Shown: one piece after another, positions 1-64,000 of the stretch
Layout of the letters: each line of letters starts with the position of its first letter
Position numbering within the stretch: position 1 is the first letter of the stretch
Origin: a virus
DNA length: 64,000 nt
IMG/VR virus record: IMGVR_UViG_3300017917_004998
Coordinates: 1 to 64,000 of that record
Direction: 5' to 3' (one strand)
The notes under the pieces: model-generated
Databases searched by the model: none
Seen by the model: only the letters and a program-made list of their open reading frames with translations
Told to the model about the DNA's origin: nothing
Program-made: the position numbers and the translations under genes

Positions 1-1
1 A

Positions 2-151
2 CTTGATATGTTTGAAAGATGGAAGATTGCAGATTTGACCCCTAATATGATGGAGATTGATTATTGTAATAAATTATGTGATGAACATAATGTTCCAACA
101 AAACTAATTACTGTAACATATAACAGCGAATCTAACGAATTTTATGAGTAA
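2..151 (+). CDS. 3' end of a family-A paralog (runs off window start)
   Basis: Frame 2 reads ...NVPTKLITVTYNSESNEFYE*, the same C-terminus as 325..699, 692..1090 and 2879..3268. Confidence 0.85.
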   Translation, partial: LDMFERWKIADLTPNMMEIDYCNKLCDEHNVPTKLITVTYNSESNEFYE

Positions 152-332
152 TCATCCATTAAATAACACGTTAATAAATCTTAAAGAATTCAGAGATGAG
201 TTATCAGGATACAGTACACCGCAATCAGACGAAGGATGGTCATTATCTAACTTACCGGATCATTTTTGGGAAACTTTAGGAGAAGTAATCAATGATATTG
301 AATTGCACATAGAGAAAAATAAAGATGAGTAA
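144..332 (+). CDS. hypothetical protein
   Basis: 62 aa ORF, ATGA-type overlaps with both neighbours. Confidence 0.75.
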   Translation: MSNHPLNNTLINLKEFRDELSGYSTPQSDEGWSLSNLPDHFWETLGEVINDIELHIEKNKDE

Positions 333-699
333 AGAAAGATACAATCAGATTGTTGATGATGCGTATGATAACTATTCTAAAGAATTTGAGAAAGATAATT
401 CTATTGGAATTACTTTACTAATAAAGAGAGTAGATAATAAATTAGTCTATAGAAAACCAGACAGAGAAACGTTTATTGGTTTATGTAAATATGACAAATC
501 ATTTTCTGAAAAGTGGGGACTGGAGATTGAGGAACGAGAACTTGATAGGTTTGAAAGATATGAACATTTAAGAACTCACAAATACAGTGGTAAATGGGAT
601 GGTATTGGGGATGCTATGGAATATTACAATTCTATTAATGTCCCAACCAAACTAATCACAGTAACATACAACAACGAAAAATTAGAAATTTATGAATAA
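325..699 (+). CDS. family-A paralog (KERYNQI...FSExWGLxIEEREL...PTKLITVTY)
   Basis: Three conserved blocks shared with neighbouring paralogs. Confidence 0.85.
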   Translation: MSKERYNQIVDDAYDNYSKEFEKDNSIGITLLIKRVDNKLVYRKPDRETFIGLCKYDKSFSEKWGLEIEERELDRFERYEHLRTHKYSGKWDGIGDAMEYYNSINVPTKLITVTYNNEKLEIYE

Positions 700-1090
700 A
701 GAAAGATATAACCAGATTGCTGATGAGGTCTTCAAAAAATATGCGGACAGTCATTGGACTCCACCAGAAAATCCCGATGGACCTTTGTTGTCAGGTAAAT
801 TGTGGTCACTAAAACCCATGCAACACTCAAAAGAAACTTTTATTAATGAGTGTAAAATAGATAAAGAATTCTCTGAAAGGTGGGGATTGAAGATTGAAGA
901 ACGAGAGTTGAGTTTAGATGAGAGAAATGAGTTATTAAATAAAGTATTAAACCGTAATCACAAAAGAAAAGACTGCTTTAGTGATAAGGAATTTGAAACA
1001 GAAACACTAAAAGACGCTAACTCCTTTAATATTCCAGCCAAACTAATCACAGTAACATACGAAGACGAAACAATTGAAATTTACGAATAA
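692..1090 (+). CDS. family-A paralog
   Basis: Same conserved blocks. Confidence 0.85.
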   Translation: MNKERYNQIADEVFKKYADSHWTPPENPDGPLLSGKLWSLKPMQHSKETFINECKIDKEFSERWGLKIEERELSLDERNELLNKVLNRNHKRKDCFSDKEFETETLKDANSFNIPAKLITVTYEDETIEIYE

Positions 1091-1469
1091 AGCAAGATAC
1101 AATCAGATTGCCGATAAATCGGTTGAACACCTAACCTCACAAATCAACAAAGATCTAATTCACACAATCATGCAAGACCAAATAGAAAAATTAGAAGCTG
1201 AAATCAAACAAAAGAGGGCAGAGCTTGAGGCTCTACTACGAGCAAAGAGCTCAACGTGTATCGTGCCACTCAGAGAATTCTCAGTCGAAGAAAAGTGCGA
1301 AGCCTTTAATAAGCTTTATACACAAGCACACAACGTCTACGAAAATACCAAGAATTCAGGCTGGTGGGATGAGGACGAAGAGCATTATGCATTCGAATCT
1401 ATGATGGGGATCCTAACTAGAGACCGTCAAGAATTTTGGAAATATTATAACTCTCTAAAAACAAAATAA
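1074..1469 (+). CDS. hypothetical protein preceded by a degenerate family-A N-terminus; start uncertain
   Basis: NKARYNQIAD block present but the usual ATG is ACG; remainder unrelated to family A. Confidence 0.65.
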   Translation: MKFTNKARYNQIADKSVEHLTSQINKDLIHTIMQDQIEKLEAEIKQKRAELEALLRAKSSTCIVPLREFSVEEKCEAFNKLYTQAHNVYENTKNSGWWDEDEEHYAFESMMGILTRDRQEFWKYYNSLKTK

Positions 1470-1523
1470 AATGAAACAAGATTTAAGAATTAAAGAGTAT
1501 AATTTTAAAGTAACCACTATAGT

Positions 1524-2000
1524 ATGACAGTATTAGATATTTTAAGAGAAAGATTACTCGGAAGAAAAATCTTAGTTCATGAGTTTGATTTTATCTTAGA
1601 TAAAAAAAATCCTCCAAGTAAAAGATATTCTGTTGATAGATCACATCGGGGTTTGGATCCAAACGATAAAAGATTGAAATACATTGGAGAGAGTTACCGG
1701 ACGGTTGTTTTAATCAATTCTGATTTCTATGGTAATGATGAGTACCAAATCAATGTTTATATTGATGGGGGATCCCCAGAAACAAAGGAATGCGTGGTGT
1801 CAGATTTTACAATTCTTAGCGAAATTGTAATTAAAGAGGAAAATTATATAGGACTTATCTTAGATGAAAGTAACGACTACTACATTATTGGTCATAGACA
1901 AACATCTGATTTACAATCAATCAAAGAGTGGAAAGAAGAAATGTTGCAATGTAATGATACTATGGACTGTAAAATATTAAAAGTTGAAGAAATAAAATAG
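1524..2000 (+). CDS. hypothetical protein
   Basis: 158 aa ORF colinear with neighbours. Confidence 0.75.
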   Translation: MTVLDILRERLLGRKILVHEFDFILDKKNPPSKRYSVDRSHRGLDPNDKRLKYIGESYRTVVLINSDFYGNDEYQINVYIDGGSPETKECVVSDFTILSEIVIKEENYIGLILDESNDYYIIGHRQTSDLQSIKEWKEEMLQCNDTMDCKILKVEEIK

Positions 2001-2019
2001 ACCCGTATATTATTAAACT

Positions 2020-2886
2020 ATGAAAGATCCACTAGGCGACCGCATGAAGGACTTCTACGAAGACCGAACCCGTTACAAGTTGGCACGTCGCACCAACACA
2101 ATCATCCGCATCGACGGAAAATCATTCCACACATACACTAAAGGACTTAAGCGTCCATTTGATGAAGGTCTGATGGAAGATATGAACAAGACAACCGAGT
2201 ACTTATGTCAGAATACCCAAGGTGCAAAATTTGGATATGTTCAATCGGATGAGATTTCTATCCTCATCACCGATTACGATGCCATCGACACCCATGCTTG
2301 GTTTGACGGTAACTTACAGAAGATGGCGAGTATCGCTGCTTCATTGGCAACTGCAAAGTTCAATCAATTACGAATGGCTAGACTTGCTGAAGATGGTTGC
2401 GAAAGCTCAAATGGCTTAGCTAGTGGTTTATTAAACTCTGATGATGTAAATAATTTCAAACTTGCAATGTTCGATGCTCGAGTATTCCAAATCCCTTACC
2501 AAGAAGAAGTTATCAACTACTTCATCTGGCGTCAGCAAGATGCTACCAGAAACTCGATCTCTTCCGTTGCTCAAAGTTTGTATTCTGCAAAAGAATTGCA
2601 CGGTAAGAAAACATCTGATATGCAGGAGATGATCTTTCAAAAAGGAATCAACTGGAACGATTTTACGCCTCGCGAAAAACGGGGAAGTATTATTCGTAAA
2701 GTAGAAAAGACTTTTAAAAAACCTGCGCATTGGGCTCATGGTGAAGGTGTATTTGACTCGAAATTTACTAGATCAAAATGGGAAGATGATCCAGAGACAC
2801 CGGTCTTCTCTCAATCAAAGGGTTATCTTCGTTGGTTAATGCCCCAAGCACCTGACAATAACAAAACAATTGAATTCCATGAGTAA
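2020..2886 (+). CDS. thg1: tRNA(His) guanylyltransferase Thg1 / Thg1-like 3'-5' polymerase
   Basis: IIRIDGKSFHTYT, GYVQSDEISIL, FDARVF and YFIWRQQDATRNSI motifs. Confidence 0.93.
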   Translation: MKDPLGDRMKDFYEDRTRYKLARRTNTIIRIDGKSFHTYTKGLKRPFDEGLMEDMNKTTEYLCQNTQGAKFGYVQSDEISILITDYDAIDTHAWFDGNLQKMASIAASLATAKFNQLRMARLAEDGCESSNGLASGLLNSDDVNNFKLAMFDARVFQIPYQEEVINYFIWRQQDATRNSISSVAQSLYSAKELHGKKTSDMQEMIFQKGINWNDFTPREKRGSIIRKVEKTFKKPAHWAHGEGVFDSKFTRSKWEDDPETPVFSQSKGYLRWLMPQAPDNNKTIEFHE

Positions 2887-3268
2887 AGAAAGATACAATC
2901 AGATTATTGATGAGGTTTATGTGGACTACATGAAAGAAACTGATAAACTTGATTTGTGGAAAATAGAAAATTCACATTTAGTTGAGGTAACAGGTCCTAT
3001 ATACAATGCAAGGCCTAGACAATTTACAAAAGAAGAATTCATCGACAAATGTAAAACAGATAAAAGATTCTCTGAATATTGGGGATTGAAGATTGAAGAA
3101 CAAGAGCTGAGCCATGATGAAAGAATTATTTTAATGAATAAAAAATTAGGAGTTACTGACACTTTACCTCAATATTATAATACTGACGATGAAATGGATA
3201 AAAATAATGTTCCAACCAAACTACTCACAGTATCATACAACGACGAAAAAATTGAAGTTTATGAGTAA
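2879..3268 (+). CDS. family-A paralog
   Basis: MSKERYNQI...FSEYWGLKIEEQEL...NVPTKLLTVSY; ATG at 2879 overlaps the thg1 stop. Confidence 0.85.
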   Translation: MSKERYNQIIDEVYVDYMKETDKLDLWKIENSHLVEVTGPIYNARPRQFTKEEFIDKCKTDKRFSEYWGLKIEEQELSHDERIILMNKKLGVTDTLPQYYNTDDEMDKNNVPTKLLTVSYNDEKIEVYE

Positions 3269-3680
3269 TCTAGGTCGGCCAGATTACCAGCAGATAGCAT
3301 CCAATTACGGAATTACTGTTCACAAAGTGGAAGTAGGAGACGAAACGTGGAATGAAAGTGGCAGCGTTCACCTCAATCGTTCTTTTTGTGGCGGAAGAGA
3401 CGAGATCGTCATCGGAGTTTATGAAGATATTGATTGGGAAATTGCTTCTTTTTTTCATGAGCTTGGGCATTGCATTACTACTAATACCTTCGAGGGAGAT
3501 TATCTTAAGTTTCATATTGAGTTAGATGCTTGGATGGTTGGTCTACAAGAAGCATACAAGTATGGTTACGTAATTCAGCCATCAACCTTAAAGTTTATGA
3601 TAGAGTGTCTCGAAAGCTATATCGGTTGGGAAGAACGGGAAGTGAGGGGTTACAAAAATGAAAAATGGAGATTGCACTAA
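3261..3680 (+). CDS. putative zinc metallopeptidase-like protein (HExxH)
   Basis: FFHELGHC motif with downstream ELDAW; ATG at 3261 overlaps the upstream stop. Confidence 0.6.
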   Translation: MSNLGRPDYQQIASNYGITVHKVEVGDETWNESGSVHLNRSFCGGRDEIVIGVYEDIDWEIASFFHELGHCITTNTFEGDYLKFHIELDAWMVGLQEAYKYGYVIQPSTLKFMIECLESYIGWEEREVRGYKNEKWRLH

Positions 3681-3704
3681 ATTTATAAATTTAAACACAC
3701 AAAA

Positions 3705-4229
3705 ATGGGTATGAGAATGGCAAAAGCACCACAAGAACACGTGGATACTTTAAGGAGATGGATGCAGTTCAACGACGAATTGTGTAAAATCGATCCAACT
3801 AATGAATTTGAGTGGAATGGGTTTAAAGAAGATTGGGAAGACGAAGAGGATTTTGTTAAAATCATAAAGCATTGTGAGGATGACCGAGGTTTTACCTGGG
3901 ATTACTTTATGGATTACTATCAATCAAATATCTCTTGGATTCATATGAGAGTAATCTTAGGTTTCGAAGTGATGGTTGACAATGTTTGTGATCCAGATCT
4001 TGACTATCTTGAGTTTAAACCCGAAATAAAGAAATTTTTGGGAAACGAACCCATTGTTAAATTCAAAGCTAAGCGAATCGATACTGGTGATTGGGTTACT
4101 GGATTTTTCACAAAGAAAAAAGTTGGTAGATTAATAGTTCCGGTCATCGAGGTTTACAAGGAATGGGATAATGGGGATTATATGGAGACATACGAAATTG
4201 ATGGAGCAACTCTAACTTATGCAGATTAA
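3705..4229 (+). CDS. hypothetical protein
   Basis: 174 aa ORF. Confidence 0.75.
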   Translation: MGMRMAKAPQEHVDTLRRWMQFNDELCKIDPTNEFEWNGFKEDWEDEEDFVKIIKHCEDDRGFTWDYFMDYYQSNISWIHMRVILGFEVMVDNVCDPDLDYLEFKPEIKKFLGNEPIVKFKAKRIDTGDWVTGFFTKKKVGRLIVPVIEVYKEWDNGDYMETYEIDGATLTYAD

Positions 4230-4232
4230 GAT

Positions 4233-5047
4233 ATGAAACTACTACAGATAATTAAAAATGCTTTTTCGCTGAGAATGGTTTGCTCTATTTTTAATAATGA
4301 TGCTCACGAAATTGTATCCAAACGAGGCAAAGAGATTTTGGAGAAACAGCAAAAAAGGTACACGTTTATCCCAAACGCAAAGACATCACGTACGCAATCT
4401 GATATGGTTGATATCATAATTGGAGTAAATGGAAAAAGACGAAGATATAAGTAAAATGAAAAAACTATTTTTATTTCTTCTAAGAAGGTACAGTAACACC
4501 GAAACTCAACGAATTGAGATTTATAAAGAGTTGTGGTACAACACCAAAGACCAATATAACGAACAAACTTCATTTGGTACTGTTTACAACATGAACACTG
4601 AAATGCTTATTGCTAATCCTTTCTTTGAAAGTAGAGTGATGCTGGGTCAAGACGAGCATTTAAGAATGCTGAAGCAAGGGTTGGCTAATTCGTTTGATCA
4701 AAGTGTAGAGTTTATTTTAAAAAACTGATAATATGAAACTAGGAGAATTTATACAAAACTTTAGTCACAATAACGTTGTTAGACTAATGTACAAAGAAAA
4801 GGGAGGAAACAGACTTGTCCTCGAAGATTGGAACGACGTTTCAATGGACCACGAGATTTTAAAATCTAGAGGAAAAAATCGGCACTACATCGACAACGAG
4901 GTGTTGGGACTAGCAACAATTCATTTTCGACCTGGAGTGGAGCACCACTACCCAGAGGCCTTAAATATCGTTATCGAAGAGTTAGAGAACCAGCCCTTTA
5001 TCGAGGAGGTCGTTGATGAGACCACTCACTACTCAGCAAGCTGCTGA
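4233..5047 (+). CDS. three small hypothetical proteins (4233..4454, 4456..4728, 4733..5047)
   Basis: Tightly packed same-strand ORFs. Confidence 0.7.
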
Positions 5048-5355
5048 TGAAACCAAAGGTTGTCCACTGCAAAAAGGAGGAGTTTGACGTTTACATAGGC
5101 AGGGGAATTCGGAACGGTGAGAAATCAAAGTGGGGAAATCCCTTTTCACACAAGGAAGGAACTCTTGCAGAATTTAAAGTGAGCTCAAGAAAAGAGGCAA
5201 TCCAAAAATTCGAAGAGTACCTTCTCTCCAACAAAAACCTAATGGATAGCTTAGAGGAACTTAGGGGAAAGGTCCTTGGGTGTTGGTGCAAGCCCAAATC
5301 ATGTCATGGAGATATCTTGCTTAAATATGCAAATCAGCCCAAGAGGTTATTTTAA
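5047..5355 (+). CDS. DUF4326-like protein
   Basis: DVYIGR...SKWGNPF...LRGKVLGCWCKPKSCHGDIL. Confidence 0.85.
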   Translation: MKPKVVHCKKEEFDVYIGRGIRNGEKSKWGNPFSHKEGTLAEFKVSSRKEAIQKFEEYLLSNKNLMDSLEELRGKVLGCWCKPKSCHGDILLKYANQPKRLF

Positions 5356-5369
5356 ACAATCAATATAAA

Positions 5370-6080
5370 ATGGAAAAATTACCGAATATTATTTTAGGAA
5401 ATAACAAAAACAAAGCTCCTCTTGGTTATCTGGGTATGCAAGAATCCTGGAATTCTTTTCAAGGATTTCTCAAAGAACAATGCTTTAAGTCCGGTGCTTT
5501 ATTAATTGATGGTCAGCCACATTTGAAAATATACGAAGATCCAACAAATGAGGACTCAGCTTTTCCAAATGTTTATTACGGAGCAAATGTCTTAATCAAG
5601 CCATCCACACAAGACAATGATCTTCTTGATCTATTGGATGATTTTGATGCTATGGGATTTAAAAAAAGCAGTAATGAATTTTTACTTGCAATACGAATTC
5701 AATCGGATTCTGTTGTATCTAGAGTATCACAGTCATATTACTCGGAGGTTTATCCTATAGAGTTACTAAGCAGATATAAAATAGATATTTCAATCTGTGA
5801 AGATCTTCAAGATCCGCATTTTAGCCAGATTCATTATTTTGGATCGCGTTTTGCCAGTCTACAAAAGAGAGAAACAATTCAATTCAAGTACATACTTAAC
5901 GTGGAACCAGGATCACCTTTATCTGAAGAAAGCCAAACCAACCACACAATCATGTTGAGCTCCAAAGAAATCTTTAAGAAACTGGAAGAGTGGGTAGTAG
6001 ATCTCGTTAAAATCCACATCGGAGAGATGCAAAGAACTTCAGAATCTGCTAACGGACTTGGGCGAGATTGGATTCGATAA
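5370..6080 (+). CDS. family-B paralog
   Basis: Internal DLLDLLDDFDAMGFKK block shared with 6274..6885 and 6928..7485. Confidence 0.75.
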   Translation: MEKLPNIILGNNKNKAPLGYLGMQESWNSFQGFLKEQCFKSGALLIDGQPHLKIYEDPTNEDSAFPNVYYGANVLIKPSTQDNDLLDLLDDFDAMGFKKSSNEFLLAIRIQSDSVVSRVSQSYYSEVYPIELLSRYKIDISICEDLQDPHFSQIHYFGSRFASLQKRETIQFKYILNVEPGSPLSEESQTNHTIMLSSKEIFKKLEEWVVDLVKIHIGEMQRTSESANGLGRDWIR

Positions 6081-6096
6081 ACCGGATATATAAGCT

Positions 6097-6216
6097 ATGC
6101 AAGAAATTTTTCAGGAAACTCCGGCCCCAGTTATTATTTCATGGGTAGTTTTAGGTCTATCCTTCTGTATTGGTTTGATCATGCTTGTAAAGCAGAACTC
6201 CAAACCAGAGGAATAA
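6097..6216 (+). CDS. 39 aa single-pass membrane microprotein
   Basis: MQEIFQETPAPVIISWVVLGLSFCIGLIMLVKQNSKPEE*, just after GATATATA at 6085. Confidence 0.55.
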   Translation: MQEIFQETPAPVIISWVVLGLSFCIGLIMLVKQNSKPEE

Positions 6217-6273
6217 TTTAAACCCGTCTGTGTTCATTTTTATTTTCCGTGGGATTTACATATATTTGAGATT

Positions 6274-6885
6274 ATGAACGAATTATCAACAGCCGCCGGT
6301 GGGGTAAGTATAAATTTAAAAATACCTGAGGGCGATCTAATAGTGTCTTCCAATGGTTCAACAACATTGATGAACACTATCGAAGATCCAAATCCTATGG
6401 GACTGATGAATAGAGTGTCGGTTTGGGATTATTTTTTTAAAACACTTGCCAGAAAGTCTTACAAGTTTAAAAGTTTGAAAATAGAAGATCGCCCAAAGAT
6501 TACAAATTATTACAACAGGCACAGATCACCACATAACGTTAGGTGCAGCATAAAAATGAGTGCAACTACCGCCAGCGAAGATCTTCAGAATCTGCTAACA
6601 GACTTGAACGAGATCGGATTTGATAAACCTGATCGCGTAATTTCATTTTTTATCAGAGTCTATTTACAATTAAATAGCTATAGCATGCATGGCGAAGCTT
6701 ACTTTATAGATATATTGTACTCAGAAAAAAATTCGACACTGAATTTTATTAAGACATTAACTGTGCCATTCACGGACTCGGAAGGATTAATGTCTACGAC
6801 TGATTACTATGAAGATACATCCAAAGAGGCACTCTTGATATTGGAGGAAGAACTTACTGGAATAATCGAAAATTTTAACATTTAA
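6274..6885 (+). CDS. family-B paralog
   Basis: SVWDYFFK...LLTDLNEIGFDK...AYFIDI blocks. Confidence 0.8.
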   Translation: MNELSTAAGGVSINLKIPEGDLIVSSNGSTTLMNTIEDPNPMGLMNRVSVWDYFFKTLARKSYKFKSLKIEDRPKITNYYNRHRSPHNVRCSIKMSATTASEDLQNLLTDLNEIGFDKPDRVISFFIRVYLQLNSYSMHGEAYFIDILYSEKNSTLNFIKTLTVPFTDSEGLMSTTDYYEDTSKEALLILEEELTGIIENFNI

Positions 6886-6927
6886 ACTTCCGTTTTTGTC
6901 CCTGCAATTTCTTTTAAATTCGAGATC

Positions 6928-7485
6928 GTGATAAAATTTCAGCCATCTTCATACGAGCAACACGCAGGTTTAGAAATAGGTAACGAATCACTAGGACTTC
7001 TTTTAAGCCCATCCGTTTGGGATTATTTTTTTAAAGATTTTGTTAGAAAGAACACTAAATTTGGTCTTTTGAATCTGGAGAAAGCTCCATATTTAAGAGG
7101 GTCTACAGGGCCTAATAAAGTCGGGTGCGATGTCAGGGTCGACATAATAATTAACCCAAACACCGATGACCAGGAACTCCTGGATTTACTTACAGATCTG
7201 TCAGAAATTGGATTTAACAAAAAGGAACCCATAATTTCATTTCTTATAGAAATCTGCACATTTAATCTTGTAAAGAATGAATCGGAACGTGCATATTACA
7301 TAGATGTAAGCAGATCAAATAAAAATAGAAATTTTGTCATTCACTATAAAGAAGTTCTCCCGCTTGTTTCGTACGAATCCAGATTGTCTGACTTGGATTA
7401 CTTTGAGAACTCATCAAAAAATGCTTTTCTGGTGATAGAGGGACTACTCGAAAAAGCCATCGAGGGTTATATGAGAGAAAAATAG
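6928..7485 (+). CDS. family-B paralog
   Basis: SVWDYFFK...LLTDLSEIGFNK...AYYIDV blocks. Confidence 0.8.
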   Translation: MIKFQPSSYEQHAGLEIGNESLGLLLSPSVWDYFFKDFVRKNTKFGLLNLEKAPYLRGSTGPNKVGCDVRVDIIINPNTDDQELLDLLTDLSEIGFNKKEPIISFLIEICTFNLVKNESERAYYIDVSRSNKNRNFVIHYKEVLPLVSYESRLSDLDYFENSSKNAFLVIEGLLEKAIEGYMREK

Positions 7486-7565
7486 AAATCAATCTCGATA
7501 GATCTGTTCTTATATCGAGATTTGTTTTAACTTGGATCTTTCACATCGCCGATCCTATGTGTGCA

Positions 7566-8438
7566 TTAGAACCCAATATCTCCAAGATTCCCGACAAGAT
7601 CTGCATCAGATTCATATCCTTTAGGCCAAATCAATTTGGACCTGATGTCTTTAAAGTCCACATCGTTCCAAAGAGGCTTTAAAACTATCGCCATCTTACC
7701 TGGATCCATTTCAATCTCTTTATTCAGGTCTTCCACAGGAATGAGTGGTGCAATCAATTGTTTCGTTTCCAAATTTCCGCTTTTAAAAAGTGTCAGCAGT
7801 TTTTCTTGACTCCATCCACCCAGAGCAACTTCAAAAGCATCGCATCTGAAAGGACCTCCAATTCTTTTAGGTGCTCCTGCTAGAGATGAGAGTGTATTTG
7901 CATTACAAAAGAAACCTTTTCCAACCTCTATAGGTCCTCCAGCAAGAGAATTAATGTTGGTGAAAGTGCAAGAAAAATTTCCTCCAACTTTCTTTGGAGA
8001 TCCTGCTAATGTAGAAACACTGCTATGTGAACACGAAAAATCCCCACCAACCTCCTCTGGTGCTCCGTCAAGACTTGTAAGGGAATTATGGTTGCAATAA
8101 AAATTTCTACCAACCTTTTTCGGACCTCCAATTAGTGAGGTTAGTTGATTGGAATCGCACTGAAAATTATTCCCAACCTCTTTGGGTGCTCCGTCAAGTG
8201 AAGTCAGAAGATTGTACCCACATTCGAAATTGCCACTAACCTTACCAAACTTTATTCCACGTAGATCCCCTATCTCATGACTCGAAAAAGAAACATTTCC
8301 TCTGACATCGACTAGACCTGTCGAAGGATCGAATGACCATTTTCCATCTACCCACTTGTTCAGAAATTCTTTCTGCTCATTGGTGAGATCACTCCGATCT
8401 TGTGATTCAAATACCTTATATGGCTTAATGTGTTTCAT
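7566..8438 (-). CDS. leucine-rich-repeat protein (22-aa LxSLxGAPxxVGGxFxCxxN repeats), tandem copy 6
   Basis: About 6 repeats; N-term MKHIKPYKVFES, C-term GNLGDIGF. Confidence 0.88.
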   Translation of the reverse strand: MKHIKPYKVFESQDRSDLTNEQKEFLNKWVDGKWSFDPSTGLVDVRGNVSFSSHEIGDLRGIKFGKVSGNFECGYNLLTSLDGAPKEVGNNFQCDSNQLTSLIGGPKKVGRNFYCNHNSLTSLDGAPEEVGGDFSCSHSSVSTLAGSPKKVGGNFSCTFTNINSLAGGPIEVGKGFFCNANTLSSLAGAPKRIGGPFRCDAFEVALGGWSQEKLLTLFKSGNLETKQLIAPLIPVEDLNKEIEMDPGKMAIVLKPLWNDVDFKDIRSKLIWPKGYESDADLVGNLGDIGF

Positions 8439-8441
8439 AAT

Positions 8442-9182
8442 TTAAAATCCTATATTATCTAGATCTCCGGCAAGATCTGCATCGTCTACATACCCTTTAG
8501 GCCAGACAAGCTTTCCTCTGATTTCCTTAAAATCCCCATCGTTCCAGACTGGCTTGAGTTTCATAATCATACCTGCGGGATCTTTAGAAATCCATTTATT
8601 AAGTTCTTCAGCAGAGAAGATGGTAGAGATAAGAGATTGTGCTTCCGAACTTCCCTCCTGCAGCACCTTTAACCAGCCCTTCGGGTTCCATTCTCCCTCC
8701 TTGAGTTCAAATGCATTACATTTGAAATTCTCCACCACCTCTTGTGGTGCTCCTGAAAGGCTTGTGAGGTTGTTGCCAGAACAATAAAAACTCCCACCAA
8801 CCTCTTGTGGTGCTCCTTCAAGGCTTGTGAGGTTGTTGTCAGAACAATAGAAACTCCCACCCACCTCTTGTGGTGCTTCTGAAAGGCTTGTGAGGTTGTT
8901 GCCAGAACAATAAAAACTCCAACCCACCTCTTGTGGTGCTCCTTCAAGGCTTGTGAGTTTGTTGCTCGAACAACCGAAATACTCACTCATCTTCCCGAAC
9001 TTGACACCTTTAAAGTCTTCCAGTCCCTCTCCAAGACAATCAAAACTGCCTTCCACACTCACCAATCCAGTAGCAGGATCATAAGACCAGGTACCCTTTG
9101 TGAACTCGTTCAAGAATGCTTCCTGTTCTGGAGTTAGTCCGATCTTGGCTTCAAATACCTTATATGACTTAATGTGTTTCAT
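8442..9182 (-). CDS. LRR protein, tandem copy 5
   Basis: Near-identical 66-nt repeats; C-term GDLDNIGF. Confidence 0.88.
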   Translation of the reverse strand: MKHIKSYKVFEAKIGLTPEQEAFLNEFTKGTWSYDPATGLVSVEGSFDCLGEGLEDFKGVKFGKMSEYFGCSSNKLTSLEGAPQEVGWSFYCSGNNLTSLSEAPQEVGGSFYCSDNNLTSLEGAPQEVGGSFYCSGNNLTSLSGAPQEVVENFKCNAFELKEGEWNPKGWLKVLQEGSSEAQSLISTIFSAEELNKWISKDPAGMIMKLKPVWNDGDFKEIRGKLVWPKGYVDDADLAGDLDNIGF

Positions 9183-9185
9183 AAT

Positions 9186-9932
9186 TTAAAATCCTATATT
9201 ACCTAAATCTCCGACAAGATCCATTTCTTTTTCGTATCCCTTAGGCCAAACAAGTCTAGATCTTATTTCCTTGAATGCTTCTGAATTCCAAACACCCTTG
9301 AGCATCATTGCCATGCCTGCAGGATCCTTGGCAATCCTCTTGTTGATCTCCTCCGGGCTCACGAAAGGAAGAATCAGTTGTTTGGCTTCAGCGGAGCCGT
9401 TATCAAGCAATTCGAGCCAGCCTTCCATGTTCCACGTACCCATTTGCAATCTAAATGCATCGCAGATAAACATGCCACCAACCTTTTCAGGTGCTCCGTC
9501 AAGGCTTTTCAAAGGATTATCAGAGCAGCTAAATGCACCACCGACTTCCTTCGGTGCTCCCTCCAGGGAGGTCAGGTTGTTTCTGCTGCAGCCGTAAGCT
9601 CCTCTAACTCGCTTTGGTCCACCCACAAGACTTGTCAACCTGTTGTCAAAACAGGAGAAAGTTCCCGAAACTTCTTGTGGTGCCCCTTCAAGACTCACAA
9701 GTCTATTATGTGAACAGTCGAAGGTGCCACTGACTTTTCCAAATCTAACACCAAAAAAGTGTTCAATGCCTTTTCGCTCACAATTGAAATTTCCATTCAA
9801 GTCCACCAGGCCAGTGTTGTGATCGAAGACCCAAAATCCATTCGTGTATTTGGTCAAAAATTTCCTCTGCAACCCGTCCAGTTCATTCCTTTCATTAGAT
9901 TCGAACAAGCTATACTCCTTTAAGTGCTTCAT
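9186..9932 (-). CDS. LRR protein, tandem copy 4
   Basis: Same architecture; C-term GDLGNIGF. Confidence 0.88.
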   Translation of the reverse strand: MKHLKEYSLFESNERNELDGLQRKFLTKYTNGFWVFDHNTGLVDLNGNFNCERKGIEHFFGVRFGKVSGTFDCSHNRLVSLEGAPQEVSGTFSCFDNRLTSLVGGPKRVRGAYGCSRNNLTSLEGAPKEVGGAFSCSDNPLKSLDGAPEKVGGMFICDAFRLQMGTWNMEGWLELLDNGSAEAKQLILPFVSPEEINKRIAKDPAGMAMMLKGVWNSEAFKEIRSRLVWPKGYEKEMDLVGDLGNIGF

Positions 9933-9936
9933 CTTT

Positions 9937-10617
9937 TTAAAATCCTATGTTGTCTAGATCTCCTGCAAGATCCATTTCTTTTTCATATCCACTAGGCCAG
10001 ATCAACTTGACCCGGGTTTCTTTAAACCATGGTTCATTCCAAAAAGTCTTTAGATTCTCTATCATTCCCGCCGGATCTTTAGCAATCCTCTTGTTAAGTT
10101 CCTCAGGAGTCAATAAAGAAAGAACAAGCTTCCTAGCTTTATCCGGACCTTCTCCCAGAATCTTTAGCCATCCATTTGGGTTCCATTCTTTGTACAGGAA
10201 AAATTCGTCACACTGAAATTCTTCTCCGATTTCTAATGGTGCTCCTGCAAGACTTGTGAGTTCGTTCTTGTAACAGTGAAAACTACCACTAACCTTCTCC
10301 GGTGCTCCTGCAAGACTTTTTAGTTCGTTGCCCCAGCAAATAAAATTGCCACCGACTTCACGGGGTGAACCCATAAGGCTCGTCAGTCTATTCATAGAGC
10401 AATAGAAGCTTCCGCTGACTTTGCCAAACTTCAGTCCTCTAAAATCACCAAGACCTTTCCCGGCAAAAGCAACATCACCGTCAACATCAACCAGACCTGT
10501 CGAAGGATCAAATTCCCAGGTTCCCTTGACAAAGGTCTTTAAGAACTTTTCCTGTTCCTCAGTCAGCTTATTTCTCTCCTGCGATTCGAATACCCTATAT
10601 TCCTTAATGTGCTTCAT
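9937..10617 (-). CDS. LRR protein, tandem copy 3
   Basis: Same architecture. Confidence 0.88.
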   Translation of the reverse strand: MKHIKEYRVFESQERNKLTEEQEKFLKTFVKGTWEFDPSTGLVDVDGDVAFAGKGLGDFRGLKFGKVSGSFYCSMNRLTSLMGSPREVGGNFICWGNELKSLAGAPEKVSGSFHCYKNELTSLAGAPLEIGEEFQCDEFFLYKEWNPNGWLKILGEGPDKARKLVLSLLTPEELNKRIAKDPAGMIENLKTFWNEPWFKETRVKLIWPSGYEKEMDLAGDLDNIGF

Positions 10618-10620
10618 AAT

Positions 10621-11304
10621 TTAAAATCCTATGTTACCAAGATCTCCTGCAAGATCCGCTTCTTTTTCGTATCCTCTAGGCCATATCAACTTGGATCTTA
10701 TCACTTTAAACTCCGGATCGTTCCAAACAGTCTTTAGGTTTATCGCCATAGCTGCAGGGTCCCTGGCAATCTTATTGTTGAGTTCTTCTGGAGTCAATAA
10801 AGAAAAAACAAGCTTCCTGGCTTTATCAGAACCGATCTCAAGCATTTTTAACCACCGATCAATGTTCCACTCTCCCGGACGTATTTCAAATTCGTCACAC
10901 AAGAAAACACCACCAATCTTTTCCGGTGCTCCTGCAAGACTTATTAGATTGTTATATCGGCAATCAAAACTTCCACCAACTTCCTTGGGTGCTCCTGCAA
11001 GACTAGTGAGATTATTGCGGTCGCATTCAAACCTCCCACCAACCTCATGTGGTGCTCCCTCAAGAGACTTCAGATTGTTGTACGAGCAATCGAAGGAACC
11101 TTTGACATTCCCGAACTTAATTCCCATAAAATCCTCGACATCATTGTTAAAGAAAACAACATTACCGTCAACATCAACCAGACCTGTCGAAGTGTTAAAC
11201 ACCCAAGTCCCAGAAACACGTTCGTCAAGAAATTTCCTCTGCTCCCTGTCAAGTTCATTCCTTTCATTAGATTCGAATACCCTATATTCCTTAATGTGCT
11301 TCAT
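10621..11304 (-). CDS. LRR protein, tandem copy 2
   Basis: Same architecture. Confidence 0.88.
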   Translation of the reverse strand: MKHIKEYRVFESNERNELDREQRKFLDERVSGTWVFNTSTGLVDVDGNVVFFNNDVEDFMGIKFGNVKGSFDCSYNNLKSLEGAPHEVGGRFECDRNNLTSLAGAPKEVGGSFDCRYNNLISLAGAPEKIGGVFLCDEFEIRPGEWNIDRWLKMLEIGSDKARKLVFSLLTPEELNNKIARDPAAMAINLKTVWNDPEFKVIRSKLIWPRGYEKEADLAGDLGNIGF

Positions 11305-11307
11305 GGT

Positions 11308-11925
11308 TTAATATCCAACGTTTCCCAGATCTCCGACCAGATCCGCTTCTTTTTCATATCCATTAGGCCAGATCAACCTGGATCTTATCCCACTAAACTC
11401 AGGATCGCTCCAAACAGGCTTTAGCTTCAACATCACTGATGCAGGATCAACAGAAATCATCCTGTTGAGAACGCAAACACTCACAAGAGGAAGAACAAGC
11501 TTCCGGCCTTTATCAGAACCGGACTCAATCACTTTTAGCCAGCCATCAGGGTTCCACTCTCCCGGAGGTATTTCAAATTCGTCACACAAGAAACTGCCAC
11601 CCACGGTCTCTGGTGCACCAGCAAGACTCTCTAGGCTATTGCCGGTGCAGTAGAAACTCCCACCAACATCATGTGGTGCTCCCTCAAGAGACTTCAGATT
11701 GTTGTACGAGCAATCGAAGCTGTCTCTGACACTGCCGAATCTGATTCCTCTGAGGTTTGATATTCCCCTGCAGGAGCAATAGAATCCACCATTCACATCA
11801 ACCAGACCGGTTGAGGTGTTGAAAGACCAGTCGCCTCCGCCGGATCGGTCAAGAAATTCCCTCTGCTCGAGAGACAGTCTAAGTCTATTGAACTTGAATA
11901 GAGTGCGGAGATTTAAATGCTGCAT
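11308..11925 (-). CDS. LRR protein, tandem copy 1 (most divergent, fewest repeats)
   Basis: Same architecture; GATATATA on minus strand at 11935-11942 just upstream. Confidence 0.85.
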   Translation of the reverse strand: MQHLNLRTLFKFNRLRLSLEQREFLDRSGGGDWSFNTSTGLVDVNGGFYCSCRGISNLRGIRFGSVRDSFDCSYNNLKSLEGAPHDVGGSFYCTGNSLESLAGAPETVGGSFLCDEFEIPPGEWNPDGWLKVIESGSDKGRKLVLPLVSVCVLNRMISVDPASVMLKLKPVWSDPEFSGIRSRLIWPNGYEKEADLVGDLGNVGY

Positions 11926-12565
11926 GGCTTTCTCTATATATCACAATGCTAGAGGTAGTTTCGACACAAAACACCGAAGAGGCCCAGCAAAAAAACATCA
12001 TTGCACACAGTCACTTTGTGTCAATCAGGATTCTTGGTCTCAGTTGCAAAAAGATCGGCCCCAGATCATTAAACACACAAAATAAACCCGCCACAAGATA
12101 TGAATTGCATCACTAAGAGTGCAGTTGTACTTATAGTGCAAATATACGTGAAGAGGGGTGTTTTGGGTCAGATTTACAGGATCCCCGGCCCACAAGATCT
12201 GAATCACATCCACCAACTACTACTAGACAAGTCAACACTAGAGAGAGACACACTATAGAAATAGAGATCACTAGACAGAGAGAATAGGGTACAGATACCA
12301 ACCAATATGATCTACATTCTCCCTACAAATGATCTACAAATCCTAAATCACATCAATCACACGTAATAAGACATACACAGTACTCATAAAAGAGAGAAGC
12401 ATAGAGTCATAACACTTACTCAGAACTTAGAGATTACTAGAGAGGAGAAGAGAGAGAATAGGTAGACATAGAGAGACTACCAGACAGAGTTAACTAGAGA
12501 GAAGAAGCCTAGTAGGAAGCTTAGGATAGGACCAGGGAAACCCAGTTGTAAAGCCCAAGGGTAAT

Positions 12566-12701
12566 CGCGGAAACATGGGTCCAAACCCTAGGTATGGGTA
12601 TAGGGATGAGTTTAGGGGTTTCGCGGAAACATGGGTCCAAACTCTAGGGCCAAACCATAGGGATGAGTATAGGGGTTTCGCGGAAACATGGGTCCAAACC
12701 C
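12566..12701 (+). repeat. three direct repeats CGCGGAAACATGGGTCCAAAC within ~56-57 nt units
   Basis: Read directly at about 12566, 12622 and 12679; the first two units also share ATAGGGATGAGT(T/A)TAGGGGTTT. Confidence 0.9.
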
Positions 12702-12960
12702 TGCCCCTCTAAATGGGCTTCGCACCACCCAGGGTGTCCCAGACAGGTCAAATCAGATTTCCCCGATTTATATATCCAAAATATTCTGCCCCGGTTTCCT
12801 AAACCCTGCGGTTAGGTGGTAAAAAATGGAGAATTGTGGGCCAGAGCCTTCCTAGACCTCGTTAACCTCGTTTTTAACCCCAAAAGGCGAGGTCAACCCG
12901 ACACAGTAACAGTATAAGGCCTCGTTTAACCCCGTAATTACAGATTCCCAGACCCAACCA

Positions 12961-13019
12961 ACACTTTCCATTCCACTTTCCATTCCACTTTCCTCCACTT
13001 CATTCCACTTTCCTCCACA
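12961..13019 (+). repeat. tandem ~10-nt pyrimidine repeat CCACTTTCC(A/T)(T/C)
   Basis: acactttccattccactttccattccactttcctccacttcattccactttcctccac. Confidence 0.85.
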
Positions 13020-13498
13020 CGATATCCCTTGCCCATTCCTCTTGTATGTGGTGTTCCTTCTCTCTATTATGGTTGGTTGTCTTCTCTCTACATGGTTGTC
13101 TTTCTTAAGGTCTTTGTGGTTGTCTTGTTGTGGGTGGGATAGGTAATCTTCTTTTTATATCCTATCAGGAGGCCGGGTCTCTGGAAGCCTCTTCTTTTTG
13201 GTCCCTTTCACTTATAGTATGTTAGTAATATACTCTGCGTGCGACTGCGGGTGAAACCGAGTGTGTGCGGGATCTTTTTTCTTGGATTTATTTTGTGTCG
13301 AGGCCTCACGGGCGGGCGGGTGCGCGTAGGCCCAATTTTCTAAGAAATCTGTTCCGCTGCAAAAATCTGGTGTTTGGTGCCCTAAAAATTGCTGTGTGCC
13401 GTGCCGATATTCCGCTTGGTCTTTTTGGCTCGCCCTACATACTATGTTAGTAAGATACCACTGGCGCGATATATAGGGCAAACTAAAAGACAAACTAA

Positions 13499-13786
13499 AT
13501 GGCACAAGGAAACGTAGGCTATCCATTAGCCGCTTCAACAAACTACACACCAGGAGGAACCGCTGGTCCGGCCGCTGGATATGCACCGATTACACTGGTG
13601 CTAGTCACCCAGGGTGGGGCAGCCACTTTGGACTACTACGATCTACAGGGCAACCAGTTAACTATTGCACTTGGGACTGTAAACAATCCGACTATGCTTC
13701 CGATCACACTAACGAGGACAGGAGCATCACTGACATCTGGTAGATTCTATGGATTCTCTATTGGCAACCCGAACTTTGCTATGTAA
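13499..13786 (+). CDS. hypothetical Gly/Thr/Ala-rich protein, possibly structural
   Basis: 95 aa ORF after GATATATA at 13468. Confidence 0.7.
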   Translation: MAQGNVGYPLAASTNYTPGGTAGPAAGYAPITLVLVTQGGAATLDYYDLQGNQLTIALGTVNNPTMLPITLTRTGASLTSGRFYGFSIGNPNFAM

Positions 13787-13892
13787 AGTCACTTGGTGAT
13801 TGCACTGGAAGATATGGTGTTTTTGTTTTTCTTGTGTCGATAGATAGCATGTCACGACCTTTTGGACGGACTTAAAAAAACGTGTTTTTATC

Positions 13893-14036
13893 ATGGCAAA
13901 AGCTAAAGTCTCCGCATCATCATCCTTTAGGAAAAGAGCAAGAACGAAAAGGAAGGGTGTGCACTCTAAGTCTAAACAGTCTTCACATAAGCACGGTAAG
14001 AACTACCAGAAGAAGTATTCTGGTCAGGGAAGATGA
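13893..14036 (+). CDS. 47 aa highly basic protein
   Basis: MAKAKVSASSSFRKRARTKRKGVHSKSKQSSHKHGKNYQKKYSGQGR*, followed by a terminator hairpin. Confidence 0.7.
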   Translation: MAKAKVSASSSFRKRARTKRKGVHSKSKQSSHKHGKNYQKKYSGQGR

Positions 14037-14040
14037 AAAG

Positions 14041-14072
14041 AAGCCTAGGGTTTAAAGCCTAGGCTTTTTTGT
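14041..14072 (+). terminator. Rho-independent terminator
   Basis: AAGCCTAGG-gtttaaag-CCTAGGCTT followed by a T tract. Confidence 0.75.
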
Positions 14073-14100
14073 GGGGTTTTTTTGTTGAGATTTTTTTCAG

Positions 14101-14376
14101 ATGTTTGCGGCAAACTATTTTATGATAAATTCAGAACTCATAGTACACCAGGAAAAAGCTTTGAGAGTAATCTCGTCTTGCAGAACTTTGAAGCAGCTTG
14201 ATAACGCTGAATCTTTTTCTATTATTGTGATTCGTTTTCTTTTTTCTAGATTGGAGGAGACTGAAATGAAGAGAGAGGCTTTTGATGCTATCGAGGAGAT
14301 TTCTTTTCTGCTGAATGAAAAGATAAACGAATGCAGGAAAAAAATTATTGATTCTGCTGAAGATCTTTCTGTTTGA
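14101..14376 (+). CDS. hypothetical protein
   Basis: 91 aa ORF; start may be the ATG at about 14125. Confidence 0.6.
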   Translation: MFAANYFMINSELIVHQEKALRVISSCRTLKQLDNAESFSIIVIRFLFSRLEETEMKREAFDAIEEISFLLNEKINECRKKIIDSAEDLSV

Positions 14377-14441
14377 AAATTCATTTGAAGAATTGGAAAC
14401 CAAACCTTGGAGATGTTGATAAGAACTCCAAATCAAGATAA

Positions 14442-15335
14442 GTGAGACAGTTTAAAATAAGTGAGAGATTTACCTCGAGACAGACCAGATCTATAGGTCT
14501 CTACATCAACGAGATGCAGAAGACCGACGTGATGACTGCGGATGAGGAGTATTTGGTGGCGTGCCGGGCATTTGAGGGAGATGCTGCAGCTAGAGAGGCC
14601 CTAGTGAAGGCAAACCTTAGGTTCGTGTTTACTGTTGCCAAGATGTACAGCCATGATCCAGAGATGCTTAACGACCTGGTGTCGGTTGGCAATATTGGAC
14701 TGATTGATTCTGCAAAGAAGTTTGATCCACATAAGGGATTCAAGTTTATCTCCTATGCTGTTTGGAATATCAGGAAGGAGATGATTGAGTACCTTGCCAA
14801 GAATTCCCGCACAATCCGGATACCAAGCAATCGGAATGCAGTGGCGGTTAAGATCAAGGAGGCGATGAGCTACATCTACACCAGAGAGGGCAGGGATGCT
14901 ACAGAGGAAGAGATCCTGCAGTATGTCAAAGAGAATATGAAGGGTACGGAACATCTCGAGATTCGTGATATGCTTGACATCTTCTCTGCTGATAAAAAGG
15001 CCTGGTCTTTGGACCAGCCACTGAGCGAGACTGGCGAGAGTGAGTCTACCCTTCTTGACGTGTTTGACGGTGGGGACGGAAACCTTGAGAGGGAATTGGA
15101 TGAGGAGAACCACAGGCACATCCTGAAGTTGCTTACCTCGGATCTCACCATCAGAGAGAAGGAGGTCCTGGAGAGGATTCATGCCATTGGCGGGATGTAT
15201 CCTCATTCTTTTACCGATGTTGCTCAGAGCTGGGGCATAACTGCCGAAGCAGCAAGAAACGTGTACAAGAAAGCCATTCACAAAATGAGGAGAAGGGCAA
15301 AGTGGCTTAAGATCGACATTTCAACAATTTTCTAA
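14442..15335 (+). CDS. RNA polymerase sigma-70 family factor, Bacteroidota primary-sigma type (no region 1.1)
   Basis: ANLRFVFTVAKMY, DLVSVGNIGLIDSAKKFDPHKGFKFISYAVWNIR, SRTIRIP, region-4 HTH; N-term MRQFKIS resembles Bacteroidota RpoD. Confidence 0.92.
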   Translation: MRQFKISERFTSRQTRSIGLYINEMQKTDVMTADEEYLVACRAFEGDAAAREALVKANLRFVFTVAKMYSHDPEMLNDLVSVGNIGLIDSAKKFDPHKGFKFISYAVWNIRKEMIEYLAKNSRTIRIPSNRNAVAVKIKEAMSYIYTREGRDATEEEILQYVKENMKGTEHLEIRDMLDIFSADKKAWSLDQPLSETGESESTLLDVFDGGDGNLERELDEENHRHILKLLTSDLTIREKEVLERIHAIGGMYPHSFTDVAQSWGITAEAARNVYKKAIHKMRRRAKWLKIDISTIF

Positions 15336-15339
15336 GCAG

Positions 15340-15513
15340 ATGGAAGAACTAGTTCCCCAGATCCCAGCGGACGAAAAGGCAAGGTATTTTCTGGATAAGA
15401 GATCCCATGAAGATGTCGTTAAAGAAGTAACCCAACTGATTTACCTCTCCGATGGAGTTTCACCACTGATGGAGTATTGGAAAGAGGTTCTCTTTCACGT
15501 GAAGAGGAACTAA
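15340..15513 (+). CDS. 57 aa hypothetical protein
   Basis: ORF read manually, below the track size cutoff. Confidence 0.55.
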   Translation: MEELVPQIPADEKARYFLDKRSHEDVVKEVTQLIYLSDGVSPLMEYWKEVLFHVKRN

Positions 15514-15551
15514 AAAGTGGAAATGCGATATAATGAAGAAACACTATCCTA

Positions 15552-15731
15552 ATGAGCATTTTAAATTTCTTTCGTCGTTTAATGGGTATCGAAACCCAGA
15601 TCGCTGAGGACGAGCAGGCACCGGCTGCAGTACAGACACCCGAGGTTGTTGAGCAGCCAGAGACTGCTGCAGAAGGGGTTAAAGCACCAGCGAAGAAGAA
15701 GGGCAGACCAGCAAAGAAGAAGACTTCCTGA
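15552..15731 (+). CDS. 59 aa protein with AT-hook-like basic tail
   Basis: MSILNFFRRLMG...APAKKKGRPAKKKTS*. Confidence 0.65.
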   Translation: MSILNFFRRLMGIETQIAEDEQAPAAVQTPEVVEQPETAAEGVKAPAKKKGRPAKKKTS

Positions 15732-15825
15732 TTTCTTTAAATCAGATGCCTTTGGGTTTGACTAATTGTCAAACCCATTTTTTATTGTCGATAACTCCCG
15801 TTATTCTTGAGATATATAAAACACT

Positions 15826-16044
15826 ATGATCGTTAAGAAGCAAGATAAACCAGGCCCAATTGAAATCGACCTAACAGGTCCGGACGGCAATGCATTCGCT
15901 CTTATAAAGCTCGCAGTGAGATGGGCTAAAGATCTAGGTCTGGATGGAGAGATGATCCAGCAGGAAATGATGATGGGTGATTACGAGAACCTGCTGAATG
16001 TCGTAGAGCACTACTTCGGTGACTATGTTATCATGTATAGATAA
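15826..16044 (+). CDS. conserved phage hypothetical protein
   Basis: IEIDLTGPDGNAFAL...GDYENLL; GATATATA at 15811. Confidence 0.75.
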   Translation: MIVKKQDKPGPIEIDLTGPDGNAFALIKLAVRWAKDLGLDGEMIQQEMMMGDYENLLNVVEHYFGDYVIMYR

Positions 16045-16095
16045 TTTCATTTTTTCTTCGAAACAATTCCTATTACATTTGTTTAATAATCAAAT

Positions 16096-16169
16096 GCGCT
16101 CGTAGCTCAGCTGGATAGAGCACCAGATTTCTAATCTGGGTGTCACAGGTTCGAATCCTGTCGGGCGTA
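16096..16169 (+). tRNA. trnR-UCU: tRNA-Arg(UCU)
   Basis: Full cloverleaf; anticodon arm CCAGA-TTTCTAA-TCTGG; T arm ACAGG-TTCGAAT-CCTGT. Confidence 0.95.
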
Positions 16170-16181
16170 CTAAATAAGACT

Positions 16182-16502
16182 ATGGAAACCATAGACCAAA
16201 AATGTCAAATCTGCAAGAAGAGGGATGCAAAGAAGCGACTTTCAACCCAATGGGATGAAGGTTATTTTTTTGTCTGCGGTAAGAAGAAATGTCTTAGTGC
16301 TTTATACGACATTCTTCATGCATCTAACTCACCGAGTAAAGAGACCAAAGAAGAATTCGTTGCAAAGAACTCTCACGATCCCATGAATTGGCAGGGAAGA
16401 GATTACGAGAATGTTGAAGGAACTGAACTGATAATTTTCTGGGCAATTGTAGCTGGTCTTGGTACAATTATAGGAATTGCAATCTTTAACGTTTTTTTCT
16501 AA
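16182..16502 (+). CDS. CxxC-containing protein with C-terminal transmembrane helix
   Basis: CQIC...VCGKKKC and hydrophobic C-terminus; start corrected to the ATG at 16182, past the tRNA. Confidence 0.7.
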   Translation: METIDQKCQICKKRDAKKRLSTQWDEGYFFVCGKKKCLSALYDILHASNSPSKETKEEFVAKNSHDPMNWQGRDYENVEGTELIIFWAIVAGLGTIIGIAIFNVFF

Positions 16503-16539
16503 CGTTTCGTATAACTACATTTGAATAAACAAAAAAGGC

Positions 16540-17013
16540 ATGGGACTAGGTATTGTAGCTTATGAGGGATTGGAACCAGGGAATGGCATCATGGTTTCTC
16601 ATGATTTTTTTGGACGGGCATCAGACATAGATGAAGGATCATATAAACAGATGGGCGAATCATTCTCGTTCCAGGTCGGATCATATTCTTCGTATGGATC
16701 ATGGAGACGTCATCTCTGTCTGGCTATTCATGGAGTAGAGCCAGAGGAATTGTGGGACAATGCTGGAAACTTTATCGACAAACCCTTCTATGAATTGATA
16801 AACTTCAGCGATTGTGAAGGACAGATTGGTCCTAAGGTCTCTGAAGAGTTATATCAGGATTTTGCAAACCCTGATAATGAAAAGAAGTTCTTAGATTATA
16901 TTAAAGGCAATCTAGAAAGTGAATATCTTGTTGATTACCATAAAAGAAATTGGGAAAACTTCAAGAGATCTTTCGAACTGGCAAGACAAGGAGGATTGGT
17001 CTCGTTTTGCTAA
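16540..17013 (+). CDS. conserved phage hypothetical protein
   Basis: YELINFSDCEGQIG motif; own promoter upstream. Confidence 0.8.
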   Translation: MGLGIVAYEGLEPGNGIMVSHDFFGRASDIDEGSYKQMGESFSFQVGSYSSYGSWRRHLCLAIHGVEPEELWDNAGNFIDKPFYELINFSDCEGQIGPKVSEELYQDFANPDNEKKFLDYIKGNLESEYLVDYHKRNWENFKRSFELARQGGLVSFC

Positions 17014-17020
17014 ATGATAT

Positions 17021-17094
17021 GCTCCCTTGGCGGAATTGGTATACGCGCAGCACTTAGGATGCTGATTTTGGGAGTTCGAGTCTCCCAGGGAGTA
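17021..17094 (+). tRNA. trnL-UAG: tRNA-Leu(UAG) with a short 5-nt variable loop
   Basis: Leu-type D arm GGCGGAATTGGTATACGC; anticodon arm CAGCA-CTTAGGA-TGCTG; variable region ATTTT. Confidence 0.85.
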
Positions 17095-17252
17095 CAAGGG
17101 TCATGTCTTTTTGTTGTTTGATATCATAGAAAATCTATGACCTTGACTGGGCTTCTAAGGAGCCCAGTTTTTTTGTGGACTTATTTTTTTGTGGCGATGC
17201 GTGACATTACATTTACCAAACAGGCAGGAAAGATGGGAAATACTTCTGCTGC

Positions 17253-17738
17253 GTGACTGTAAAAAAGGATATGAGAACACTAGTTAAAGAAATGGATGAT
17301 ATTGAAGGTGTTGCCAAGATCCTGTTTTTTAACCCGGAGAAAGCACAGGAACTGGTTACCCTGGATAGAGTATCAGGGGTTGTTAAGGAGATTGGTGAAA
17401 AAATCCAGGATCACAAGAACCAGCTTAGAGGTACTGTCATAGATAAAGAGAATCTCGATAGGATATCGGCAATTTTTGAAGCCATTGCATATCTCGAGAA
17501 TCTGCGTAAAATATTAATCGGATAACTTATGTCATTAGAAAAAGAAATCAACATCCTGTTCAGAATGGCTCTGGATATGGAATCACGTCAGAAGAGAGGA
17601 GAAGAAGCTACCTCAAAGGAGTTGGAAAACTTGAGAAGCCTGATTACAGTTATCGATTCCATCGGAGAGTGCATGGTTCCAGAACCCAACGAAAACAAGG
17701 ACAAGAAGTTAAAGAACAAAAAAATATTATCTGAATAA
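17253..17738 (+). CDS. two small hypothetical proteins (17253..17525, 17529..17738)
   Basis: Adjacent ORFs. Confidence 0.65.
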
Positions 17739-17825
17739 ATTTTTTTTTCATATAATATTTTTTTTCAGCGGTGTTTTTAGTTATCTTTGAGATGTCAAAT
17801 TAATCAACATCGAAAATCTCAAGCA

Positions 17826-18395
17826 ATGACGGAAAAAAAGAAACCCACTTTCACACAGATGCGTTGGTCTGAAGCCGACGACAATCTACTTCGTGATCTC
17901 ATCGATCGTGGTGCAGATGGCACTACGATTTCGAAAACCCTTGGTCGTACACGAGGATCAATCTTCAATCGCAAATTCGCTCTCGGAATCGAGACACGCA
18001 TGAAGAATACCAAGAAGGGCCAGGCAAACGATCTAACTTACGGAACCAAGACACGCAGAGCAAAACCAGAAATGGTGGCTGAACCCGAACCAGTTCCTCA
18101 GAAAGTCAAGAAAGATGTGAAGCCCAAGAAAGAGGCAAAGCCCAAGCAAGAACCAGCACAGGCTAAAGAGAAAAGCAAGGGAAAAATCCCATACAACTTC
18201 AAACTTGCCCAGTACAATCAGCGCCGTCGCAGAGGAGACGTGGCAAAGATCGCAGCTGCAACTGGATTCTCGCAGGGCTATGTCAGTACTGTAGTCAACG
18301 GTCTGCAGGATAACGAACGTATCGTTAGTGTTGCTTATAACACCGCACGTGGTCGTAAGACCAACGAAACGATGATGAAGAGTAAATCTAAGTAA
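17826..18395 (+). CDS. DNA-binding protein: Myb-like N-domain, Lys/Pro-rich linker, C-terminal HTH
   Basis: RWSEADDNLL...LGRTRGSIFNR and DVAKIAAATGFSQGYVSTVVNG. Confidence 0.7.
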   Translation: MTEKKKPTFTQMRWSEADDNLLRDLIDRGADGTTISKTLGRTRGSIFNRKFALGIETRMKNTKKGQANDLTYGTKTRRAKPEMVAEPEPVPQKVKKDVKPKKEAKPKQEPAQAKEKSKGKIPYNFKLAQYNQRRRRGDVAKIAAATGFSQGYVSTVVNGLQDNERIVSVAYNTARGRKTNETMMKSKSK

Positions 18396-18518
18396 TTTTA
18401 GGTCTCTTCGTAAGAAAGGTCAGGGTAAAACCTGGCCTTTTTAGTGTTTTCGTTTTTTCAGATCGTAAAATGTTAATAACTTTGCGATGTATTAAAAGCA
18501 CTACATATAAAAAACGAC

Positions 18519-18878
18519 ATGAGAGAAGAAAAAGCTAAGAAGAAAAGCCTAACACAACAAGACAACCAAATTCTAATTAGTTTCGTAAATCATCACTTTG
18601 GACCTATTAGGGGATTAAATTTTATCATCAAGGGTCAGGAGAAGATTGAAGTTAAGGAGTACCTTGAGAAACAGCCCACTAGGATCATCTCTGATATCTG
18701 GAAAGGAACACTCCTCTCATCTAAAGCGATGGAGCTGCCAATGAAGTTCATCGAGGATCTAGAAACCCCACCACAGGTAGTTAACTCTATGGAAGAGGGT
18801 GAAAGGATTATTATGGAGAATCTGAACAAGGGCAATTTAACAGGAGACCCCTTCTTCTTCAGATCATTCATAGTCTAA
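18519..18878 (+). CDS. hypothetical protein
   Basis: 119 aa ORF. Confidence 0.7.
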   Translation: MREEKAKKKSLTQQDNQILISFVNHHFGPIRGLNFIIKGQEKIEVKEYLEKQPTRIISDIWKGTLLSSKAMELPMKFIEDLETPPQVVNSMEEGERIIMENLNKGNLTGDPFFFRSFIV

Positions 18879-18949
18879 ACATAGTATGTCCGTAACATAC
18901 TATATGCCCGTGCGAATTTAGATAGGACAAAACAAGATAATCACAAGCA

Positions 18950-21848
18950 ATGCAAACACTGAAGAACAATAAACCAACCACCGGCGGCTATGCAAGGCCA
19001 AAGTTTCCCCACGAGATGAAGAACGAAAGGTACTGGAGGAACGTGACTTATAACGACCAGTACCTGACTGGAGTTGTTGATACCGTCTTCAAAAGGCAGG
19101 GAGGATTTGCTTCAGACCGACAGATTGCAGTTCTCAGAAGGAAGGAGATGGGAATCACCACACCTTACCACACAAAGAACTAGTTCAGGTAAAAAAACCA
19201 TTGCTTCGAAGCCCCCGAAAAAACTTAGTATTTTTCGGGGGTTTATTTTTTTATCTCGAGGCTTAGACCTATATTTACAGTATCAAACAACAACATCATG
19301 TCAATCCAAGAACAACTTAACAACTTCAAAGGCAGTCAGATCATCGGGATCGACACTTTGACTTCGGTGGAGCTTACCGGTGGTAAAGCCAACCCACAGC
19401 AAGGACGTGTAAAGAAACTCGTAGAGGGTTCAAAGGTAATGGTATTCAAAAGCGGTAAAGGTTACTTCAACATGGTAACACGCCGTCTGAAGAAAGAAGC
19501 AGAGGAAATGCAAATGACCACTGACCGTCTTTTCGAAGCCATCTCAGGAGAGGGTTGGAAACCAGGTCCACGCCAATGGGGAGAGCGAGTTCCCAACTCA
19601 CCTTTTGTTGTCCACAAAGAAAAGACCTACCTCGAGTGCATCTTCATCCAAGGAGGAAAGGCTAAATACTTCCTAGACGGGGTGGAGATCGCAAAGGAGG
19701 AAGTCATCGGGCTCAGAGAAAAAACAGAAGGAGACCAAGGTGGATTGGCCAATAAGGTAATTCTCCGGACCTACTCACTAGACTCGATCGTCAAGGTGAG
19801 GAAATCTAAAAAGGAAATCTTAGGACCTGGCTTACTCAAATAAGCCAGGCTACAGGAACCCCAGAAAATTCTGGGGTTTTTTGTGCGGTTCAGTTTTTTC
19901 TAAACGTGGAATTTTTCTAATTTTATAGCATCAAACAACAAGACCATGATGACAGAAAAACAATCAGAAATCTTCCGCAAGGTGTTGGACACCAATATGG
20001 AGGTAATTCAGCTTCAAGCTGAAGGTAAATTCTTGAAAGCCTTTGAAAAGGCAAAGGAGCACAATGCCCACGTCAAGAAGTTAAAGGAATCCATGGGCGA
20101 GGAGGCTTACAACAATTTCATCGAGATCGGGCGTCAGATGTTCGCTCCCAAGAAGGAGGAACCCTGTCGCCACGAAAGAACCTACGTGGCGGTAAGACAC
20201 GAATCGGGAATTTCATTGAGCAAATGTTCAGACTGCGGCGCACGGGTTTAATACAATCCTGCTTAAAAAAGAGTGGAAAAGTTTCCACTCTTTTTTTGTT
20301 TCGTTTTTTTCAAGCGGACAACTTAAGTACTTTTACTAAGTCAAACAACAACAATATGACTAAAAAAGAAATTTTCGAAGCCATGACACACAACGCAAAA
20401 GCGATGGTGTCAATGGGAACCGCAAAGGGTGACATGGAAATGGCACTCGTAGGACACGCAACTCTAACAGCCTTGGCTGCTATCCAAAACGGGGATGGTG
20501 CAGAATTCTCAATCACTATGGTTGCCTTCAACGAGTTGATGGAATCAAAGAGGGAAAAAGAGCGTGAACACGCCGAAATGCCCGAAGCCATGGAGGACAT
20601 GTTAAACCAAATGGGGATAACCACCAAAGGGTGATATCTCGGACTTTTTTGAGACAAAATTTTTTTTATTCGAAACCTAAGTTTAAATTTGTAAAGTGAT
20701 TCAACCATGAACACACCAATCAGAAACCCAAAAACAGGAAGATTTATGAAAAAGGAAGAAGTATCCACTACAGAGACAGCTCAATTGAGCAAGAAGACCC
20801 TTAAAGTCACGACCAAGACTCACCTCTCGGTATTCTCTAAGAAAACCATCGAGCCCGAAAAAGTATCACGAATGCGTCCAGGTGCAGAAGTGATCTTGGA
20901 TTTCCTTCAGGCTACAGATTCTGAAGGAGACCAATTGGTACGTGTTCGCAAAGACGGATCAACCCGGACTTTCTACACCACCAGCAAACTCGTTAGCGAG
21001 GTAATGTAAAAAAAAATTTAGTTTTAGTTAGTAAAAAAAGAGTGGCTTCGGTCACTCTTTTTTTTGTGGTTTCTTTTTTTCCTTTCGAAAAATCTTAGTA
21101 CATTTACAATATCAAAAAATAATAAAATGAAACCAGCAAATAAACAAGTAATAACCTCATTCCACGGAACAGTATTCAATGCTTCAGTAGCAGACCTCCG
21201 CAAGATTTTAGGCGAGCCAAGATATAAAGTAAACGACGGCCGGGACAAAACCAATTTCCAATGGGTGATGGAAACGGAGAATGAGAAATTCTTCACAGTC
21301 TACGACTGGAAAAGCTACCATTCATTGGAAGAAGATGAAATCGTCGAGTGGCACATCGGTGGAAAATCGGGGATCGACACCGAAGAAGCACTAAATGAAA
21401 TTGCGGAAGCTCTAAACAATTTAGAAGACTAAGGATTGGAAATCCTCAGATAACCACGAAAAATATTGTTGTTAGGTAGAAGGCCTGGTCGGAAGATCAG
21501 GCTTTCTTTTTGAACAATATTGTTCAAAAGTCCCCGACTATGTTTAACGTTTTGCCACAAAGGTTAAACAAAAGGTCAAAAAAGTGGACATTTATTTTTT
21601 TACCTCGAGGGTATAGGTTACATTTACGGAGTAAACAAACTTTACAGCTTATGTCAAAAAACCAAAGTTATCTCTGGAATCGGATCCTTACTGTCAACAA
21701 AGAGATTAAGGAATCCAAGGATGCATTAGAAAAGTGGGAAAAGTCACTTCTCCTGCAAGTACTAATCCGTCAGCTAAAAGACGATATGGGTGAAGCTGCC
21801 TATCAGAACTTCATCGAGTCTTCTAGGAAGATGCTGACGCCGGCTTAA
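18950..21848 (+). CDS. run of monocistronic early-type hypothetical genes: 18950..19183, 19298..19843, 19946..20251, 20356..20634, 20707..21009, 21127..21432, 21651..21848
   Basis: Most follow the repeated promoter and end in a hairpin plus T tract; starts corrected to the first ATG after the leader; 19946 and 21651 are paralogs (MGEEAYNNFIE / MGEAAYQNFIE). Confidence 0.78.
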
Positions 21849-21970
21849 CAGATTGCTTAAGTTAAAGAAGTTGTTGATTTGACCTAAGTCTGACCACGGT
21901 CAGACTTTTTTTTGAACCCACAACAAAGCGTGACTATTTTGGATTGATATATATGAAAATCTTGCATGCC

Positions 21971-22534
21971 ATGAACATAAAACCTTTCGACAAATTTCTT
22001 GAATCCAACGACGAATTCAGGCTCATGAAGGATCTAGAGGATCTAGGAGCTAATGAAAGAACCTGGACTAAAGAGCAGATCCATTCTGTTTTGGATTCTT
22101 TGAAATGGGCTGATCTTTTTAGCGGAGAAATCATCAACGAAAACGAGTTTGATTTTCGTTACAACGAGTATAGAAACGAGGTAATAGCTTCATTCACAGG
22201 ATCCTACAAGGGTGAATTTGACACAAGTGAAGCCTGGGATAAAATCAAGGAATCGTTGCTCGTGCTAAAAGTAGACAAAGATGCCGGCATAGAAGAAGAC
22301 GAAATTCTCTACTACCTGGACGAGGTTGAGTCAGCTTTCGACAAAACAGATTTCAATGCTTTAGCAGAAAGGTTTATAGAAAATGCAGATTTCTACAACT
22401 CAGTGGAGATAGACATAGAAGGGAGAGATAGAGGAGAGGGAGTTCTTAGTGTTTCTGCCACCGCGAAATTCGACGACGACAACATCGAAATAGACGAGGA
22501 TGAGATAGTAGATGAGATTTTAGGAAATCTCTAA
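21971..22534 (+). CDS. acidic tagged protein (MNIKPFDKFLES...DLEDLGA)
   Basis: GATATATA at 21946; both peptide tags present. Confidence 0.8.
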   Translation: MNIKPFDKFLESNDEFRLMKDLEDLGANERTWTKEQIHSVLDSLKWADLFSGEIINENEFDFRYNEYRNEVIASFTGSYKGEFDTSEAWDKIKESLLVLKVDKDAGIEEDEILYYLDEVESAFDKTDFNALAERFIENADFYNSVEIDIEGRDRGEGVLSVSATAKFDDDNIEIDEDEIVDEILGNL

Positions 22535-22604
22535 ATTACTAAGTTTCATTTTTTCTTAGCAGTTCCAGTTCTTATATTTGGATTATCAAACAAAAATAAA
22601 AGAC

Positions 22605-23021
22605 ATGGGACGATCATATTACGGAGACATAGAAGGGAATTTCTGGAACGTAGTTCAAGGATCAGATGATGCAGAATTTTTTGGCGGAGTGCACGACTAC
22701 GTCGGCTATGATGGTGAAGTGGTAGAAGATGATGACGAAGCGGTAGGGATCTTATTCCAGTTTGACCAAGATGACTTCGAAGACATTCAAAACGGAATTG
22801 CTACCTGCTTGAAACATCTCGGCGAATATCAGGAGCCATTGGATAATTTTTTCCAAGCCAAAAGCAGTTACGATGAAGAGGAAATTGCAAAAGAATTGCA
22901 AATTCCGGTAGATAAGGTAGGGAAATTACTTACTCAATATGCAAGACTTATTCTTGGTTTGAAAATCGAACATTGTGTAGGCGAAAACGGAGAATGCAAT
23001 TTCACAGCAGAACTGAGATAA
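22605..23021 (+). CDS. acidic hypothetical protein
   Basis: ATG after the promoter/leader. Confidence 0.75.
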   Translation: MGRSYYGDIEGNFWNVVQGSDDAEFFGGVHDYVGYDGEVVEDDDEAVGILFQFDQDDFEDIQNGIATCLKHLGEYQEPLDNFFQAKSSYDEEEIAKELQIPVDKVGKLLTQYARLILGLKIEHCVGENGECNFTAELR

Positions 23022-23022
23022 A

Positions 23023-23172
23023 ATGAACACACTAAAGCAATCACAGGCAAGGGAGAGAGAATCGGCAAAGGAGCAGGGATTCTATGACGGCAGGTTCAAG
23101 ACCAAAATCGTCAAGGATAAGAAAAAAGAGCTCAGCCGAAATTGGGCTAGGGGCAAGGGAGCCCAAAGATAG
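23023..23172 (+). CDS. 49 aa basic protein
   Basis: MNTLKQSQARERESAKEQGFYDGRFKTKIVKDKKKELSRNWARGKGAQR*. Confidence 0.65.
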   Translation: MNTLKQSQARERESAKEQGFYDGRFKTKIVKDKKKELSRNWARGKGAQR

Positions 23173-23297
23173 TGGGGACCCCTCACGCGTCGTTGTTTGA
23201 TAAGTACTAGGGATTCGCTAAGCGAATTCTTTTTTCTAAGTTTCATTTTTTATTCTCGGACTGGGGATGTACATTTGCTAAGTCAAACAACAATACT

Positions 23298-24157
23298 ATG
23301 TACAGATATTCAGAACTCATCGCAGAAGGAATGGAACCACACGCAGCCACCGCATTTGTAGAACTACAGCAAGCTGGCTGCCCGGTTAAGATCTGGGACG
23401 GTGATGAACGTGGTCACTTTTGGATCGACGCCGAGCAATCAGAAGCCAGCGAGTGGCTGGACTACTGGTCAATGGATCTCATGGCAGGTTCAAACAAACT
23501 CAACCAGATCCTCGAGAAGCACGGACTCTACTTCGAGTGGGCCAACTCCGCCTATGCCAACGTCCACGACATCTAAAAGGTGTTGGGATAAGAGAATCAG
23601 CCAGGGCCAAAAATCATGAGCCAGGAGGTTCCAATTCTACCTCCTGGCTTTTTTTGTGTTCCCATTTTTTTATCCCGAGGCTTAGGCCTATATTTACAGT
23701 ATCAAACAACAACAACATGCAATCACCATTCATTAAAATCAAGGCAAACCTTTTCATCAACGGGAAAAGCGTTTTCTCCTACGACACCCACGTGGCTGAC
23801 ATCGTAGGAAATGAAATTATAGAGGTTGGGAAATTCTCCCGAACCACCACACGTCACATCGGTGAAGTTGCACGGATTACAGGTTTCCGTGTTAAAGACC
23901 AAGGAAAACTTGCCAAGGTCAATTTTTTCAAGCATGAGGCGGGAGTTAGATGTCAACCAAGCAACACCCTGTCCAACAAGGCAAGCCAATGTGTTATCGA
24001 CTACCTCAAAGCAGGTAAGACATATTTCCAAGCACTTTGCCGGATGATGGACGAAAAAATCCAAGAGCGTGACCGCGACATCATCCAAAGATATCTAGCG
24101 TCGGTTGGCCAGACAGAAGATATCCAGTTGGTCCGTGACTTAGAAAAAATTTCATAA
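23298..24157 (+). CDS. two early-type hypothetical genes (23298..23576, 23717..24157)
   Basis: Each directly after the repeated promoter/leader. Confidence 0.78.
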
Positions 24158-24214
24158 TCCCGTTTTTTATCGGCGTGGATCGAAGATATATTTGAAGTAC
24201 CAAACACCAAGACA

Positions 24215-24418
24215 ATGAACTTCTTCAGAACTGAAACAGTACATCCACTGATCGGCAAGAGAGTAAGACTCATCCACATGGAGGACACAGAACCAATACC
24301 AGTGGGAACGGAGGGAACAATCGTCGGGGTGGATCCAGTAGGATTCAGAATGAAATGGGACGACGGCAGGACCCTTACCCTCATCCCGGAAGAAGACCGG
24401 TGGGAGGTACTGGATTAA
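24215..24418 (+). CDS. DUF4314-like small beta-barrel protein
   Basis: GKRVRLIHMED..PIPVGTEGTIVGVD...KWDDGRTLTLIPEED. Confidence 0.8.
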   Translation: MNFFRTETVHPLIGKRVRLIHMEDTEPIPVGTEGTIVGVDPVGFRMKWDDGRTLTLIPEEDRWEVLD

Positions 24419-24525
24419 AATAAAAATCATGAGTTGTTGTTGACTCGAGGCTTAGAATTTTTTTCTAAGCCTCATTTTTTTGTTCCGTTTTACTAAATTA
24501 TATTTACAGTATCAAACAACAAGAC

Positions 24526-25707
24526 ATGGAAAATACAACATTCACACAACAGGTGGCAGCCTGGGAAAAAGGAGAGTACGCACTCTACCCACACTGCAAC
24601 GATTTCTACGACTGGTTCTGCAAAGACAGCTCTTTGGATAACAGGGCAAAAAAGCTCAAGGGCATGGCAAAGAAACTCGTCAAACACTTCAACCTTAATC
24701 CCGACGAGGTTTACGTGTTCTTCAAGAACAACTGCCCAGCGAGCGGACAACTGTACGACTCCATCAGCATCTGCGGAAGGGAATGGAAAAATGTGATTCT
24801 CTGGGCTACTCCAAAATCAGGGCACAATGATCGGGCAGAGCTTTACATCATTGACTCAAAAGAGGAAATCTCCGCTCCAACATTCACTGAAATATTGAAA
24901 AAATTAAAGAAATAAGGACATGGTAGGTATTAAACTCAACGAGAAAGAGGGTATGGAATACGTGGTAGACCTGGCGAAAGGTGTATTCCCAGACATAAGA
25001 GTAATTGGCAACGAGGTTTTTATGAAGGACCAATTGTTGTTCTCATCCACAGATAGTCAGGCGATTCAGGCTTTCCTCTTTGGGATGATCCTCGGGAAGG
25101 TCCAGAAGTAGGCGGTTTCGTTTTTTAGTAACGCACGGAATTCTTATATTCAAGCTATCAAACAGAAAGATAAGATATGAAAATTCTAAAGTCTTCACAG
25201 GAGGCCGAGCCCGGCAAGAAGTACGTCTACCAGTACACACACCTCGGACAGCATCTCTACTATGGAATGGACATGGAGGGATCTGCATGTCTCTTCACAG
25301 ACATAGGAGACGCAACGATCTTCAGGTCGGAGAAGGTCAAGATCTACATGATCGAAGAAGCCTACGAGACAGGAGATGAGATCTACTGCGAGGACTTAGA
25401 CGAATTAATCGTACTAGACGAAAAGCTAGTCTTAGCAGAAATCAGCATCTAAAAAATTAGAATTTCTTTTTTTCTCTACGTTTGTTGATCTTATATTTAA
25501 GGTATCAAACAACAACCAGTAAAAAAGACTATGTGCTATTCATTCCCGATAACAAATCAGCAATACAATTATCTTCTTCCGATCTTTGGAAATTGTGGAT
25601 CGAATAAACTTCTCCATCGGGTAGATCGGAAGCACGACAAGTTTTATTTTATCGGAACAAAGGAAGATCACAAGGACATGTTAGTCCGGTGTAAATATAT
25701 AAAATAA
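24526..25707 (+). CDS. early-type hypothetical genes 24526..24915, 24920..25111, 25177..25452, 25531..25707
   Basis: Promoter-led cassettes. Confidence 0.75.
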
Positions 25708-25716
25708 AACCACCAA

Positions 25717-25982
25717 ATGAAAAAGCACATCGAAACCTTCGAGGAAAGAACATTAAACGAAATCTATTCAGACAAGGATATGAGGAGAGGAGAGGAGAGG
25801 AGCTAGGAAAATCCTCTTTCGGGTTGGAACTTAAATTCACAAAGGATTTTCGAAGAGACAAGCTAATCATCAAAAAGCTGGTTAGACTAAAATCACAGAT
25901 CACCAGTCCAGAACTAAAGTCAGAGATCGATAACATCCTCGACATGTTGGAGGGAACTGATGATTCTCAAGGTGCACTGTAA
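25717..25982 (+). pseudogene. tagged gene frameshifted at a (GAGGA)4 repeat
   Basis: MKKHIETFEERTLNE... stops at TAG 25804; removing one 5-nt unit joins it to an open frame ending at 25982. Confidence 0.75.
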
Positions 25983-26086
25983 AAATCTGATAGCCTTTCG
26001 AGAATAAGACACCATACCATAAAATTAGATTTTCGTTTTTTACCTACGAGCCGAGGCCTTATATTTAAGGTATCAAACAACAAGAT

Positions 26087-27202
26087 ATGGAAATCCTACT
26101 AAAGAAAACCAAAATCACCAAATCGATCATCAATCAGAGTCTACCTGCTCCTATCGATGCATTTTTGAAAACAGATTTTTATTATGAAGTTCTGGGCTGG
26201 TGTATGTACAATGACAAAAAGATTGTACTGCTATATGAGAGGGCTACCAATCAGGTCAGAACCTATTTCTACACACCTTCGTTCGGCAAGAAATACCAAT
26301 TCCTCGAAAGAGCTAGAGTTCAAAGGCCAGACATAAACGGGGGATGGGTTTTTCCTGAGGTTTACATTCTCAACATTCTAACAGAGGACGAAAGACCCGC
26401 TTATAGGCACGAGCAGAAGGAAAGCGAAACAGACGAGAAGATGAAGGAGATGGAAGAGAAGGCAATGAAGTACGCAGTCAGAGTTGCACAGGCAGGACAG
26501 ATTTACATCTAAAAAAAATTAGAATTTCTTTTTTTCTCTACGTTTGTTGATCTTATATTTAAGGTATCAAACAACAAGACCATGAAACAATACATCTTCT
26601 ACTACTACGACGAAAGCAGAGCATCCACATTCGGACCATGCTTAGTTAAAGGCCAGGGCGAAACCAAAAAGGAAGCATTTCTGGACGCTGCTAAGCGACA
26701 CTTCAACAACCCTGACGAAGAGGAGATAGCAGAATTCATGGAGAAAGCTGTTACATTGGCAACAGTCACCGGCTTGGGTGCAGAGGTCAAGATCAGTCAG
26801 AAGAACTTTGGAATGATCTTTGAAAGGTAAAATAATGAAAAGGTTTCTAAAATACAACATCTCAATCTTCAAAGTCTGGCTGACGTATATATTTTTACGA
26901 AAGCCATTCACACAGGAGGCGTACGACATTGTCAAGGACAACTACAGGTCAACACCAAGAGAGAAGAAAATCATGGTCAGAATCGCCAGGATCAATAGAT
27001 TAACCACATAATGGTAAAATTCCCGAGGAACCCAAAAGATGGTCAATTATTTTGTTCTGTGAATCTTGATCCAGCAACAAAAGATGGCGGCAGGTACGTC
27101 TATTGGCAGGGGAGATGGGTAGTTATAGATGGGGAGAGGAAAGAAAGAATTCCCACCATCACGAGCAGGATAAAGCATCTAAGAAAACATATTGACAAAT
27201 GA
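26087..27202 (+). CDS. early-type hypothetical genes 26087..26512, 26582..26830, 26835..27011, 27011..27202
   Basis: Promoter-led cassettes or coupled ORFs. Confidence 0.75.
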
Positions 27203-27573
27203 AAGACTTTACAGAATACCAAGAAGCTTTAGAGTTAAAGGAAATTGGATTTGACGAACCTTGTTTTGGAAGGTATAATAACAATGATGATTATCTATTA
27301 ATTGCTCATACTGAAAAATACATCATTAGTAACGGTGTTGATAGAAGTGAGTTTTTTATACTAGCACCACTTTACCAACAAGCATTCAGATGGTTTAGAG
27401 AGAAGTTTGGCTTAGTAGGTTTAATCGAGATTGGTACACAGGAATATTCTTTTCTCATATACGATGAAAAGACAGATAGTCGAAAAGTAACAAGTTCCAT
27501 GAATGGTACCTACGAAGAAGCGGAACTTGCTTGTCTTAGAAAACTAATTGAGCTTGCCAAAGAGGCTCGATAA
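27199..27573 (+). CDS. family-C paralog (ALELKEIGFDEPC...APxYxQAFR.FRE...YEEAELACLRK)
   Basis: Three conserved blocks shared with 28608 and 29038. Confidence 0.85.
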   Translation: MKDFTEYQEALELKEIGFDEPCFGRYNNNDDYLLIAHTEKYIISNGVDRSEFFILAPLYQQAFRWFREKFGLVGLIEIGTQEYSFLIYDEKTDSRKVTSSMNGTYEEAELACLRKLIELAKEAR

Positions 27574-27657
27574 ATTTAGATTTTAGTTTTTTCTCTGCGT
27601 ACAGAGGCCTTATATTTATGGTATCAAACAAACTAAAAGGCAAACAATTACAGTCCT

Positions 27658-28023
27658 ATGAGCACAACGGCAAGAGCATGCAACAATTGCAACACGCAAT
27701 ATCAGGCTGACAACCGCAACCTAAAAAGAGGCTGGGGCTTAACATGCTCCAAACGGTGCGCAGCTTCTCTCAGAGAAAAATCAAAGCCTGGTTACAACCC
27801 AAAGCGTGTAGCAGCCAACAATTTCAGAAGGGAGAATTGGAAAGTGGAGGATGAGAATGAGTATGGTGTGTTTAAGGGTAGGTACACATCGGAGGGGTAC
27901 AGGATGTACGTGAGGGAGAACGACGAATACACCGCGGTGGATAAGTTTGGTGATGCTGTGTATGACGGAGTGACTTGGTATGAAGACGAGGATGACAGCG
28001 AATACTGGAACGACAAGGATTGA
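27658..28023 (+). CDS. zinc-finger protein with acidic tail
   Basis: CNNC...TCSKRC. Confidence 0.72.
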   Translation: MSTTARACNNCNTQYQADNRNLKRGWGLTCSKRCAASLREKSKPGYNPKRVAANNFRRENWKVEDENEYGVFKGRYTSEGYRMYVRENDEYTAVDKFGDAVYDGVTWYEDEDDSEYWNDKD

Positions 28024-28096
28024 TCGGACCAGTATTTCTCATTTTTTCTCTACGCATCAAGGTCTTACATTTACAGTATCAAAACACAAAACACAC

Positions 28097-28589
28097 ATGA
28101 ATCAAAAAGAAAAACAAGACCAGCTAATGGATCCAAATGTAAGAGAGGATCTATTAAAGAGATTACATAATAGCTTCGAAAAAGCAGAGACAGGAATTCC
28201 ATTCTATTCTGACGACGAAGGTGTAGCCGGCGGAGGATGGATGAAGATCTCCTTTAAAGTCTATCTCAATGCAGACCAGCTGATTAAGGTTTCGGAATTC
28301 ATCAAAGAGAAGTTCTCTGTACCCGGAACATTCAGCCACATCCTTCCCAAGATTGGAGTTTCCAAAGGAGGAGTTTCCATCATCGTCCAGGACACAGAGG
28401 TTCAAAGAATCGCAGAGGAGGGAAAAATTTAATTAGGGCCTCGAGGTTGGGACCTTATATTTACACGAACCAAGAAATCTCAAATCCATGAAAAACCTAA
28501 ACAACAGAGACATTTTTTTACTAGGCATGATTGCCGGAGCAGCCTTGGCTGGTATCTTAGCACTTATGGCTAGAATGATCATATCATAA
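28097..28589 (+). CDS. hypothetical protein 28097..28432 and 33 aa membrane peptide 28488..28589
   Basis: Both directly after a promoter motif. Confidence 0.65.
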
Positions 28590-28607
28590 TTAATCCCAAC
28601 CAGAGAC

Positions 28608-28967
28608 ATGATAGAAAAAGACTTTACACCATACGGAGAAGCTTTAGATCTAAAGCAACTTGGATTTGACGAACCTTGTTTTGGTGTTTATGCCACAAAG
28701 GATGGATATGTCAGAAAAAGTGCATATGATGAAAATGGAGATGCTCCAACCTATTATCAAGCATTTAGATTCTTTAGAGAGAAGTATAAGTTAAAATGTT
28801 GCATTATTCCATTAGTATGCGAGCAGGGATTTTCGGATTTATATGAAAGTCGAATCCATCAAGAAAAACATAGTATTTCAATAATAGGTAATCATAAAGA
28901 TTACGAAGAAGCAGAACTCGCCTGCCTTAGAAAGATGATCGAAATAGTCAAAGCCTCTAAAAAATAA
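28608..28967 (+). CDS. family-C paralog
   Basis: Conserved blocks. Confidence 0.85.
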   Translation: MIEKDFTPYGEALDLKQLGFDEPCFGVYATKDGYVRKSAYDENGDAPTYYQAFRFFREKYKLKCCIIPLVCEQGFSDLYESRIHQEKHSISIIGNHKDYEEAELACLRKMIEIVKASKK

Positions 28968-29037
28968 ATTGGGATTCTCGTTTTTTCTCTACGTTTCTTG
29001 ATCTTACATTTATGGTATCAAACCAATAGGAGAACAA

Positions 29038-29427
29038 ATGATAGAAAAAGATTTTACACCCCGCACAGAAGCTTTAGAGTTAAAAGAAATTGGATTTGAT
29101 GAACCTTGCTTAAAGTTTTATGCAAACGGGAAATTGGTATTGGGACTTGATACTGACAATGGTGATGCTAACAGTAAACTGAGTCAGTATAATCAGTTGT
29201 TTGTTTCCGCGCCAACCTACTCACAAGCATTTAGATTCTTTAGAGAGAATCATAAATTTCATTCAAACGTTAAATGTGTTGATACCGTTACCAATAAGCA
29301 TTTTCGATACGAAATAGAATCTAATGGGGAGACATTAGTTTGTCGTAATAGAATTGAATCTTACGAAGAAGCAGAACTTGCTTGTCTCAGAAAGATGATC
29401 GAAATCGTCAAAGCCTCTAAAAAATAA
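29038..29427 (+). CDS. family-C paralog
   Basis: Conserved blocks; 3' end and downstream DNA nearly identical to the 28608 copy. Confidence 0.85.
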   Translation: MIEKDFTPRTEALELKEIGFDEPCLKFYANGKLVLGLDTDNGDANSKLSQYNQLFVSAPTYSQAFRFFRENHKFHSNVKCVDTVTNKHFRYEIESNGETLVCRNRIESYEEAELACLRKMIEIVKASKK

Positions 29428-29492
29428 ATTGGGATTCTCATTTTTTCTCTACGTTCTTAGTTCTTATGTTTACAGTATCAAAACAAAAGAAA

Positions 29493-29626
29493 TAGTCAGG
29501 CATCGGAAGTGCAATAGCGGTATAATAAACTATGGTAGGGCGAAAATCTGAGATAGTGTAAAAACCTGCAAAAGATGGGAAACCAATTGAAGCTATTGTA
29601 ACAGGTTCGAATCCTGTCCTGACTAC
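29493..29626 (+). ncRNA. tRNA-like element 1 (no D arm; long multi-hairpin insert)
   Basis: TAGTCAGG...CCTGACTA acceptor, ACAGGTTCGAATCCTGT T arm, internal stem GCAATAGC/GCTATTGT; directly after an early promoter. Confidence 0.75.
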
Positions 29627-29641
29627 TAAAAAATAAAAAAT

Positions 29642-29761
29642 ATGCAAAACTTTTTAACATTTTTCCTCTATCCCCTATGTGCAACGCTTTCAACAATCTT
29701 TTTGTTTGCTATTGGTATCCAAATTGAAAAAATAAGAAAAGATAATCATACGGAATCTTAA
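29642..29761 (+). CDS. 39 aa membrane microprotein
   Basis: MQNFLTFFLYPLCATLSTIFLFAIGIQIEKIRKDNHTES*. Confidence 0.6.
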   Translation: MQNFLTFFLYPLCATLSTIFLFAIGIQIEKIRKDNHTES

Positions 29762-29815
29762 TCGAGACCGTGTATTCTATCAACAACGATCTTTGACGTA
29801 CTGGAATAAATTAAT

Positions 29816-29924
29816 TAGTCAGGTGGCGGAATGGTAGACGCTAGAAGTGAATAGATAAGTTAGTATGTTGTCACTTAAAACCATTTACAACTTATCATAC
29901 AGGTTCGAATCCTGTCCTGACTAC
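29816..29924 (+). ncRNA. tRNA-like element 2
   Basis: Leu-type D arm, then stem GATAAGTT/AACTTATC abutting the T arm; no anticodon arm. Confidence 0.8.
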
Positions 29925-29982
29925 GAAACCCAAGAGCATTTTACATGAACACTGGTTGACAGCTCGGAAAGTACGAGCAACA

Positions 29983-30060
29983 TAGTCAGGTAAAGTTGGC
30001 ATCGGAATTGGCAGTCTAGAATGTTCCACCGAGTATAGGTTCGAATCCTGTCCTGGCTAC
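29983..30060 (+). ncRNA. tRNA-like element 3 (no recognisable D arm)
   Basis: TAGTCAGG...ATAGGTTCGAATCCTGTCCTGGCTAC. Confidence 0.7.
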
Positions 30061-30128
30061 AAAAATTAGATTCTCATTTTTTATCTACGGCCCGAATGCT
30101 TACATTTAAGGTATCAAATAAAGGAAAT

Positions 30129-30353
30129 ATGAAAATAATGGAAATTTTACTTTTGACAAGCTGGATTTTGGGGATCTTATTATCAATCCTTTTTACAATT
30201 GGTGCTTGGATTACTAAAGATAAAAAACAGTGGGAAAATGCATGGCTTTTTTTTGTATTAGCCTTTTTTACTGGATACATCACAACAATACCAATTATTT
30301 TCGTCTGTGTGGTTCTATCGTTAAGTACAAGATTCAGACAAAATGAAAAGTAG
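30129..30353 (+). CDS. small multi-pass membrane protein
   Basis: Hydrophobic 74 aa ORF after a promoter. Confidence 0.7.
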   Translation: MKIMEILLLTSWILGILLSILFTIGAWITKDKKQWENAWLFFVLAFFTGYITTIPIIFVCVVLSLSTRFRQNEK

Positions 30354-30360
30354 ATAAACC

Positions 30361-30678
30361 GTGATAAAATTTAATCTATACAGCGAGCTGGAAGGAATAG
30401 ACTACTCTTTGAATACATCATTTAATAGTGTGGATGAATTCATAGAGTGGATGGACGACGACTATGATGCATTTGTAGATGAGATGGAAACGTCAAATGG
30501 AGAGGATTGGAGTGGAGTTCATGACTTCGCATCCGGATATGAAGATGGCGCGGGATTTGTCGGATATTCCTCGTACGAGATTAAAAACTTCGAGGCTGCT
30601 TTGGATAGATGGAGAGAATTTTTTAGGTCCAGGGGTAAGTTAGTAGATAACACTATAGTCAGGTGGCGGAATTGGTAG
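30361..30678 (+). CDS. acidic hypothetical protein whose stop lies inside tRNA-like element 4
   Basis: GTG start; last codons IVRWRNW* are encoded by the repeat. Confidence 0.7.
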   Translation: MIKFNLYSELEGIDYSLNTSFNSVDEFIEWMDDDYDAFVDEMETSNGEDWSGVHDFASGYEDGAGFVGYSSYEIKNFEAALDRWREFFRSRGKLVDNTIVRWRNW

Positions 30679-30789
30679 ACGCCCCGGACCAAATCCGAAA
30701 AAGAGTAGTGACTCTATGATGGATGAAAACTGGGTCAGCTTGTAGGGTCACACATACATGATTGCAGGTTCGAATCCTGTCCTGACTAC
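30656..30789 (+). ncRNA. tRNA-like element 4
   Basis: Leu-type D arm; insert with GTGACTCTA/TAGGGTCAC stem. Confidence 0.8.
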
Positions 30790-30861
30790 AAATAAAAATT
30801 AGATTCTCATTTTTTATCTACGTTCTTAGTTCTTATATTTACAGTATCAAAACAAAAGAAA

Positions 30862-30967
30862 TAGTCAGGTAGCTCAAATGGTAAGAGCGTTTGTTTGTTA
30901 GGATGTGTACAGTCCGACTAAAAAGAACACAAACAAAAGATGCATGGATCGTTCCTGTCCTGACTAC
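30862..30967 (+). ncRNA. tRNA-like element 5 (class-I D arm, 9-bp extended anticodon stem, degenerate T loop)
   Basis: GCTCAAATGGTAAGAGC; TTTGTTTGT/ACAAACAAA; directly after an early promoter. Confidence 0.75.
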
Positions 30968-30984
30968 AAATAATACATCTAAGT

Positions 30985-31179
30985 ATGAAAGAAAAGGTTT
31001 TTAAATGGATCGATGCTCATAACCTAACTCTAGAAGAAGCTGGGGATCTCGAATATCTGTTATCTTTGATTGGTAACTTCGAGGAAAACTATGAGGTGGA
31101 GTTTGAGGAAGAGAATGCTATTGGGTTGGCTATGGATTACCAAATTCATTTTAGAAAAAAGCTGGAGAATATGGGCTAA
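30985..31179 (+). CDS. 64 aa acidic protein
   Basis: ATG 18 nt after element 5. Confidence 0.7.
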   Translation: MKEKVFKWIDAHNLTLEEAGDLEYLLSLIGNFEENYEVEFEEENAIGLAMDYQIHFRKKLENMG

Positions 31180-31224
31180 TCCCATATATTCTATCAACAA
31201 TGATCTTTGACATAATAAGAAATT

Positions 31225-31353
31225 AAAAAGCCGCCTCAGAGAGGAGCAAGATTTATGTACTGTGCGTCATCCTAGTACGATAAATCCGTAATGGTGGTCC
31301 GCAAGACCTTTAACCCCAAGAGTAAAAGGACGTGAGGGGTTGGGCGGCTTTTT
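31225..31353 (+). ncRNA. structured RNA closed by AAAAAGCCGCC/GGCGGCTTTTT
   Basis: Nested stems GATTTAT-GTACT/AGTAC-G-ATAAATC, GGTC-cgcaa-GACC and ACCCC/GGGGT. Confidence 0.55.
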
Positions 31354-31357
31354 TAAA

Positions 31358-31483
31358 TAGTCAGGTGGCGGAATGGTAAACGCAACAGTAGACGGTTCTC
31401 AGTCCTAACGACAAAGAGTAGCTAACTTTGAAAGTAGGTGTCTGGTTAATCTGAGAAACAGGTTCGAATCCTGTCCTGACTAC
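31358..31483 (+). ncRNA. tRNA-like element 6
   Basis: Leu-type D arm; TTCTCAG/CTGAGAA stem with nested CCTA/TAGG and CAAAG/CTTTG. Confidence 0.8.
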
Positions 31484-31550
31484 AAAAATTAGATTCTCAT
31501 TTTTTATCTACGTTCTTAGTTCTTACATTTACAGTATCAAACAAAAGAAA

Positions 31551-31651
31551 TAGTCAGGTGGCGAAATTGGTAGACGCACTGGACAGGCGATGCATTTAAA
31601 ACAGAAATAAGCCCAGTCGGTACTTACAGGTTCAAATCCTGTCCTGGCTAC
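31551..31651 (+). ncRNA. tRNA-like element 7 (anticodon stem with oversized loop)
   Basis: ACTGG/CCAGT stem closing about 29 nt; directly after an early promoter. Confidence 0.8.
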
Positions 31652-31699
31652 AAACCTTAGGATTAATTACCCTAAGGCTGAGAGGTTCGAAACTCTCGA

Positions 31700-31786
31700 T
31701 TGACTATGGTGTAAAGGCGCACAGCAGAACGGAGTAGTAATACGAAAGGGGACGCAGGATTAAGGTTCGAATCCTTATTAGTCAGC
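31700..31786 (+). ncRNA. tRNA-like element of a second type (acceptor TTGACTA/TAGTCAG)
   Basis: D arm GTG-taaaggcg-CAC, T arm TAAGGTTCGAATCCTTA, no anticodon stem. Confidence 0.6.
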
Positions 31787-31792
31787 AAAACA

Positions 31793-31903
31793 CAGTCAGG
31801 TGGCGGAATTGGTAGACGCTTAAATGGAGTATCATGTTGTAGAACCAGTACGAAAACTACATCCTCTATATTCACTAACAGGTTCGAATCCTGTCCTGAC
31901 TGC
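31793..31903 (+). ncRNA. tRNA-like element 8 (C-1:G73 variant)
   Basis: CAGTCAGG...CCTGACTG; insert with TGTAG/CTACA stem. Confidence 0.8.
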
Positions 31904-31955
31904 AAATTCAGTTATCGGTGAGCAAGTCTGAATTAAAACAAAATCTTGCTCTACC

Positions 31956-32044
31956 TAGTCAAGTGGCGGAATTGGTTAGACGCATGCGGTGGATTTTAAT
32001 TGGAATTGCTGCTAAATTACAGGTTCGAATCCTGTCCTGACTAC
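31956..32044 (+). ncRNA. tRNA-like element 9
   Basis: Leu-type D arm; single extended hairpin with a 4-nt loop. Confidence 0.8.
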
Positions 32045-32059
32045 TAAAATTAAAAAACT

Positions 32060-32155
32060 ATGGGAGACCTTATAATCGTGAGTTTAGTGATGAATGTATT
32101 TTCTTTTTATGCAATTTACCTCCTTAAAAAAGAAGTTGATAAATTAAAAAGGTAA
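32060..32155 (+). CDS. 31 aa membrane microprotein
   Basis: MGDLIIVSLVMNVFSFYAIYLLKKEVDKLKR*. Confidence 0.6.
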   Translation: MGDLIIVSLVMNVFSFYAIYLLKKEVDKLKR

Positions 32156-32162
32156 AACAAAA

Positions 32163-32250
32163 TAGTCAGGTGGCGGAATTGGTTAGACGCATGCGGTAAC
32201 TTTTAAACGGAAGTCTGCTAAACTACAGGTTCGAATCCTGTCCTGACTAC
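32163..32250 (+). ncRNA. tRNA-like element 10 (sister of element 9)
   Basis: Same fold as element 9 with compensatory changes. Confidence 0.8.
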
Positions 32251-32263
32251 TAAAAATATAATT

Positions 32264-32446
32264 ATGATAGATTTAGATAAAGCGAAATTCATCGGAGAAG
32301 GTGAATGGGTTAAAGATTCAGCATATCAGGTATATGAATTGGACGGTAAATATTATTCCGTTATAGTAATTGGGCATGACAATAAAGAAATTATGGATGA
32401 TTCGATAACTGAAATTGCTAAAGAAGATATTAGTAAATACATCTAA
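32264..32446 (+). CDS. 60 aa acidic protein
   Basis: Fills the gap between elements 10 and 11. Confidence 0.7.
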   Translation: MIDLDKAKFIGEGEWVKDSAYQVYELDGKYYSVIVIGHDNKEIMDDSITEIAKEDISKYI

Positions 32447-32452
32447 ATAAAA

Positions 32453-32569
32453 TAGTCAGGTGGCGGAATTGGATAGACGCTATTAGGGAGTTATAGTAAG
32501 TGGGAATTTCTCACCGCAATCGGAGCCTTAACACTTACACTACAGGTTCAAATCCTGTCCTGACTACCA
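32453..32569 (+). ncRNA. tRNA-like element 11 (encodes CCA)
   Basis: GTAAGTG/CACTTAC stem; ends CCTGACT-A-CCA. Confidence 0.8.
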
Positions 32570-32670
32570 AAAATCATGAGTTGTTGTTGACTCCGGGGCT
32601 GAGAGAAATCTCAGCCTCATTTTTTTGAAACGTAGTGGTTTTCTATATTTACAGTATCAAACAAAAGAAA

Positions 32671-32745
32671 TAGTCAGGTAGCTCAACGGTGAGCGGGTCC
32701 GTAACAGGAGTTGCCGTATGCAGGTTCGAATCCTGTCCTGACTAC
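32671..32745 (+). ncRNA. tRNA-like element 12 (shortest; class-I D arm, 6-nt loop)
   Basis: GCTCAACGGTGAGC; TCC-gtaaca-GGA; directly after an early promoter. Confidence 0.75.
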
Positions 32746-32758
32746 AAAAAATAAAGTT

Positions 32759-32896
32759 ATGAAAAAAGATACAAAAGATACATTAAAAGTTGTTGGCATA
32801 ATGATTATGTTTACATCATTACTTCTTTATAGTTTTTATGTGCATAGAAATGAACCACATTGGTTTGAAACAAGATATGTTAAAATTGTAAAATAA
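32759..32896 (+). CDS. 45 aa single-pass membrane microprotein
   Basis: MKKDTKDTLKVVGIMIMFTSLLLYSFYVH...; ATG 14 nt after element 12. Confidence 0.65.
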   Translation: MKKDTKDTLKVVGIMIMFTSLLLYSFYVHRNEPHWFETRYVKIVK

Positions 32897-32902
32897 ACAA
32901 AA

Positions 32903-33014
32903 TAGTCAGGTGGCGGAATGGTAGACGCAAGTGAGATATTATTAGAGCGCCTCAAGTAGCATGAGGAGTCGCAAAGTTATAATATCATACAGGTTCGAAT
33001 CCTGTCCTGACTAC
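32903..33014 (+). ncRNA. tRNA-like element 13
   Basis: GATATTAT/ATAATATC stem with nested CCTCA/TGAGG. Confidence 0.8.
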
Positions 33015-33031
33015 AAATAATACATCTAAAT

Positions 33032-33235
33032 ATGACAGTTAAAGAGCTCAAAGAAAAATTGGAGGGGCTTGATCCAGATATGAAAGTCGGGGGCAGAGGA
33101 CACTTCGGTGAATTCCTTCAGACATGGGATGCAAGGGTAACCGAGGCTTCCGTAGGAGGTGGCCTATATAGAGAAGGAGTAAAAGAGGAAATATTCTACA
33201 TATCAATCGAGGACGCAGGTCCAGATCCAGATTAA
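33032..33235 (+). CDS. 67 aa protein flanked on both sides by the element 3' end
   Basis: MTVKELKEKLEGLDPDMKV...; followed by GAATCCTGTCCTGACTACA. Confidence 0.75.
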   Translation: MTVKELKEKLEGLDPDMKVGGRGHFGEFLQTWDARVTEASVGGGLYREGVKEEIFYISIEDAGPDPD

Positions 33236-33237
33236 CC

Positions 33238-33256
33238 GAATCCTGTCCTGACTACA
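33238..33256 (+). repeat. isolated 3' half of the tRNA-like repeat
   Basis: GAATCCTGTCCTGACTACA without the 5' part. Confidence 0.85.
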
Positions 33257-33277
33257 AGCACACTGATATATACAAGA

Positions 33278-33535
33278 ATGAAAACTTACACAGAAGAAGA
33301 GGTTAAGGAATTAATCCATGCAGTGGTTTTAGAAACAGCAAAAGGAGTTAAAGATTGGTTTGAAAAGGAGACTGTCATCAAAAACAAAGAAACTGGAGAT
33401 GTGATAGAAGATGCGAACCTCTGCCTAAAGGAAGATCCAGCAAACCCGCTAAAGGGTTACATCTACCCAAGGCTCGAAAAATTCGGGATCGAGTACAACA
33501 CGGAACTAGGTGCATTTCGACCCACACAGAAGTAA
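33278..33535 (+). CDS. hypothetical protein
   Basis: 85 aa ORF; GATATATA at 33265. Confidence 0.7.
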   Translation: MKTYTEEEVKELIHAVVLETAKGVKDWFEKETVIKNKETGDVIEDANLCLKEDPANPLKGYIYPRLEKFGIEYNTELGAFRPTQK

Positions 33536-33536
33536 A

Positions 33537-33594
33537 AAAAATCATGAGTTGTTGTTGACTCCGAGGCTTAGAATTTTCTAAGCCTCATTTTTTT
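33537..33594 (+). terminator. repeated two-hairpin terminator module (also 24423..24480 and 32570..32626)
   Basis: AAAATCATGAGTTGTTGTTGACTC(C)G(A/G)GGCT.AGA...TCT.AGCCTCATTTTT in three copies. Confidence 0.8.
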
Positions 33595-33637
33595 GCCGCG
33601 CAGTTTTATTCTACATTTACAGTATCAAACAACAACC

Positions 33638-34318
33638 ATGGACAAGGCAAGCGCAATCATCACAGTCAGAGACCACTTCTCCTACAACGAAGAGATCTTA
33701 AATGAGATCCTCCAGGACATAGAGTCTTTCAACAGGAAATGGTGTTTCTACGAGTTCGTGACTTCCAAGGTGACACTCATCAGGGAGACCAACTACAAGA
33801 GGGCAAAGATCGGGGAAAAGATCCAGATCGACTCACAGGGATGGAAATACCACGGGGCACAGGTAGTAGTGGAGAAGAAGAGGTTTGGGATGGTAGAGTG
33901 CTACGTTCCAGGAGACGACAAGGTAAGACTCAAGATAAACCCAAGCTCCATCAGGTTCACACCTCAGATGAAGAAGGAGAAGATCAGCTACAAAGTCGGA
34001 GACCTAGTTCTCATCGCTGAAAGCAGGTTCAGACCACGCTACGAAGACGGTGACGTCTTCAGGATCGTCTGGAAGGGAGCGAAGTACGTAAGGGTGGAAC
34101 CAAGAAACCCAAGATGCAAAATCCACACGGACAAAGACCAGGTCGGAGGTCGACCAGGAGACAACATCAGGGAGTACGCAGACTTCGAGGGCAGGAAGGT
34201 CTTCCGAGAGAGTGTCTACTCCATGGATATTCCCAACGACAAACTCCAGCCTGTCAAAGAGTATTACGGGGAGGAAATGGGAGGCCTACTCGGAGACCTA
34301 GACTGCATAGGTCTCTAA
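33638..34318 (+). CDS. hypothetical protein with SH3/KOW-like segments and C-terminal LGDLDCIGL
   Basis: YKVGDLVLI and GEKIQI-type beta motifs. Confidence 0.7.
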   Translation: MDKASAIITVRDHFSYNEEILNEILQDIESFNRKWCFYEFVTSKVTLIRETNYKRAKIGEKIQIDSQGWKYHGAQVVVEKKRFGMVECYVPGDDKVRLKINPSSIRFTPQMKKEKISYKVGDLVLIAESRFRPRYEDGDVFRIVWKGAKYVRVEPRNPRCKIHTDKDQVGGRPGDNIREYADFEGRKVFRESVYSMDIPNDKLQPVKEYYGEEMGGLLGDLDCIGL

Positions 34319-34461
34319 GTACAATCCTCTGCTCTGGTCTTAGCCTTACTCTGTTCACAGTGGTGTACACCTCGACCTAAAAAAAAATCTAAAAAAATTA
34401 GGCCTCGCATTTTTTCTGCTCGAGGCCTAGATCTATATTTACAGTATCAAACAACAACAAC

Positions 34462-34950
34462 ATGATACGCTCAAACGTTAACCCACTCCACCTTCCCCAG
34501 CTTTTCTTCGCTGGACGTGCACTCCTCACTTTCCACAACACCGAGAGAAACACCCACATGACCGTGAAGGTAATCCAAGCAAGGGACAAGGCAGATCGCA
34601 AGATCAAGCTTCCCTACTTCTTCGTCAACATCTCCCTCCTCGGAGACAGCGACCAGGGATTCCGCTACGCCGGCATCATCTACCAGAACACTCTCACCTT
34701 CCGTCCCAACGAAGCAATCCTCCACGACACACAGATGCAGAAAACAATGCTCTTCATCATGGAGGCTATCAAGAACCCTCAGCTCCTCAGGGATCGCAAG
34801 GTGTCTCTGCTCCACGAAGGCAAATGCTGCCGGTGCTCTTTACCGCTTAGCAATCCCCAGTCAATCGACAGAGGGCTAGGAGACGACTGCCACGCCTACG
34901 TCTTCGGCACAGACAATCTCGCACAAAAGAAGAAGCTTGGTCTCTTATAA
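34462..34950 (+). CDS. DUF6011-like zinc-ribbon protein
   Basis: CCRCSLPLSNPQSIDRGLGDDC. Confidence 0.8.
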   Translation: MIRSNVNPLHLPQLFFAGRALLTFHNTERNTHMTVKVIQARDKADRKIKLPYFFVNISLLGDSDQGFRYAGIIYQNTLTFRPNEAILHDTQMQKTMLFIMEAIKNPQLLRDRKVSLLHEGKCCRCSLPLSNPQSIDRGLGDDCHAYVFGTDNLAQKKKLGLL

Positions 34951-35014
34951 CCAAGCTTCCCATTTTTTCATCACGCACACAGACATTACATTTACAGCAT
35001 CAACAACAAAGAGA

Positions 35015-35959
35015 ATGGCAAGAAAAACATCCACCGGCATACGCAAGCCAATGTCACCAGAGGCTAGGGCAAAGATAGCAGAGGCTGTAAAAAAGTCTGC
35101 GCAGAAGAAGCGCATCGAAGCAGGCCTACCGCCAGACCAGCCACTTCCTGTCGGTCCAGTCAGGCAAAAGCCGATCGACATCATCCAGATGCGCAACCAG
35201 GAATTCGACCAGGACCTGTTCGTGCCAATGTCAACAGGCAGGGAGATAGACTTCCTGTTCTCTCTGGAGGGAGGTATCAACAAGGCAACGAACTACCTCG
35301 TCATCGGAGATCCAGGGGTGGGCAAATCGACAGTCACCCTCGACATCGTCTCAGACCTGGTCAGTCTTGGCTACCAGTGTCTGTTCATCTCAGCAGAGAT
35401 GACCAGGATAGATCTCTTCAAATACGTACAGAGGTTCCCCAAGTTTGGACACGTAGACACTCTCTTCCTTGGTGAGTACTGCGACGACAGCCCAAAGCTC
35501 GTTATCGAGGAGGCTCTGTCAAAAGGTTACGATCTCGTATTAATCGACTCATTCGTCGAGGTACAGGATTCAGTCAAGGAGTCAAACAAGGTGACAAGCT
35601 CATCAGCAGAGAAATGGCTCATCGATCAGATGCTCAAGAACAACCTTGGGGAGAACGACCAGGGGAAAAACACCACCTTCCTCTGTATCCAACAGGTGAC
35701 TAAGGGAGGAGTCTTCTTGGGCTCAAACCGACTCAAGCACAACACCACCGGGATGTTGGAGATCAGGTTCGACGAAGACTTACCAGGTGCTTCCTTCCTG
35801 CACTTCACCAAGAACAGACGTGGACCAACACAGGTTAAGATGTACTTCGAACTTGCCTCAGGCGGACAAGTCATCTACACAGATCCAACCGGACAGACAC
35901 TGGATCCAAAGAATCCGATCGAACAGTTGGCAGCCCTAGTCAACCCATTCGGAAAATAA
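35015..35959 (+). CDS. RadA/Sms-like (RecA-fold) ATPase
   Basis: Walker A GDPGVGKST, FISAE, Walker B LVLIDS, GSNRLKH, KNRRG. Confidence 0.8.
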   Translation: MARKTSTGIRKPMSPEARAKIAEAVKKSAQKKRIEAGLPPDQPLPVGPVRQKPIDIIQMRNQEFDQDLFVPMSTGREIDFLFSLEGGINKATNYLVIGDPGVGKSTVTLDIVSDLVSLGYQCLFISAEMTRIDLFKYVQRFPKFGHVDTLFLGEYCDDSPKLVIEEALSKGYDLVLIDSFVEVQDSVKESNKVTSSSAEKWLIDQMLKNNLGENDQGKNTTFLCIQQVTKGGVFLGSNRLKHNTTGMLEIRFDEDLPGASFLHFTKNRRGPTQVKMYFELASGGQVIYTDPTGQTLDPKNPIEQLAALVNPFGK

Positions 35960-36006
35960 TCGCATTCCCATTTTTTCAAAACGGAGTCTCACACTACATT
36001 TGTAAT

Positions 36007-36258
36007 ATGGAAAAGGACGTAACGATCACAGAAGGACTCGGACTACCCAACGAGATCTTCGTCCAGACCAGAGACATAGTCCAGGAGCACTGGGGGAATA
36101 GCTCCACAGTCAGCGAAGCCCTGGAAGACATAGCCAGGGGGATACAGGAAGAGGATCTAGGTACCGATGTGCCACTCTCAACCTACGAGAAGAGACTGAT
36201 CCTTGCTGGATACATTACTGGAAGGCACCACCAGGCCCTGAAGGAAATGGGATTTTAA
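36007..36258 (+). CDS. hypothetical protein
   Basis: 83 aa ORF after TACATTTG. Confidence 0.72.
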   Translation: MEKDVTITEGLGLPNEIFVQTRDIVQEHWGNSSTVSEALEDIARGIQEEDLGTDVPLSTYEKRLILAGYITGRHHQALKEMGF

Positions 36259-36329
36259 AAACCATCACCAGATCTTCCAACTGCCATTAGGAGATCGCCA
36301 AGGCCTAACGAGGCCTTGGTTTTTTGTGC

Positions 36330-36699
36330 GGCTAGGCCTCTTAACCCCGGGGCTACCCTAGGCCCCACAAGACCTCCGAGGAGGCCTATAAAACTCCCCG
36401 GGGGGTCTCCTCTTTAATCCCTGCAACTCTAGGGAAATCCCCACCACTTCCTCCCTATAACAACGCATCCCACAGGGGACTTTTGCGGGGGTTTTTGTAC
36501 ATTGGCCCCCTTAGTCCCCCTGGAGGGGGGTTAAAACAGGGGTCCTGCATATAGGTGAGGGTCCCCTATAAAGGGCCCTATGAATACTAGGGGCCGGATT
36601 CGCTTAGGGGACCAGATTAGGGGACCCTCAGAGGTCCAGATTCGGGGGGCCCTCGCGTATGGGGGAATCTGATGGGGGAGGCCCGGCGCTTGCGTTTTT
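36330..36699. other. GC-rich non-coding island with C-rich then G-rich halves
   Basis: No ORF; multiple G4-G6 runs at 36606-36678. Confidence 0.65.
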
Positions 36700-36833
36700 G
36701 GGCTGAGTTTTATTAAGAGGTTAGTTGGGCTGAGTTTTATTAAGTGATATCCTATGGGCTGAGTTTTATTAAGAGGTTAGTTGGGCTGGGTTTTATTAAG
36801 AGATTTATTAAGAGCTTTATTAAGAGGTTAGTT
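36700..36833 (+). repeat. iteron-like repeats GGGCTGAGTTTTATTAAG(AGGTTAGTT); six TTTATTAAG cores
   Basis: Read directly. Confidence 0.88.
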
Positions 36834-36887
36834 GTGTTGTGCAATCCTATCGAGAGAACACATCTCTACACCAGTCATATAATCATC

Positions 36888-37590
36888 ATGGAAAATAGAG
36901 AGTACAGCGTCAATGAATTCAGAAGGAGAACCAAGGAGGAGAAGGTGATCGATTCTTTTGCTGCCATTATAGACAAGATGTTTGAGATCGGTGGTCACAC
37001 AACCAGGTACAAAGATGTTGTTGGCAGAAAAGATGCATGGTACCAGGAATGGGAGATGACACTGGAGCAGAATGAGATGTGGAAGGCTTGGGGCATCGAT
37101 TTTCTGAAGCGGGAATTGAAGATGAATCAGAGACAGGCATCTATTGAAATGGGAATGATTAGCATGAACTGGGGTTTGACAATTTCTGATTGGAAAGCAG
37201 ATGTTTAGGATTTTCCTGTTCTGCATGTTTGCTCTCTGTGGAGTAGCAAGAGCACAGTCCTGTAACTTCGATCCAGTTGGCATGACCGAGCACATTTCTC
37301 ATGGCGATCTTGAAAGGATGTGTGCGGACACTGTCATGTGGATCGTAGAGAAGCCTGGGGATCGTTGGGTGTCGTATGATGTTAGTTCCCGTAGAGCGGG
37401 AAAGAGATTTCGCAGAATGAGCGGTTTGGAGCAGCTGACTCTGGTTGAGTACTACCACACAGACTGCTTCTTTGTCGTTGGTAGGGAATGCTCAGTAGGC
37501 AGATGTCTGCATAGATACAGACTTGTTGTTGATGAGAGGTGTCGCATTGTCTCTATAGAGGTGATACTGTGCCATGACTATGATATATAG
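36888..37590 (+). CDS. hypothetical 36888..37208 (paralog of 42206..42454) and secreted-type protein 37201..37590
   Basis: KMFEI.G...YxD(V/I)V.RKD.W shared block; hydrophobic N-terminus on 37201. Confidence 0.7.
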
Positions 37591-37593
37591 TGC

Positions 37594-38930
37594 ATGTCCA
37601 TTCTTAGATTCTGCGATTACGTTTTAGAGGATGGTCTCATTGGAGATCTTTCTTCTTTGGGATTTGATAGCTATTCTGGATGGATGGTGATGATCTATTC
37701 TGAGTATACCAAAGGGATTGAGATGAAGGCTGGAATTTATGCAGTGGTTGCCAAAAGCGTATTTGATGCATCAGAGATGATTATCGAGAATCTCGGGATC
37801 TTAGACCATTCGGATTCTTTGATTGAACCATTGAGTGGTGACACGTTTGAGGAATGTCTGGAGGAGCCGGCGAAGAGGCACATGAGCAGATTCAAGATAG
37901 CTAGGGTTTATTCAGGTCTTGTCCCTATTAAAGGAGAGGACTATTGTCTTGAGATTGATTGGACAAACCCAAAGCTTGCTATCAAAGATCTCAAAAGCAT
38001 TTTTAGCAACGTGGATGCAGTGCTGGACAGAGGTTTCTAATCTTTCGCTTTAACGTTTTTTCTTGCCGTATGCAGTGCTTATATTTGCACTATGGAATCT
38101 TTGATTGACGATCTCGAAGCTATTGGATTCGGTTCTGAGTTCAGCTGCGGAAAGGAGTGGGGTTATGGTGCTGAATTTGGCACCATCCCAGACGGCAGAA
38201 GTGATATGCACTTTTCCGCTAAAGTGGTGGAGAGACTGCTGTTATTGGATGCGCTAGAGGGCAAAATGTGTTTAGGTGGGTCTCTGGTCTTTAGATATTA
38301 TGTTGTGCTGGACGAAAGGCAGGTGAGCTTCTACCTTGTTCCCATTAATGACGATTTGTGCATCTTGATCTGCTCTTATGCTGTTGCCTTTGGCCCGGAT
38401 GCGTTAAGAATGAGGGTTTCAGACCCAGAAGAAGTTAGGAATCTGCATCTGCACCTCGGTCAGCTGGTGAAATGCACATTAAGCAACGTATGGATCTGAT
38501 GGACGAATCTTTGATTGACGATCTTGCATCTCTTGGGCTAAAGTTCGAGTTCAGACGTGGTGTAGACTGGGGCTACGGCAGGAGTCTGGACAAAGAACCA
38601 GATGGCAAACACTACATGTTCTTTACACCAGAGGCAGTTGAGAGACTTAGTGCGATTGGAGCTCTTGCGGGAAAGCAAGGATCTCTTGCTCATAACTTCG
38701 TGTACAATAGTGTCTGGCAGAACATGTATCGCGTGAGCTTCTATTTGCACAGGACTTCTGCAGTGTCCCTTAGTGATCCTCGCTCACGAAAGGATGTAAT
38801 GTATTACCTGGCTGGATCCTGCGGTGACTCTGGATTCGGTGTCGGGTATCTGCAATATCGCTTTCGTCCCAGTACGATCAAGAAGTTTCAGAAGGAGATA
38901 GAAGAATTGGTCTTGTCTCTGAGAGGCTGA
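37594..38930 (+). CDS. three DLxxLGF-tagged proteins: 37594..38040, 38092..38499, 38490..38930 (last two are tandem paralogs)
   Basis: GDLSSLGF, DDLEAIGF and DDLASLGL near the N-termini; shared WGYG...PDG block in the last two. Confidence 0.78.
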
Positions 38931-39004
38931 TCAGATCCGAAAATCTGGTGCCTGGGCCCGTTGAAAATTGGGCGAAAAAATGCCCTTTGTCTGATATATA
39001 ATGG

Positions 39005-40357
39005 ATGAAACATTTGTATGAATATGAAGACTCTGACGTCAGAGATCTGATGCAGAATCTGAAGGACATTGGCATCAATGATCTTCAGTCAGTCTTCATC
39101 CAAACGATTTCCAAGGGCGAGGAATCTTTCGATTGCTGGATCTTGGTTGGCAAAGACGAAGAGCAGATGGTCGAGATGCTGTTGGATGACGACATGGTCA
39201 GTCCAATCCCAGTGTCGTTGAGATCCAGATTTTCTGGCACAAAAACACTCAGTGATCTGTTTTTGTCCTCAAGCAACCTCAGAGTGTCGGACAGCGACCT
39301 GATCCACTTCACATTCTTTAGAGATCTGGAGCTTAGACCTTCAGTAAAAGAACCAATGCTTGTCTGCTTTCACGGCAACGAATTCTACAGGAGCATCAAT
39401 CTTCTTGAGACATATTACACAAACATCCAGGATGTTATGTACGAAAAATTGAGGGCAGACTGGGGCAACAATCTCTACGTTCAAAAATGGGGAAAGTGAT
39501 GAAGCACTTAAGGGGATATCCGGTTTTCATTAACGAGAAAGGAGATGATAAAGAACTGATGGATCTCCTGAAGGATATGCAGGGACTGGGTCTGACGCTA
39601 ACTGACGAGGAGAAAGACATGCTTGATTTTGTTAATCAATTTGGTGGTGGCATGTCTGCTGAAGACTATGCAGAGACCCTATACGATTACTTCACCAATC
39701 CAGAAGAGTATGAGATAGACAAGGAGGGGGACTACTACGACATGATCTGGTACCTCTTCGAGAACTCGGTAGAGGATCACGCAAGGTGTCCTTCTGCGAT
39801 GGTAGCATATCACAGATGGGATACATCTTCAATAGAGCAGGAACCTTTATACAAGCTCTACATCAAAATGTCGAATTACTACAATAAACGTAAATAAAAA
39901 AATGAAGCACCTCAAACTCTACGAAGATTATTCAGATGATGAGATCAAAGATCTCATGGGTGATCTCCATAGTGTTGGTTACAGCCCACTGGTGTTTAAA
40001 CTCTACTTTCCAGAAGATTCGTCCGGACAGGGACATCAGAAGAAGGAAGAGGAATATGCAGAAAATTGGAAGTCTGAGATAGATCCCAAGAGACACATTG
40101 TAAAAGTGGAGGGAGCACTAGCAGATGAAACAGATCACGACTGGGTGGATGTGACTCTAAACAATGGTGACTTCATCGAGTACTCCTACCAGTTTGATAG
40201 AAGATGGGGAGACTCCGAATCCAAGTTTAAAATTAACGGAAAAGAATATCCAGAATATGCTGGAGAAATTCATGACGGGATCGTGGACTCCGGAAAAGGC
40301 TATCTAGAACAGATGCTGGCCTGCTACGACAAAGAGATCGGAAAGTTCTACCATTAA
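39005..40357 (+). CDS. three doubly tagged acidic proteins: 39005..39499, 39499..39897, 39902..40357
   Basis: MKHL... N-termini followed by DLxx(L/I/V)G(I/L/Y); GATATATA at 38993. Confidence 0.8.
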
Positions 40358-40465
40358 GACAGTATATTCTAGCATATCAATAGGGTGTAAATCAGAAGCC
40401 TTTGTACAAGCTCTATCTAAAAATGTCCGACTACTACAATAAACTGAGAAAGTAATATATAGATT

Positions 40466-41221
40466 ATGAAAATAGCTACTACATTTGAGGATTTCCTGAA
40501 CGAACAGGAGACTGAGATACACAAGATGCTTATTCAATTCCTACACGAAGGTGTTAGAATGGAAAGGGTTTCTTCGAGTATAAACGAAGGCACTGTGTCT
40601 AAGGCTGATTATGAATTGAATAGACTAATTAAGAGAGAAGAGGAAAAGGGTGGGACTCCGATAATCAAAGAATTTTTGCCTGAGGTGAAAGCATTGGTGA
40701 AGAAATTTGCAGACTCTGGACAGAGCGGGGGATCTGCTCCCTTCACAACCTCTGTGATCTTGAATGTGATTGAAAAACTTCTGAAGCAAGAACCATTGGG
40801 TGGAGTTGAGAATACAGAAGATGAATGGTATAGCTTATCCACATTTGGTGACAAAGAAAGTTATCAAAACAATAGACTTAGTTCTGTCTTTAAAGAAGGG
40901 AAGAAAGGAAGACCTTATTATCTAAACGCAATCGTATTTAGAAGTCCGGGTAAAAATTATACATTCACCTCAGGATCTGTTGATCTACAAGATTTGGCTG
41001 GAGATGGGGGTGGTGGCAAAATAGGTTCATCACAGTACATCAAATCATTCCCATTTGAGCCCAAAACATTTGTCATCGACGTTGACGAGAAAGAATATAG
41101 AAAGCTAAAAGACGGAACTCTGGTTGAAGAGGATGGTGGAGGCTGGTGGGAGTCTTGGGTAAAAGACCCAAAACAGCTTGACGAAGTCTGGGAATACTAC
41201 GACAGAAAAAAGACCAAGTAA
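40466..41221 (+). CDS. tagged hypothetical protein (MKIATTFEDFLNE)
   Basis: 251 aa ORF; AATATATA upstream. Confidence 0.8.
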   Translation: MKIATTFEDFLNEQETEIHKMLIQFLHEGVRMERVSSSINEGTVSKADYELNRLIKREEEKGGTPIIKEFLPEVKALVKKFADSGQSGGSAPFTTSVILNVIEKLLKQEPLGGVENTEDEWYSLSTFGDKESYQNNRLSSVFKEGKKGRPYYLNAIVFRSPGKNYTFTSGSVDLQDLAGDGGGGKIGSSQYIKSFPFEPKTFVIDVDEKEYRKLKDGTLVEEDGGGWWESWVKDPKQLDEVWEYYDRKKTK

Positions 41222-41294
41222 AAGCGTCTTGCTTTTTATTTTTTTAGATTTCATTTTTATTAAACAGTTCATATCCTTACATTTGTGATGGAAT

Positions 41295-42669
41295 ATGAGT
41301 GTACAACCAGACCATGGACAAGAAGATCTCGATAGTCTTTTATCTGATTTAAAATCTATTGGGATGCCAATTCGTGAAAAAATGGAATTTGGCGTGGTGA
41401 AGTTTTCTGTATATAAAAAAATAATTTCGGGGATAGCCTTTGAATTTGAAGCGGTAGATAACATCGAATCAATTCTGGATGCAGTAAACACTAAAGAATT
41501 CATAGATGCAGTCTGTCCGGTTATTCACGGAGGAATTGACTTTAGCAAGAATAGAAAATGGGACCGTTTGGATCAGCTTTTCGATGCTGTTGTCACGGGT
41601 CAAAATGCATATTATATTTTGGTGTACTTAAAAAGCGAATCCAGAGTTATTCATTCAAGAGAAGTTGGGATGGGATACATCAACTTAGGAGGCATTGAAA
41701 ATTTGGGTTTAATTGATTTAATATGATAGATATGATGTCACATCAGTACTATCACATGAACACTCTCCAGGACGATTTGGTCAAATTGGGATTCCCTGAC
41801 ATGGATGCTGTTCCGATGATTTTCGAAATGACGTCAGTGTATGAAGATGGCTACACCGATGTTATTGTCAATTTCGAATTTTCTTCAGCGATCAAAGAGG
41901 ATAAGATTATAGAGGAGCTAAACAGTAACAACAGATTTAAGAATACTCTTTCCTCTATTGCTCCATCTGGATATGATTGGCCTTTTGTTAACGATTTCCA
42001 AGACATAGAAAAACTTTTTTGGAAAATTAAGACCTATATCCTAGAACAGAAATACTCATCTCTCCCCATTGTTGAGATAGAGATAAGAACCAAGGAAGGA
42101 CACGTATTTGCAAAGTCTTCCTTTCCCAGGAAATCATAATCGAAATTTATCTGATCTGACAGATATAAATAGCCCACGGTGATCAAATAACCCGGAGTTA
42201 AAAAAATGGTAGGACAAGAAGAATTGGAAGTTTTATTAAACAAAATGTTTGAGATTTCGGGATATGAAGTCAAATACAGCGATATAGTCACAAGAAAGGA
42301 CAACTGGTTCAACGACTTCCTGATGACAAGAAAGCAGGAGGAGGAGTGGATGAAGTGGGGAAAAAGGTATTTGAAGAAAAAGGTCCACAATCCTGAGATA
42401 ACGATGATTCTTATTAATGCCACCTGGGGGATTAAAGTTCTTGAAAGGGACTAAGACATTTTTTTGCGACGTAATTACGCAATAAATTTGTGTCAATGAG
42501 TCAAGAAGAAAAAATCCAGCAAGCTAAAGACGAATATGGCCACGATGTGGTTGGGACTGTATTACAAATGGTTGCCATGGCAGATCCTGACGGAGCTTAT
42601 TCGGCATTTCAAGACAACGAGATGTTCGACCACGCAGAGGTTGTCTCGATGATCTATATCGAGGATTAA
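41295..42669 (+). CDS. hypothetical proteins 41295..41726, 41723..42139, 42206..42454, 42496..42669
   Basis: The first two carry the DLxx(I/L)G tag near the N-terminus. Confidence 0.72.
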
Positions 42670-42752
42670 GCTCAATCTTAATTAATTTCTAATCTGGCAG
42701 TCCACACAAGGCTGCCTTTTTCTTTGATATATAGACAAAACCAAAACAGTCT

Positions 42753-43463
42753 ATGAAAAGGATCAAACCATTCGTTTTATTTCTAAGAGAACAGAATGAC
42801 ACCGGATACGATGAATATTCATTCGAAGAACTTTCAGATGAAGCGAAAGAGAAAGCTTTAGATGCTATGAGAGATATTAACACAGATCGATCTGGATGGG
42901 ACGAGCCAATTACTACGGACTTCGAGAACGAGATGGGAGAATTTGGATTGGACAACGTTAAGATTAGCTATAGCGGATTTTATTCTCAAGGAGACGGAGC
43001 CTCTTTCACAGGTAACGTCATCGACGCTAAAACTTTCATGGCTAAAGCACTAGATATGAAGGATACAGAATGGATCGATATGAGCAACGACGAAAATCCA
43101 GAAGACGAGGGAAGCAGACTGAGAGCAGATCTCCTTGATATTGGTTTTGATACCAGAGAGAAGTTAACTCCAGATAATTTCTATATTGAGATAGTAAGAA
43201 CTTCCAATAGACATTCTCACGAGAATACGATAGAGGGCAAAGTTTCCATAGAAGATATTCCAGAATCTATAGAAGACGAAATACCGTCACAAGCTATTGA
43301 GAATGAAATACAAGGAAAAGTAACTAATTGGGCTAGAGCCAAATCAAAAGAGCTTTATCGAAATTTAGAAAGATACTATGATGATTTGACATCGGATGAG
43401 GAGGTAAAGGGAACTATAATAGCAAACGAATACAAGTTTGACGAGGACGGCACTCTTATTTAA
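42753..43463 (+). CDS. tagged conserved hypothetical protein
   Basis: YSFEELSDEAKEKA, YSGFYSQGDGASF; internal ADLLDIGF; GATATATA at 42726. Confidence 0.8.
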   Translation: MKRIKPFVLFLREQNDTGYDEYSFEELSDEAKEKALDAMRDINTDRSGWDEPITTDFENEMGEFGLDNVKISYSGFYSQGDGASFTGNVIDAKTFMAKALDMKDTEWIDMSNDENPEDEGSRLRADLLDIGFDTREKLTPDNFYIEIVRTSNRHSHENTIEGKVSIEDIPESIEDEIPSQAIENEIQGKVTNWARAKSKELYRNLERYYDDLTSDEEVKGTIIANEYKFDEDGTLI

Positions 43464-43529
43464 TCGGAACAAAAATTAGTTATCGTATCTATAACTAAAA
43501 TTAATACCATAAGGTCTTTAATACAAAAA

Positions 43530-45643
43530 ATGAATTCCGCTACATTTATCCCAAGAGGATTGGACCAATTAATCGAAGACTTTAAAGAATCCTCAGGCAA
43601 TTTTTTAAATTTTTACAACGCCATGGATTCTAGAGAAAAATTACTTTTCCAAGGCTGGATTTATAAATTAAGAATCGAAGCAAATTCACCAATTGCAAAC
43701 GGCGACGAAGCATCTTCTTCTAGACTATTCTAAATTACCAAAATCATATGCACTCTTTAATTTCTATTAGCTTAGATAATAAAACCGGCATTAGCTTTGT
43801 CTATAAAGAACTACTTTCAAATTGTTAATCCATGATAGTTAAATTCCTGTGCACAACAGACGACAAGAAGAATTATTACTCTATCAAGTCGAAAATCAAT
43901 TTCAACAGAGCAACCATAATCAGAGAAAAAGTAAGGGATTTAAAAAATGACTTTTTCACAGAGATAGAGGTTGTCTCGCACGGAAGGACACTTTACAGGG
44001 ATCTCAAGCAATCTGGTCTTTGTAAAAATTTGATCCTAAGATCGAGGTTGGACGATAGTATGGAATAATTTTTTTATTTTTGTCACTATTACAAAAAGAT
44101 GAACAGGAGCTCACATAGTCACAGGTACCAAAATGCTGAATCAACTAGCAAAGAGGATTTTGCTAATTACTGTAATGAAGCCTATAACACACTTATCTAT
44201 TTCAAAGGGAAGAAAACCAAAATCAGGCTTAACGAAATAAAGGATTCAAACCTAGCAATCAGGAGAATGCTAGGACTATTTATAGACCGCGAGGAATTTG
44301 AAAAGTGCACAGAATTAAAGGAGTTGCTCGATCTCAATTTCGAAGGAAATAATGAACCAATATTCGACTATAGAGAGTTATGACAAAGAAAATTGCTACC
44401 GGTCAAAAACGATCTGGCGAGAATAAAAATTTGCCGTGCAATGAGTGTTCTGCGATCGTTTACAACGTTGATTCAAATACAGAGACAGTAATTTGCTGGA
44501 GATGTGTAAACAAATCAATCAATCCAAATTCACTTATTGCGAGCGATTTAGATTTTGATGCATGGAAAGATTTAGTCAAAAGAAAAATATTTATATCAAA
44601 TGGAAGATCAGAGAACACAAAAGCTGAAGGAGAATTATAATCAACTAGTGTTGAGAGTAGCAAGAAATGTTTATTTGAAACAACAGGAGTGTGTCAGAGA
44701 CCTTAACGAATCCAAAATCAGAGAGGAAGACAAAAATGCTATCAGACTACACATGATTAGAATGATTACCGCAGAGCAAGGACAAAACCCAAACCAGAAA
44801 TGATCAACATTGGCAATCGCATTAGGTCAATTTTTGAGAACGCTTCGAGAGGCAGAGAAAAGAGAAAAGCAGAGAGAAGCCTGAGAATCACCAGGATCAG
44901 AGAAAAGAAGAAGGAGATTGCCAGGGATATTGCTGCTGGCCACAATGTTGGTGATTTTTCATTAGATCCAACAGATGTCACTGCAATAATGAAAACCATC
45001 GAGACTGGTAAGGGAATCTGTATTGCTGATCTAAAAAAACTGTACGAAAGATACAGAGGATTTTAATCCTAAAATCTGTAATCGTTTTTTTATTGCGTTT
45101 GGTGTTCTTAAATTTGAGTAAATAAAAGGAACATGAAGGAAATAAAAGTTGCAGACGAGTACAGAACTAACCCATTAAGTATTCAACCTGGCGGAGACGA
45201 AATCAAGGTTTATTTGGCTGATGGTATGGTTTACACCTACGATAAGATCAAGAGTCCAGCAAAATATATTAACAAGCTGGAGTTTAAGGACAACATTGTA
45301 AGAATCGACATTAACGGCAAACAGGCCTGGGCAAGTATTGATCCTGGTGCTAAATATTGGGAAATCTAAAAAATATTAGTTTTCGTTTTTTATCCACAAC
45401 ATTTAGGTATAAATTTACAGTATAGATATAAGCATGTTACAGAAATTATTAAATAAAGTAGGATTTACAGGAGCAATTGCTATCGTGGTATTTCTCGTAT
45501 TAGGATTACTAGTTGTTAGCCCATTGGTATTACTATGGGGATTAAATTCACTCGGCTTTGCCGTACCTTACACAACGAAAACTTTTCTGGGTGCTATAGC
45601 AGTCATTCTAGTTTTAAGATCATCTGGAACTTCACAAAAATAA
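43530..45643 (+). CDS. run of small hypothetical genes (43530..43733, 43832..44068, 44099..44383, 44380..44640 Zn finger, 44600..44803, 44800..45066, 45133..45369, 45434..45643 membrane)
   Basis: Colinear ORFs; CxxC-x15-CxxC in 44380. Confidence 0.68.
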
Positions 45644-45646
45644 ATC

Positions 45647-46111
45647 ATGAGTGGTAAAACAGTAATTTTCGACTTGGACGGAACTTTGGCTGATATCAAA
45701 GAACGTCGAACACTTGCAACCAAAGAAGGTGGTAAAATCGATTGGCCCAAATTTTTTGATCCAAACAACATTTCTCTGGACAAACCAAATACTCCAGTGA
45801 TTGAATCCTTCAAGGCTTTACAGAAAGCTGGTCACCGGATGGTAATCTTTTCAGGACGTAGCGATGCTACAAGGGAGGAAACTGAAAAATGGCTTGCAGC
45901 CAACGGGATTTCCTACGATAAGCTGTTAATGAGACCAGGAACAGGAGAAGGTATGTTTACACCGGACGATCAGCTTAAAGAGGATTGGTTAAACAAGGAA
46001 TTCACAGACAAGAGCCAAATCCTTTGTGTTTATGATGACCGCGATAAGGTAGTAAGCATGTGGAGAAGAAATGGAATAGCTTGTTTTCAAGTAGCACCAG
46101 GTGATTTTTAA
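45647..46111 (+). CDS. HAD phosphatase resembling the 3'-phosphatase domain of T4 polynucleotide kinase
   Basis: IFDLDGT, FSGRS, YDDRDKVVSMWR...CFQVAPGDF. Confidence 0.85.
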   Translation: MSGKTVIFDLDGTLADIKERRTLATKEGGKIDWPKFFDPNNISLDKPNTPVIESFKALQKAGHRMVIFSGRSDATREETEKWLAANGISYDKLLMRPGTGEGMFTPDDQLKEDWLNKEFTDKSQILCVYDDRDKVVSMWRRNGIACFQVAPGDF

Positions 46112-46136
46112 TCCCCTTTTTTTGATATATAGTTTT

Positions 46137-46625
46137 ATGAAGCACATTAAATTATTCGAATCCGACCCCGACGATATTTTAGGGGATTTGGAAAAAATCG
46201 GGTTTGAACCTTTTATTGGGTTTATTTGGTGCGCAGGAACAAGTACTAAACAATTGGGTTTTTTAGTTGTCGGCAAAGACGAAGAGGATTGTGTGAACCA
46301 AGTTAAATCACATTTAACTTATTATCTTAACACAATGGGACCTGGCTTTTTTTCTTCAGGTGGTATTGGTGGTACCACGAGGAAGTCGGCGAATACTATG
46401 GAGGAATATCTGACACAGCTTTATGAAGTTGGAAAAATCCGTGACGCCGGACATTACAGATTCAAAGCAAGAAAAAACGAGGCCTTGGTTAAAATATTTT
46501 GGGATGACTACATGATGAACCCGAAGTATGTTTACGACCAAGCCCAAGAATATTTCACGGATGCAGACATTGAGTTCGATAAGGAATATCCACAGGAAGA
46601 AATTTATCTCAAGAAATATAAATAA
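46137..46625 (+). CDS. doubly tagged protein (MKHIKLFES...GDLEKIGF)
   Basis: GATATATA at 46124. Confidence 0.8.
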   Translation: MKHIKLFESDPDDILGDLEKIGFEPFIGFIWCAGTSTKQLGFLVVGKDEEDCVNQVKSHLTYYLNTMGPGFFSSGGIGGTTRKSANTMEEYLTQLYEVGKIRDAGHYRFKARKNEALVKIFWDDYMMNPKYVYDQAQEYFTDADIEFDKEYPQEEIYLKKYK

Positions 46626-46778
46626 GGTGTGGATGATCTACTTATTCCAGGGTTAGTTACCTGGAAGTATCTTGGCGAATCGATGCCTGTCATTTTATCA
46701 GTAATCTTAGAAATAAATCGATAGCGGGTTTCGGTCTGGCCCTACTATTATCGATCACGTCTCTTGATATATAATTGT

Positions 46779-47264
46779 ATGTTTGAGTTTATTTCTAAAA
46801 TATTGGTTACACTTACCCCAGCTCAAAGATTGTGGGCGTTAACGATAGTGTTGACATCCATTGTTATAATTACACTGGGCCCAGGCTGGATAAACAGAAA
46901 CGATTGTTCTGATTTGTACCCGATAGTAAAAACACAAAAACAAGAAATAGCTTCTTTGAATCGAGAAATTCTGGATGTTCAGAAGGAATGCACATCAAGT
47001 AGAACTAAAAGGGAGTCCGAGATAAGAGAGCTAGTTAACCAATTAGAGATCGAGATCTCTAAGCTTGGTGCCGGGCAAAGACAAATCAAAAAAATGGATT
47101 ACTTGACAATAGACACAGTTTTAGTAGATGGTGAGCCTTCGCCAAAAATTGCATCTAAAAAAATAGTAACCACTGTACCAATGGATCTTTCTAAGGTTAA
47201 ACATTCCATCAAATGTCTGAAAGAAAAAATAGGTAAGGATTCACACACGGCGGGTGAAGATTAA
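46779..47264 (+). CDS. membrane-anchored coiled-coil protein
   Basis: N-terminal transmembrane helix and heptad region; GATATATA at 46766. Confidence 0.7.
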   Translation: MFEFISKILVTLTPAQRLWALTIVLTSIVIITLGPGWINRNDCSDLYPIVKTQKQEIASLNREILDVQKECTSSRTKRESEIRELVNQLEIEISKLGAGQRQIKKMDYLTIDTVLVDGEPSPKIASKKIVTTVPMDLSKVKHSIKCLKEKIGKDSHTAGED

Positions 47265-47406
47265 TTTCTTGATAGAATAAAAAGAAAATAAAAATCCCAA
47301 CAAAAAAAACCACCAGGTTCTGTCTATAAATTTGATAATTTTACTGTGAATCGATGTTAAGGTTTTCAATGGTTTAATTAGTGATTTTGTTGATATATAA
47401 CTCACC

Positions 47407-47973
47407 ATGAAAAGAATAAAGCTTTTCGAAGAACATTCGGAAAAAGAAACACCAAGGTTTAACCATAAAGAAATTACAGAGGTAATAAATTCTGCTGACC
47501 TTGACAAATTCTTTTCAATTGATGCAGAAAAGGTTAAACTACAAGCCTGGGCAGACACATTAAAAAGCGGTTATGTCCCTTCTGATCCAGGATACATAAA
47601 AACACAATTTGTCTGCTATATTATCGATAGCGGGATCAAATGTGATTTTAAAGGATTTAAGGAAAAAATAAAAGAGTCTTTTCTCAAATCCAAAAAAGGA
47701 AGTCAGAAAGATCTGGATCTTTTGAATGACCTAGGAGAACTTGGTTTTACTAAAAAGTATTATTCACTCCAAACTATCTTAAACTCTATAGATAACGAAA
47801 AAGATTTGTCAGATATGGTTTCTACAACGGACAAGGATTATATTTTGGATACTATGATAGACGATCCAAAAAGTAATCCAGTGGAGGTTTGGACGAAATT
47901 TAAAGAATATGTAGGTGAAATAAAATTCGAAAAAGAAGATTTAATCAAATACATCACTCGTAAAATTTCTTAA
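47407..47973 (+). CDS. doubly tagged protein (MKRIKLFEE...NDLGELGF)
   Basis: GATATATA at 47392. Confidence 0.8.
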   Translation: MKRIKLFEEHSEKETPRFNHKEITEVINSADLDKFFSIDAEKVKLQAWADTLKSGYVPSDPGYIKTQFVCYIIDSGIKCDFKGFKEKIKESFLKSKKGSQKDLDLLNDLGELGFTKKYYSLQTILNSIDNEKDLSDMVSTTDKDYILDTMIDDPKSNPVEVWTKFKEYVGEIKFEKEDLIKYITRKIS

Positions 47974-48053
47974 AAAAATCAGTAAAATTTCGTATTTTCT
48001 TTTTTTATCCTCGGGGATATACCTTACTTTTAAGATGTAAAACAAACACATCT

Positions 48054-48617
48054 ATGAAAAAGACCGTCATCACCCAAATTTTCGCTTTCGTTTGCTTGGC
48101 AGCTTTCGGTCAGGGTAACCAACAAATCGTTCAAACCAAAAAAGAAGGATTTAAAGCTTACGAGGTGGAAGTAGCAGATTACGAAAGTCTTATCAACAAG
48201 ACTCGTTTGGAAGCAGGAGCAGGCAAATTGGTTAGAAAGTCAGAATTAGATTCTTATTGCTACGAACGATGCATCAGGTTAATGAACATCTTTTTGTCAG
48301 ACCCAGAAGCTTACGTTTTGGATTATCACAAAAACACCATCTTCCACAAAGAAGCTCATGCCGGATACAAATTGATGGAAAATGCTACCGAATGGTTAAA
48401 TTGGAAGGTTTCAAATCTTGGCGTAGAAATTAACGATGGATACAACGAATCACCAGGACACTACAAAAATAGGGTAAACCCAGAATGGAAAGCATATGGT
48501 ACTTGCTCTATCGTAATTAATTTTAATGCAATTAACGAGGACTACGATCCTTCAGTTCCAACCTCAAGGAAGTACTTGCCTAAACAACTTTTGTTTAGCT
48601 ACGAGGCTTTCAAATAA
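48054..48617 (+). CDS. secreted CAP/SCP-domain-like protein
   Basis: Signal peptide; INKTRLEAG..L and ESPGHYKN motifs. Confidence 0.65.
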   Translation: MKKTVITQIFAFVCLAAFGQGNQQIVQTKKEGFKAYEVEVADYESLINKTRLEAGAGKLVRKSELDSYCYERCIRLMNIFLSDPEAYVLDYHKNTIFHKEAHAGYKLMENATEWLNWKVSNLGVEINDGYNESPGHYKNRVNPEWKAYGTCSIVINFNAINEDYDPSVPTSRKYLPKQLLFSYEAFK

Positions 48618-48658
48618 AAAAAGCCAGATCTTTTGGATCTGGCTTTTTTGTGATTATT

Positions 48659-50269
48659 TTAGAATAAGTCTTTTGTTTGATCGCTCTTGTAAGTCAAGAC
48701 GTTGATAGGTTTGAAAGATAGACCAAACTTTGTCGATGTAGTTTCAGAGAAGCTTGGGCAAGATCCAGGCTTACTTCCTTTTCCTGAAGAAGAATAAGAA
48801 GTAGTAATGGTTGGGATAGGTATTTTTATAGTTGATGTTGAATATCTTCCTGGGATCTGAATCTTTACAGGGTATTTCAAAGCAACAATTTTATCAGAAG
48901 TCAAAGGTTCCTCTGAATCCTTCACTCGATTAACCTTTTCAAATTCAATTTCTATATTATTGTATCTGTATTTGTTGTAATCACCAACGTTAGCTTCTGG
49001 CTCTACCTTTTTAGTTTTAGCACCGTCTGCATTTTCTGCTGTTGGCATTCCCTGGTCGTCAATTGAAATCATGGTAACAGTTGATCTATCCGTTCCGTCG
49101 ATCCATTTAGAAGAATCTCCAGACTTAACGTAGTAACCAAATTTCTTGCCCTCTGGAGGATTTGGCCCAGATGTACCATCTCCGTTTTCTCCCTTTGAAT
49201 AAATAGACGTAACCTTGGGTAATTGCTCAATTAGATCGTCGTCAAGACCAGCAGCTTTTGCTACTCCTTCTATAAGCTTAGACATTGCTATTGCACGAGA
49301 ATAAGCAAGCTCTCCCCAGCTTAGTTTTTCTGCATCTTCAGTATTTCTATAACGATCTGCAGATGTTAAAATACTAATCTTTTTAATTGTTGTAATTTCA
49401 CCGGCTCTGTATCTTTCGAAGATCGAACCTAATTTACCTACCAATTCATCGAAGGAATCCTGCATAAAATCAGGCTGTCCGTTTGCCCCCGTTTTGTTTG
49501 GTTTGAAAACATCAGAAGATTTAGCATCGTCTAGCAAAAATGTTTTTTCTGGTTTTACCTCAACAGGAGGTGCAACCTCGGTTATTTCTTCTCTGTTTAA
49601 GAAAACCATAATAGCAGGATTTGTTAAAGCAGAAGCATCTTCTCTTTTCTTTGCGTTAAAATGCTTATCTATTACATTTTCTAGACCCTCTTTAGTTTCG
49701 TAACCTCTCTTGATAGCAAGCTTAAGGAAATCTTCGTATACCTTTGCCTTATCTGCATCGGATAGCATTCCCCATAGTAAAGGGGTTCTAAATTTGTAAG
49801 GCAAGCTTTCTTTGTAACCTTTCAGACCCAAATCTGCTAATTTCTTAGCTTCAATTTCTGTCATGGATTCAATCTTATCTGCTAATTGCTTTACCTTGTC
49901 TTTTTTATCAGCAGGTTTTGTTTTAGCATCTATATCCAAACCTATTGCCTTCATGGCATCTATCTCATTTGGCGTTACAGAACTAGTCTGTCCAAGTAAA
50001 ACATACAATGCTCCTTTTCCGTATTCCTTATTTCTTAAGGCTTCGATAGCCTTTGCTCCGTATATCTTGGTCGCGCTATCCTCGGGTGCATCGGATTTTT
50101 TCAATGCATTTTGTGCTAAGTCTAGATCTAGTGAGACAATTTTATTTACCAGTTCAGTAGCACCATCAATTTTCAATTCAGTTCCAGAACCTTTGGATGC
50201 TTCCAGTAACGAACCAGAATTCTTAAGAAAGTCTTCAAAGCTTTCAAATACAAATCTATGTTTTTCCAT
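48659..50269 (-). CDS. 536 aa tagged protein with a possible OmpA-like peptidoglycan-binding region
   Basis: N-term FVFESFEDFLK; ISILTSAD...ELAYSRAIAM resembles the OmpA-C LSxxRA motif; GATATATA upstream on minus strand. Confidence 0.55.
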   Translation of the reverse strand: MEKHRFVFESFEDFLKNSGSLLEASKGSGTELKIDGATELVNKIVSLDLDLAQNALKKSDAPEDSATKIYGAKAIEALRNKEYGKGALYVLLGQTSSVTPNEIDAMKAIGLDIDAKTKPADKKDKVKQLADKIESMTEIEAKKLADLGLKGYKESLPYKFRTPLLWGMLSDADKAKVYEDFLKLAIKRGYETKEGLENVIDKHFNAKKREDASALTNPAIMVFLNREEITEVAPPVEVKPEKTFLLDDAKSSDVFKPNKTGANGQPDFMQDSFDELVGKLGSIFERYRAGEITTIKKISILTSADRYRNTEDAEKLSWGELAYSRAIAMSKLIEGVAKAAGLDDDLIEQLPKVTSIYSKGENGDGTSGPNPPEGKKFGYYVKSGDSSKWIDGTDRSTVTMISIDDQGMPTAENADGAKTKKVEPEANVGDYNKYRYNNIEIEFEKVNRVKDSEEPLTSDKIVALKYPVKIQIPGRYSTSTIKIPIPTITTSYSSSGKGSKPGSCPSFSETTSTKFGLSFKPINVLTYKSDQTKDLF

Positions 50270-50371
50270 TAGGGAGTTTTAATTTCCCTCTATATATCCA
50301 AAAAATATAATGTTCTTATCCATTTTCATTTTCTATTTCTGGACCTCAAAAGGCAATAGCCTTTATAAATT

Positions 50372-50459
50372 TGGTACCGACGGCCGGACTCGAACCGGCA
50401 CGGAAATTACTTTCCAAGGGATTTTAAGTCCCTCGTGGCTACCTTTACACCACGTCGGC
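50372..50459 (-). tRNA. trnL-UAA: tRNA-Leu(UAA), CCA encoded
   Basis: Reverse complement: anticodon arm AGGGA-CTTAAAA-TCCCT, long variable arm, GGTTCGAGTCC, ACCA. Confidence 0.93.
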
Positions 50460-50527
50460 ATTTTACACAATCTTATAGATAAAAGAGTGTGTAAAGTTCT
50501 AGATATATAATTAAAATTAATCATTAA

Positions 50528-51658
50528 ATGAAGATCATCACAGATTTTAAAATTCATGCTCTTACAGAAAGCATTAACGAGGCTTTAGATAAAAGCGAAA
50601 TTAAAAGACTCAAATCGCAACTGAAAGTTTATTGCGAAGAGGTTGGATCTGATTTTGATGAAGTCTGCAAGCTACTTAAGTTGCAGTCTGGGGGTCTTTC
50701 AAAATTAAACAAAGATCAAATTGAATGGCTGAATAAAATAGTTGGAAGCAACGGCTCATGGGATCTTAATGACGAAACTGGAAAAATCGACATAGAAATG
50801 CAAAATACTATGTATTTGAAGAAAGAAAGTCTTCCTTTAGGCTCTATTCCTTTTGGTATTCAATTTGGTAGATTTTCCGGAAATCTCTATGCATCAAATG
50901 CTCAATTGGAAAGTCTCGAGGGGTTCCCAGAAGAAGTAACTGGAAGCTTTGTTGTTACAAACAACAAATTCACTTCTTTAAAAGGATGTCCTAAGGTAAT
51001 TAAAGGTGAATTTAACTGCGGTTACAATAATTTGACAACTCTTAAAGGAGGACCAGTCGAAGTTAGATCATCATATGTTTGCAACAATAACATCTATCTA
51101 ACAAATCTGGAGGGAGCTCCAGAATATGTTGGTGGTGATTTCAATGCTAATTCTTGCAACCTGAAAACTTTAGAAGGATCACCGAAAGATGTTGAAGGCA
51201 ATTTTACCTGTGAAGACAACGATCTTAAGACGATGGAGGGAGCTCCAAAAAGAATCGGAGGTTATACTATAGATTGCACTAAAAACCAGCTTTATACTTT
51301 AGAGGGACTTCCATTAGACCATAGGGGTCTGGTAAAATGTGCAAAGAATTTATTCCCAGAGGAAGTACTTAAGACTGTTTATATGAACGCAAAGAAGTAT
51401 GAAAGCTGGGTAGGAGCTTATCTCGTTCTATTAACAACTAAGAAGTTCCAAAGAATGAGCAAGGAGCAAAGAGATCCTATTAGAAAAGCACTTTCTGGTG
51501 ATGTACTAAAAACTAAAAGCTTACAGTTGTCTAAGATTTGGAAGGATCCAATTATGGAAGACCCTGCAGTAAAGAGGATGATTAAAAGAGCAGACCTTGG
51601 GCAGGAAACAGTCCAAGACGTAGAACTTGGATCTGATCTAAGTGATATTGGATTTTAA
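50528..51658 (+). CDS. LRR protein (same 22-aa repeat), C-term SDLSDIGF
   Basis: About 7 repeats LxxLEGxPxxVxGxFxCxxN. Confidence 0.88.
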   Translation: MKIITDFKIHALTESINEALDKSEIKRLKSQLKVYCEEVGSDFDEVCKLLKLQSGGLSKLNKDQIEWLNKIVGSNGSWDLNDETGKIDIEMQNTMYLKKESLPLGSIPFGIQFGRFSGNLYASNAQLESLEGFPEEVTGSFVVTNNKFTSLKGCPKVIKGEFNCGYNNLTTLKGGPVEVRSSYVCNNNIYLTNLEGAPEYVGGDFNANSCNLKTLEGSPKDVEGNFTCEDNDLKTMEGAPKRIGGYTIDCTKNQLYTLEGLPLDHRGLVKCAKNLFPEEVLKTVYMNAKKYESWVGAYLVLLTTKKFQRMSKEQRDPIRKALSGDVLKTKSLQLSKIWKDPIMEDPAVKRMIKRADLGQETVQDVELGSDLSDIGF

Positions 51659-51728
51659 TTACAAGGGGCCACGCAAGGCTCCTTTTTTTTTGTTCGTTTA
51701 ATTTTGTTATGTTTGTAGGAATTTAATT

Positions 51729-51959
51729 ATGGCTAAAAAAGAAGTACGCACAAGTGTCTGCAGTTTTTGCATAGAATCATTTCCAACAAAGGAATTATAC
51801 ACTGTAGTAATGCCCATGCATAGATTACAAGACGGAGGTCATTCTGGTGAATATAGAACACCGGCATGCGAAAAATGTCTTACCAAAAGCAAACATAGGT
51901 ACTTATCAGTTTTAGAAAATCCTAAGCCGGACAAGAAGAAGAAAGAAAAGGATATATAA
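51729..51959 (+). CDS. small zinc-finger protein
   Basis: CSFC...CEKC. Confidence 0.65.
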   Translation: MAKKEVRTSVCSFCIESFPTKELYTVVMPMHRLQDGGHSGEYRTPACEKCLTKSKHRYLSVLENPKPDKKKKEKDI

Positions 51960-51975
51960 AAAAAATTAAAATTCT

Positions 51976-53485
51976 GTGAAGCACCTGTCAATTTTTGAAA
52001 GTTATGAGCCATTAGATAAAAAAGATCTGGACCTTTTGAAGAGGATACTCGACAACAGTGAAAGTTGGAGAAAGATACTAAAAGAGGTAAGTGAAAAACC
52101 AAATAGCGATAAATTTGATAGGTTAATTCAACATTTCAGGGTTCTTAAATTCATTCAAAACAAGCCAAAAGAAATGTCTTCCCTTATTGCACCTGTTCTA
52201 AAAGACAATCCAATGCTTATGAAATGGATATCTGCTAATGCTGACAATTTACCCGCAGATTTCCGGGAATCTGTTGGTTTATACAGCGACTTAAAAAATC
52301 TTGGATTTTAAAATGAGACATCTTAAAAAATTTGGTGAGCTATTCGAAGGCTATGAAGAATCCTCTGAAATTTTTTCTCCAGAATTCAGAAAAGAACTTC
52401 GTTCAGAATTACCTAATCTGAAAAAAGAAATTAAGTATTACCTAAACAGGGGACTAAATGGGTATTTAGATCTAGTAGAGGTAGACGACAAAACTCATCC
52501 TGCTTTATTTCTTGAAGCGTCAAAAACACCATTGATTTTTAATACGTTTTATGTTGATAACTCAGGAAACCTTAGGATTGTAAAAAATCCTAAGCTTACA
52601 GATGATGCACAGTTAACAAATCTGTTAACAAAAGATTTAAATTCTATAAATGACTTTTTATCGTCAATCGGCAAAAATCCATTACCCAATAGTTTTTTTA
52701 TAGATTCATTTAAAAAAGAGTATTACAACGGAATAAGAAATCAAAACGGTGCAGAGTACATCTCGAAAATAATTTCTTACATATTTGACGACTATAAAGA
52801 TTTTATTAAAAAAACTAAGTCTACTGGTGAGCAAATAACAAAAGAAGCAGTAACTAATCTTCCAGCTTTTAAAGAAATAGAAGGGATCGGTGGAAGTGAT
52901 CAAACATCGGAAAGAATCTGGAGTAATGGAAATTTAAAGATAGTCCACCCTATTTTGCTTAATACAAATTGGAGAGGCGAAAGTTTACAGGATTATATTA
53001 CAGTTTATTCAGGAGGTCCAATCAGAATTACCAGCGATGGAAGACCAGCAATTATGACTGGAGCCCCTGGTGATATTATAGCAAACATCCAAGGATGGAA
53101 CGATAAACTAGATTACGTTTTAAAATATTTGCTTAGAAAGATTGCAAAAGAATATTTTAAGATCACAAGCACAAACGAATTAAAGAAATTGTCTTCTGGT
53201 ACAGTTGGAGATTTTTTTAATTCTATAATTAAAGATTATTCAAGCGATGAATTCTTTAAATGGCTTTCAAGTCAAACTGACAAGGTTCAGGATTTTGTTC
53301 TTAACAGCGGGATTGATCTTAAGGATTACATAGAAAAAGATCCGTCTAAGGCTGCTATCCAAATGAAGAAGGTTTACAGTAATCCTTCACTTAAAAAGTT
53401 ATTGAGTGGGCTCAATCCAGAAACTGCTAAAGTGTTCAACCAAAATCTAGGTCTAGTTGGAAATCTAGGAGATTTAGGTTTCTAA
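51976..53485 (+). CDS. two doubly tagged proteins: 51976..52311 and 52313..53485
   Basis: MKHLSIFES / MRHLKKFGELFE; C-termini SDLKNLGF / GNLGDLGF. Confidence 0.8.
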
Positions 53486-53489
53486 AATA

Positions 53490-54443
53490 TTAAATGAAAT
53501 TTCCTTTTTGATCCATTGGTACGTGAATGTACCTACCGAATGGCGGTTTGTTGAATTCCTTTGTTGCATTACAGATAAACCAAAACACCTTTTGCTTGTA
53601 TTTGTTTATACCATATTGATCAACTCTTGGATATTCTGCAAAAGAGTCAGTAAGATAAATTACTGCAGATGGGTTAATCTTGTTCTTCTCTATGTAAGCA
53701 AACGGTGGTGCAAATCCACCGGCATTACCTCCTGTTGAAGCATATTTACTCAAATCTGGTTTTTTACCCTTTTTAACTACATCTATACCGTCTATATTAT
53801 CAGAGCAATATATGATGATGGTTTCGTCCATTTCATACTTTGTAGACAGAGACCAGACTTCTTCAAAGAAGACTTTGATTTGAGACTTAGAAATAGAACC
53901 AGACGTATCTACAGCTACAATTAACTTTTTAAGAGTATCCGATCCAACCTTTTTTCTGCCATATAGTACATCACCACGACCAATGTGTCTTCTGCTAGGA
54001 ATAACTTCTTCGTATTGGTTGAAAGCTTGGTCAAAAAATTTCTTTAGTTCTTTCTTCCAATTAACCTTTGGTTTATTGGTGGTCATTTCCATCAGGATTC
54101 TCTTCGCCTTGTCTGAAAGTTGTTTAGCCCCTGATGACATTGCTCTAGATAAAGCTTTGTTCCAGTAATCTGTTAATTCAGCTTTCGTTCCACCTTCACC
54201 TAAAGCTTTTTTACTTTTGTATGTTTTAAGAGAAGGACCTGCTTTTCCTGTAAGGGTTCTTTCGTAGCCAGGACCAATTACAGCATTTGGATCGAATTCT
54301 GGGGTTTCTACATCTTCAGGTGGAGTTTCAAGCTCAGTAGGAGAACTTTTTCCATCTTCTTTATTTTTTTTCCCAACACCATTTTTATTGTCAACTGAAG
54401 TTGGATCCAGTATAATAAATTGTCCTTTTTTAACCTGTGTCAT
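53490..54443 (-). CDS. vWA-domain protein (DUF2201 C-terminal type)
   Basis: MIDAS motif VAVDTSGSIS, TGGNAGGF, YLTDSF; NWKKELKKFF. Confidence 0.85.
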   Translation of the reverse strand: MTQVKKGQFIILDPTSVDNKNGVGKKNKEDGKSSPTELETPPEDVETPEFDPNAVIGPGYERTLTGKAGPSLKTYKSKKALGEGGTKAELTDYWNKALSRAMSSGAKQLSDKAKRILMEMTTNKPKVNWKKELKKFFDQAFNQYEEVIPSRRHIGRGDVLYGRKKVGSDTLKKLIVAVDTSGSISKSQIKVFFEEVWSLSTKYEMDETIIIYCSDNIDGIDVVKKGKKPDLSKYASTGGNAGGFAPPFAYIEKNKINPSAVIYLTDSFAEYPRVDQYGINKYKQKVFWFICNATKEFNKPPFGRYIHVPMDQKGNFI

Positions 54444-54445
54444 AA

Positions 54446-55366
54446 TTATTCGATAATAATATCTCCGTTGGGTAATACCCGTTTAATAATCCCTTCCTTT
54501 CCAGCGTCTGGTCCCTCGGTTATTCTTACCTTCTTACCTATTAAGCTAGATTCACCTTCAGAGTCTCCCTCGCCTTCTCCTTGCTTATCTCCAGGTCCAC
54601 CCTTTCCTTCACCAGGCTTGTCGCCAGGCTTGTCACCAGACTTTCCTTGCCCTTCTTCAGATCCACTCCCTAGCTCTTCCTCTTCATCTTCATCTTGGAA
54701 TCTTCTCTGCGCAACGTCTTCTTCGTAATCTGGCTGAGGTAGATTATCACTTGCGTCCTCGACTTCACCGAGATTGTTTTTATCCTTCATTTTTTCGAGC
54801 TGATCTTGCATACTCTGATCTTTCATGATATCGTCGTAGATATCTTCTGCTCTCATACCTGAATACTTTTCTTCGAACAAACCCATTCTGCTGCCATCAT
54901 CTTGAACCGGCCAATCAAATATTCGAGAAGAAACTTCGGCATTTAAAATAGGATTGATTGCGTAATCAGCAGCATAATTCCACAGTAGAGGATTTCTATT
55001 ACCTCTTCTCGACATGTGATCTCCTACGCAATGTAATACCTCGTGACAAAGTACGAATCTGATTGCAGCATCAGATTGTTTTAAAACAAAGTCAGGATGG
55101 TAAACAATATTGAATCCATTTGTACACATTGTCGGAGGATCGATTTTAGAACTCCCGTATATGTTTAGGTTGGATAAAAGCTGTGCAAAAAATCCTCTGT
55201 TAATAGTAATCCAAAGAATTGCTCTTTGAACTTTAATTCTTGCTTGGATTGACTTGTCCCTCATTGAATCCTCAAAAATAAAAGAATCCCTCTCAACTAA
55301 AAAATCTTTAAAGTTTTTAGCAGAGATTTTATTTAGTTGAGAGAAATCTATAAACTTCTTTTTCAA
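54446..55366 (-). CDS. metallopeptidase-like protein (DUF2201 N-terminal type) with C-terminal KOW-like motif
   Basis: TMCTNG...FVLCHEVLHCV...WNYAADYAIN; Gly/Glu linker; GKKVRITEGPDAGKEGIIK. Confidence 0.85.
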   Translation of the reverse strand: MKKKFIDFSQLNKISAKNFKDFLVERDSFIFEDSMRDKSIQARIKVQRAILWITINRGFFAQLLSNLNIYGSSKIDPPTMCTNGFNIVYHPDFVLKQSDAAIRFVLCHEVLHCVGDHMSRRGNRNPLLWNYAADYAINPILNAEVSSRIFDWPVQDDGSRMGLFEEKYSGMRAEDIYDDIMKDQSMQDQLEKMKDKNNLGEVEDASDNLPQPDYEEDVAQRRFQDEDEEEELGSGSEEGQGKSGDKPGDKPGEGKGGPGDKQGEGEGDSEGESSLIGKKVRITEGPDAGKEGIIKRVLPNGDIIIE

Positions 55367-55377
55367 GGTCTGTGGTA

Positions 55378-56943
55378 TTAAATTAAACTTTTAGATCTAG
55401 CTCCTGATTGAATCATTTTAGCTGCTTCAATCTTTAACTTAGAATCATCGGTGTCTTTATTTCTTAAAACTTCTTCAGTTACTGCAAACTCAGGGAATTC
55501 GTCAGTAATTCTCTTGTAAATCCAGCTAAGTACTTCTAGCTCTTCGTACTTGTTGAAGTATTCCATAATGCTGAAAAGATCTTTAACTGAAACCTTACCA
55601 TCCTCAGATAGCTCTTCAGCTTTTCTTAACACCATCTCATATAGACCGTACATTACACTAGTGAAGTCACCAGACTTGGCAATGGTTTTAGCTTTCTTAG
55701 GATCTTTAACCATTTCTTCCAAATCTGAATCGGTAAACTTCTTAAGTACACCAAGGTAAGCAACCAATTTTCCAGTAGCATCCGGGCCAAGCTGATCTGC
55801 ATAAATGTTACTGATAACATCCAAAGGAAGCTGTCTCCAAGATTTTACGTCTCTGTCTTCCATCTCATCCTTAAGGATTGCTGCAGCGTCTGTCCAAGAA
55901 CGAGGTGTTGGGAATTTCAATGTTCCCTTCTCGTCATCCAAATAGTGGAATAACTCTTGGTTCTGAGAAACGAAGTTAACAAATTCTGGCTCGAATTTAT
56001 TGCTCTTCTTAGCCCACTCTACCCAATCTTCAACTTTAGGCTCAAGATTCACGATTGTAAAACGGTCTGCTAAAGCGAAATCGAATTCAGCAACATCCGC
56101 TTCTGAAGGTCTGTTACCTGCTGCTACTAAGATCCATTTATCAGGAAGTACGTACTCACCGAGTCTTCCCATTTGAACGAATTGCATTACAGAGTTCAAA
56201 ACTGTCTTGTTTGCTCTGTTCATTTCGTCCATGAATATAATTCCTCCCTTACCGTCGTTTCCATTACTTCTAGGCAACAGAGAAGGTGGATTGGATCTAG
56301 TTGCACCTTGACCTAAAAATCCCTTTTCTCCGGTTTCTTTAAATTTAGCAACATCTGGCTCTTGAATATCTACTACTTTTGGTATACCCAAGAAATCTTC
56401 CGGTGCCATAAACTGAAGATCCAAGTTGATCATAGGAACTCCTAATGAATCTGCTGCTTGCCCAACAATCTGTGTTTTTCCAATACCTGGTGCACCGAAA
56501 ACAAAAATTGGTTTTGCTCTACCACCTCTAACTTTACTTCTATAAAGTTTTTCAATCATCTCTTTCAATTCTTGAGCATCTACGTTTCTAACTGTTTGAT
56601 CCTCACCAGTATATGCCAAAGGAACTTTTGCTTCCTCTAAATCTGATTCGCTGATTGCTGCAGATTCGTATATCTCAACTGGATTTTCTTTTGAGAAAGG
56701 TGTACCTGAGTAAAGTGCATTAATTTGAGAAACAATGCTACCTGCAGAAGGATCGAAATAAGATCCGACAGGAGTTCCTTTTTTAGATCCAGAAGGAATC
56801 ATTTTTACTAAGCCGTCTTTGATACCCTGTACCAAATCTTTAGCCCATGATGCTAATTGTGAAAACTTGTCACTGATGTAACCCTCATTAGCGTTGTACT
56901 CATTAACTACAAAACTTTTGAAGTCGAAAACTTTTTTGCCCAT
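55378..56943 (-). CDS. MoxR-related AAA+ ATPase
   Basis: GAPGIGKT, IIFMDEMNRA, AAGNR, ALADRF, FPTPRSW. Confidence 0.9.
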   Translation of the reverse strand: MGKKVFDFKSFVVNEYNANEGYISDKFSQLASWAKDLVQGIKDGLVKMIPSGSKKGTPVGSYFDPSAGSIVSQINALYSGTPFSKENPVEIYESAAISESDLEEAKVPLAYTGEDQTVRNVDAQELKEMIEKLYRSKVRGGRAKPIFVFGAPGIGKTQIVGQAADSLGVPMINLDLQFMAPEDFLGIPKVVDIQEPDVAKFKETGEKGFLGQGATRSNPPSLLPRSNGNDGKGGIIFMDEMNRANKTVLNSVMQFVQMGRLGEYVLPDKWILVAAGNRPSEADVAEFDFALADRFTIVNLEPKVEDWVEWAKKSNKFEPEFVNFVSQNQELFHYLDDEKGTLKFPTPRSWTDAAAILKDEMEDRDVKSWRQLPLDVISNIYADQLGPDATGKLVAYLGVLKKFTDSDLEEMVKDPKKAKTIAKSGDFTSVMYGLYEMVLRKAEELSEDGKVSVKDLFSIMEYFNKYEELEVLSWIYKRITDEFPEFAVTEEVLRNKDTDDSKLKIEAAKMIQSGARSKSLI

Positions 56944-57070
56944 TTTTGGTTTTTTTATTTTTTTACTCCTTATATATCACACAGAAATATGAAGTTGTAA
57001 AGATTAACGATCAAATCTCTTTTCTTATCCAGCAATTGAAATATATAGCAGATAAAAATTAAGAAAAACC

Positions 57071-57793
57071 TTGCCACTACTAAAATATTCCGAGTTTGTT
57101 GATAAAGAAATCAACGAGAGTAACATAAACGAACAGGGTATGGCTCCAGTTTGGTGGAAATTTCAAAACTGGTTTAAAAACCTATGGAATAGGAAAAAAC
57201 CTAAAGGTACCATTGCCCCAGCACCTTCATATCTCACAGGTAAGCATTTGCTTTACATTCCACACCAGCAGGGTCCAGTTGGAGCAGCTGCTATTGTAAA
57301 TGCTGCTATGGGAAAAGGTACACTCGAACAAAGGACAAGAAGAAATCTACTCGGAAACGTTCCAACTAATTCAAAGTACTACAAAATCATCAAAGATCCG
57401 CTAAAATCTGATAAAGATGCTGCAATTGCTTTTTTAACCTACTATTCAGACAACTGGAATAAACTAGAGAAACAAGCAATGACATTGATAAACAGCCCTA
57501 AATATTCCAAAGCTAAAAAAGCTATTGATGCTATAAAGGATCCAGAACTTCCTAAAGAATTCTTAACAACGGTTGCTTTTAAAGAATCTAGTCTTAATCC
57601 AAACCCTCCAACGAATAAAACCTACAAAGGATTATTCCAGATTGGACCTAGCGCATGGGCTGAATTGAAAAGGGTCTTACCTTCCAAATATAAGGGATCT
57701 GCAATACCTTTAGACCCAAAAAAGAATGCTCAAGCTGGACACGATTATCTTAAGCTAACTTATGACAGATTCCAGAAAAAAATAGGATCATGA
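57071..57793 (+). CDS. lytic transglycosylase (SLT-type) with tagged N-terminus
   Basis: AFKESSLNP...YKGLFQI...W; TTG start. Confidence 0.8.
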   Translation: MPLLKYSEFVDKEINESNINEQGMAPVWWKFQNWFKNLWNRKKPKGTIAPAPSYLTGKHLLYIPHQQGPVGAAAIVNAAMGKGTLEQRTRRNLLGNVPTNSKYYKIIKDPLKSDKDAAIAFLTYYSDNWNKLEKQAMTLINSPKYSKAKKAIDAIKDPELPKEFLTTVAFKESSLNPNPPTNKTYKGLFQIGPSAWAELKRVLPSKYKGSAIPLDPKKNAQAGHDYLKLTYDRFQKKIGS

Positions 57794-58917
57794 TAAGGAT
57801 CAAATCATACAATTCTTTTCTTAACGAATCCAGAGTAGATCTAGATCCTAAGCAGAAAGGCTTCCTGGACAAAGTGTGTAAAGGTGTTAGTAAATGGAAG
57901 CAGAACGAAAAAGGTCTTGTTGATGTCGACGGAAGTTTCAAGGCTGACGGAATGGATTTAAAGGATCTATACGGAATAAAATTCGGAACGATTAAAGGTG
58001 ATTTTAACATTTCCGATAACGATCTTGTAAATCTTGATGGCTGTCCTAAAGAAGTACATGGTTATTTTAGCTGCTCTGCTAATTTTCTAAATAGCTTAGA
58101 AGGTGGGCCGGATAGTGTCAAAGGAGACTATATCTGTACAAACAATAGCTTATTCAACCTAGATTTTATTGCTAAAGATTTTAATGGTCTATATGCATCA
58201 GGAAACGATCTAGAGCATCTAGGTGATTTACCTCAGAATATTAATGGAGATTTCTTCATTAATGATAATGCACTTCTTAAATCACTAGACGGATCTCCAA
58301 AAATTGTGGGTGGGGATTACGATTGCTCAAATTGCAAATTAGAAAGTCTTGGAGGAGGACCGAAAGAAGTTGGTGGAAGTTTTAATTGCGAAAATAACAA
58401 GCTTGATTCACTTGCAGGTGGTCCAGAATACATTGGTGGTCATTTTACATTAAGCTATAATAAAGTTAACAGCTTAGAAGGTATTGCAAGAGGAGCAAAT
58501 ACGATAGACATCGTAAAAAACCCAATATCGTCGTTACAAGGAATAGATTTTAAGTCGGTTAATAAAATTTACCATTCACACAATTTATTGCCAAGAGAGG
58601 TGCTTAATTTTCAACTGGAATACCTAAAAGAAAGAGGAAATCTTAATGGATGGCTTAAAGAATACATAGAAAAAGATCCTAAAAAATTTGCACACTTATT
58701 TAATTTGCCGGATTCGGATCAAAATAGAAAAAAATTAGATTCATTAAATTTAATTGATTTCTCTTTTGAGCATCCGAACGTTCTGCTTAAAATAATAACA
58801 CACGTAGGACCTAATAGCTTACTCTATAATTATTTTAAAGATAACGGTAATAAATTTTCAAAAGAATTCCAGGAAGCTTCCGGTCTTTATTCAGATCTGA
58901 AAGATCTTGGATTTTAA
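57790..58917 (+). CDS. LRR protein, C-term SDLKDLGF
   Basis: About 8 repeats; N-term MIRIKSYNSFLNES. Confidence 0.88.
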   Translation: MIRIKSYNSFLNESRVDLDPKQKGFLDKVCKGVSKWKQNEKGLVDVDGSFKADGMDLKDLYGIKFGTIKGDFNISDNDLVNLDGCPKEVHGYFSCSANFLNSLEGGPDSVKGDYICTNNSLFNLDFIAKDFNGLYASGNDLEHLGDLPQNINGDFFINDNALLKSLDGSPKIVGGDYDCSNCKLESLGGGPKEVGGSFNCENNKLDSLAGGPEYIGGHFTLSYNKVNSLEGIARGANTIDIVKNPISSLQGIDFKSVNKIYHSHNLLPREVLNFQLEYLKERGNLNGWLKEYIEKDPKKFAHLFNLPDSDQNRKKLDSLNLIDFSFEHPNVLLKIITHVGPNSLLYNYFKDNGNKFSKEFQEASGLYSDLKDLGF

Positions 58918-58957
58918 ATTTTACCAATTGGATATATAATAAAACAAAAATACTTAT

Positions 58958-59356
58958 ATGAAAAATATTAAGATGTACGAGGATTTTGATACTAGCTATG
59001 ATGGCTGGGAAACATCATACTCAAGCAAGTTCGAAGGTCATGATAGAGGAGAACAGAATTACATGTTCTTTCAGCATCTAATGACAATTAAAGATGCAAT
59101 CGACGATCTCCTTCAAATGGATAGAGAAAAAGTCGATATGATTTTATCAGATGGCCACGCATGGGCTAACGACCACATTACAACATCAGCAGATGATATC
59201 GAAGAGGTATACCATTTCATGAAGAACACTATGGCTGAAATGGGTCACTCGTCGCATGGCGAAGAAATGCAGGTTTCTCCAATGAACATCGAAATTCTAG
59301 GTAGCAACGATAAAGTTGAAATCGAGGATGAAGATGGAGAAGGCGAAGACGAATAA
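58958..59356 (+). CDS. tagged acidic protein (MKNIKMYEDF)
   Basis: GATATATA at 58931. Confidence 0.78.
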   Translation: MKNIKMYEDFDTSYDGWETSYSSKFEGHDRGEQNYMFFQHLMTIKDAIDDLLQMDREKVDMILSDGHAWANDHITTSADDIEEVYHFMKNTMAEMGHSSHGEEMQVSPMNIEILGSNDKVEIEDEDGEGEDE

Positions 59357-59360
59357 AATT

Positions 59361-60221
59361 ATGCAACCCTTAGATCCAAATATTCCAGGTTCGGCAGAGC
59401 CTCAGGTAGGATATGGACCTGAGGTCATCAACATATACCCATTTCTAAATTCACTTTCGAATCTTAAAAAGGTTTTATTTGTTACGACTAGCAACAGAAG
59501 TCCGTATGTTGCTAAACAAGGAGAAAAGGCTAAATCTTCACAACTTGCGGATTATTTAGCATATCTACTAAAACAAAAAGGATGTGACGTTGAAGTAATC
59601 GATGCATCTTCACTTACAATCCACAATTGCTTAGGTTGCGTAAGCGAATTGCACGGAAATCAATGCGGTGTAAAAGCTTCTAAAGTAAAGGACGAAAAGA
59701 AAAACCCAACCGGACATTTAAGGTGTTGGGCTAGTCACGATTTTGAAGATGACGAGCTTTGGAAAATAGTTAACCCGTTGTACGAAAGCGAAGCGGTTGT
59801 TTTCTTTGCTTCCCAAAGATGGGGAAATGCAAATGCAATTTACCAGAAACTGATCGAAAGATTAGATTGGATCGAAAACATGCATTATTCTATGGGCGAG
59901 CCAAGTACAATCTCTGGAAAGAAAGCAGGATTTGTATTGATTGGTCAGAACTGGAGAGTTCAGCAAACAGTTGAAACGCAGAGGGAAGTTCTTGCATTTT
60001 ATGGTTTTGACGTACCAGAGGAACTTTACATGGGTTGGCAATTTACAAGAGACGTTGAAGACGAAAGTGAAGAATCTTACAAAGAGGCACCTTACACATT
60101 TGAGCAAAGCTGGAATATGCAATTATTCATTCCCACGTTAAAAGAGTCGGAATCACAAAGAGAACAGTCTACCTTTAAGGTAAAAGATTTTAACAGCTTT
60201 ATATCAAGGTTATCCTGGTAG
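59361..60221 (+). CDS. iron-sulfur flavoprotein / NAD(P)H-dependent FMN reductase family
   Basis: LFVTTSNRS, IHNCLGC...C...C, AVVFFASQRWG, GKKAGFV. Confidence 0.82.
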   Translation: MQPLDPNIPGSAEPQVGYGPEVINIYPFLNSLSNLKKVLFVTTSNRSPYVAKQGEKAKSSQLADYLAYLLKQKGCDVEVIDASSLTIHNCLGCVSELHGNQCGVKASKVKDEKKNPTGHLRCWASHDFEDDELWKIVNPLYESEAVVFFASQRWGNANAIYQKLIERLDWIENMHYSMGEPSTISGKKAGFVLIGQNWRVQQTVETQREVLAFYGFDVPEELYMGWQFTRDVEDESEESYKEAPYTFEQSWNMQLFIPTLKESESQREQSTFKVKDFNSFISRLSW

Positions 60222-60223
60222 GA

Positions 60224-60433
60224 TTAACCCTTTTTAGCTTCTTCGAAATCTTCTTCTGATAATTTCCAACCTTTAATTTCTCCGCCAATGTATTCCTTAG
60301 CTTCAGAAAAAGTTGCTTTTGGATTTTCCTTTATGTAGTTAACCAATTTTTCTCTAATCGCCGGGTGAATTCCTTCACCTTCAGATAAGTTTGATTCGTT
60401 TACGAAGGTTTCAAAATCTGTAAGGTTTCTCAT
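60224..60433 (-). CDS. small tagged protein (MRNLTDFETFVNES)
   Basis: GATATATA on minus strand at 60455-60462. Confidence 0.72.
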   Translation of the reverse strand: MRNLTDFETFVNESNLSEGEGIHPAIREKLVNYIKENPKATFSEAKEYIGGEIKGWKLSEEDFEEAKKG

Positions 60434-60506
60434 ATCTGTTATTAATTTTCAATCTATATATCTAGATTATTTTTTTTGATCGTCTAGAGTAATTACATTT
60501 GGACAG

Positions 60507-61043
60507 ATGTTAAAATATTTTATCAACTATTCAAAGGAAAGCTTTCTAAAAACCTTAGCTATTTCTGCGGTCTGTTTGTTTTCTTATTTTGTAGCATGGC
60601 TTGTAGTCATATTTACCGGGGATGCAGATTTTGCTTTAAGGCTTCCGTTTATTTCGCCGTGGATACATTCAGATCTTTCTCACTTTTTGATAAACATAAT
60701 TCCTCTATTCGTTTTAATGCTCAGTGAAAAAAACAGATTTAAGATTTCGTGTCTGTTAATTATACCAATCTTAATCGAAGTGGCTTTTCTGCCATTAATT
60801 TTTTTTGGCACAGCCACAGTTATTGGGCTTTCTAAATTCATTTTCTTCTTGTTTGCGAGATTTATGCTAACGAGAGAAAACAATAAAGTAATTCATCAAT
60901 CCGTATTTGTGTTCATATTTACTTTGGAACTGTTACAAATCGGATCGGGTGACCTTATAAGTCACGAAGGACACATTTTCGGTAGCATCCTTGGAATCAT
61001 TTCAATTTATGCGGAGAAAAAAGGTCTCTTAAAGAGATGCTAA
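60507..61043 (+). CDS. rhomboid-like intramembrane protease
   Basis: WIHSDLSHFLIN, GLS, SHEGHIFGSILG; several transmembrane helices. Confidence 0.75.
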   Translation: MLKYFINYSKESFLKTLAISAVCLFSYFVAWLVVIFTGDADFALRLPFISPWIHSDLSHFLINIIPLFVLMLSEKNRFKISCLLIIPILIEVAFLPLIFFGTATVIGLSKFIFFLFARFMLTRENNKVIHQSVFVFIFTLELLQIGSGDLISHEGHIFGSILGIISIYAEKKGLLKRC

Positions 61044-61607
61044 AAATTCTTTAAGAACCGACATAATATCCTCGACGTTCCCAATCTCTTCTTTTCTATA
61101 TCCAACGTTTCTATATTTGTCAACAAACTCTTCAAAACTTTTATAAAGGTCTTCGGCTAATTCTTTGTCTAATTCAGTAACCATAGAATTTTTAAAGCCC
61201 TCCATTCCCTTTCCAGTTCCAGATTCTCTAGCTTTATCTGTCGTAAAAGCTTCAATTGCATATTTGTCTGGAGACTTGTATTCATACTCATATTCTTCCA
61301 TTCCCTCTTCATCCTTACCAGCTGGAATCTTTTCGAATTCAACGTAGTCTTCCATTTCATTGGGTTCGAATGCAACAACGAACATTTTGCCAGTTGCTTT
61401 TTCTTTTAGTATAGCATATTCTGAGTAATCTGAAGCAACCAAATCAAATTTGATGTCAGACTGATTCATAGAGATGTTTCTATCTGTTTCCGAATCCTCT
61501 TTATTCCAAGGAGACATCGGATCACTTGCTGTACCCGCTGGGTAGTTCTCTTCGCTTTCTGAAGTATTCCCGTTGAAATAATCTTCAAATGTTTTTATTA
61601 CTCTCAT
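61029..61607 (-). CDS. tagged acidic protein (MRVIKTFEDYF)
   Basis: 192 aa ORF. Confidence 0.78.
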   Translation of the reverse strand: MRVIKTFEDYFNGNTSESEENYPAGTASDPMSPWNKEDSETDRNISMNQSDIKFDLVASDYSEYAILKEKATGKMFVVAFEPNEMEDYVEFEKIPAGKDEEGMEEYEYEYKSPDKYAIEAFTTDKARESGTGKGMEGFKNSMVTELDKELAEDLYKSFEEFVDKYRNVGYRKEEIGNVEDIMSVLKEFLASL

Positions 61608-61624
61608 ATGATTTTTCTTTGTTT

Positions 61625-62137
61625 TTAACGCTTAAGTGTAAGTAAATAATTGATCTTATCCAATAAAGATAAAATTTCGTCTAACTGGTTTAAAATCTCA
61701 GGATCTTTGTCAAATAAAGCTTTACAATCAACTGCATAGCATTTATAAACAGCTTTCATATATGAATTAAGCCCATCCGGAGAATCCGGGTTCATATAAT
61801 TCATAACGCTCATGGTGCATTCTTTGTCAGATAATTCAGGCCTGCAATATTTTCCCATTGCAGATTCAACCAAATCGTCAGTCAAAGAAATAAAAGTATT
61901 AAAAAGCTCATCCAAAGCCTTGTGCTCTGAGAAGGATCTTGTCTGCCAATGTAATAACTTAATTTGTGCAGTGTTTTTTAACACGCTGTGTGTTAAAAAA
62001 TTCACTTTGTCCATATTGCCGTTTTCTGGCATATCGCTCATAGTTTTTCTGAATGAATTGAATGTATAATCACCTCCAGCTGTTCCTGGTTTTTCGATTA
62101 CGTCTCCGAAAGCACTCAAATTTAAAACTTTATCCAC
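61625..62137 (-). CDS. ferritin/Dps-like four-helix protein (DUF5856 type)
   Basis: IKLLHWQT..FSEHKALDE...DDLVE; GATATATA upstream. Confidence 0.75.
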   Translation of the reverse strand: MDKVLNLSAFGDVIEKPGTAGGDYTFNSFRKTMSDMPENGNMDKVNFLTHSVLKNTAQIKLLHWQTRSFSEHKALDELFNTFISLTDDLVESAMGKYCRPELSDKECTMSVMNYMNPDSPDGLNSYMKAVYKCYAVDCKALFDKDPEILNQLDEILSLLDKINYLLTLKR

Positions 62138-62265
62138 TTTAATTTTTTTTCTTCTATATATCTAAAGTATAAAATTTTTGTGCTTCAGGATTTAGATAAA
62201 ACAAGGTCTCTATAAAAGATTTGGTGAAAAACTTATTTACATATATAAGGGATCAGAGTAAAATC

Positions 62266-62733
62266 ATGGAAGCACTTAAAAACTGGAAAAGTCTTTCCGA
62301 TAGACAGCCCATCGATCTGGAGACTTATTTAAAAGATTGGATAAAAAAGAACCCAATACATAAATTGTACATCGGTTGCGACTCGCACAACGAGTTAAAA
62401 AACACAACATTTGCGACTGTGATAGTTCTGCATTATGGGATCGGTGGTGGAGGTCACGTTCTATATTCCAGAGACACATATCCTTTAGTTAAGGATCGTT
62501 ACGAAAGATTGTGGAAGGAAGTTGAGTTGAGTGTTACTGTTGCTCAGAACCTAATTGACTTCGGATTGGGAAAACCTGACTACATTGACATAGATCTTAA
62601 TCCAGATCCTAGGTTTAAGTCAAATTCTGTTTTAAGATCTGCTGTTGGGATGATAGAGTCTCTGGGAATAACACCAAGATACAAAACGAAATCACCATGG
62701 GCTATTTCAATTGCTGATTGCATTTGTAAATAA
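62266..62733 (+). CDS. RNase H-like protein, YkuK/DUF458 family
   Basis: LYIGCDS, FATVIV, LWKEVELS, IDIDLN, WAISIAD. Confidence 0.82.
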   Translation: MEALKNWKSLSDRQPIDLETYLKDWIKKNPIHKLYIGCDSHNELKNTTFATVIVLHYGIGGGGHVLYSRDTYPLVKDRYERLWKEVELSVTVAQNLIDFGLGKPDYIDIDLNPDPRFKSNSVLRSAVGMIESLGITPRYKTKSPWAISIADCICK

Positions 62734-62763
62734 AGACTTGCGTGGAAATTAAAAATGTAATTT

Positions 62764-63018
62764 ATGGAAGAACAGGTCGAAGTAATAAATCCTGGCTTGG
62801 AAGACATTTCCAAACAGGCAAACCAAATAAAGGATTCAATCAGGAACCTAGAAAGGGAACTTGACGCATTGCAAAATAATTGCAATCACCCGGAATATGA
62901 CATAAAAAACTGTCCTACACAATCGTGCTGTTTCCAATTGAAAAGGGTCTGCAAAAAATGCTTAAGTGAAATAGGATATCCAACATCGGAGGAGACTGAA
63001 GCCTGGGTTTCTTCGTAA
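62764..63018 (+). CDS. Cys-rich hypothetical protein
   Basis: Coiled coil followed by CxH...CKKC. Confidence 0.7.
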   Translation: MEEQVEVINPGLEDISKQANQIKDSIRNLERELDALQNNCNHPEYDIKNCPTQSCCFQLKRVCKKCLSEIGYPTSEETEAWVSS

Positions 63019-63091
63019 TTTTTTTTATTGTTCAAATTGCGAAAACTTAAAGTTTTGACTTCATATAAGATCTGTGTTAAATCCTAATGAT

Positions 63092-64000
63092 ATGGAAGAA
63101 AATTTGAAAAAATCGCTAGACAATCTATCTGGTGAGATGGGACCTAGTAAGATATCAGCAAGCAGAAGAAGTATGCCAGAAGACGATGACGATGATCTTG
63201 GCGGTGAATTTAAAAATTCTTCATCGAACTCAAAAACACCTGCTCTCGATAACTTTACTCGAGATCTAACCGAGATGGCGATAAAGGGCGAGCTTGATCC
63301 AATCGTTGGCAGAGACGAAGAGATTGAAAGGGTATCACAGATTTTGGCAAGAAGGAAGAAAAACAACCCAGTTCTAATTGGTGAACCTGGTGTTGGTAAA
63401 TCTGCAATTGCTGAAGGACTTGCACTTAGAATTATTCAAAGGAAGGTTTCAAAGAATCTTTTAAACAAGAAAATCCTTACCCTGGATATGGGATCTGTTG
63501 TAGCAGGTACAAAATACAGAGGTCAATTTGAGGAGAGGATCAAGACGATTCTCGACGAACTAAAGAAGAATAAAGATATCATTATCTTCATAGACGAATT
63601 ACATACCATAGTCGGTGCAGGCGGATCATCTGGATCATTGGATGCATCTAATATGTTTAAGCCAGCCTTGGCCAGAGGAGAGATCCAGTGTGTAGGTGCA
63701 ACTACTTTAAACGAATATAGAACAAACATTGAGAAAGACGGTGCACTGGAGCGTAGATTCCAAAAGATCATAGTTGACCCGCCAACACCAGCAGAGACTC
63801 TCACGATCCTCAGAAACATTAAATCAAAATATGAGGATCACCACAATGTTGAATATACAGACGAAGCAATTGAGGTATGCGTCAAGCTCACAGAAAGGTT
63901 TATAACAGATCGCAATTTTCCTGATAAGGCCCTGGATGCTTTGGATGAAGCGGGCAGTAGAGCACAGCTTACTCAGGTTAAAGTTCCAGATAGCCTAATC
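63092..64000 (+). CDS. clpC: ClpC/ClpB-family AAA+ chaperone without the Clp-N domain (runs off window end; absent from ORF track)
   Basis: [74 protein letters not shown]. Confidence 0.93.

Follow-up and report, generated by a model that had tools for sequence, protein, structure and literature searches.

The 64,000-nucleotide stretch analysed here (the window) belongs to a 123-kb tailed phage and holds a row of 13 RNA genes that have the outer frame of a leucine tRNA and unrelated folded inserts replacing the anticodon. The 13 full elements and one 3′ stub lie within positions 29494–33255, all on the + strand, and the elements are 73–132 nt long from A1 to A73 (Table 1). The acceptor stem AGTCAGG/CCTG(A/G)CT is common to all 13 and the T arm to 12 of them. 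Within the window, 12 sites match a 21-nt T-arm/acceptor motif, all of them on the + strand (29604 to 33012), with a chance expectation of 0; the thirteenth copy, element 5, has a degenerate T loop. The array had been proposed in an earlier reading made without database searches (the sequence-only reading), and these counts bear it out. The D-arm census of that reading also stands: nine elements have a Leu-type D arm (2, 4, 6, 7, 8, 9, 10, 11, 13), two a class I arm (5, 12) and two none (1, 3).

Table 1. Features of the tRNA-like RNA array and its surroundings (window positions).
Feature	Position	Strand	Description
Promoter-like module	29424-29488	+	Ends 5 nt before element 1
Promoter-like module, further copies	30793-30857, 31483-31547, 32603-32667	+	End 4-5 nt before elements 5, 7, 12
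Element 1	29494-29625	+	No D arm; insert is a ~85-nt module with 9-bp closing stem stacked on T arm
Element 2	29817-29923	+	Leu-type D arm; insert 58 nt, with orthologue in L117
Element 3	29984-30059	+	No standard D arm; short insert; pair 5:68 is G:U; similar element in L091
Element 4	30657-30788	+	Leu-type D arm; small hairpin (5-nt loop), then ~60-nt arm
Element 5	30863-30966	+	Class I D arm; T loop degenerate; anticodon-like stem with 32-nt insertion
Element 6	31359-31482	+	Leu-type D arm; insert 75 nt
Element 7	31552-31650	+	Leu-type D arm; insert 50 nt
Composite tRNA-like RNA (14th, divergent)	31655-31787	+	Hairpin, T-arm-like hairpin, then tRNA-like body with stem TTGACTA/TAGTCAG
Element 8	31794-31902	+	Leu-type D arm; G73, C at -1
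Element 9	31957-32043	+	Leu-type D arm; sister of element 10, 88% identity over 50 nt
Element 10	32164-32249	+	Leu-type D arm; anticodon arm replaced by 10-bp rod with 4-nt loop
Element 11	32454-32566	+	Leu-type D arm; insert 64 nt
Terminator-like GC hairpin and T run (repeat family D13)	32590-32626	+	After element 11
Element 12	32672-32744	+	Class I D arm; tRNA-sized
Element 13	32904-33013	+	Leu-type D arm; insert 61 nt, fold z = -2.4
3′ element stub	33236-33255	+	Half T loop, 3′ T-stem strand, 3′ acceptor strand, AC; directly after ORF 33032-33235
Micro-ORFs between elements	29642-29761, 30096-30353, 30361-30678, 30985-31179, 32060-32155, 32264-32446, 32711-32896, 33032-33235, 33278-33535	+	

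The promoter-like module is repeat family D1, which has 16 copies between 24 and 35 kb and otherwise precedes small ORFs. None of the interleaved micro-ORFs (29642–33535) matches a family of known function. The composite RNA is of a second kind and was absent from the list of the sequence-only reading; it is kept, with compensatory changes, in L009, L015, L041, L045 and L223.

The elements were compared with known classes of RNA. A 7-bp acceptor stem with a discriminator base is present in all 13, and a 5-bp T stem with a 7-nt TTCRANT-type T loop in all but element 5. ARAGORN called only elements 9 (Ser-gga) and 12 (Val-aac) in the window, both with poor anticodon stems, in keeping with the earlier statement that no element has a 5-bp stem with a 7-nt U33 anticodon loop; the call on element 9 is at chance level. 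Across the family described below, 56 calls were obtained on real elements versus 51 with shuffled inserts, and 196 versus 203 when introns were allowed. This excludes decoding tRNAs, as the rate of anticodon-arm calls is no higher than with shuffled inserts. Intron-containing tRNAs are rejected by the lack of excess calls with introns allowed and of any intron family match in the window. A tmRNA was found in the window neither by ARAGORN nor by Rfam, pair 3:70 is U:A and not G:U, and there is no tag frame; a tmRNA-like function, suggested earlier, thus finds no support. YrlA, the bacterial Y-RNA-like tRNA mimic, gave no Rfam match at E ≤ 1. The Rfam tRNA model (RF00005, gathering score 29 bits) matches seven elements with 36–43 bits and one with 23.8 bits and leaves five without a match. 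Where the anticodon would lie, each match leaves a long segment unaligned; the scores come from the frame alone. In line with the sequence-only reading, the Rfam scan of the window revealed no specific family covering the elements.

The same frame was found in at least 220 uncultured phage contigs, which together give about 294 distinct elements; their inserts fall into hundreds of types. The hosts indicated by MAG bins are freshwater Bacteroidota. A 22-nt motif retrieves the members and provides a simple search key for the family; an exact 22-mer partner of element 11 was looked for in IMG/VR and none was found. We did not find a description of the family in the literature searched. The array had been presented as a singular system, but it is rather one instance of a huge family, of a kind known since the ‘tRNA-like stable RNAs’ of phage T5.

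The frame is made up of the acceptor stem with A73-C74, the D arm (Leu-type), the T arm and the elbow. At acceptor pairs 2–7 the consensus pair is present in 278–286 of 294 elements, and at pair 1:72 in 263. U8, A14, A15, G18-G19, U48 and T54-T55-C56-A58 are kept across the family and the A15:U48 pair is retained. Among loci found by their 5′ end alone, the T stem has the compensatory variants ACAGG/CCTGT, GTAGG/CCTAC, GCCCG/CGGGT, ACTGG/CCAGT and GATGG/CCATC, and in L222 an acceptor C:G pair is changed to U:A. A73-C74 without a full CCA is seen in 285 of 294 elements, and likewise in the true tRNA-Arg and tRNA-Leu(tag) of this phage and in the tRNA-Leu of a Chitinophagia host, the D arm of which is identical to that of the frame. 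U is the commonest base at −1 (67% in the set whose search pattern left this position free). Because paired positions of the T stem and the acceptor stem change together and the tertiary-contact bases are kept, the frame behaves, judged by its sequence variation, as an RNA under tRNA-type selection; in A73-C74 and U at −1 it shares processing signals with real tRNAs. Exact matches to the motif in 185,579 species, each represented by one genome, included no host tRNA with this acceptor stem. LeuRS of E. coli requires A73, A15:U48, G18G19, A20a and D/T-loop contacts, and variants without the anticodon and variable arms are still active (PMC9976931). Every published E. coli LeuRS identity element is present in the frame, so that leucine may be attached to roughly two-thirds of the RNAs.

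No insert type has more than six members among the 294 distinct elements. Within a type the median insert identity is 86%, whereas that of the flanks is near 40%, which is background. Compensatory pairs occur in the inserts of elements 1, 4 and 8 and in other types, and unpaired insert stretches are nearly invariant. The orthologue of element 4 in L142 and L214–216 has two double compensatory changes in a 9-bp stem; element 8 has 12 orthologues, among which the acceptor, T and insert stems all show compensatory pairs. The module of element 1 is present in 15 viral contigs, with double changes at seven closing-stem pairs, and was found in at least three different frames, some of which lack a T arm; it has no homologue in 401 Bacteroidota genomes. 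From the identity within types next to unrelated flanks, the compensatory pairs and the recurrence of the element 1 module in several frames, we infer that the inserts are selected units; the ARAGORN counts given above show that they are not anticodon arms or introns. The insert conservation and compensatory changes across phages support the earlier idea of a constant tRNA frame with variable folded inserts under selection. Insert folding energy is modest family-wide (mean z −1.0), with several window inserts near 0. That nearly every insert forms clean stems was an overstatement: z-scores of the window inserts range from +0.7 to −2.4, and about −2 is reached by three of ten tested inserts. 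For eight of the 13 window inserts there was no orthologue among the loci compared. The inserts matched no Rfam family and, searched as antisense to the phage genome, gave no match above shuffle level.

We consider it somewhat probable that the elements are natural tRNA scaffolds, whose insert does the work and whose frame lets host tRNA enzymes excise and stabilise the RNA. The 13 elements would then be genes for small non-decoding RNAs on a single tRNA-Leu-derived frame, transcribed from the repeated promoter modules of the phage in units that also hold the micro-ORFs. Host RNase P, 3′-end trimming and the CCA-adding enzyme would read the frame, so that each RNA would be precisely excised and protected from decay; the same cuts would part the adjacent micro-ORF messages. 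The insert at the anticodon/variable-arm site would be an independent folded module that probably acts early in infection by binding a factor of the host or the phage; a role as aptamer or ligand, proposed before, is possible. Inserts would be exchanged between frames through recombination in the constant ends. The placement of the promoter modules speaks for scaffold RNAs, since four elements start 4–5 nt after a module that elsewhere precedes ORFs. The near-invariant acceptor sequence speaks against them, being stricter than a mere scaffold role requires.

The acceptor stem, A73 and C74, nearly invariant over hundreds of phages and thus beyond the need of a scaffold, would be better understood if the frame were the working part. 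Leucine-chargeable or CCA-tailed tRNA top halves might titrate a tRNA-binding host factor, such as LeuRS or a nuclease that recognises the CCA tail together with the acceptor stem and T arm, and the role of the inserts would be limited to tuning or diversifying these RNAs. We regard this as unlikely, even though the full LeuRS identity set lies in the frame and 13 copies per phage suit a dosage effect. Titration does not explain the conservation of insert sequence and pairing across phages, nor the persistence of the element 1 module in frames without a T arm; the Leu-type D arm is missing in four of 13 elements and there is no anticodon-loop mimicry. Decoys for anticodon nucleases (PrrC, RloC, VapC and PARIS types), which the sequence-only reading had considered, need such mimics, and anticodon-like hairpins are as frequent in shuffled inserts as in real ones.

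The arrangement with the micro-ORFs allows an explanation in cis, to which we give a still lower probability. The elements would be tRNA-shaped cutting sites which separate and stabilise micro-ORF messages, comparable to mitochondrial tRNA punctuation or MALAT1-mascRNA, and the inserts would be passengers. An ORF start lies ≤30 nt downstream of 33% of the family elements, compared with 16% at random positions, and an ORF stop ≤30 nt upstream of 27%; in the window, an ATG follows within about 20 nt after six to seven elements. However, no ORF starts next to two-thirds of the elements, and many elements stand in groups of ordinary tRNAs, which would be equally suitable for punctuation. Insert types are not tied to particular downstream sequences, and the conservation of the inserts is left unexplained.

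It is distinctly improbable that the constant ends act at the DNA level, as recombination junctions that shuffle gene or RNA cassettes like integron attC sites or the PeSL modules of T4. One frame is found with different inserts and one insert in different flanks, the 3′ stub directly follows an ORF, the D loop is joined directly to the T loop in L165, and terminator–promoter blocks lie inside the 3′ acceptor strand in L146, L151 and L174. Conservation of tertiary-contact bases and covariation in the T stem serve no role in DNA recombination, however; the element ends are tRNA-like and not R/L boxes, and no conserved neighbouring protein, including an integrase or other recombinase, was found in about 200 loci. 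Recombination at these ends fits better as the mode of evolution of the family than as its function. Decayed duplicates of tRNA genes or intron-interrupted tRNA genes, to which the low Rfam tRNA scores (24–43 bits), a few canonical-looking members such as the tRNA-Lys(UUU) that L039 has on this frame, and group I introns in related phages might point, are hardly credible. Decay, already dismissed in the sequence-only reading, would not preserve the frame in about 300 members, and inserts show compensatory changes; the intron-permitting search did no better than shuffled controls, and a group I intron would need more length than the inserts have.

The proposed use of a tRNA as scaffold has a laboratory counterpart in engineered tRNA scaffolds of the Ponchon–Dardel type, in which a structured RNA takes the place of the anticodon arm and is processed and stabilised by cellular tRNA enzymes; the window arrangement is natural, phage-borne and built on tRNA-Leu. 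Bacterial class II tRNA-Leu shares with the elements A73, A15:U48, G18G19, the T loop and, in the case of a Chitinophagia tRNA-Leu, an identical D arm, but differs in having an anticodon arm. The closest known relatives are RNA1 and RNA2 of phage T5 (AY543070, misc_RNA 30501–30644 and 32959–33083), annotated as ‘tRNA-like stable RNA with unknown functions’, RNA1 being annotated as a stable RNA of infected cells. Like the window elements, they come from a phage tRNA region interspersed with micro-ORFs, and in both an insert that is no anticodon arm is combined with a T arm and an acceptor of tRNA type. In RNA1 the acceptor-like stem is paired, the D arm (GCCGGAAUUGGUAGACGG) is of Leu type, a T arm is present and ~75 nt of insert stand in for the anticodon arm. 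RNA2 is closed by an 8-bp stem at its ends, its T arm is GCAGG-UUCGAAU-CCUGU, and a T-arm-like hairpin lies within its insert. In contrast to the window elements, the T5 RNAs have other acceptor sequences and no AGUCAGG frame, number only two or three per genome, and do not belong to a described family with a shared frame and swapped inserts. The T4 stable RNAs species 1 and 2 (rnaC, rnaD) are small RNAs of the T4 tRNA cluster which are matured with the tRNAs and whose function is unknown; no frame common to many insert types is known for them. The TMERs of murine gammaherpesvirus 68 are likewise an array of uncharged tRNA-like units, and tRNA processing releases other small RNAs from them. 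They differ in that the virus is eukaryotic, transcription is by pol III, and the additional RNA lies 3′ of the tRNA-like unit and not inside it.

If the elements are scaffold RNAs, these phages have found the tRNA-scaffold trick of RNA engineers and use it for hundreds of folded RNAs. More tentatively, freshwater Bacteroidota phages may keep a natural ‘display library’, in which a leucine-tRNA frame would lead the host to process and stabilise, and perhaps to charge, RNA modules by the hundred; in host takeover and anti-defence these would work as decoys or as inhibitors that bind proteins. The modules would then be an RNA counterpart of small early proteins, and the 13-gene array a compact sampler of them. 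The inserts, without a match to catalogued families, would represent a large untapped pool of functional RNAs (binders, inhibitors, decoys), and the family would offer a handle on an old question, the purpose of the tRNA-like stable RNAs of T5 and T4.

The window covers the initial 64 kb of a single-contig genome of 123,063 bp (G+C 38%), and its genes for tail sheath, large terminase, DnaB helicase and an SbcC-like nuclease mark the phage as tailed, with a contractile tail. Twelve copies of the 21-nt motif GGTTCRAATCCTGTCCTGRCT are present in the window, only on the + strand and between 29604 and 33012, with a chance expectation of 0; a 13th copy in the array has a degenerate T loop. Each motif pairs with AGTCAGG (AGTCAAG in element 9) located 73–132 nt upstream. 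These strands belong to a constant tRNA-like frame (acceptor stem, D arm, elbow and T arm), in which a variable insert, or cargo, replaces the anticodon region. The sequence-only reading had counted nine elements with a Leu/Ser-type D arm, two with a class-I D arm and two with none, and this census was correct. With BLAST, the array matched none of 50,697 phage records.

The exact 22-nt 3' end of the frame was found in at least 120 IMG/VR contigs and the 17-nt 5' end also in at least 120, many of them not found via the 3' end. About 200 loci, fetched from other, mostly viral contigs and numbered with the prefix L, yielded 294 distinct elements of 52–196 nt; in other phages they lie within clusters of ordinary high-scoring tRNA genes. 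When one genome per species was searched across 185,579 species, the motif appeared in 18 contigs only, all of them MAG contigs, which carry cargo-bearing elements and never an ordinary tRNA on this motif. Their bins are mostly Chitinophagia, Sediminibacterium, Flavobacterium, Saprospirales and other Bacteroidota. A Chitinophagia tRNA-Leu(gag) has the D arm and the A73-C74 end of the frame, while acceptor stem and T arm differ. Judged by the bins and by this D arm and end, the hosts are likely freshwater Bacteroidota.

The frame behaves as a tRNA-type RNA that is under selection. Loci found via the 5' end alone show T stems of five forms (ACAGG/CCTGT, GTAGG/CCTAC, GCCCG/CGGGT, ACTGG/CCAGT, GATGG/CCATC), and in the element-8 type copy of L222 two pairs have changed: acceptor pair 4:69 is U:A instead of C:G, and T-stem pair 51:63 is G:C instead of A:U. 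The bases of the tertiary contacts are kept (U8, A14, A15, G18-G19, U48, T54-T55-C56-A58). A73 is followed by C74 in 285 of the 294 elements, C74 being absent from both search patterns. Two of the phage's own tRNAs likewise end in A-C and lack a full CCA: tRNA-Arg(tct), which has the T arm of the frame, and tRNA-Leu(tag), which has its D arm. The latter is of class-I size, unusual for a tRNA-Leu. As the elements and the neighbouring real tRNAs carry the same end signals, we infer that they mature in the same way. A covarying -1:73 pair was rejected for the family (one case of C(-1):G73 versus 20 of U(-1):G73 and 33 of C(-1):A73). U at -1 agrees with the leader preference that RNase P usually shows.

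Leucyl-tRNA synthetase of E. coli requires A73, the A15:U48 pair, G18G19, A20a and D/T-loop contacts (PMC9976931), all of which the frame possesses; U48 is present in seven of the nine Leu-type elements of the window. These features make it plausible that about two-thirds of the family could be charged with leucine.

The inserts are very diverse, the biggest type among the 294 elements having six members, and yet each type is conserved as a unit. Inserts of the same type have a median identity of 86% versus about 40% for the 60-nt flanks on each side, which is the background for the scoring used. Between element 4 and its counterpart in L142, two pairs of a 9-bp stem differ at both bases and one further pair changes from G:U to A:U. 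In the element-8 type, four members have G:C and three have A:U at one cargo pair, and the unpaired stretches are nearly invariant. In the closing stem of the element-1 cargo, both bases have changed at seven pairs. Folding energies show a modest gain over shuffled inserts (mean z -1.0), and three of 10 window inserts reach a z of about -2. Of the 13 inserts in the window, those of elements 1, 2, 3, 4 and 8 have orthologues in other phages; for the remaining eight none was found in the fetched loci. An exact-word scan gave no orthologue for element 11 and, for element 13, one unrelated chance match.

The element-1 cargo, a module of about 85 nt, was found in 15 viral contigs. It lies within the tRNA frame in seven distinct contigs (L039, L115, L204, L208–L211), whereas in L202, L203, L205, L207 and L213 it tops a long hairpin which keeps the D-loop-like CGGAATTGG, has no T arm and has a different end stem. 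Further frames surround it, one in L206 and L212 and another in L201. Across the frames its closing stem covaries and its interior is nearly invariant. The survival of the module through changes of frame argues that the insert is the functional unit. That the frame itself is a sponge or decoy would agree with its nearly invariant acceptor stem, A73 and C74, is harder to square with a cargo outliving its frame, and appears unlikely. No relatives of the module were found in Rfam, and nothing above chance in 401 genomes sampled from Bacteroidota, the phylum of a candidate host. The hairpin under the module is followed by another long one whose base is similar, and the two together may be a larger unnamed RNA at an operon end.

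Searches for a function of the inserts covered several possibilities. No Rfam family was found inside the inserts of the window and of 18 other loci, and no k-mer was enriched beyond what the insert types account for. When the phage's own genome was searched for antisense targets, the best matches to the 13 inserts were 10–14 nt long, within the shuffled range. A PreQ1-like match (E = 0.32), which runs from the element-9 T arm into the A-rich leader of the ORF that follows, was weak and taken as chance. Cognate RNA–ORF pairs in the style of type III toxin–antitoxin systems were rejected because insert types are unlinked to the downstream sequence. Among neighbouring ORFs, which might encode a partner protein, the most frequent cluster occurs in just 24 of the about 200 loci; identifiable clusters are DUF932, terminase, phosphoesterase and methylase.

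The stretch from 24 to 35 kb holds 16 copies of a promoter-like module of 65 nt, usually before small ORFs, and four of them end 4–5 nt ahead of elements 1, 5, 7 and 12. Most gaps between elements hold micro-ORFs of 31–105 codons, which matched no known or informative family. Family-wide, an ORF starts at most 30 nt downstream of 33% of the elements versus 16% of random positions, so cutting at the frame would also separate the messages of neighbouring ORFs. Cis punctuation would account for these positions but not for the conservation of the inserts; we regard it as quite unlikely. Elements 5 and 13 are each followed, at the 3' end, by an identical leader before two different micro-ORFs. The three paralogous ORFs upstream of the array have relatives in 16 fetched loci and match only PHROG families without an assigned function. 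The Tad3-like gene fits an accessory or anti-defence region and proves nothing about the RNAs. The 130-nt RNA before element 6, which matches nothing in Rfam, resembles a terminator hairpin whose interior is large and structured.

Positions of features in the window and in fetched loci
Feature	Sequence	Position	Strand	Characteristics
tRNA-Leu(tag) of the phage	window	17021-17095		75 nt; Leu-type D arm, short variable region
Three paralogous ORFs	window	27199-27573, 28608-28967, 29038-29427		119-129 codons; directly upstream of array
Leaders after elements 5 and 13	window	30966-30991, 33013-33038		25 nt; ACAAATAATACATCTAA.TATG
130-nt RNA	window	31225-31354		11-bp GC-rich closing stem ending in T run; 4 nt before element 6
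Second composite RNA	window	31655-31787		hairpin, T-arm-like hairpin (loop GTTCGAAA), tRNA-like body
3' stub	window	33236-33255	+	20 nt; follows array
Tad3 (type I Thoeris inhibitor) domain protein	window	40466-41221		E = 6e-20; 7 kb downstream of array
Hairpin under element-1 module	L203 (also L202, L205, L207, L213)	2990-3240 (L203)	-	base CTTATAAC/GTTATAAG
tRNA-Lys(UUU)	L039	from 1217	-	5-bp anticodon stem, loop CTTTTAA
tmRNA gene of phage	L008	7609-8193		abutting or interrupted by group I intron
Group I intron	L207	3473-3709		
Rfam freshwater-1 RNA match	L015	4124-4186		70.1 bits, threshold 72

The end stem of the second composite RNA, TTGACTA/TAGTCAG, resembles the usual frame strands in swapped order. 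This RNA is conserved in L009, L015, L041, L045 and L223, where its two hairpins and its end stem carry compensatory changes. Rearranged elements occur in L146, L151, L174, L189 and L165: hairpins or terminator–promoter-like blocks lie within the 3' acceptor strand, and in L165 the D loop is fused straight to the T loop without insert. They look like footprints of recombination within the constant parts. Such footprints would suit elements acting as DNA-level junctions, a role to which compensatory changes in RNA stems would be foreign and which we consider improbable. The two loci with group I introns also hold frame elements, and the freshwater-1-like match sits in a phage tRNA cluster with frame elements.

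The elements are real, and they are neither decayed tRNAs nor decoders. ARAGORN called two elements of the array, both with poor anticodon stems, and no others. The Rfam tRNA model matched seven above threshold and one below, its alignments covering the frame alone and skipping 15–60 nt in mid-element; no other family fits. Among 291 real elements ARAGORN made 56 calls versus 51 with shuffled inserts, and 196 versus 203 when introns were allowed. The inserts are not anticodon arms. The initial argument that decay would not spare one half and rebuild stems in the other is borne out by the compensatory changes in the inserts, and pseudogenes or intron-bearing tRNAs, to which the low tRNA-model scores might point, are hardly credible. 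The frame is compatible with a normal decoder, since the element of L039 is a fully canonical tRNA-Lys(UUU) with the AGTCAGG acceptor and ACAGG T stem of the frame. In L006 a Lys(CUU)-like copy carries G33.

In the record of phage T5, the tRNA region has tRNAs interspersed with micro-ORFs, HNH genes and several stable RNAs, two of which, RNA1 and RNA2, carry the annotation 'tRNA-like stable RNA with unknown functions'. In the fold of RNA1 the end stem is paired, a Leu-type D arm and a T arm are present, and the insert measures about 75 nt. RNA2 likewise holds an insert, together with a canonical T arm and an end stem of 8 bp. By this likeness, the kind of RNA is already known, as is its accumulation in E. 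coli during infection. Full-text searches of the literature found no description of a single fixed frame common to hundreds of phages, of hundreds of exchangeable inserts or of arrays reaching 13. For the elements described here the best reading, towards which we lean with some reserve, is that of a natural tRNA scaffold which would carry functional cargo.

Follow-up and report, generated by a model that had tools for sequence, protein, structure and literature searches.

What do the tRNA-like repeats that alternate with short open reading frames (ORFs) in an uncultured, T4-like phage do: do they anchor the recombination of small genes, as in an integron or by homology, do they mark sites at which one transcript is cut into mini-messages, or both? 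The repeats lie in a window of 64,000 nt, positions 1 to 64,000 of IMG/VR record IMGVR_UViG_3300017917_004998. The host of the phage is probably a member of the Bacteroidota, and no similarity to cultured phages was found at the sequence level. In the PeSL (promoter-early stem-loop) cassettes of T4-type phages, intergenic repeats in hyperplastic regions flank orphan genes, the indels and replacements that distinguish relatives end in the repeats, and homologous recombination has been proposed as the mechanism (Arbiol et al., 2010, PMC2839356; Comeau et al., 2014, PMC4122927). In mitochondrial tRNA punctuation, including the plant t-elements, tRNAs or non-decoding tRNA-like folds abut mRNA ends and are thought to direct cuts by RNase P and RNase Z (Forner et al., 2007, PMC1920247).

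The interval 29494-33254 holds 13 full tRNA-like elements of 73-132 nt and one 18-nt 3' fragment, with all elements on the + strand:

29494..29625, + strand: element E1, 132 nt, with the constant acceptor and T arm
29817..29923, + strand: tRNA-like element E2
29984..30059, + strand: tRNA-like element E3, a U3-G70 wobble variant
30657..30788, + strand: tRNA-like element E4
30863..30966, + strand: tRNA-like element E5, T loop degenerate
31359..31482, + strand: tRNA-like element E6, 97% identical to positions 1700-1832 of relative L150
31552..31650, + strand: tRNA-like element E7
31794..31902, + strand: tRNA-like element E8, with an 89% homologue in L034
31957..32043, + strand: tRNA-like element E9
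32164..32249, + strand: tRNA-like element E10
32454..32566, + strand: tRNA-like element E11
32672..32744, + strand: tRNA-like element E12
32904..33013, + strand: tRNA-like element E13
33237..33254, + strand: 18-nt 3' fragment of an element (T-loop half and 3' acceptor strand)

The acceptor stem, D arm and T arm are common to all elements and form two constant frames, one of ~26 nt at the 5' end (acceptor strand and D arm) and one of ~25 nt at the 3' end (T arm and acceptor strand), while the middle is unrelated in each. Seven elements score 36-43 bits with the Rfam tRNA model. The regular anticodon stem and 7-nt loop of a canonical decoding tRNA were not found in the elements, and ARAGORN calls two of the 13 in the window and 40 of ~190 over all loci, with anticodons that are inconsistent or undefined. 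Pairing in the acceptor stem is mostly kept (178 variants: 20 wobble, six fully compensatory, ~13 broken), the D-stem variants covary and compensatory changes are also present in the middles. The elements are one phage-specific family of non-decoding, leucine-tRNA-shaped RNAs, and they are probably products in their own right, with conserved cargo.

The ORFs between and beside the elements are as follows:

29642..29761, + strand: micro-ORF of 39 aa, membrane-type with a hydrophobic segment, 16 nt after E1
30129..30353, + strand: micro-ORF of 74 aa with two hydrophobic segments and a weak DUF6773 match
30361..30678, + strand: acidic ORF of 105 aa whose stop is a TAG in the D loop of E4
30985..31179, + strand: acidic micro-ORF of 64 aa, 18 nt after E5, coding score 0.73
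32060..32155, + strand: membrane-type micro-ORF of 31 aa, 16 nt after E9 and 8 nt before E10
32264..32446, + strand: acidic micro-ORF of 60 aa, coding score 0.99
32759..32896, + strand: membrane-type micro-ORF of 45 aa, 14 nt after E12 and 7 nt before E13, borderline coding score
33032..33235, + strand: acidic micro-ORF of 67 aa, coding score 0.95
33278..33535, + strand: acidic ORF of 85 aa, part of the conserved backbone, homologues 52-80% identical

The first-pass annotation had described the cassettes by their spacing, their two protein types and their leaders, and this description is confirmed. Starts 13-22 nt past an element are recovered when the count begins at the conserved C that follows the discriminator; the gap from discriminator base to ATG is 16 nt for ORF 29642, 18 nt for 30985, 16 nt for 32060, 14 nt for 32264, 14 nt for 32759, 18 nt for 33032 and 23 nt for 33278. 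Several ORFs do end close to the next element, the stops of 32060, 32264, 32759 and 33032 lying 8, 7, 7 and 1 nt before it (the last before the 18-nt fragment); the gap is longer for 29642 (55 nt) and 30985 (179 nt). Hydrophobic membrane-type segments occur in ORFs 29642, 30129, 32060 and 32759, and pI values of 4.1-5.0 confirm the acidic character of 30361, 30985, 32264, 33032 and 33278. The leader said to be common to two cassettes is found at 30953-30991 and 33000-33038 (family D7), 95% identical over 39 nt up to the ATG, with no further occurrence in 120 related loci. A-rich leaders are present at the cassettes as claimed; however, they are not special to them, since A-rich leaders without a Shine-Dalgarno motif are found genome-wide and the motif precedes only 10 of 98 long ORFs. 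The ORF 32264 family is widespread among phage proteins (124 protein clusters, 63-98% identity) and ORF 33032 matches eight clusters (67-97%). ORF 32060 has a partial homologue in L117 and a borderline hexamer coding score, and this score gave no support for ORFs 29642 and 30129.

If the repeats are anchors for recombination, related phages should differ in their cassettes. Cassette order and content do differ: the homologue of ORF 33278 lies upstream of that of ORF 32264 in L149 and L150, the reverse of the window. Around ORF 32264 an exchange unit can be delimited:

32224..32482, + strand: ORF 32264 with its 14-nt leader and a 7-nt spacer behind it, between the 3' part of E10 (T arm, 3' acceptor strand) and the 5' part of E11 (5' acceptor strand, D arm)

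This unit is 94.6-95.8% identical to L150 and L149. ORF 32264 is 95-98% identical in four lineages (the window, L149/L150, L154 and L155), where the gap to the upstream element is always 13-14 nt and that to the downstream element 7 nt, and the sole DNA shared around it is a block of ~257 bp (94-96%) that runs from the upstream T arm to the downstream D arm; this block is the only DNA common to L150, L154 and L155. The flanking elements have unrelated middles of differing length, in four of four cases upstream and four of four downstream. In two further loci, L026 and L112, an ORF with 98% identity follows unrelated elements, and homology restarts at the T arm. Furthermore, the E6 homologue in L150 sits directly before the ORF 32264 cassette, so that the window differs from it by a 740-nt indel with its ends in the constant frames. 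Over 120 contigs, homology blocks end within frames in 25 of 215 cases on the left and 18 of 207 on the right, a ~20-fold excess over the 0.5% expected. The middles also travel: E1 is 90% identical over its whole length to an element of L046 with both flanks different, the E8 homologue in L034 has unrelated flanks and a compensatory change in its middle, and 20 of 26 element pairs with homologous middles lack any shared flank. More distant relatives (L151, L152 and L121) keep the backbone genes, including homologues of ORF 33278, and the elements are absent. The comparison supports the conclusion that related phages exchanged micro-genes at the constant tRNA-like ends, and the idea that the repeats serve as anchors for homologous recombination is upheld by differing cassettes and by homology blocks that start or end inside the frames.

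Such exchange might instead be the work of a dedicated site-specific recombinase that recognizes the folded or duplex repeat in the manner of IntI and attC and moves circular cassettes. The array does look like that of an integron: short single-gene units, most of them without a promoter, all point the same way and are set off by repeats whose ends are conserved and whose centres vary. In addition, three 3' fragments break no more than 3 nt apart in the T loop, the crossover place of many phage integrases, and E13, ORF 33032 and the 18-nt fragment together resemble an insertion flanked by a 21-nt duplication. However, the 123-kb record (~52% complete) gave no match to the tyrosine recombinase family PF00589, for which control genomes were positive, and no reverse transcriptase. 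The imperfect palindromes with R/L boxes of attC architecture were not found in the repeats, which have a cloverleaf acceptor, D arm and T arm, score as tRNA and show the wobble and compensatory changes of RNA-type evolution. Fragments of 16-17 nt that resemble 33237-33254 occur in L051 and L050, but break points vary between copies, other derivatives breaking at 12 nt or being deletions through D-loop/T-loop microhomology, and promoter-like motifs and terminators lie inside the array. An integron in the strict sense is therefore not sustained, and we regard it as very improbable.

Gene conversion by homing endonucleases is also unlikely, if less so. Seg-type or HNH enzymes would cut the frame and repair would copy the adjoining modules, as with SegB in the T4 tRNA region; GIY-YIG-like ORFs adjoin elements in L016, L050 and L085 and the 33278 homologue in L151, and the T5 tRNA region holds three HNH genes. 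The target site is undefined, however, and a search of the 123-kb record for GIY-YIG and HNH domains was negative. A RecA-fold match at 83.4 kb of the record agrees with homologous recombination. With no integrase, reverse transcriptase or homing endonuclease in the record, homologous shuffling of the PeSL type is preferred to an integron.

Composite repeats and two other structured RNAs are interspersed with the elements:

30062..30127, + strand: PeSL-like composite repeat of class A, a T-run and promoter-like motif (repeat families D3 and D5); further copies at 28966-29031, 29426-29491, 30795-30860 and 31485-31550
32569..32664, + strand: PeSL-like composite repeat of class B, with a hairpin terminator (32595-32618), T-run and promoter-like motif
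31226..31352, + strand: branched structured RNA with a closing 10-bp GC-rich stem followed by a T-run; fold z-score -2.1
31651..31790, + strand: second, different structured RNA, two hairpins and a tRNA-like portion that has a separate acceptor stem

The class B repeat has a second copy at 33537-33632 (family D15; 84% over 96 nt), and the RNA at 31651..31790 is conserved in L010, L016 and L053 with compensatory change at six pairs. A terminator scan and motif count placed the promoter-like motifs and terminators around groups of elements and ORFs rather than single units; the repeated motif would act as a promoter. Elements and ORFs are packed too tightly (gaps of 1-23 nt) for separate promoters and should thus be co-transcribed.

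The close packing could still be a matter of genome economy. The elements may be independent small-RNA genes (carriers, decoys or mimics) with no functional link to the ORFs, any cutting of mRNA being a by-product in a compact genome; elements with the same middle in unrelated contexts, the occurrence of the ORF 32264 family in L156-L165 as an ordinary gene with no elements and the genome-wide A-rich leaders all agree with this, as does similar interleaving in other phages. In the T5 tRNA region, tRNA genes alternate with ORFs of 27-96 aa, one with two membrane segments, beside tRNA-like stable RNAs (RNA1, RNA2 and RNA3), several promoters and HNH genes, and in T4 the tRNAs and segB have rnaC and rnaD as neighbours, rnaC having an acceptor-like stem and T arm. 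The punctuating units there are mostly real, different tRNAs, whereas the window holds 13 copies of one non-decoding frame. Against mere compactness stands a survey of 172 elements in 120 other viral contigs, with the window excluded. An ATG-started ORF begins 13-22 nt downstream of 47 of 172 elements (27%), as compared with 61 of 920 random positions (7%) and 19 of 209 ordinary tRNAs of the same contigs (9%); this is about three times the frequency for the tRNAs. The starts are cut off sharply below 13 nt and are most frequent at 14-16 nt. The 14-nt and 7-nt spacings kept around ORF 32264 in four lineages argue in the same direction. We consider independence possible but doubtful.

A link at the RNA level may be provided by tRNA processing, as the first-pass annotation suggested. 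Punctuation by RNase P and RNase Z is plausible from the anatomy: the tRNA-like folds directly flank coding regions on the same strand, U stands at -1 in 82% of 159 non-window elements against a background of 29%, C follows the discriminator in 97%, and CCA is not encoded. The ORFs avoid the element body; 36 of 45 upstream ORFs stop 3-10 nt before the element and two of 45 enter it. Alternatively, the elements might not be released but act in cis, their stable folds at the 5' or 3' end protecting the mini-messages or insulating translation. The 13-nt minimum to the ATG matches the requirement of a ribosome downstream of a stable fold, and some stop codons overlap the element start. However, minimal acceptor/T-arm helices are cleaved by bacterial RNase P, and both the tRNA elbow and the conservation of U at -1 favour processing, so that this cis-acting role appears decidedly unlikely. 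Two observations count against punctuation itself. ORF 30361 reaches 22 nt into E4, and in seven of 45 upstream ORFs elsewhere the stop is a UAG lying across the predicted RNase P site; such messages would lose their stop codon on cleavage. The frame is strongly conserved in sequence as well as in pairing, and processing alone does not account for this.

Frame-based DNA shuffling combined with RNA-level excision of the elements in an early-gene region is the model that we favour with moderate confidence. The hyperplastic early-gene region would be a collection of small modules that assort independently, some of them tiny protein genes and others tRNA-shaped RNAs. The constant frames and the terminator/promoter repeats of 66-96 nt would supply portable homology. 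Wherever two frames recombine through the general homologous recombination of the phage, the stretch between them would be deleted, inserted or replaced, whether it is a cassette with one gene or the middle of the RNA itself; the comparison with relatives shows this DNA step. In the transcript, host RNase P would cut the 5' end of each element and RNase Z-type processing the 3' end, yielding a free tRNA-shaped RNA and mini-mRNAs with A-rich leaders of 13-23 nt that lack a Shine-Dalgarno motif. Frames of ~25 nt are short for efficient homologous recombination, which counts against the model. Since a crossover point cannot be placed inside an invariant frame, a sequence-specific enzyme is possible and may act at the frames.

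The window resembles PeSL loci in that its hyperplastic region has orphan genes set between repeats and the indels and replacements of relatives end in those repeats; it also contains the composite repeats of T-run or terminator and promoter-like motif, separate from the elements and with a predicted promoter role. However, the main repeat here is an RNA gene with a swappable middle rather than a promoter and stem-loop terminator, and the homology is ~25 + 25 nt compared with ~100 nt in PeSL. As in tRNA punctuation, tRNA-like folds stand directly against ORFs in a presumed polycistronic transcript, but in a bacterial virus, with spacers of 13-23 nt and 1-8 nt in place of direct abutment and with elements that have conserved cargo, are probably products in their own right and have putative cleavage sites. 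More tentatively, the frame may be a natural 'standard connector' that allows cassettes and small-RNA cargos to be exchanged by recombination and guarantees their expression through host tRNA processing, which would split the early transcript into stable RNAs and mini-messages ready for translation; if true, tRNA punctuation in a bacterial virus would have evolved together with a gene-shuffling system.

In practice, the frame may serve as a natural tRNA scaffold for the expression of small RNAs and micro-proteins. If the model is true, the PeSL idea would extend from promoter/terminator repeats to an RNA gene, mitochondrial tRNA punctuation would have a counterpart in a bacterial virus, and large environmental phages would have a concrete, sequence-defined route by which to gain, lose and swap tiny orphan genes and small RNAs.

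Thirteen full tRNA-like elements (E1-E13) and one 18-nt fragment of an element 3' end lie between positions 29494 and 33254 of the window, all on the plus strand. The source record is 123 kb long (completeness estimate about 52%), and the window is its first 64 kb. The acceptor stem AGTCAGG/CCTGACT and the discriminator A are common to all copies in the array, as are a D arm of the leucine-tRNA type and a standard T arm; the middles between these arms (20-80 nt) are unrelated between copies. The general tRNA model was the sole match in Rfam (36-43 bits, seven copies), and two of the window copies were accepted by ARAGORN. The 22-nt element 3' end has exact matches, frequently several to a contig, in at least 120 further IMG/VR contigs, where the 5' frame (acceptor strand and D arm) is again constant and the middle is different each time. 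A blastn search of the array and its neighbourhood against 50,697 phage records gave no match, and a single element matched ordinary tRNAs in these records at their T arms only. Full-text literature searches returned no description of the family, which does not prove that none exists.

The array is split into five units by composite repeats of 66-96 nt (families D3, D5 and D15), which consist of a 14-nt motif, TTTAYRGTATCAAA, and a part upstream of it.

Units of the array (plus strand)
Unit 1: E1 (29494-29625), an ORF, E2, E3
Unit 2: two ORFs, E4 (30657-30788)
Unit 3: E5 (30863-30966), an ORF, a branched structured RNA, E6 (31359-31482)
Unit 4: E7 (31552-31650), a different structured RNA, E8, E9 (31957-32043), an ORF, E10 (32164-32249), an ORF, E11 (32454-32566)
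Unit 5: E12 (32672-32744), an ORF, E13 (32904-33013), an ORF, the fragment (33237-33254), an ORF

The window contains 18 copies of the motif (0.18 expected), every one of them on the plus strand between 19274 and 34451 (19.2-34.5 kb), usually downstream of a T-run or hairpin terminator. The motif ends 10-11 nt upstream of E1, E5, E7 and E12 and 8-15 nt upstream of several ORFs. It is probably a phage promoter, in which case the transcripts would be almost leaderless. The composite repeats resemble the recombining terminator/promoter (PeSL) cassettes of T4-type phages (PMC2839356). Two direct repeats of 96 nt (32569-32664 and 33537-33632; 84% identical), each with a terminator and the promoter-like motif, enclose the entire last unit from E12 to ORF 33278, and the segment of about 970 bp between them is a candidate PeSL-type excisable module.

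Two further structured RNAs lie within the array. The first, at 31651-31790 after E7, consists of two hairpins, one of them T-arm-like, followed by a tRNA-like portion closed by a 6-bp acceptor stem of its own; this RNA is kept in three other contigs (L010, L016 and L053; 76-87%), with compensatory change at six pairs, and had no match in Rfam. The second, at 31226-31352 between ORF 30985 and E6, is branched, with a 10-bp GC-rich closing stem and a T-run after it (fold z -2.1), and may act as a structured terminator or represent a further small RNA.

The first-pass annotation described short ORFs beginning shortly after an element and often ending just before the next, and this layout was borne out: seven ORFs have an ATG 14-23 nt past a discriminator, and in four of them the stop is 1-8 nt short of the element or fragment that follows. 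The shared leader that it reported is real, a 21-nt sequence that follows both E5 and E13, and is unique to this genome; the protein types also agree, with membrane-type segments in four ORFs and five ORFs acidic. By a hexamer coding score trained on the long ORFs of this phage, ORFs 30361, 30985, 32264, 33032 and 33278 score within the span of genuine genes; the values for 32060 and 32759 are borderline, and those for 29642 and 30129 give no support. The family of ORF 32264 comprises 124 protein clusters (63-98% identity, nearly all 60-66 aa), some members of which sit on contigs of up to 320 kb; ORF 33032 has eight clusters and ORF 33278 has relatives at 52-80% identity, and ORF 30361 and its 226-aa neighbour 33638 had no relatives among viral contigs. 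Pfam and PHROGs were uninformative about the function of the microproteins.

The same spacing recurs in other contigs, so the element/ORF architecture belongs to the family as a whole and not to the window alone. An ATG-initiated ORF of at least 25 codons begins 13-22 nt downstream of 27% of 172 elements, compared with 6.6% of random positions, and a stop lies 5-9 nt upstream of 34 of 146 elements (23%), compared with 3.7%; for ordinary tRNAs of the same contigs (n = 209) the values are 9% for downstream starts and 8% for upstream stops. The start distance has a sharp minimum of 13 nt and a peak at 14-16 nt. Outside the window, 77 ORFs begin 8-35 nt past an element; their median length is 53 aa, and a membrane-type segment is present in 17.

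The pattern of substitution indicates that the element frame evolves as RNA. Pairing is retained through wobble in 20 of 39 acceptor-stem variants and through full compensation in six, and is lost in about 13; D-stem variants covary, and homologous middles show compensatory changes. Decayed tRNA pseudogenes were rejected as a source of the elements, as wobble pairs and compensatory changes keep the stems paired and as the middles, in unrelated contexts, are 87-100% conserved. Host tRNA origin was likewise rejected, the 22-mer being found in only 23 contigs among 185,579 species genomes, all of them metagenome bins and many Bacteroidota, as was diversity-generating hypermutation of the middles, which differ in length, cannot be aligned and occur in a record without reverse transcriptase. 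The middles showed no antisense match to the phage's own genome above shuffled controls, and they fold no more than slightly better than shuffles (mean z -0.67), so that fold stability by itself is little proof.

A second suggestion of the first-pass annotation, that the elements are sites at which RNase P and RNase Z punctuate one transcript, is plausible from the sequence. Outside the window, 82% of 159 elements have a U immediately ahead of position 1 (background 29%), the base that bacterial RNase P prefers there. The discriminator is followed by C in 97% of these elements and then by an A-rich tract, with no CCA; the ordinary tRNAs of these phages likewise lack an encoded CCA. The element folds are expected substrates of both enzymes, and since the gaps are too small to hold promoters, a shared transcript would probably be cut at each element. 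Most of the substantial upstream ORFs (36 of 45) end 3-10 nt ahead of the element and only two enter its body; in seven, the stop is the UAG that the U at -1 makes with the element's first two bases. In some ORFs, including ORF 30361 of the window, the stop codon spans or follows the predicted cut site, which argues that cutting would not always be complete or harmless. Where an ORF enters an element in one particular reading frame (window 30657-30678; contigs L046, L095 and L150), it always ends in the peptide ..IVRWRNW, which the constant 5' frame, as far as the D-loop TAG, encodes; in a second reading frame, the U ahead of the element and its first two bases form a built-in UAG.

Identical cassette order among relatives would be at odds with exchange; the opposite was found, both order and content being different. 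The closest relatives, L149 and L150, are metagenome contigs in which ORF 32264 has a counterpart of 97-98% identity, with an element ending 13 nt ahead of it and another beginning 7 nt past it. Alignment with the window (32224-32482; 94.6-95.8%) gives a block that runs from the T arm of the upstream element to the D arm of the downstream element, and the middles of both elements are unrelated to those of E10 and E11. The upstream element of L150 is a 97% copy of E6, so, between two constant frames, the window holds 740 extra nt (E7 to the 5' part of E10 inclusive), the difference being the expected product of recombination between direct repeats. Both contigs have a homologue of ORF 33278 (74%) upstream of their 32264 copy, the reverse of the window order. 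In viral contigs L154 and L155 the gene (95-97%) keeps its spacing between other elements, and the same block, about 257 bp long, is the only DNA that these two and L150 have in common. In contigs L156-L165 the homologue (55-92%) is an ordinary gene without elements, and the more distant L151, L152 and L121 keep the backbone genes (homologues of 28097, 33278, 34462 and 35012) with zero elements. Just left of the array, 27190-29427 holds three paralogues of a gene family of about 120 aa with conserved N- and C-terminal motifs; a member also directly precedes the 33278 or 32264 homologue in L121 (1-70) and L160 (1441-1500), so the family marks the left border of the variable region in several phages.

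Across the family, 25 of 215 and 18 of 207 ends of homology blocks between contigs lie within the 3' or the 5' frame (0.5% expected). At least one flank is homologous in 27 element instances, among which are 15 one-sided junctions, five replacements of the middle only and five fully conserved cases, and in 20 of 26 element pairs with homologous middles (87-100%) neither flank is in common. Between contigs L026 and L112 (flanks about 87%), a 98%-identical ORF stands behind unrelated elements, and homology restarts exactly at the T arm.

The proposal that the elements are recombination anchors is thus supported by differing relatives and by junctions in the frames, as homologous, PeSL-like shuffling; its integron-like part was not supported, no tyrosine recombinase having been found in the record, which covers about half of the genome. 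The survey, which covers about half of the genome, found no tyrosine recombinase/integrase, GIY-YIG or HNH nuclease, reverse transcriptase or CCA-adding enzyme, and a RecA-fold match lies at 83.4 kb of the record. The 3' fragments break 16, 17 or 18 nt from the 3' end (L051, L050 and window 33237, the last at 18), and other derivatives have deletions between the GAAT shared by the D and T loops or a break at 12 nt. Given the varied breaks and the lack of a recombinase in the record, general recombination with some illegitimate events fits better than one fixed crossover, although no crossover can be pinpointed within an invariant frame and the record covers only about half of the genome. GIY-YIG (Seg-like) homing-endonuclease-like ORFs adjoin family elements or backbone genes in four relatives.

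GIY-YIG-like ORFs in relatives
L016, 4408-5085
L050, 13013-13684
L085, 7308-7946
L151, 3788-4138

Their position is similar to that of segB in the T4 tRNA region. None is in this record; their presence in relatives would allow for homing-type conversion in other parts of the family.

A Shine-Dalgarno-like motif precedes only ten of 98 long ORFs and A-rich leaders are genome-wide, which, with the taxonomy of the few metagenome bins that carry the element 22-mer, suggests a Bacteroidota-type host. In the cultured flavobacterial jumbo phage Tenacibaculum phage pT24 (L122, 5790-6235), two near-identical 79-nt 'tRNA-Undet' genes have enlarged anticodon loops, and further odd tRNA-like units are present; these units are outside the element family of the window. 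PeSL shuffling is the closest known mechanism, plant mitochondrial t-elements and mitochondrial punctuation the closest RNA analogues, and the T5 and T4 tRNA regions, in which small ORFs occur together with tRNA-like stable RNAs and homing nucleases, the closest layouts. The comparison with relatives and the family-wide block ends and flank statistics indicate that micro-genes and RNA middles both assort independently, with the constant frames as the joints.
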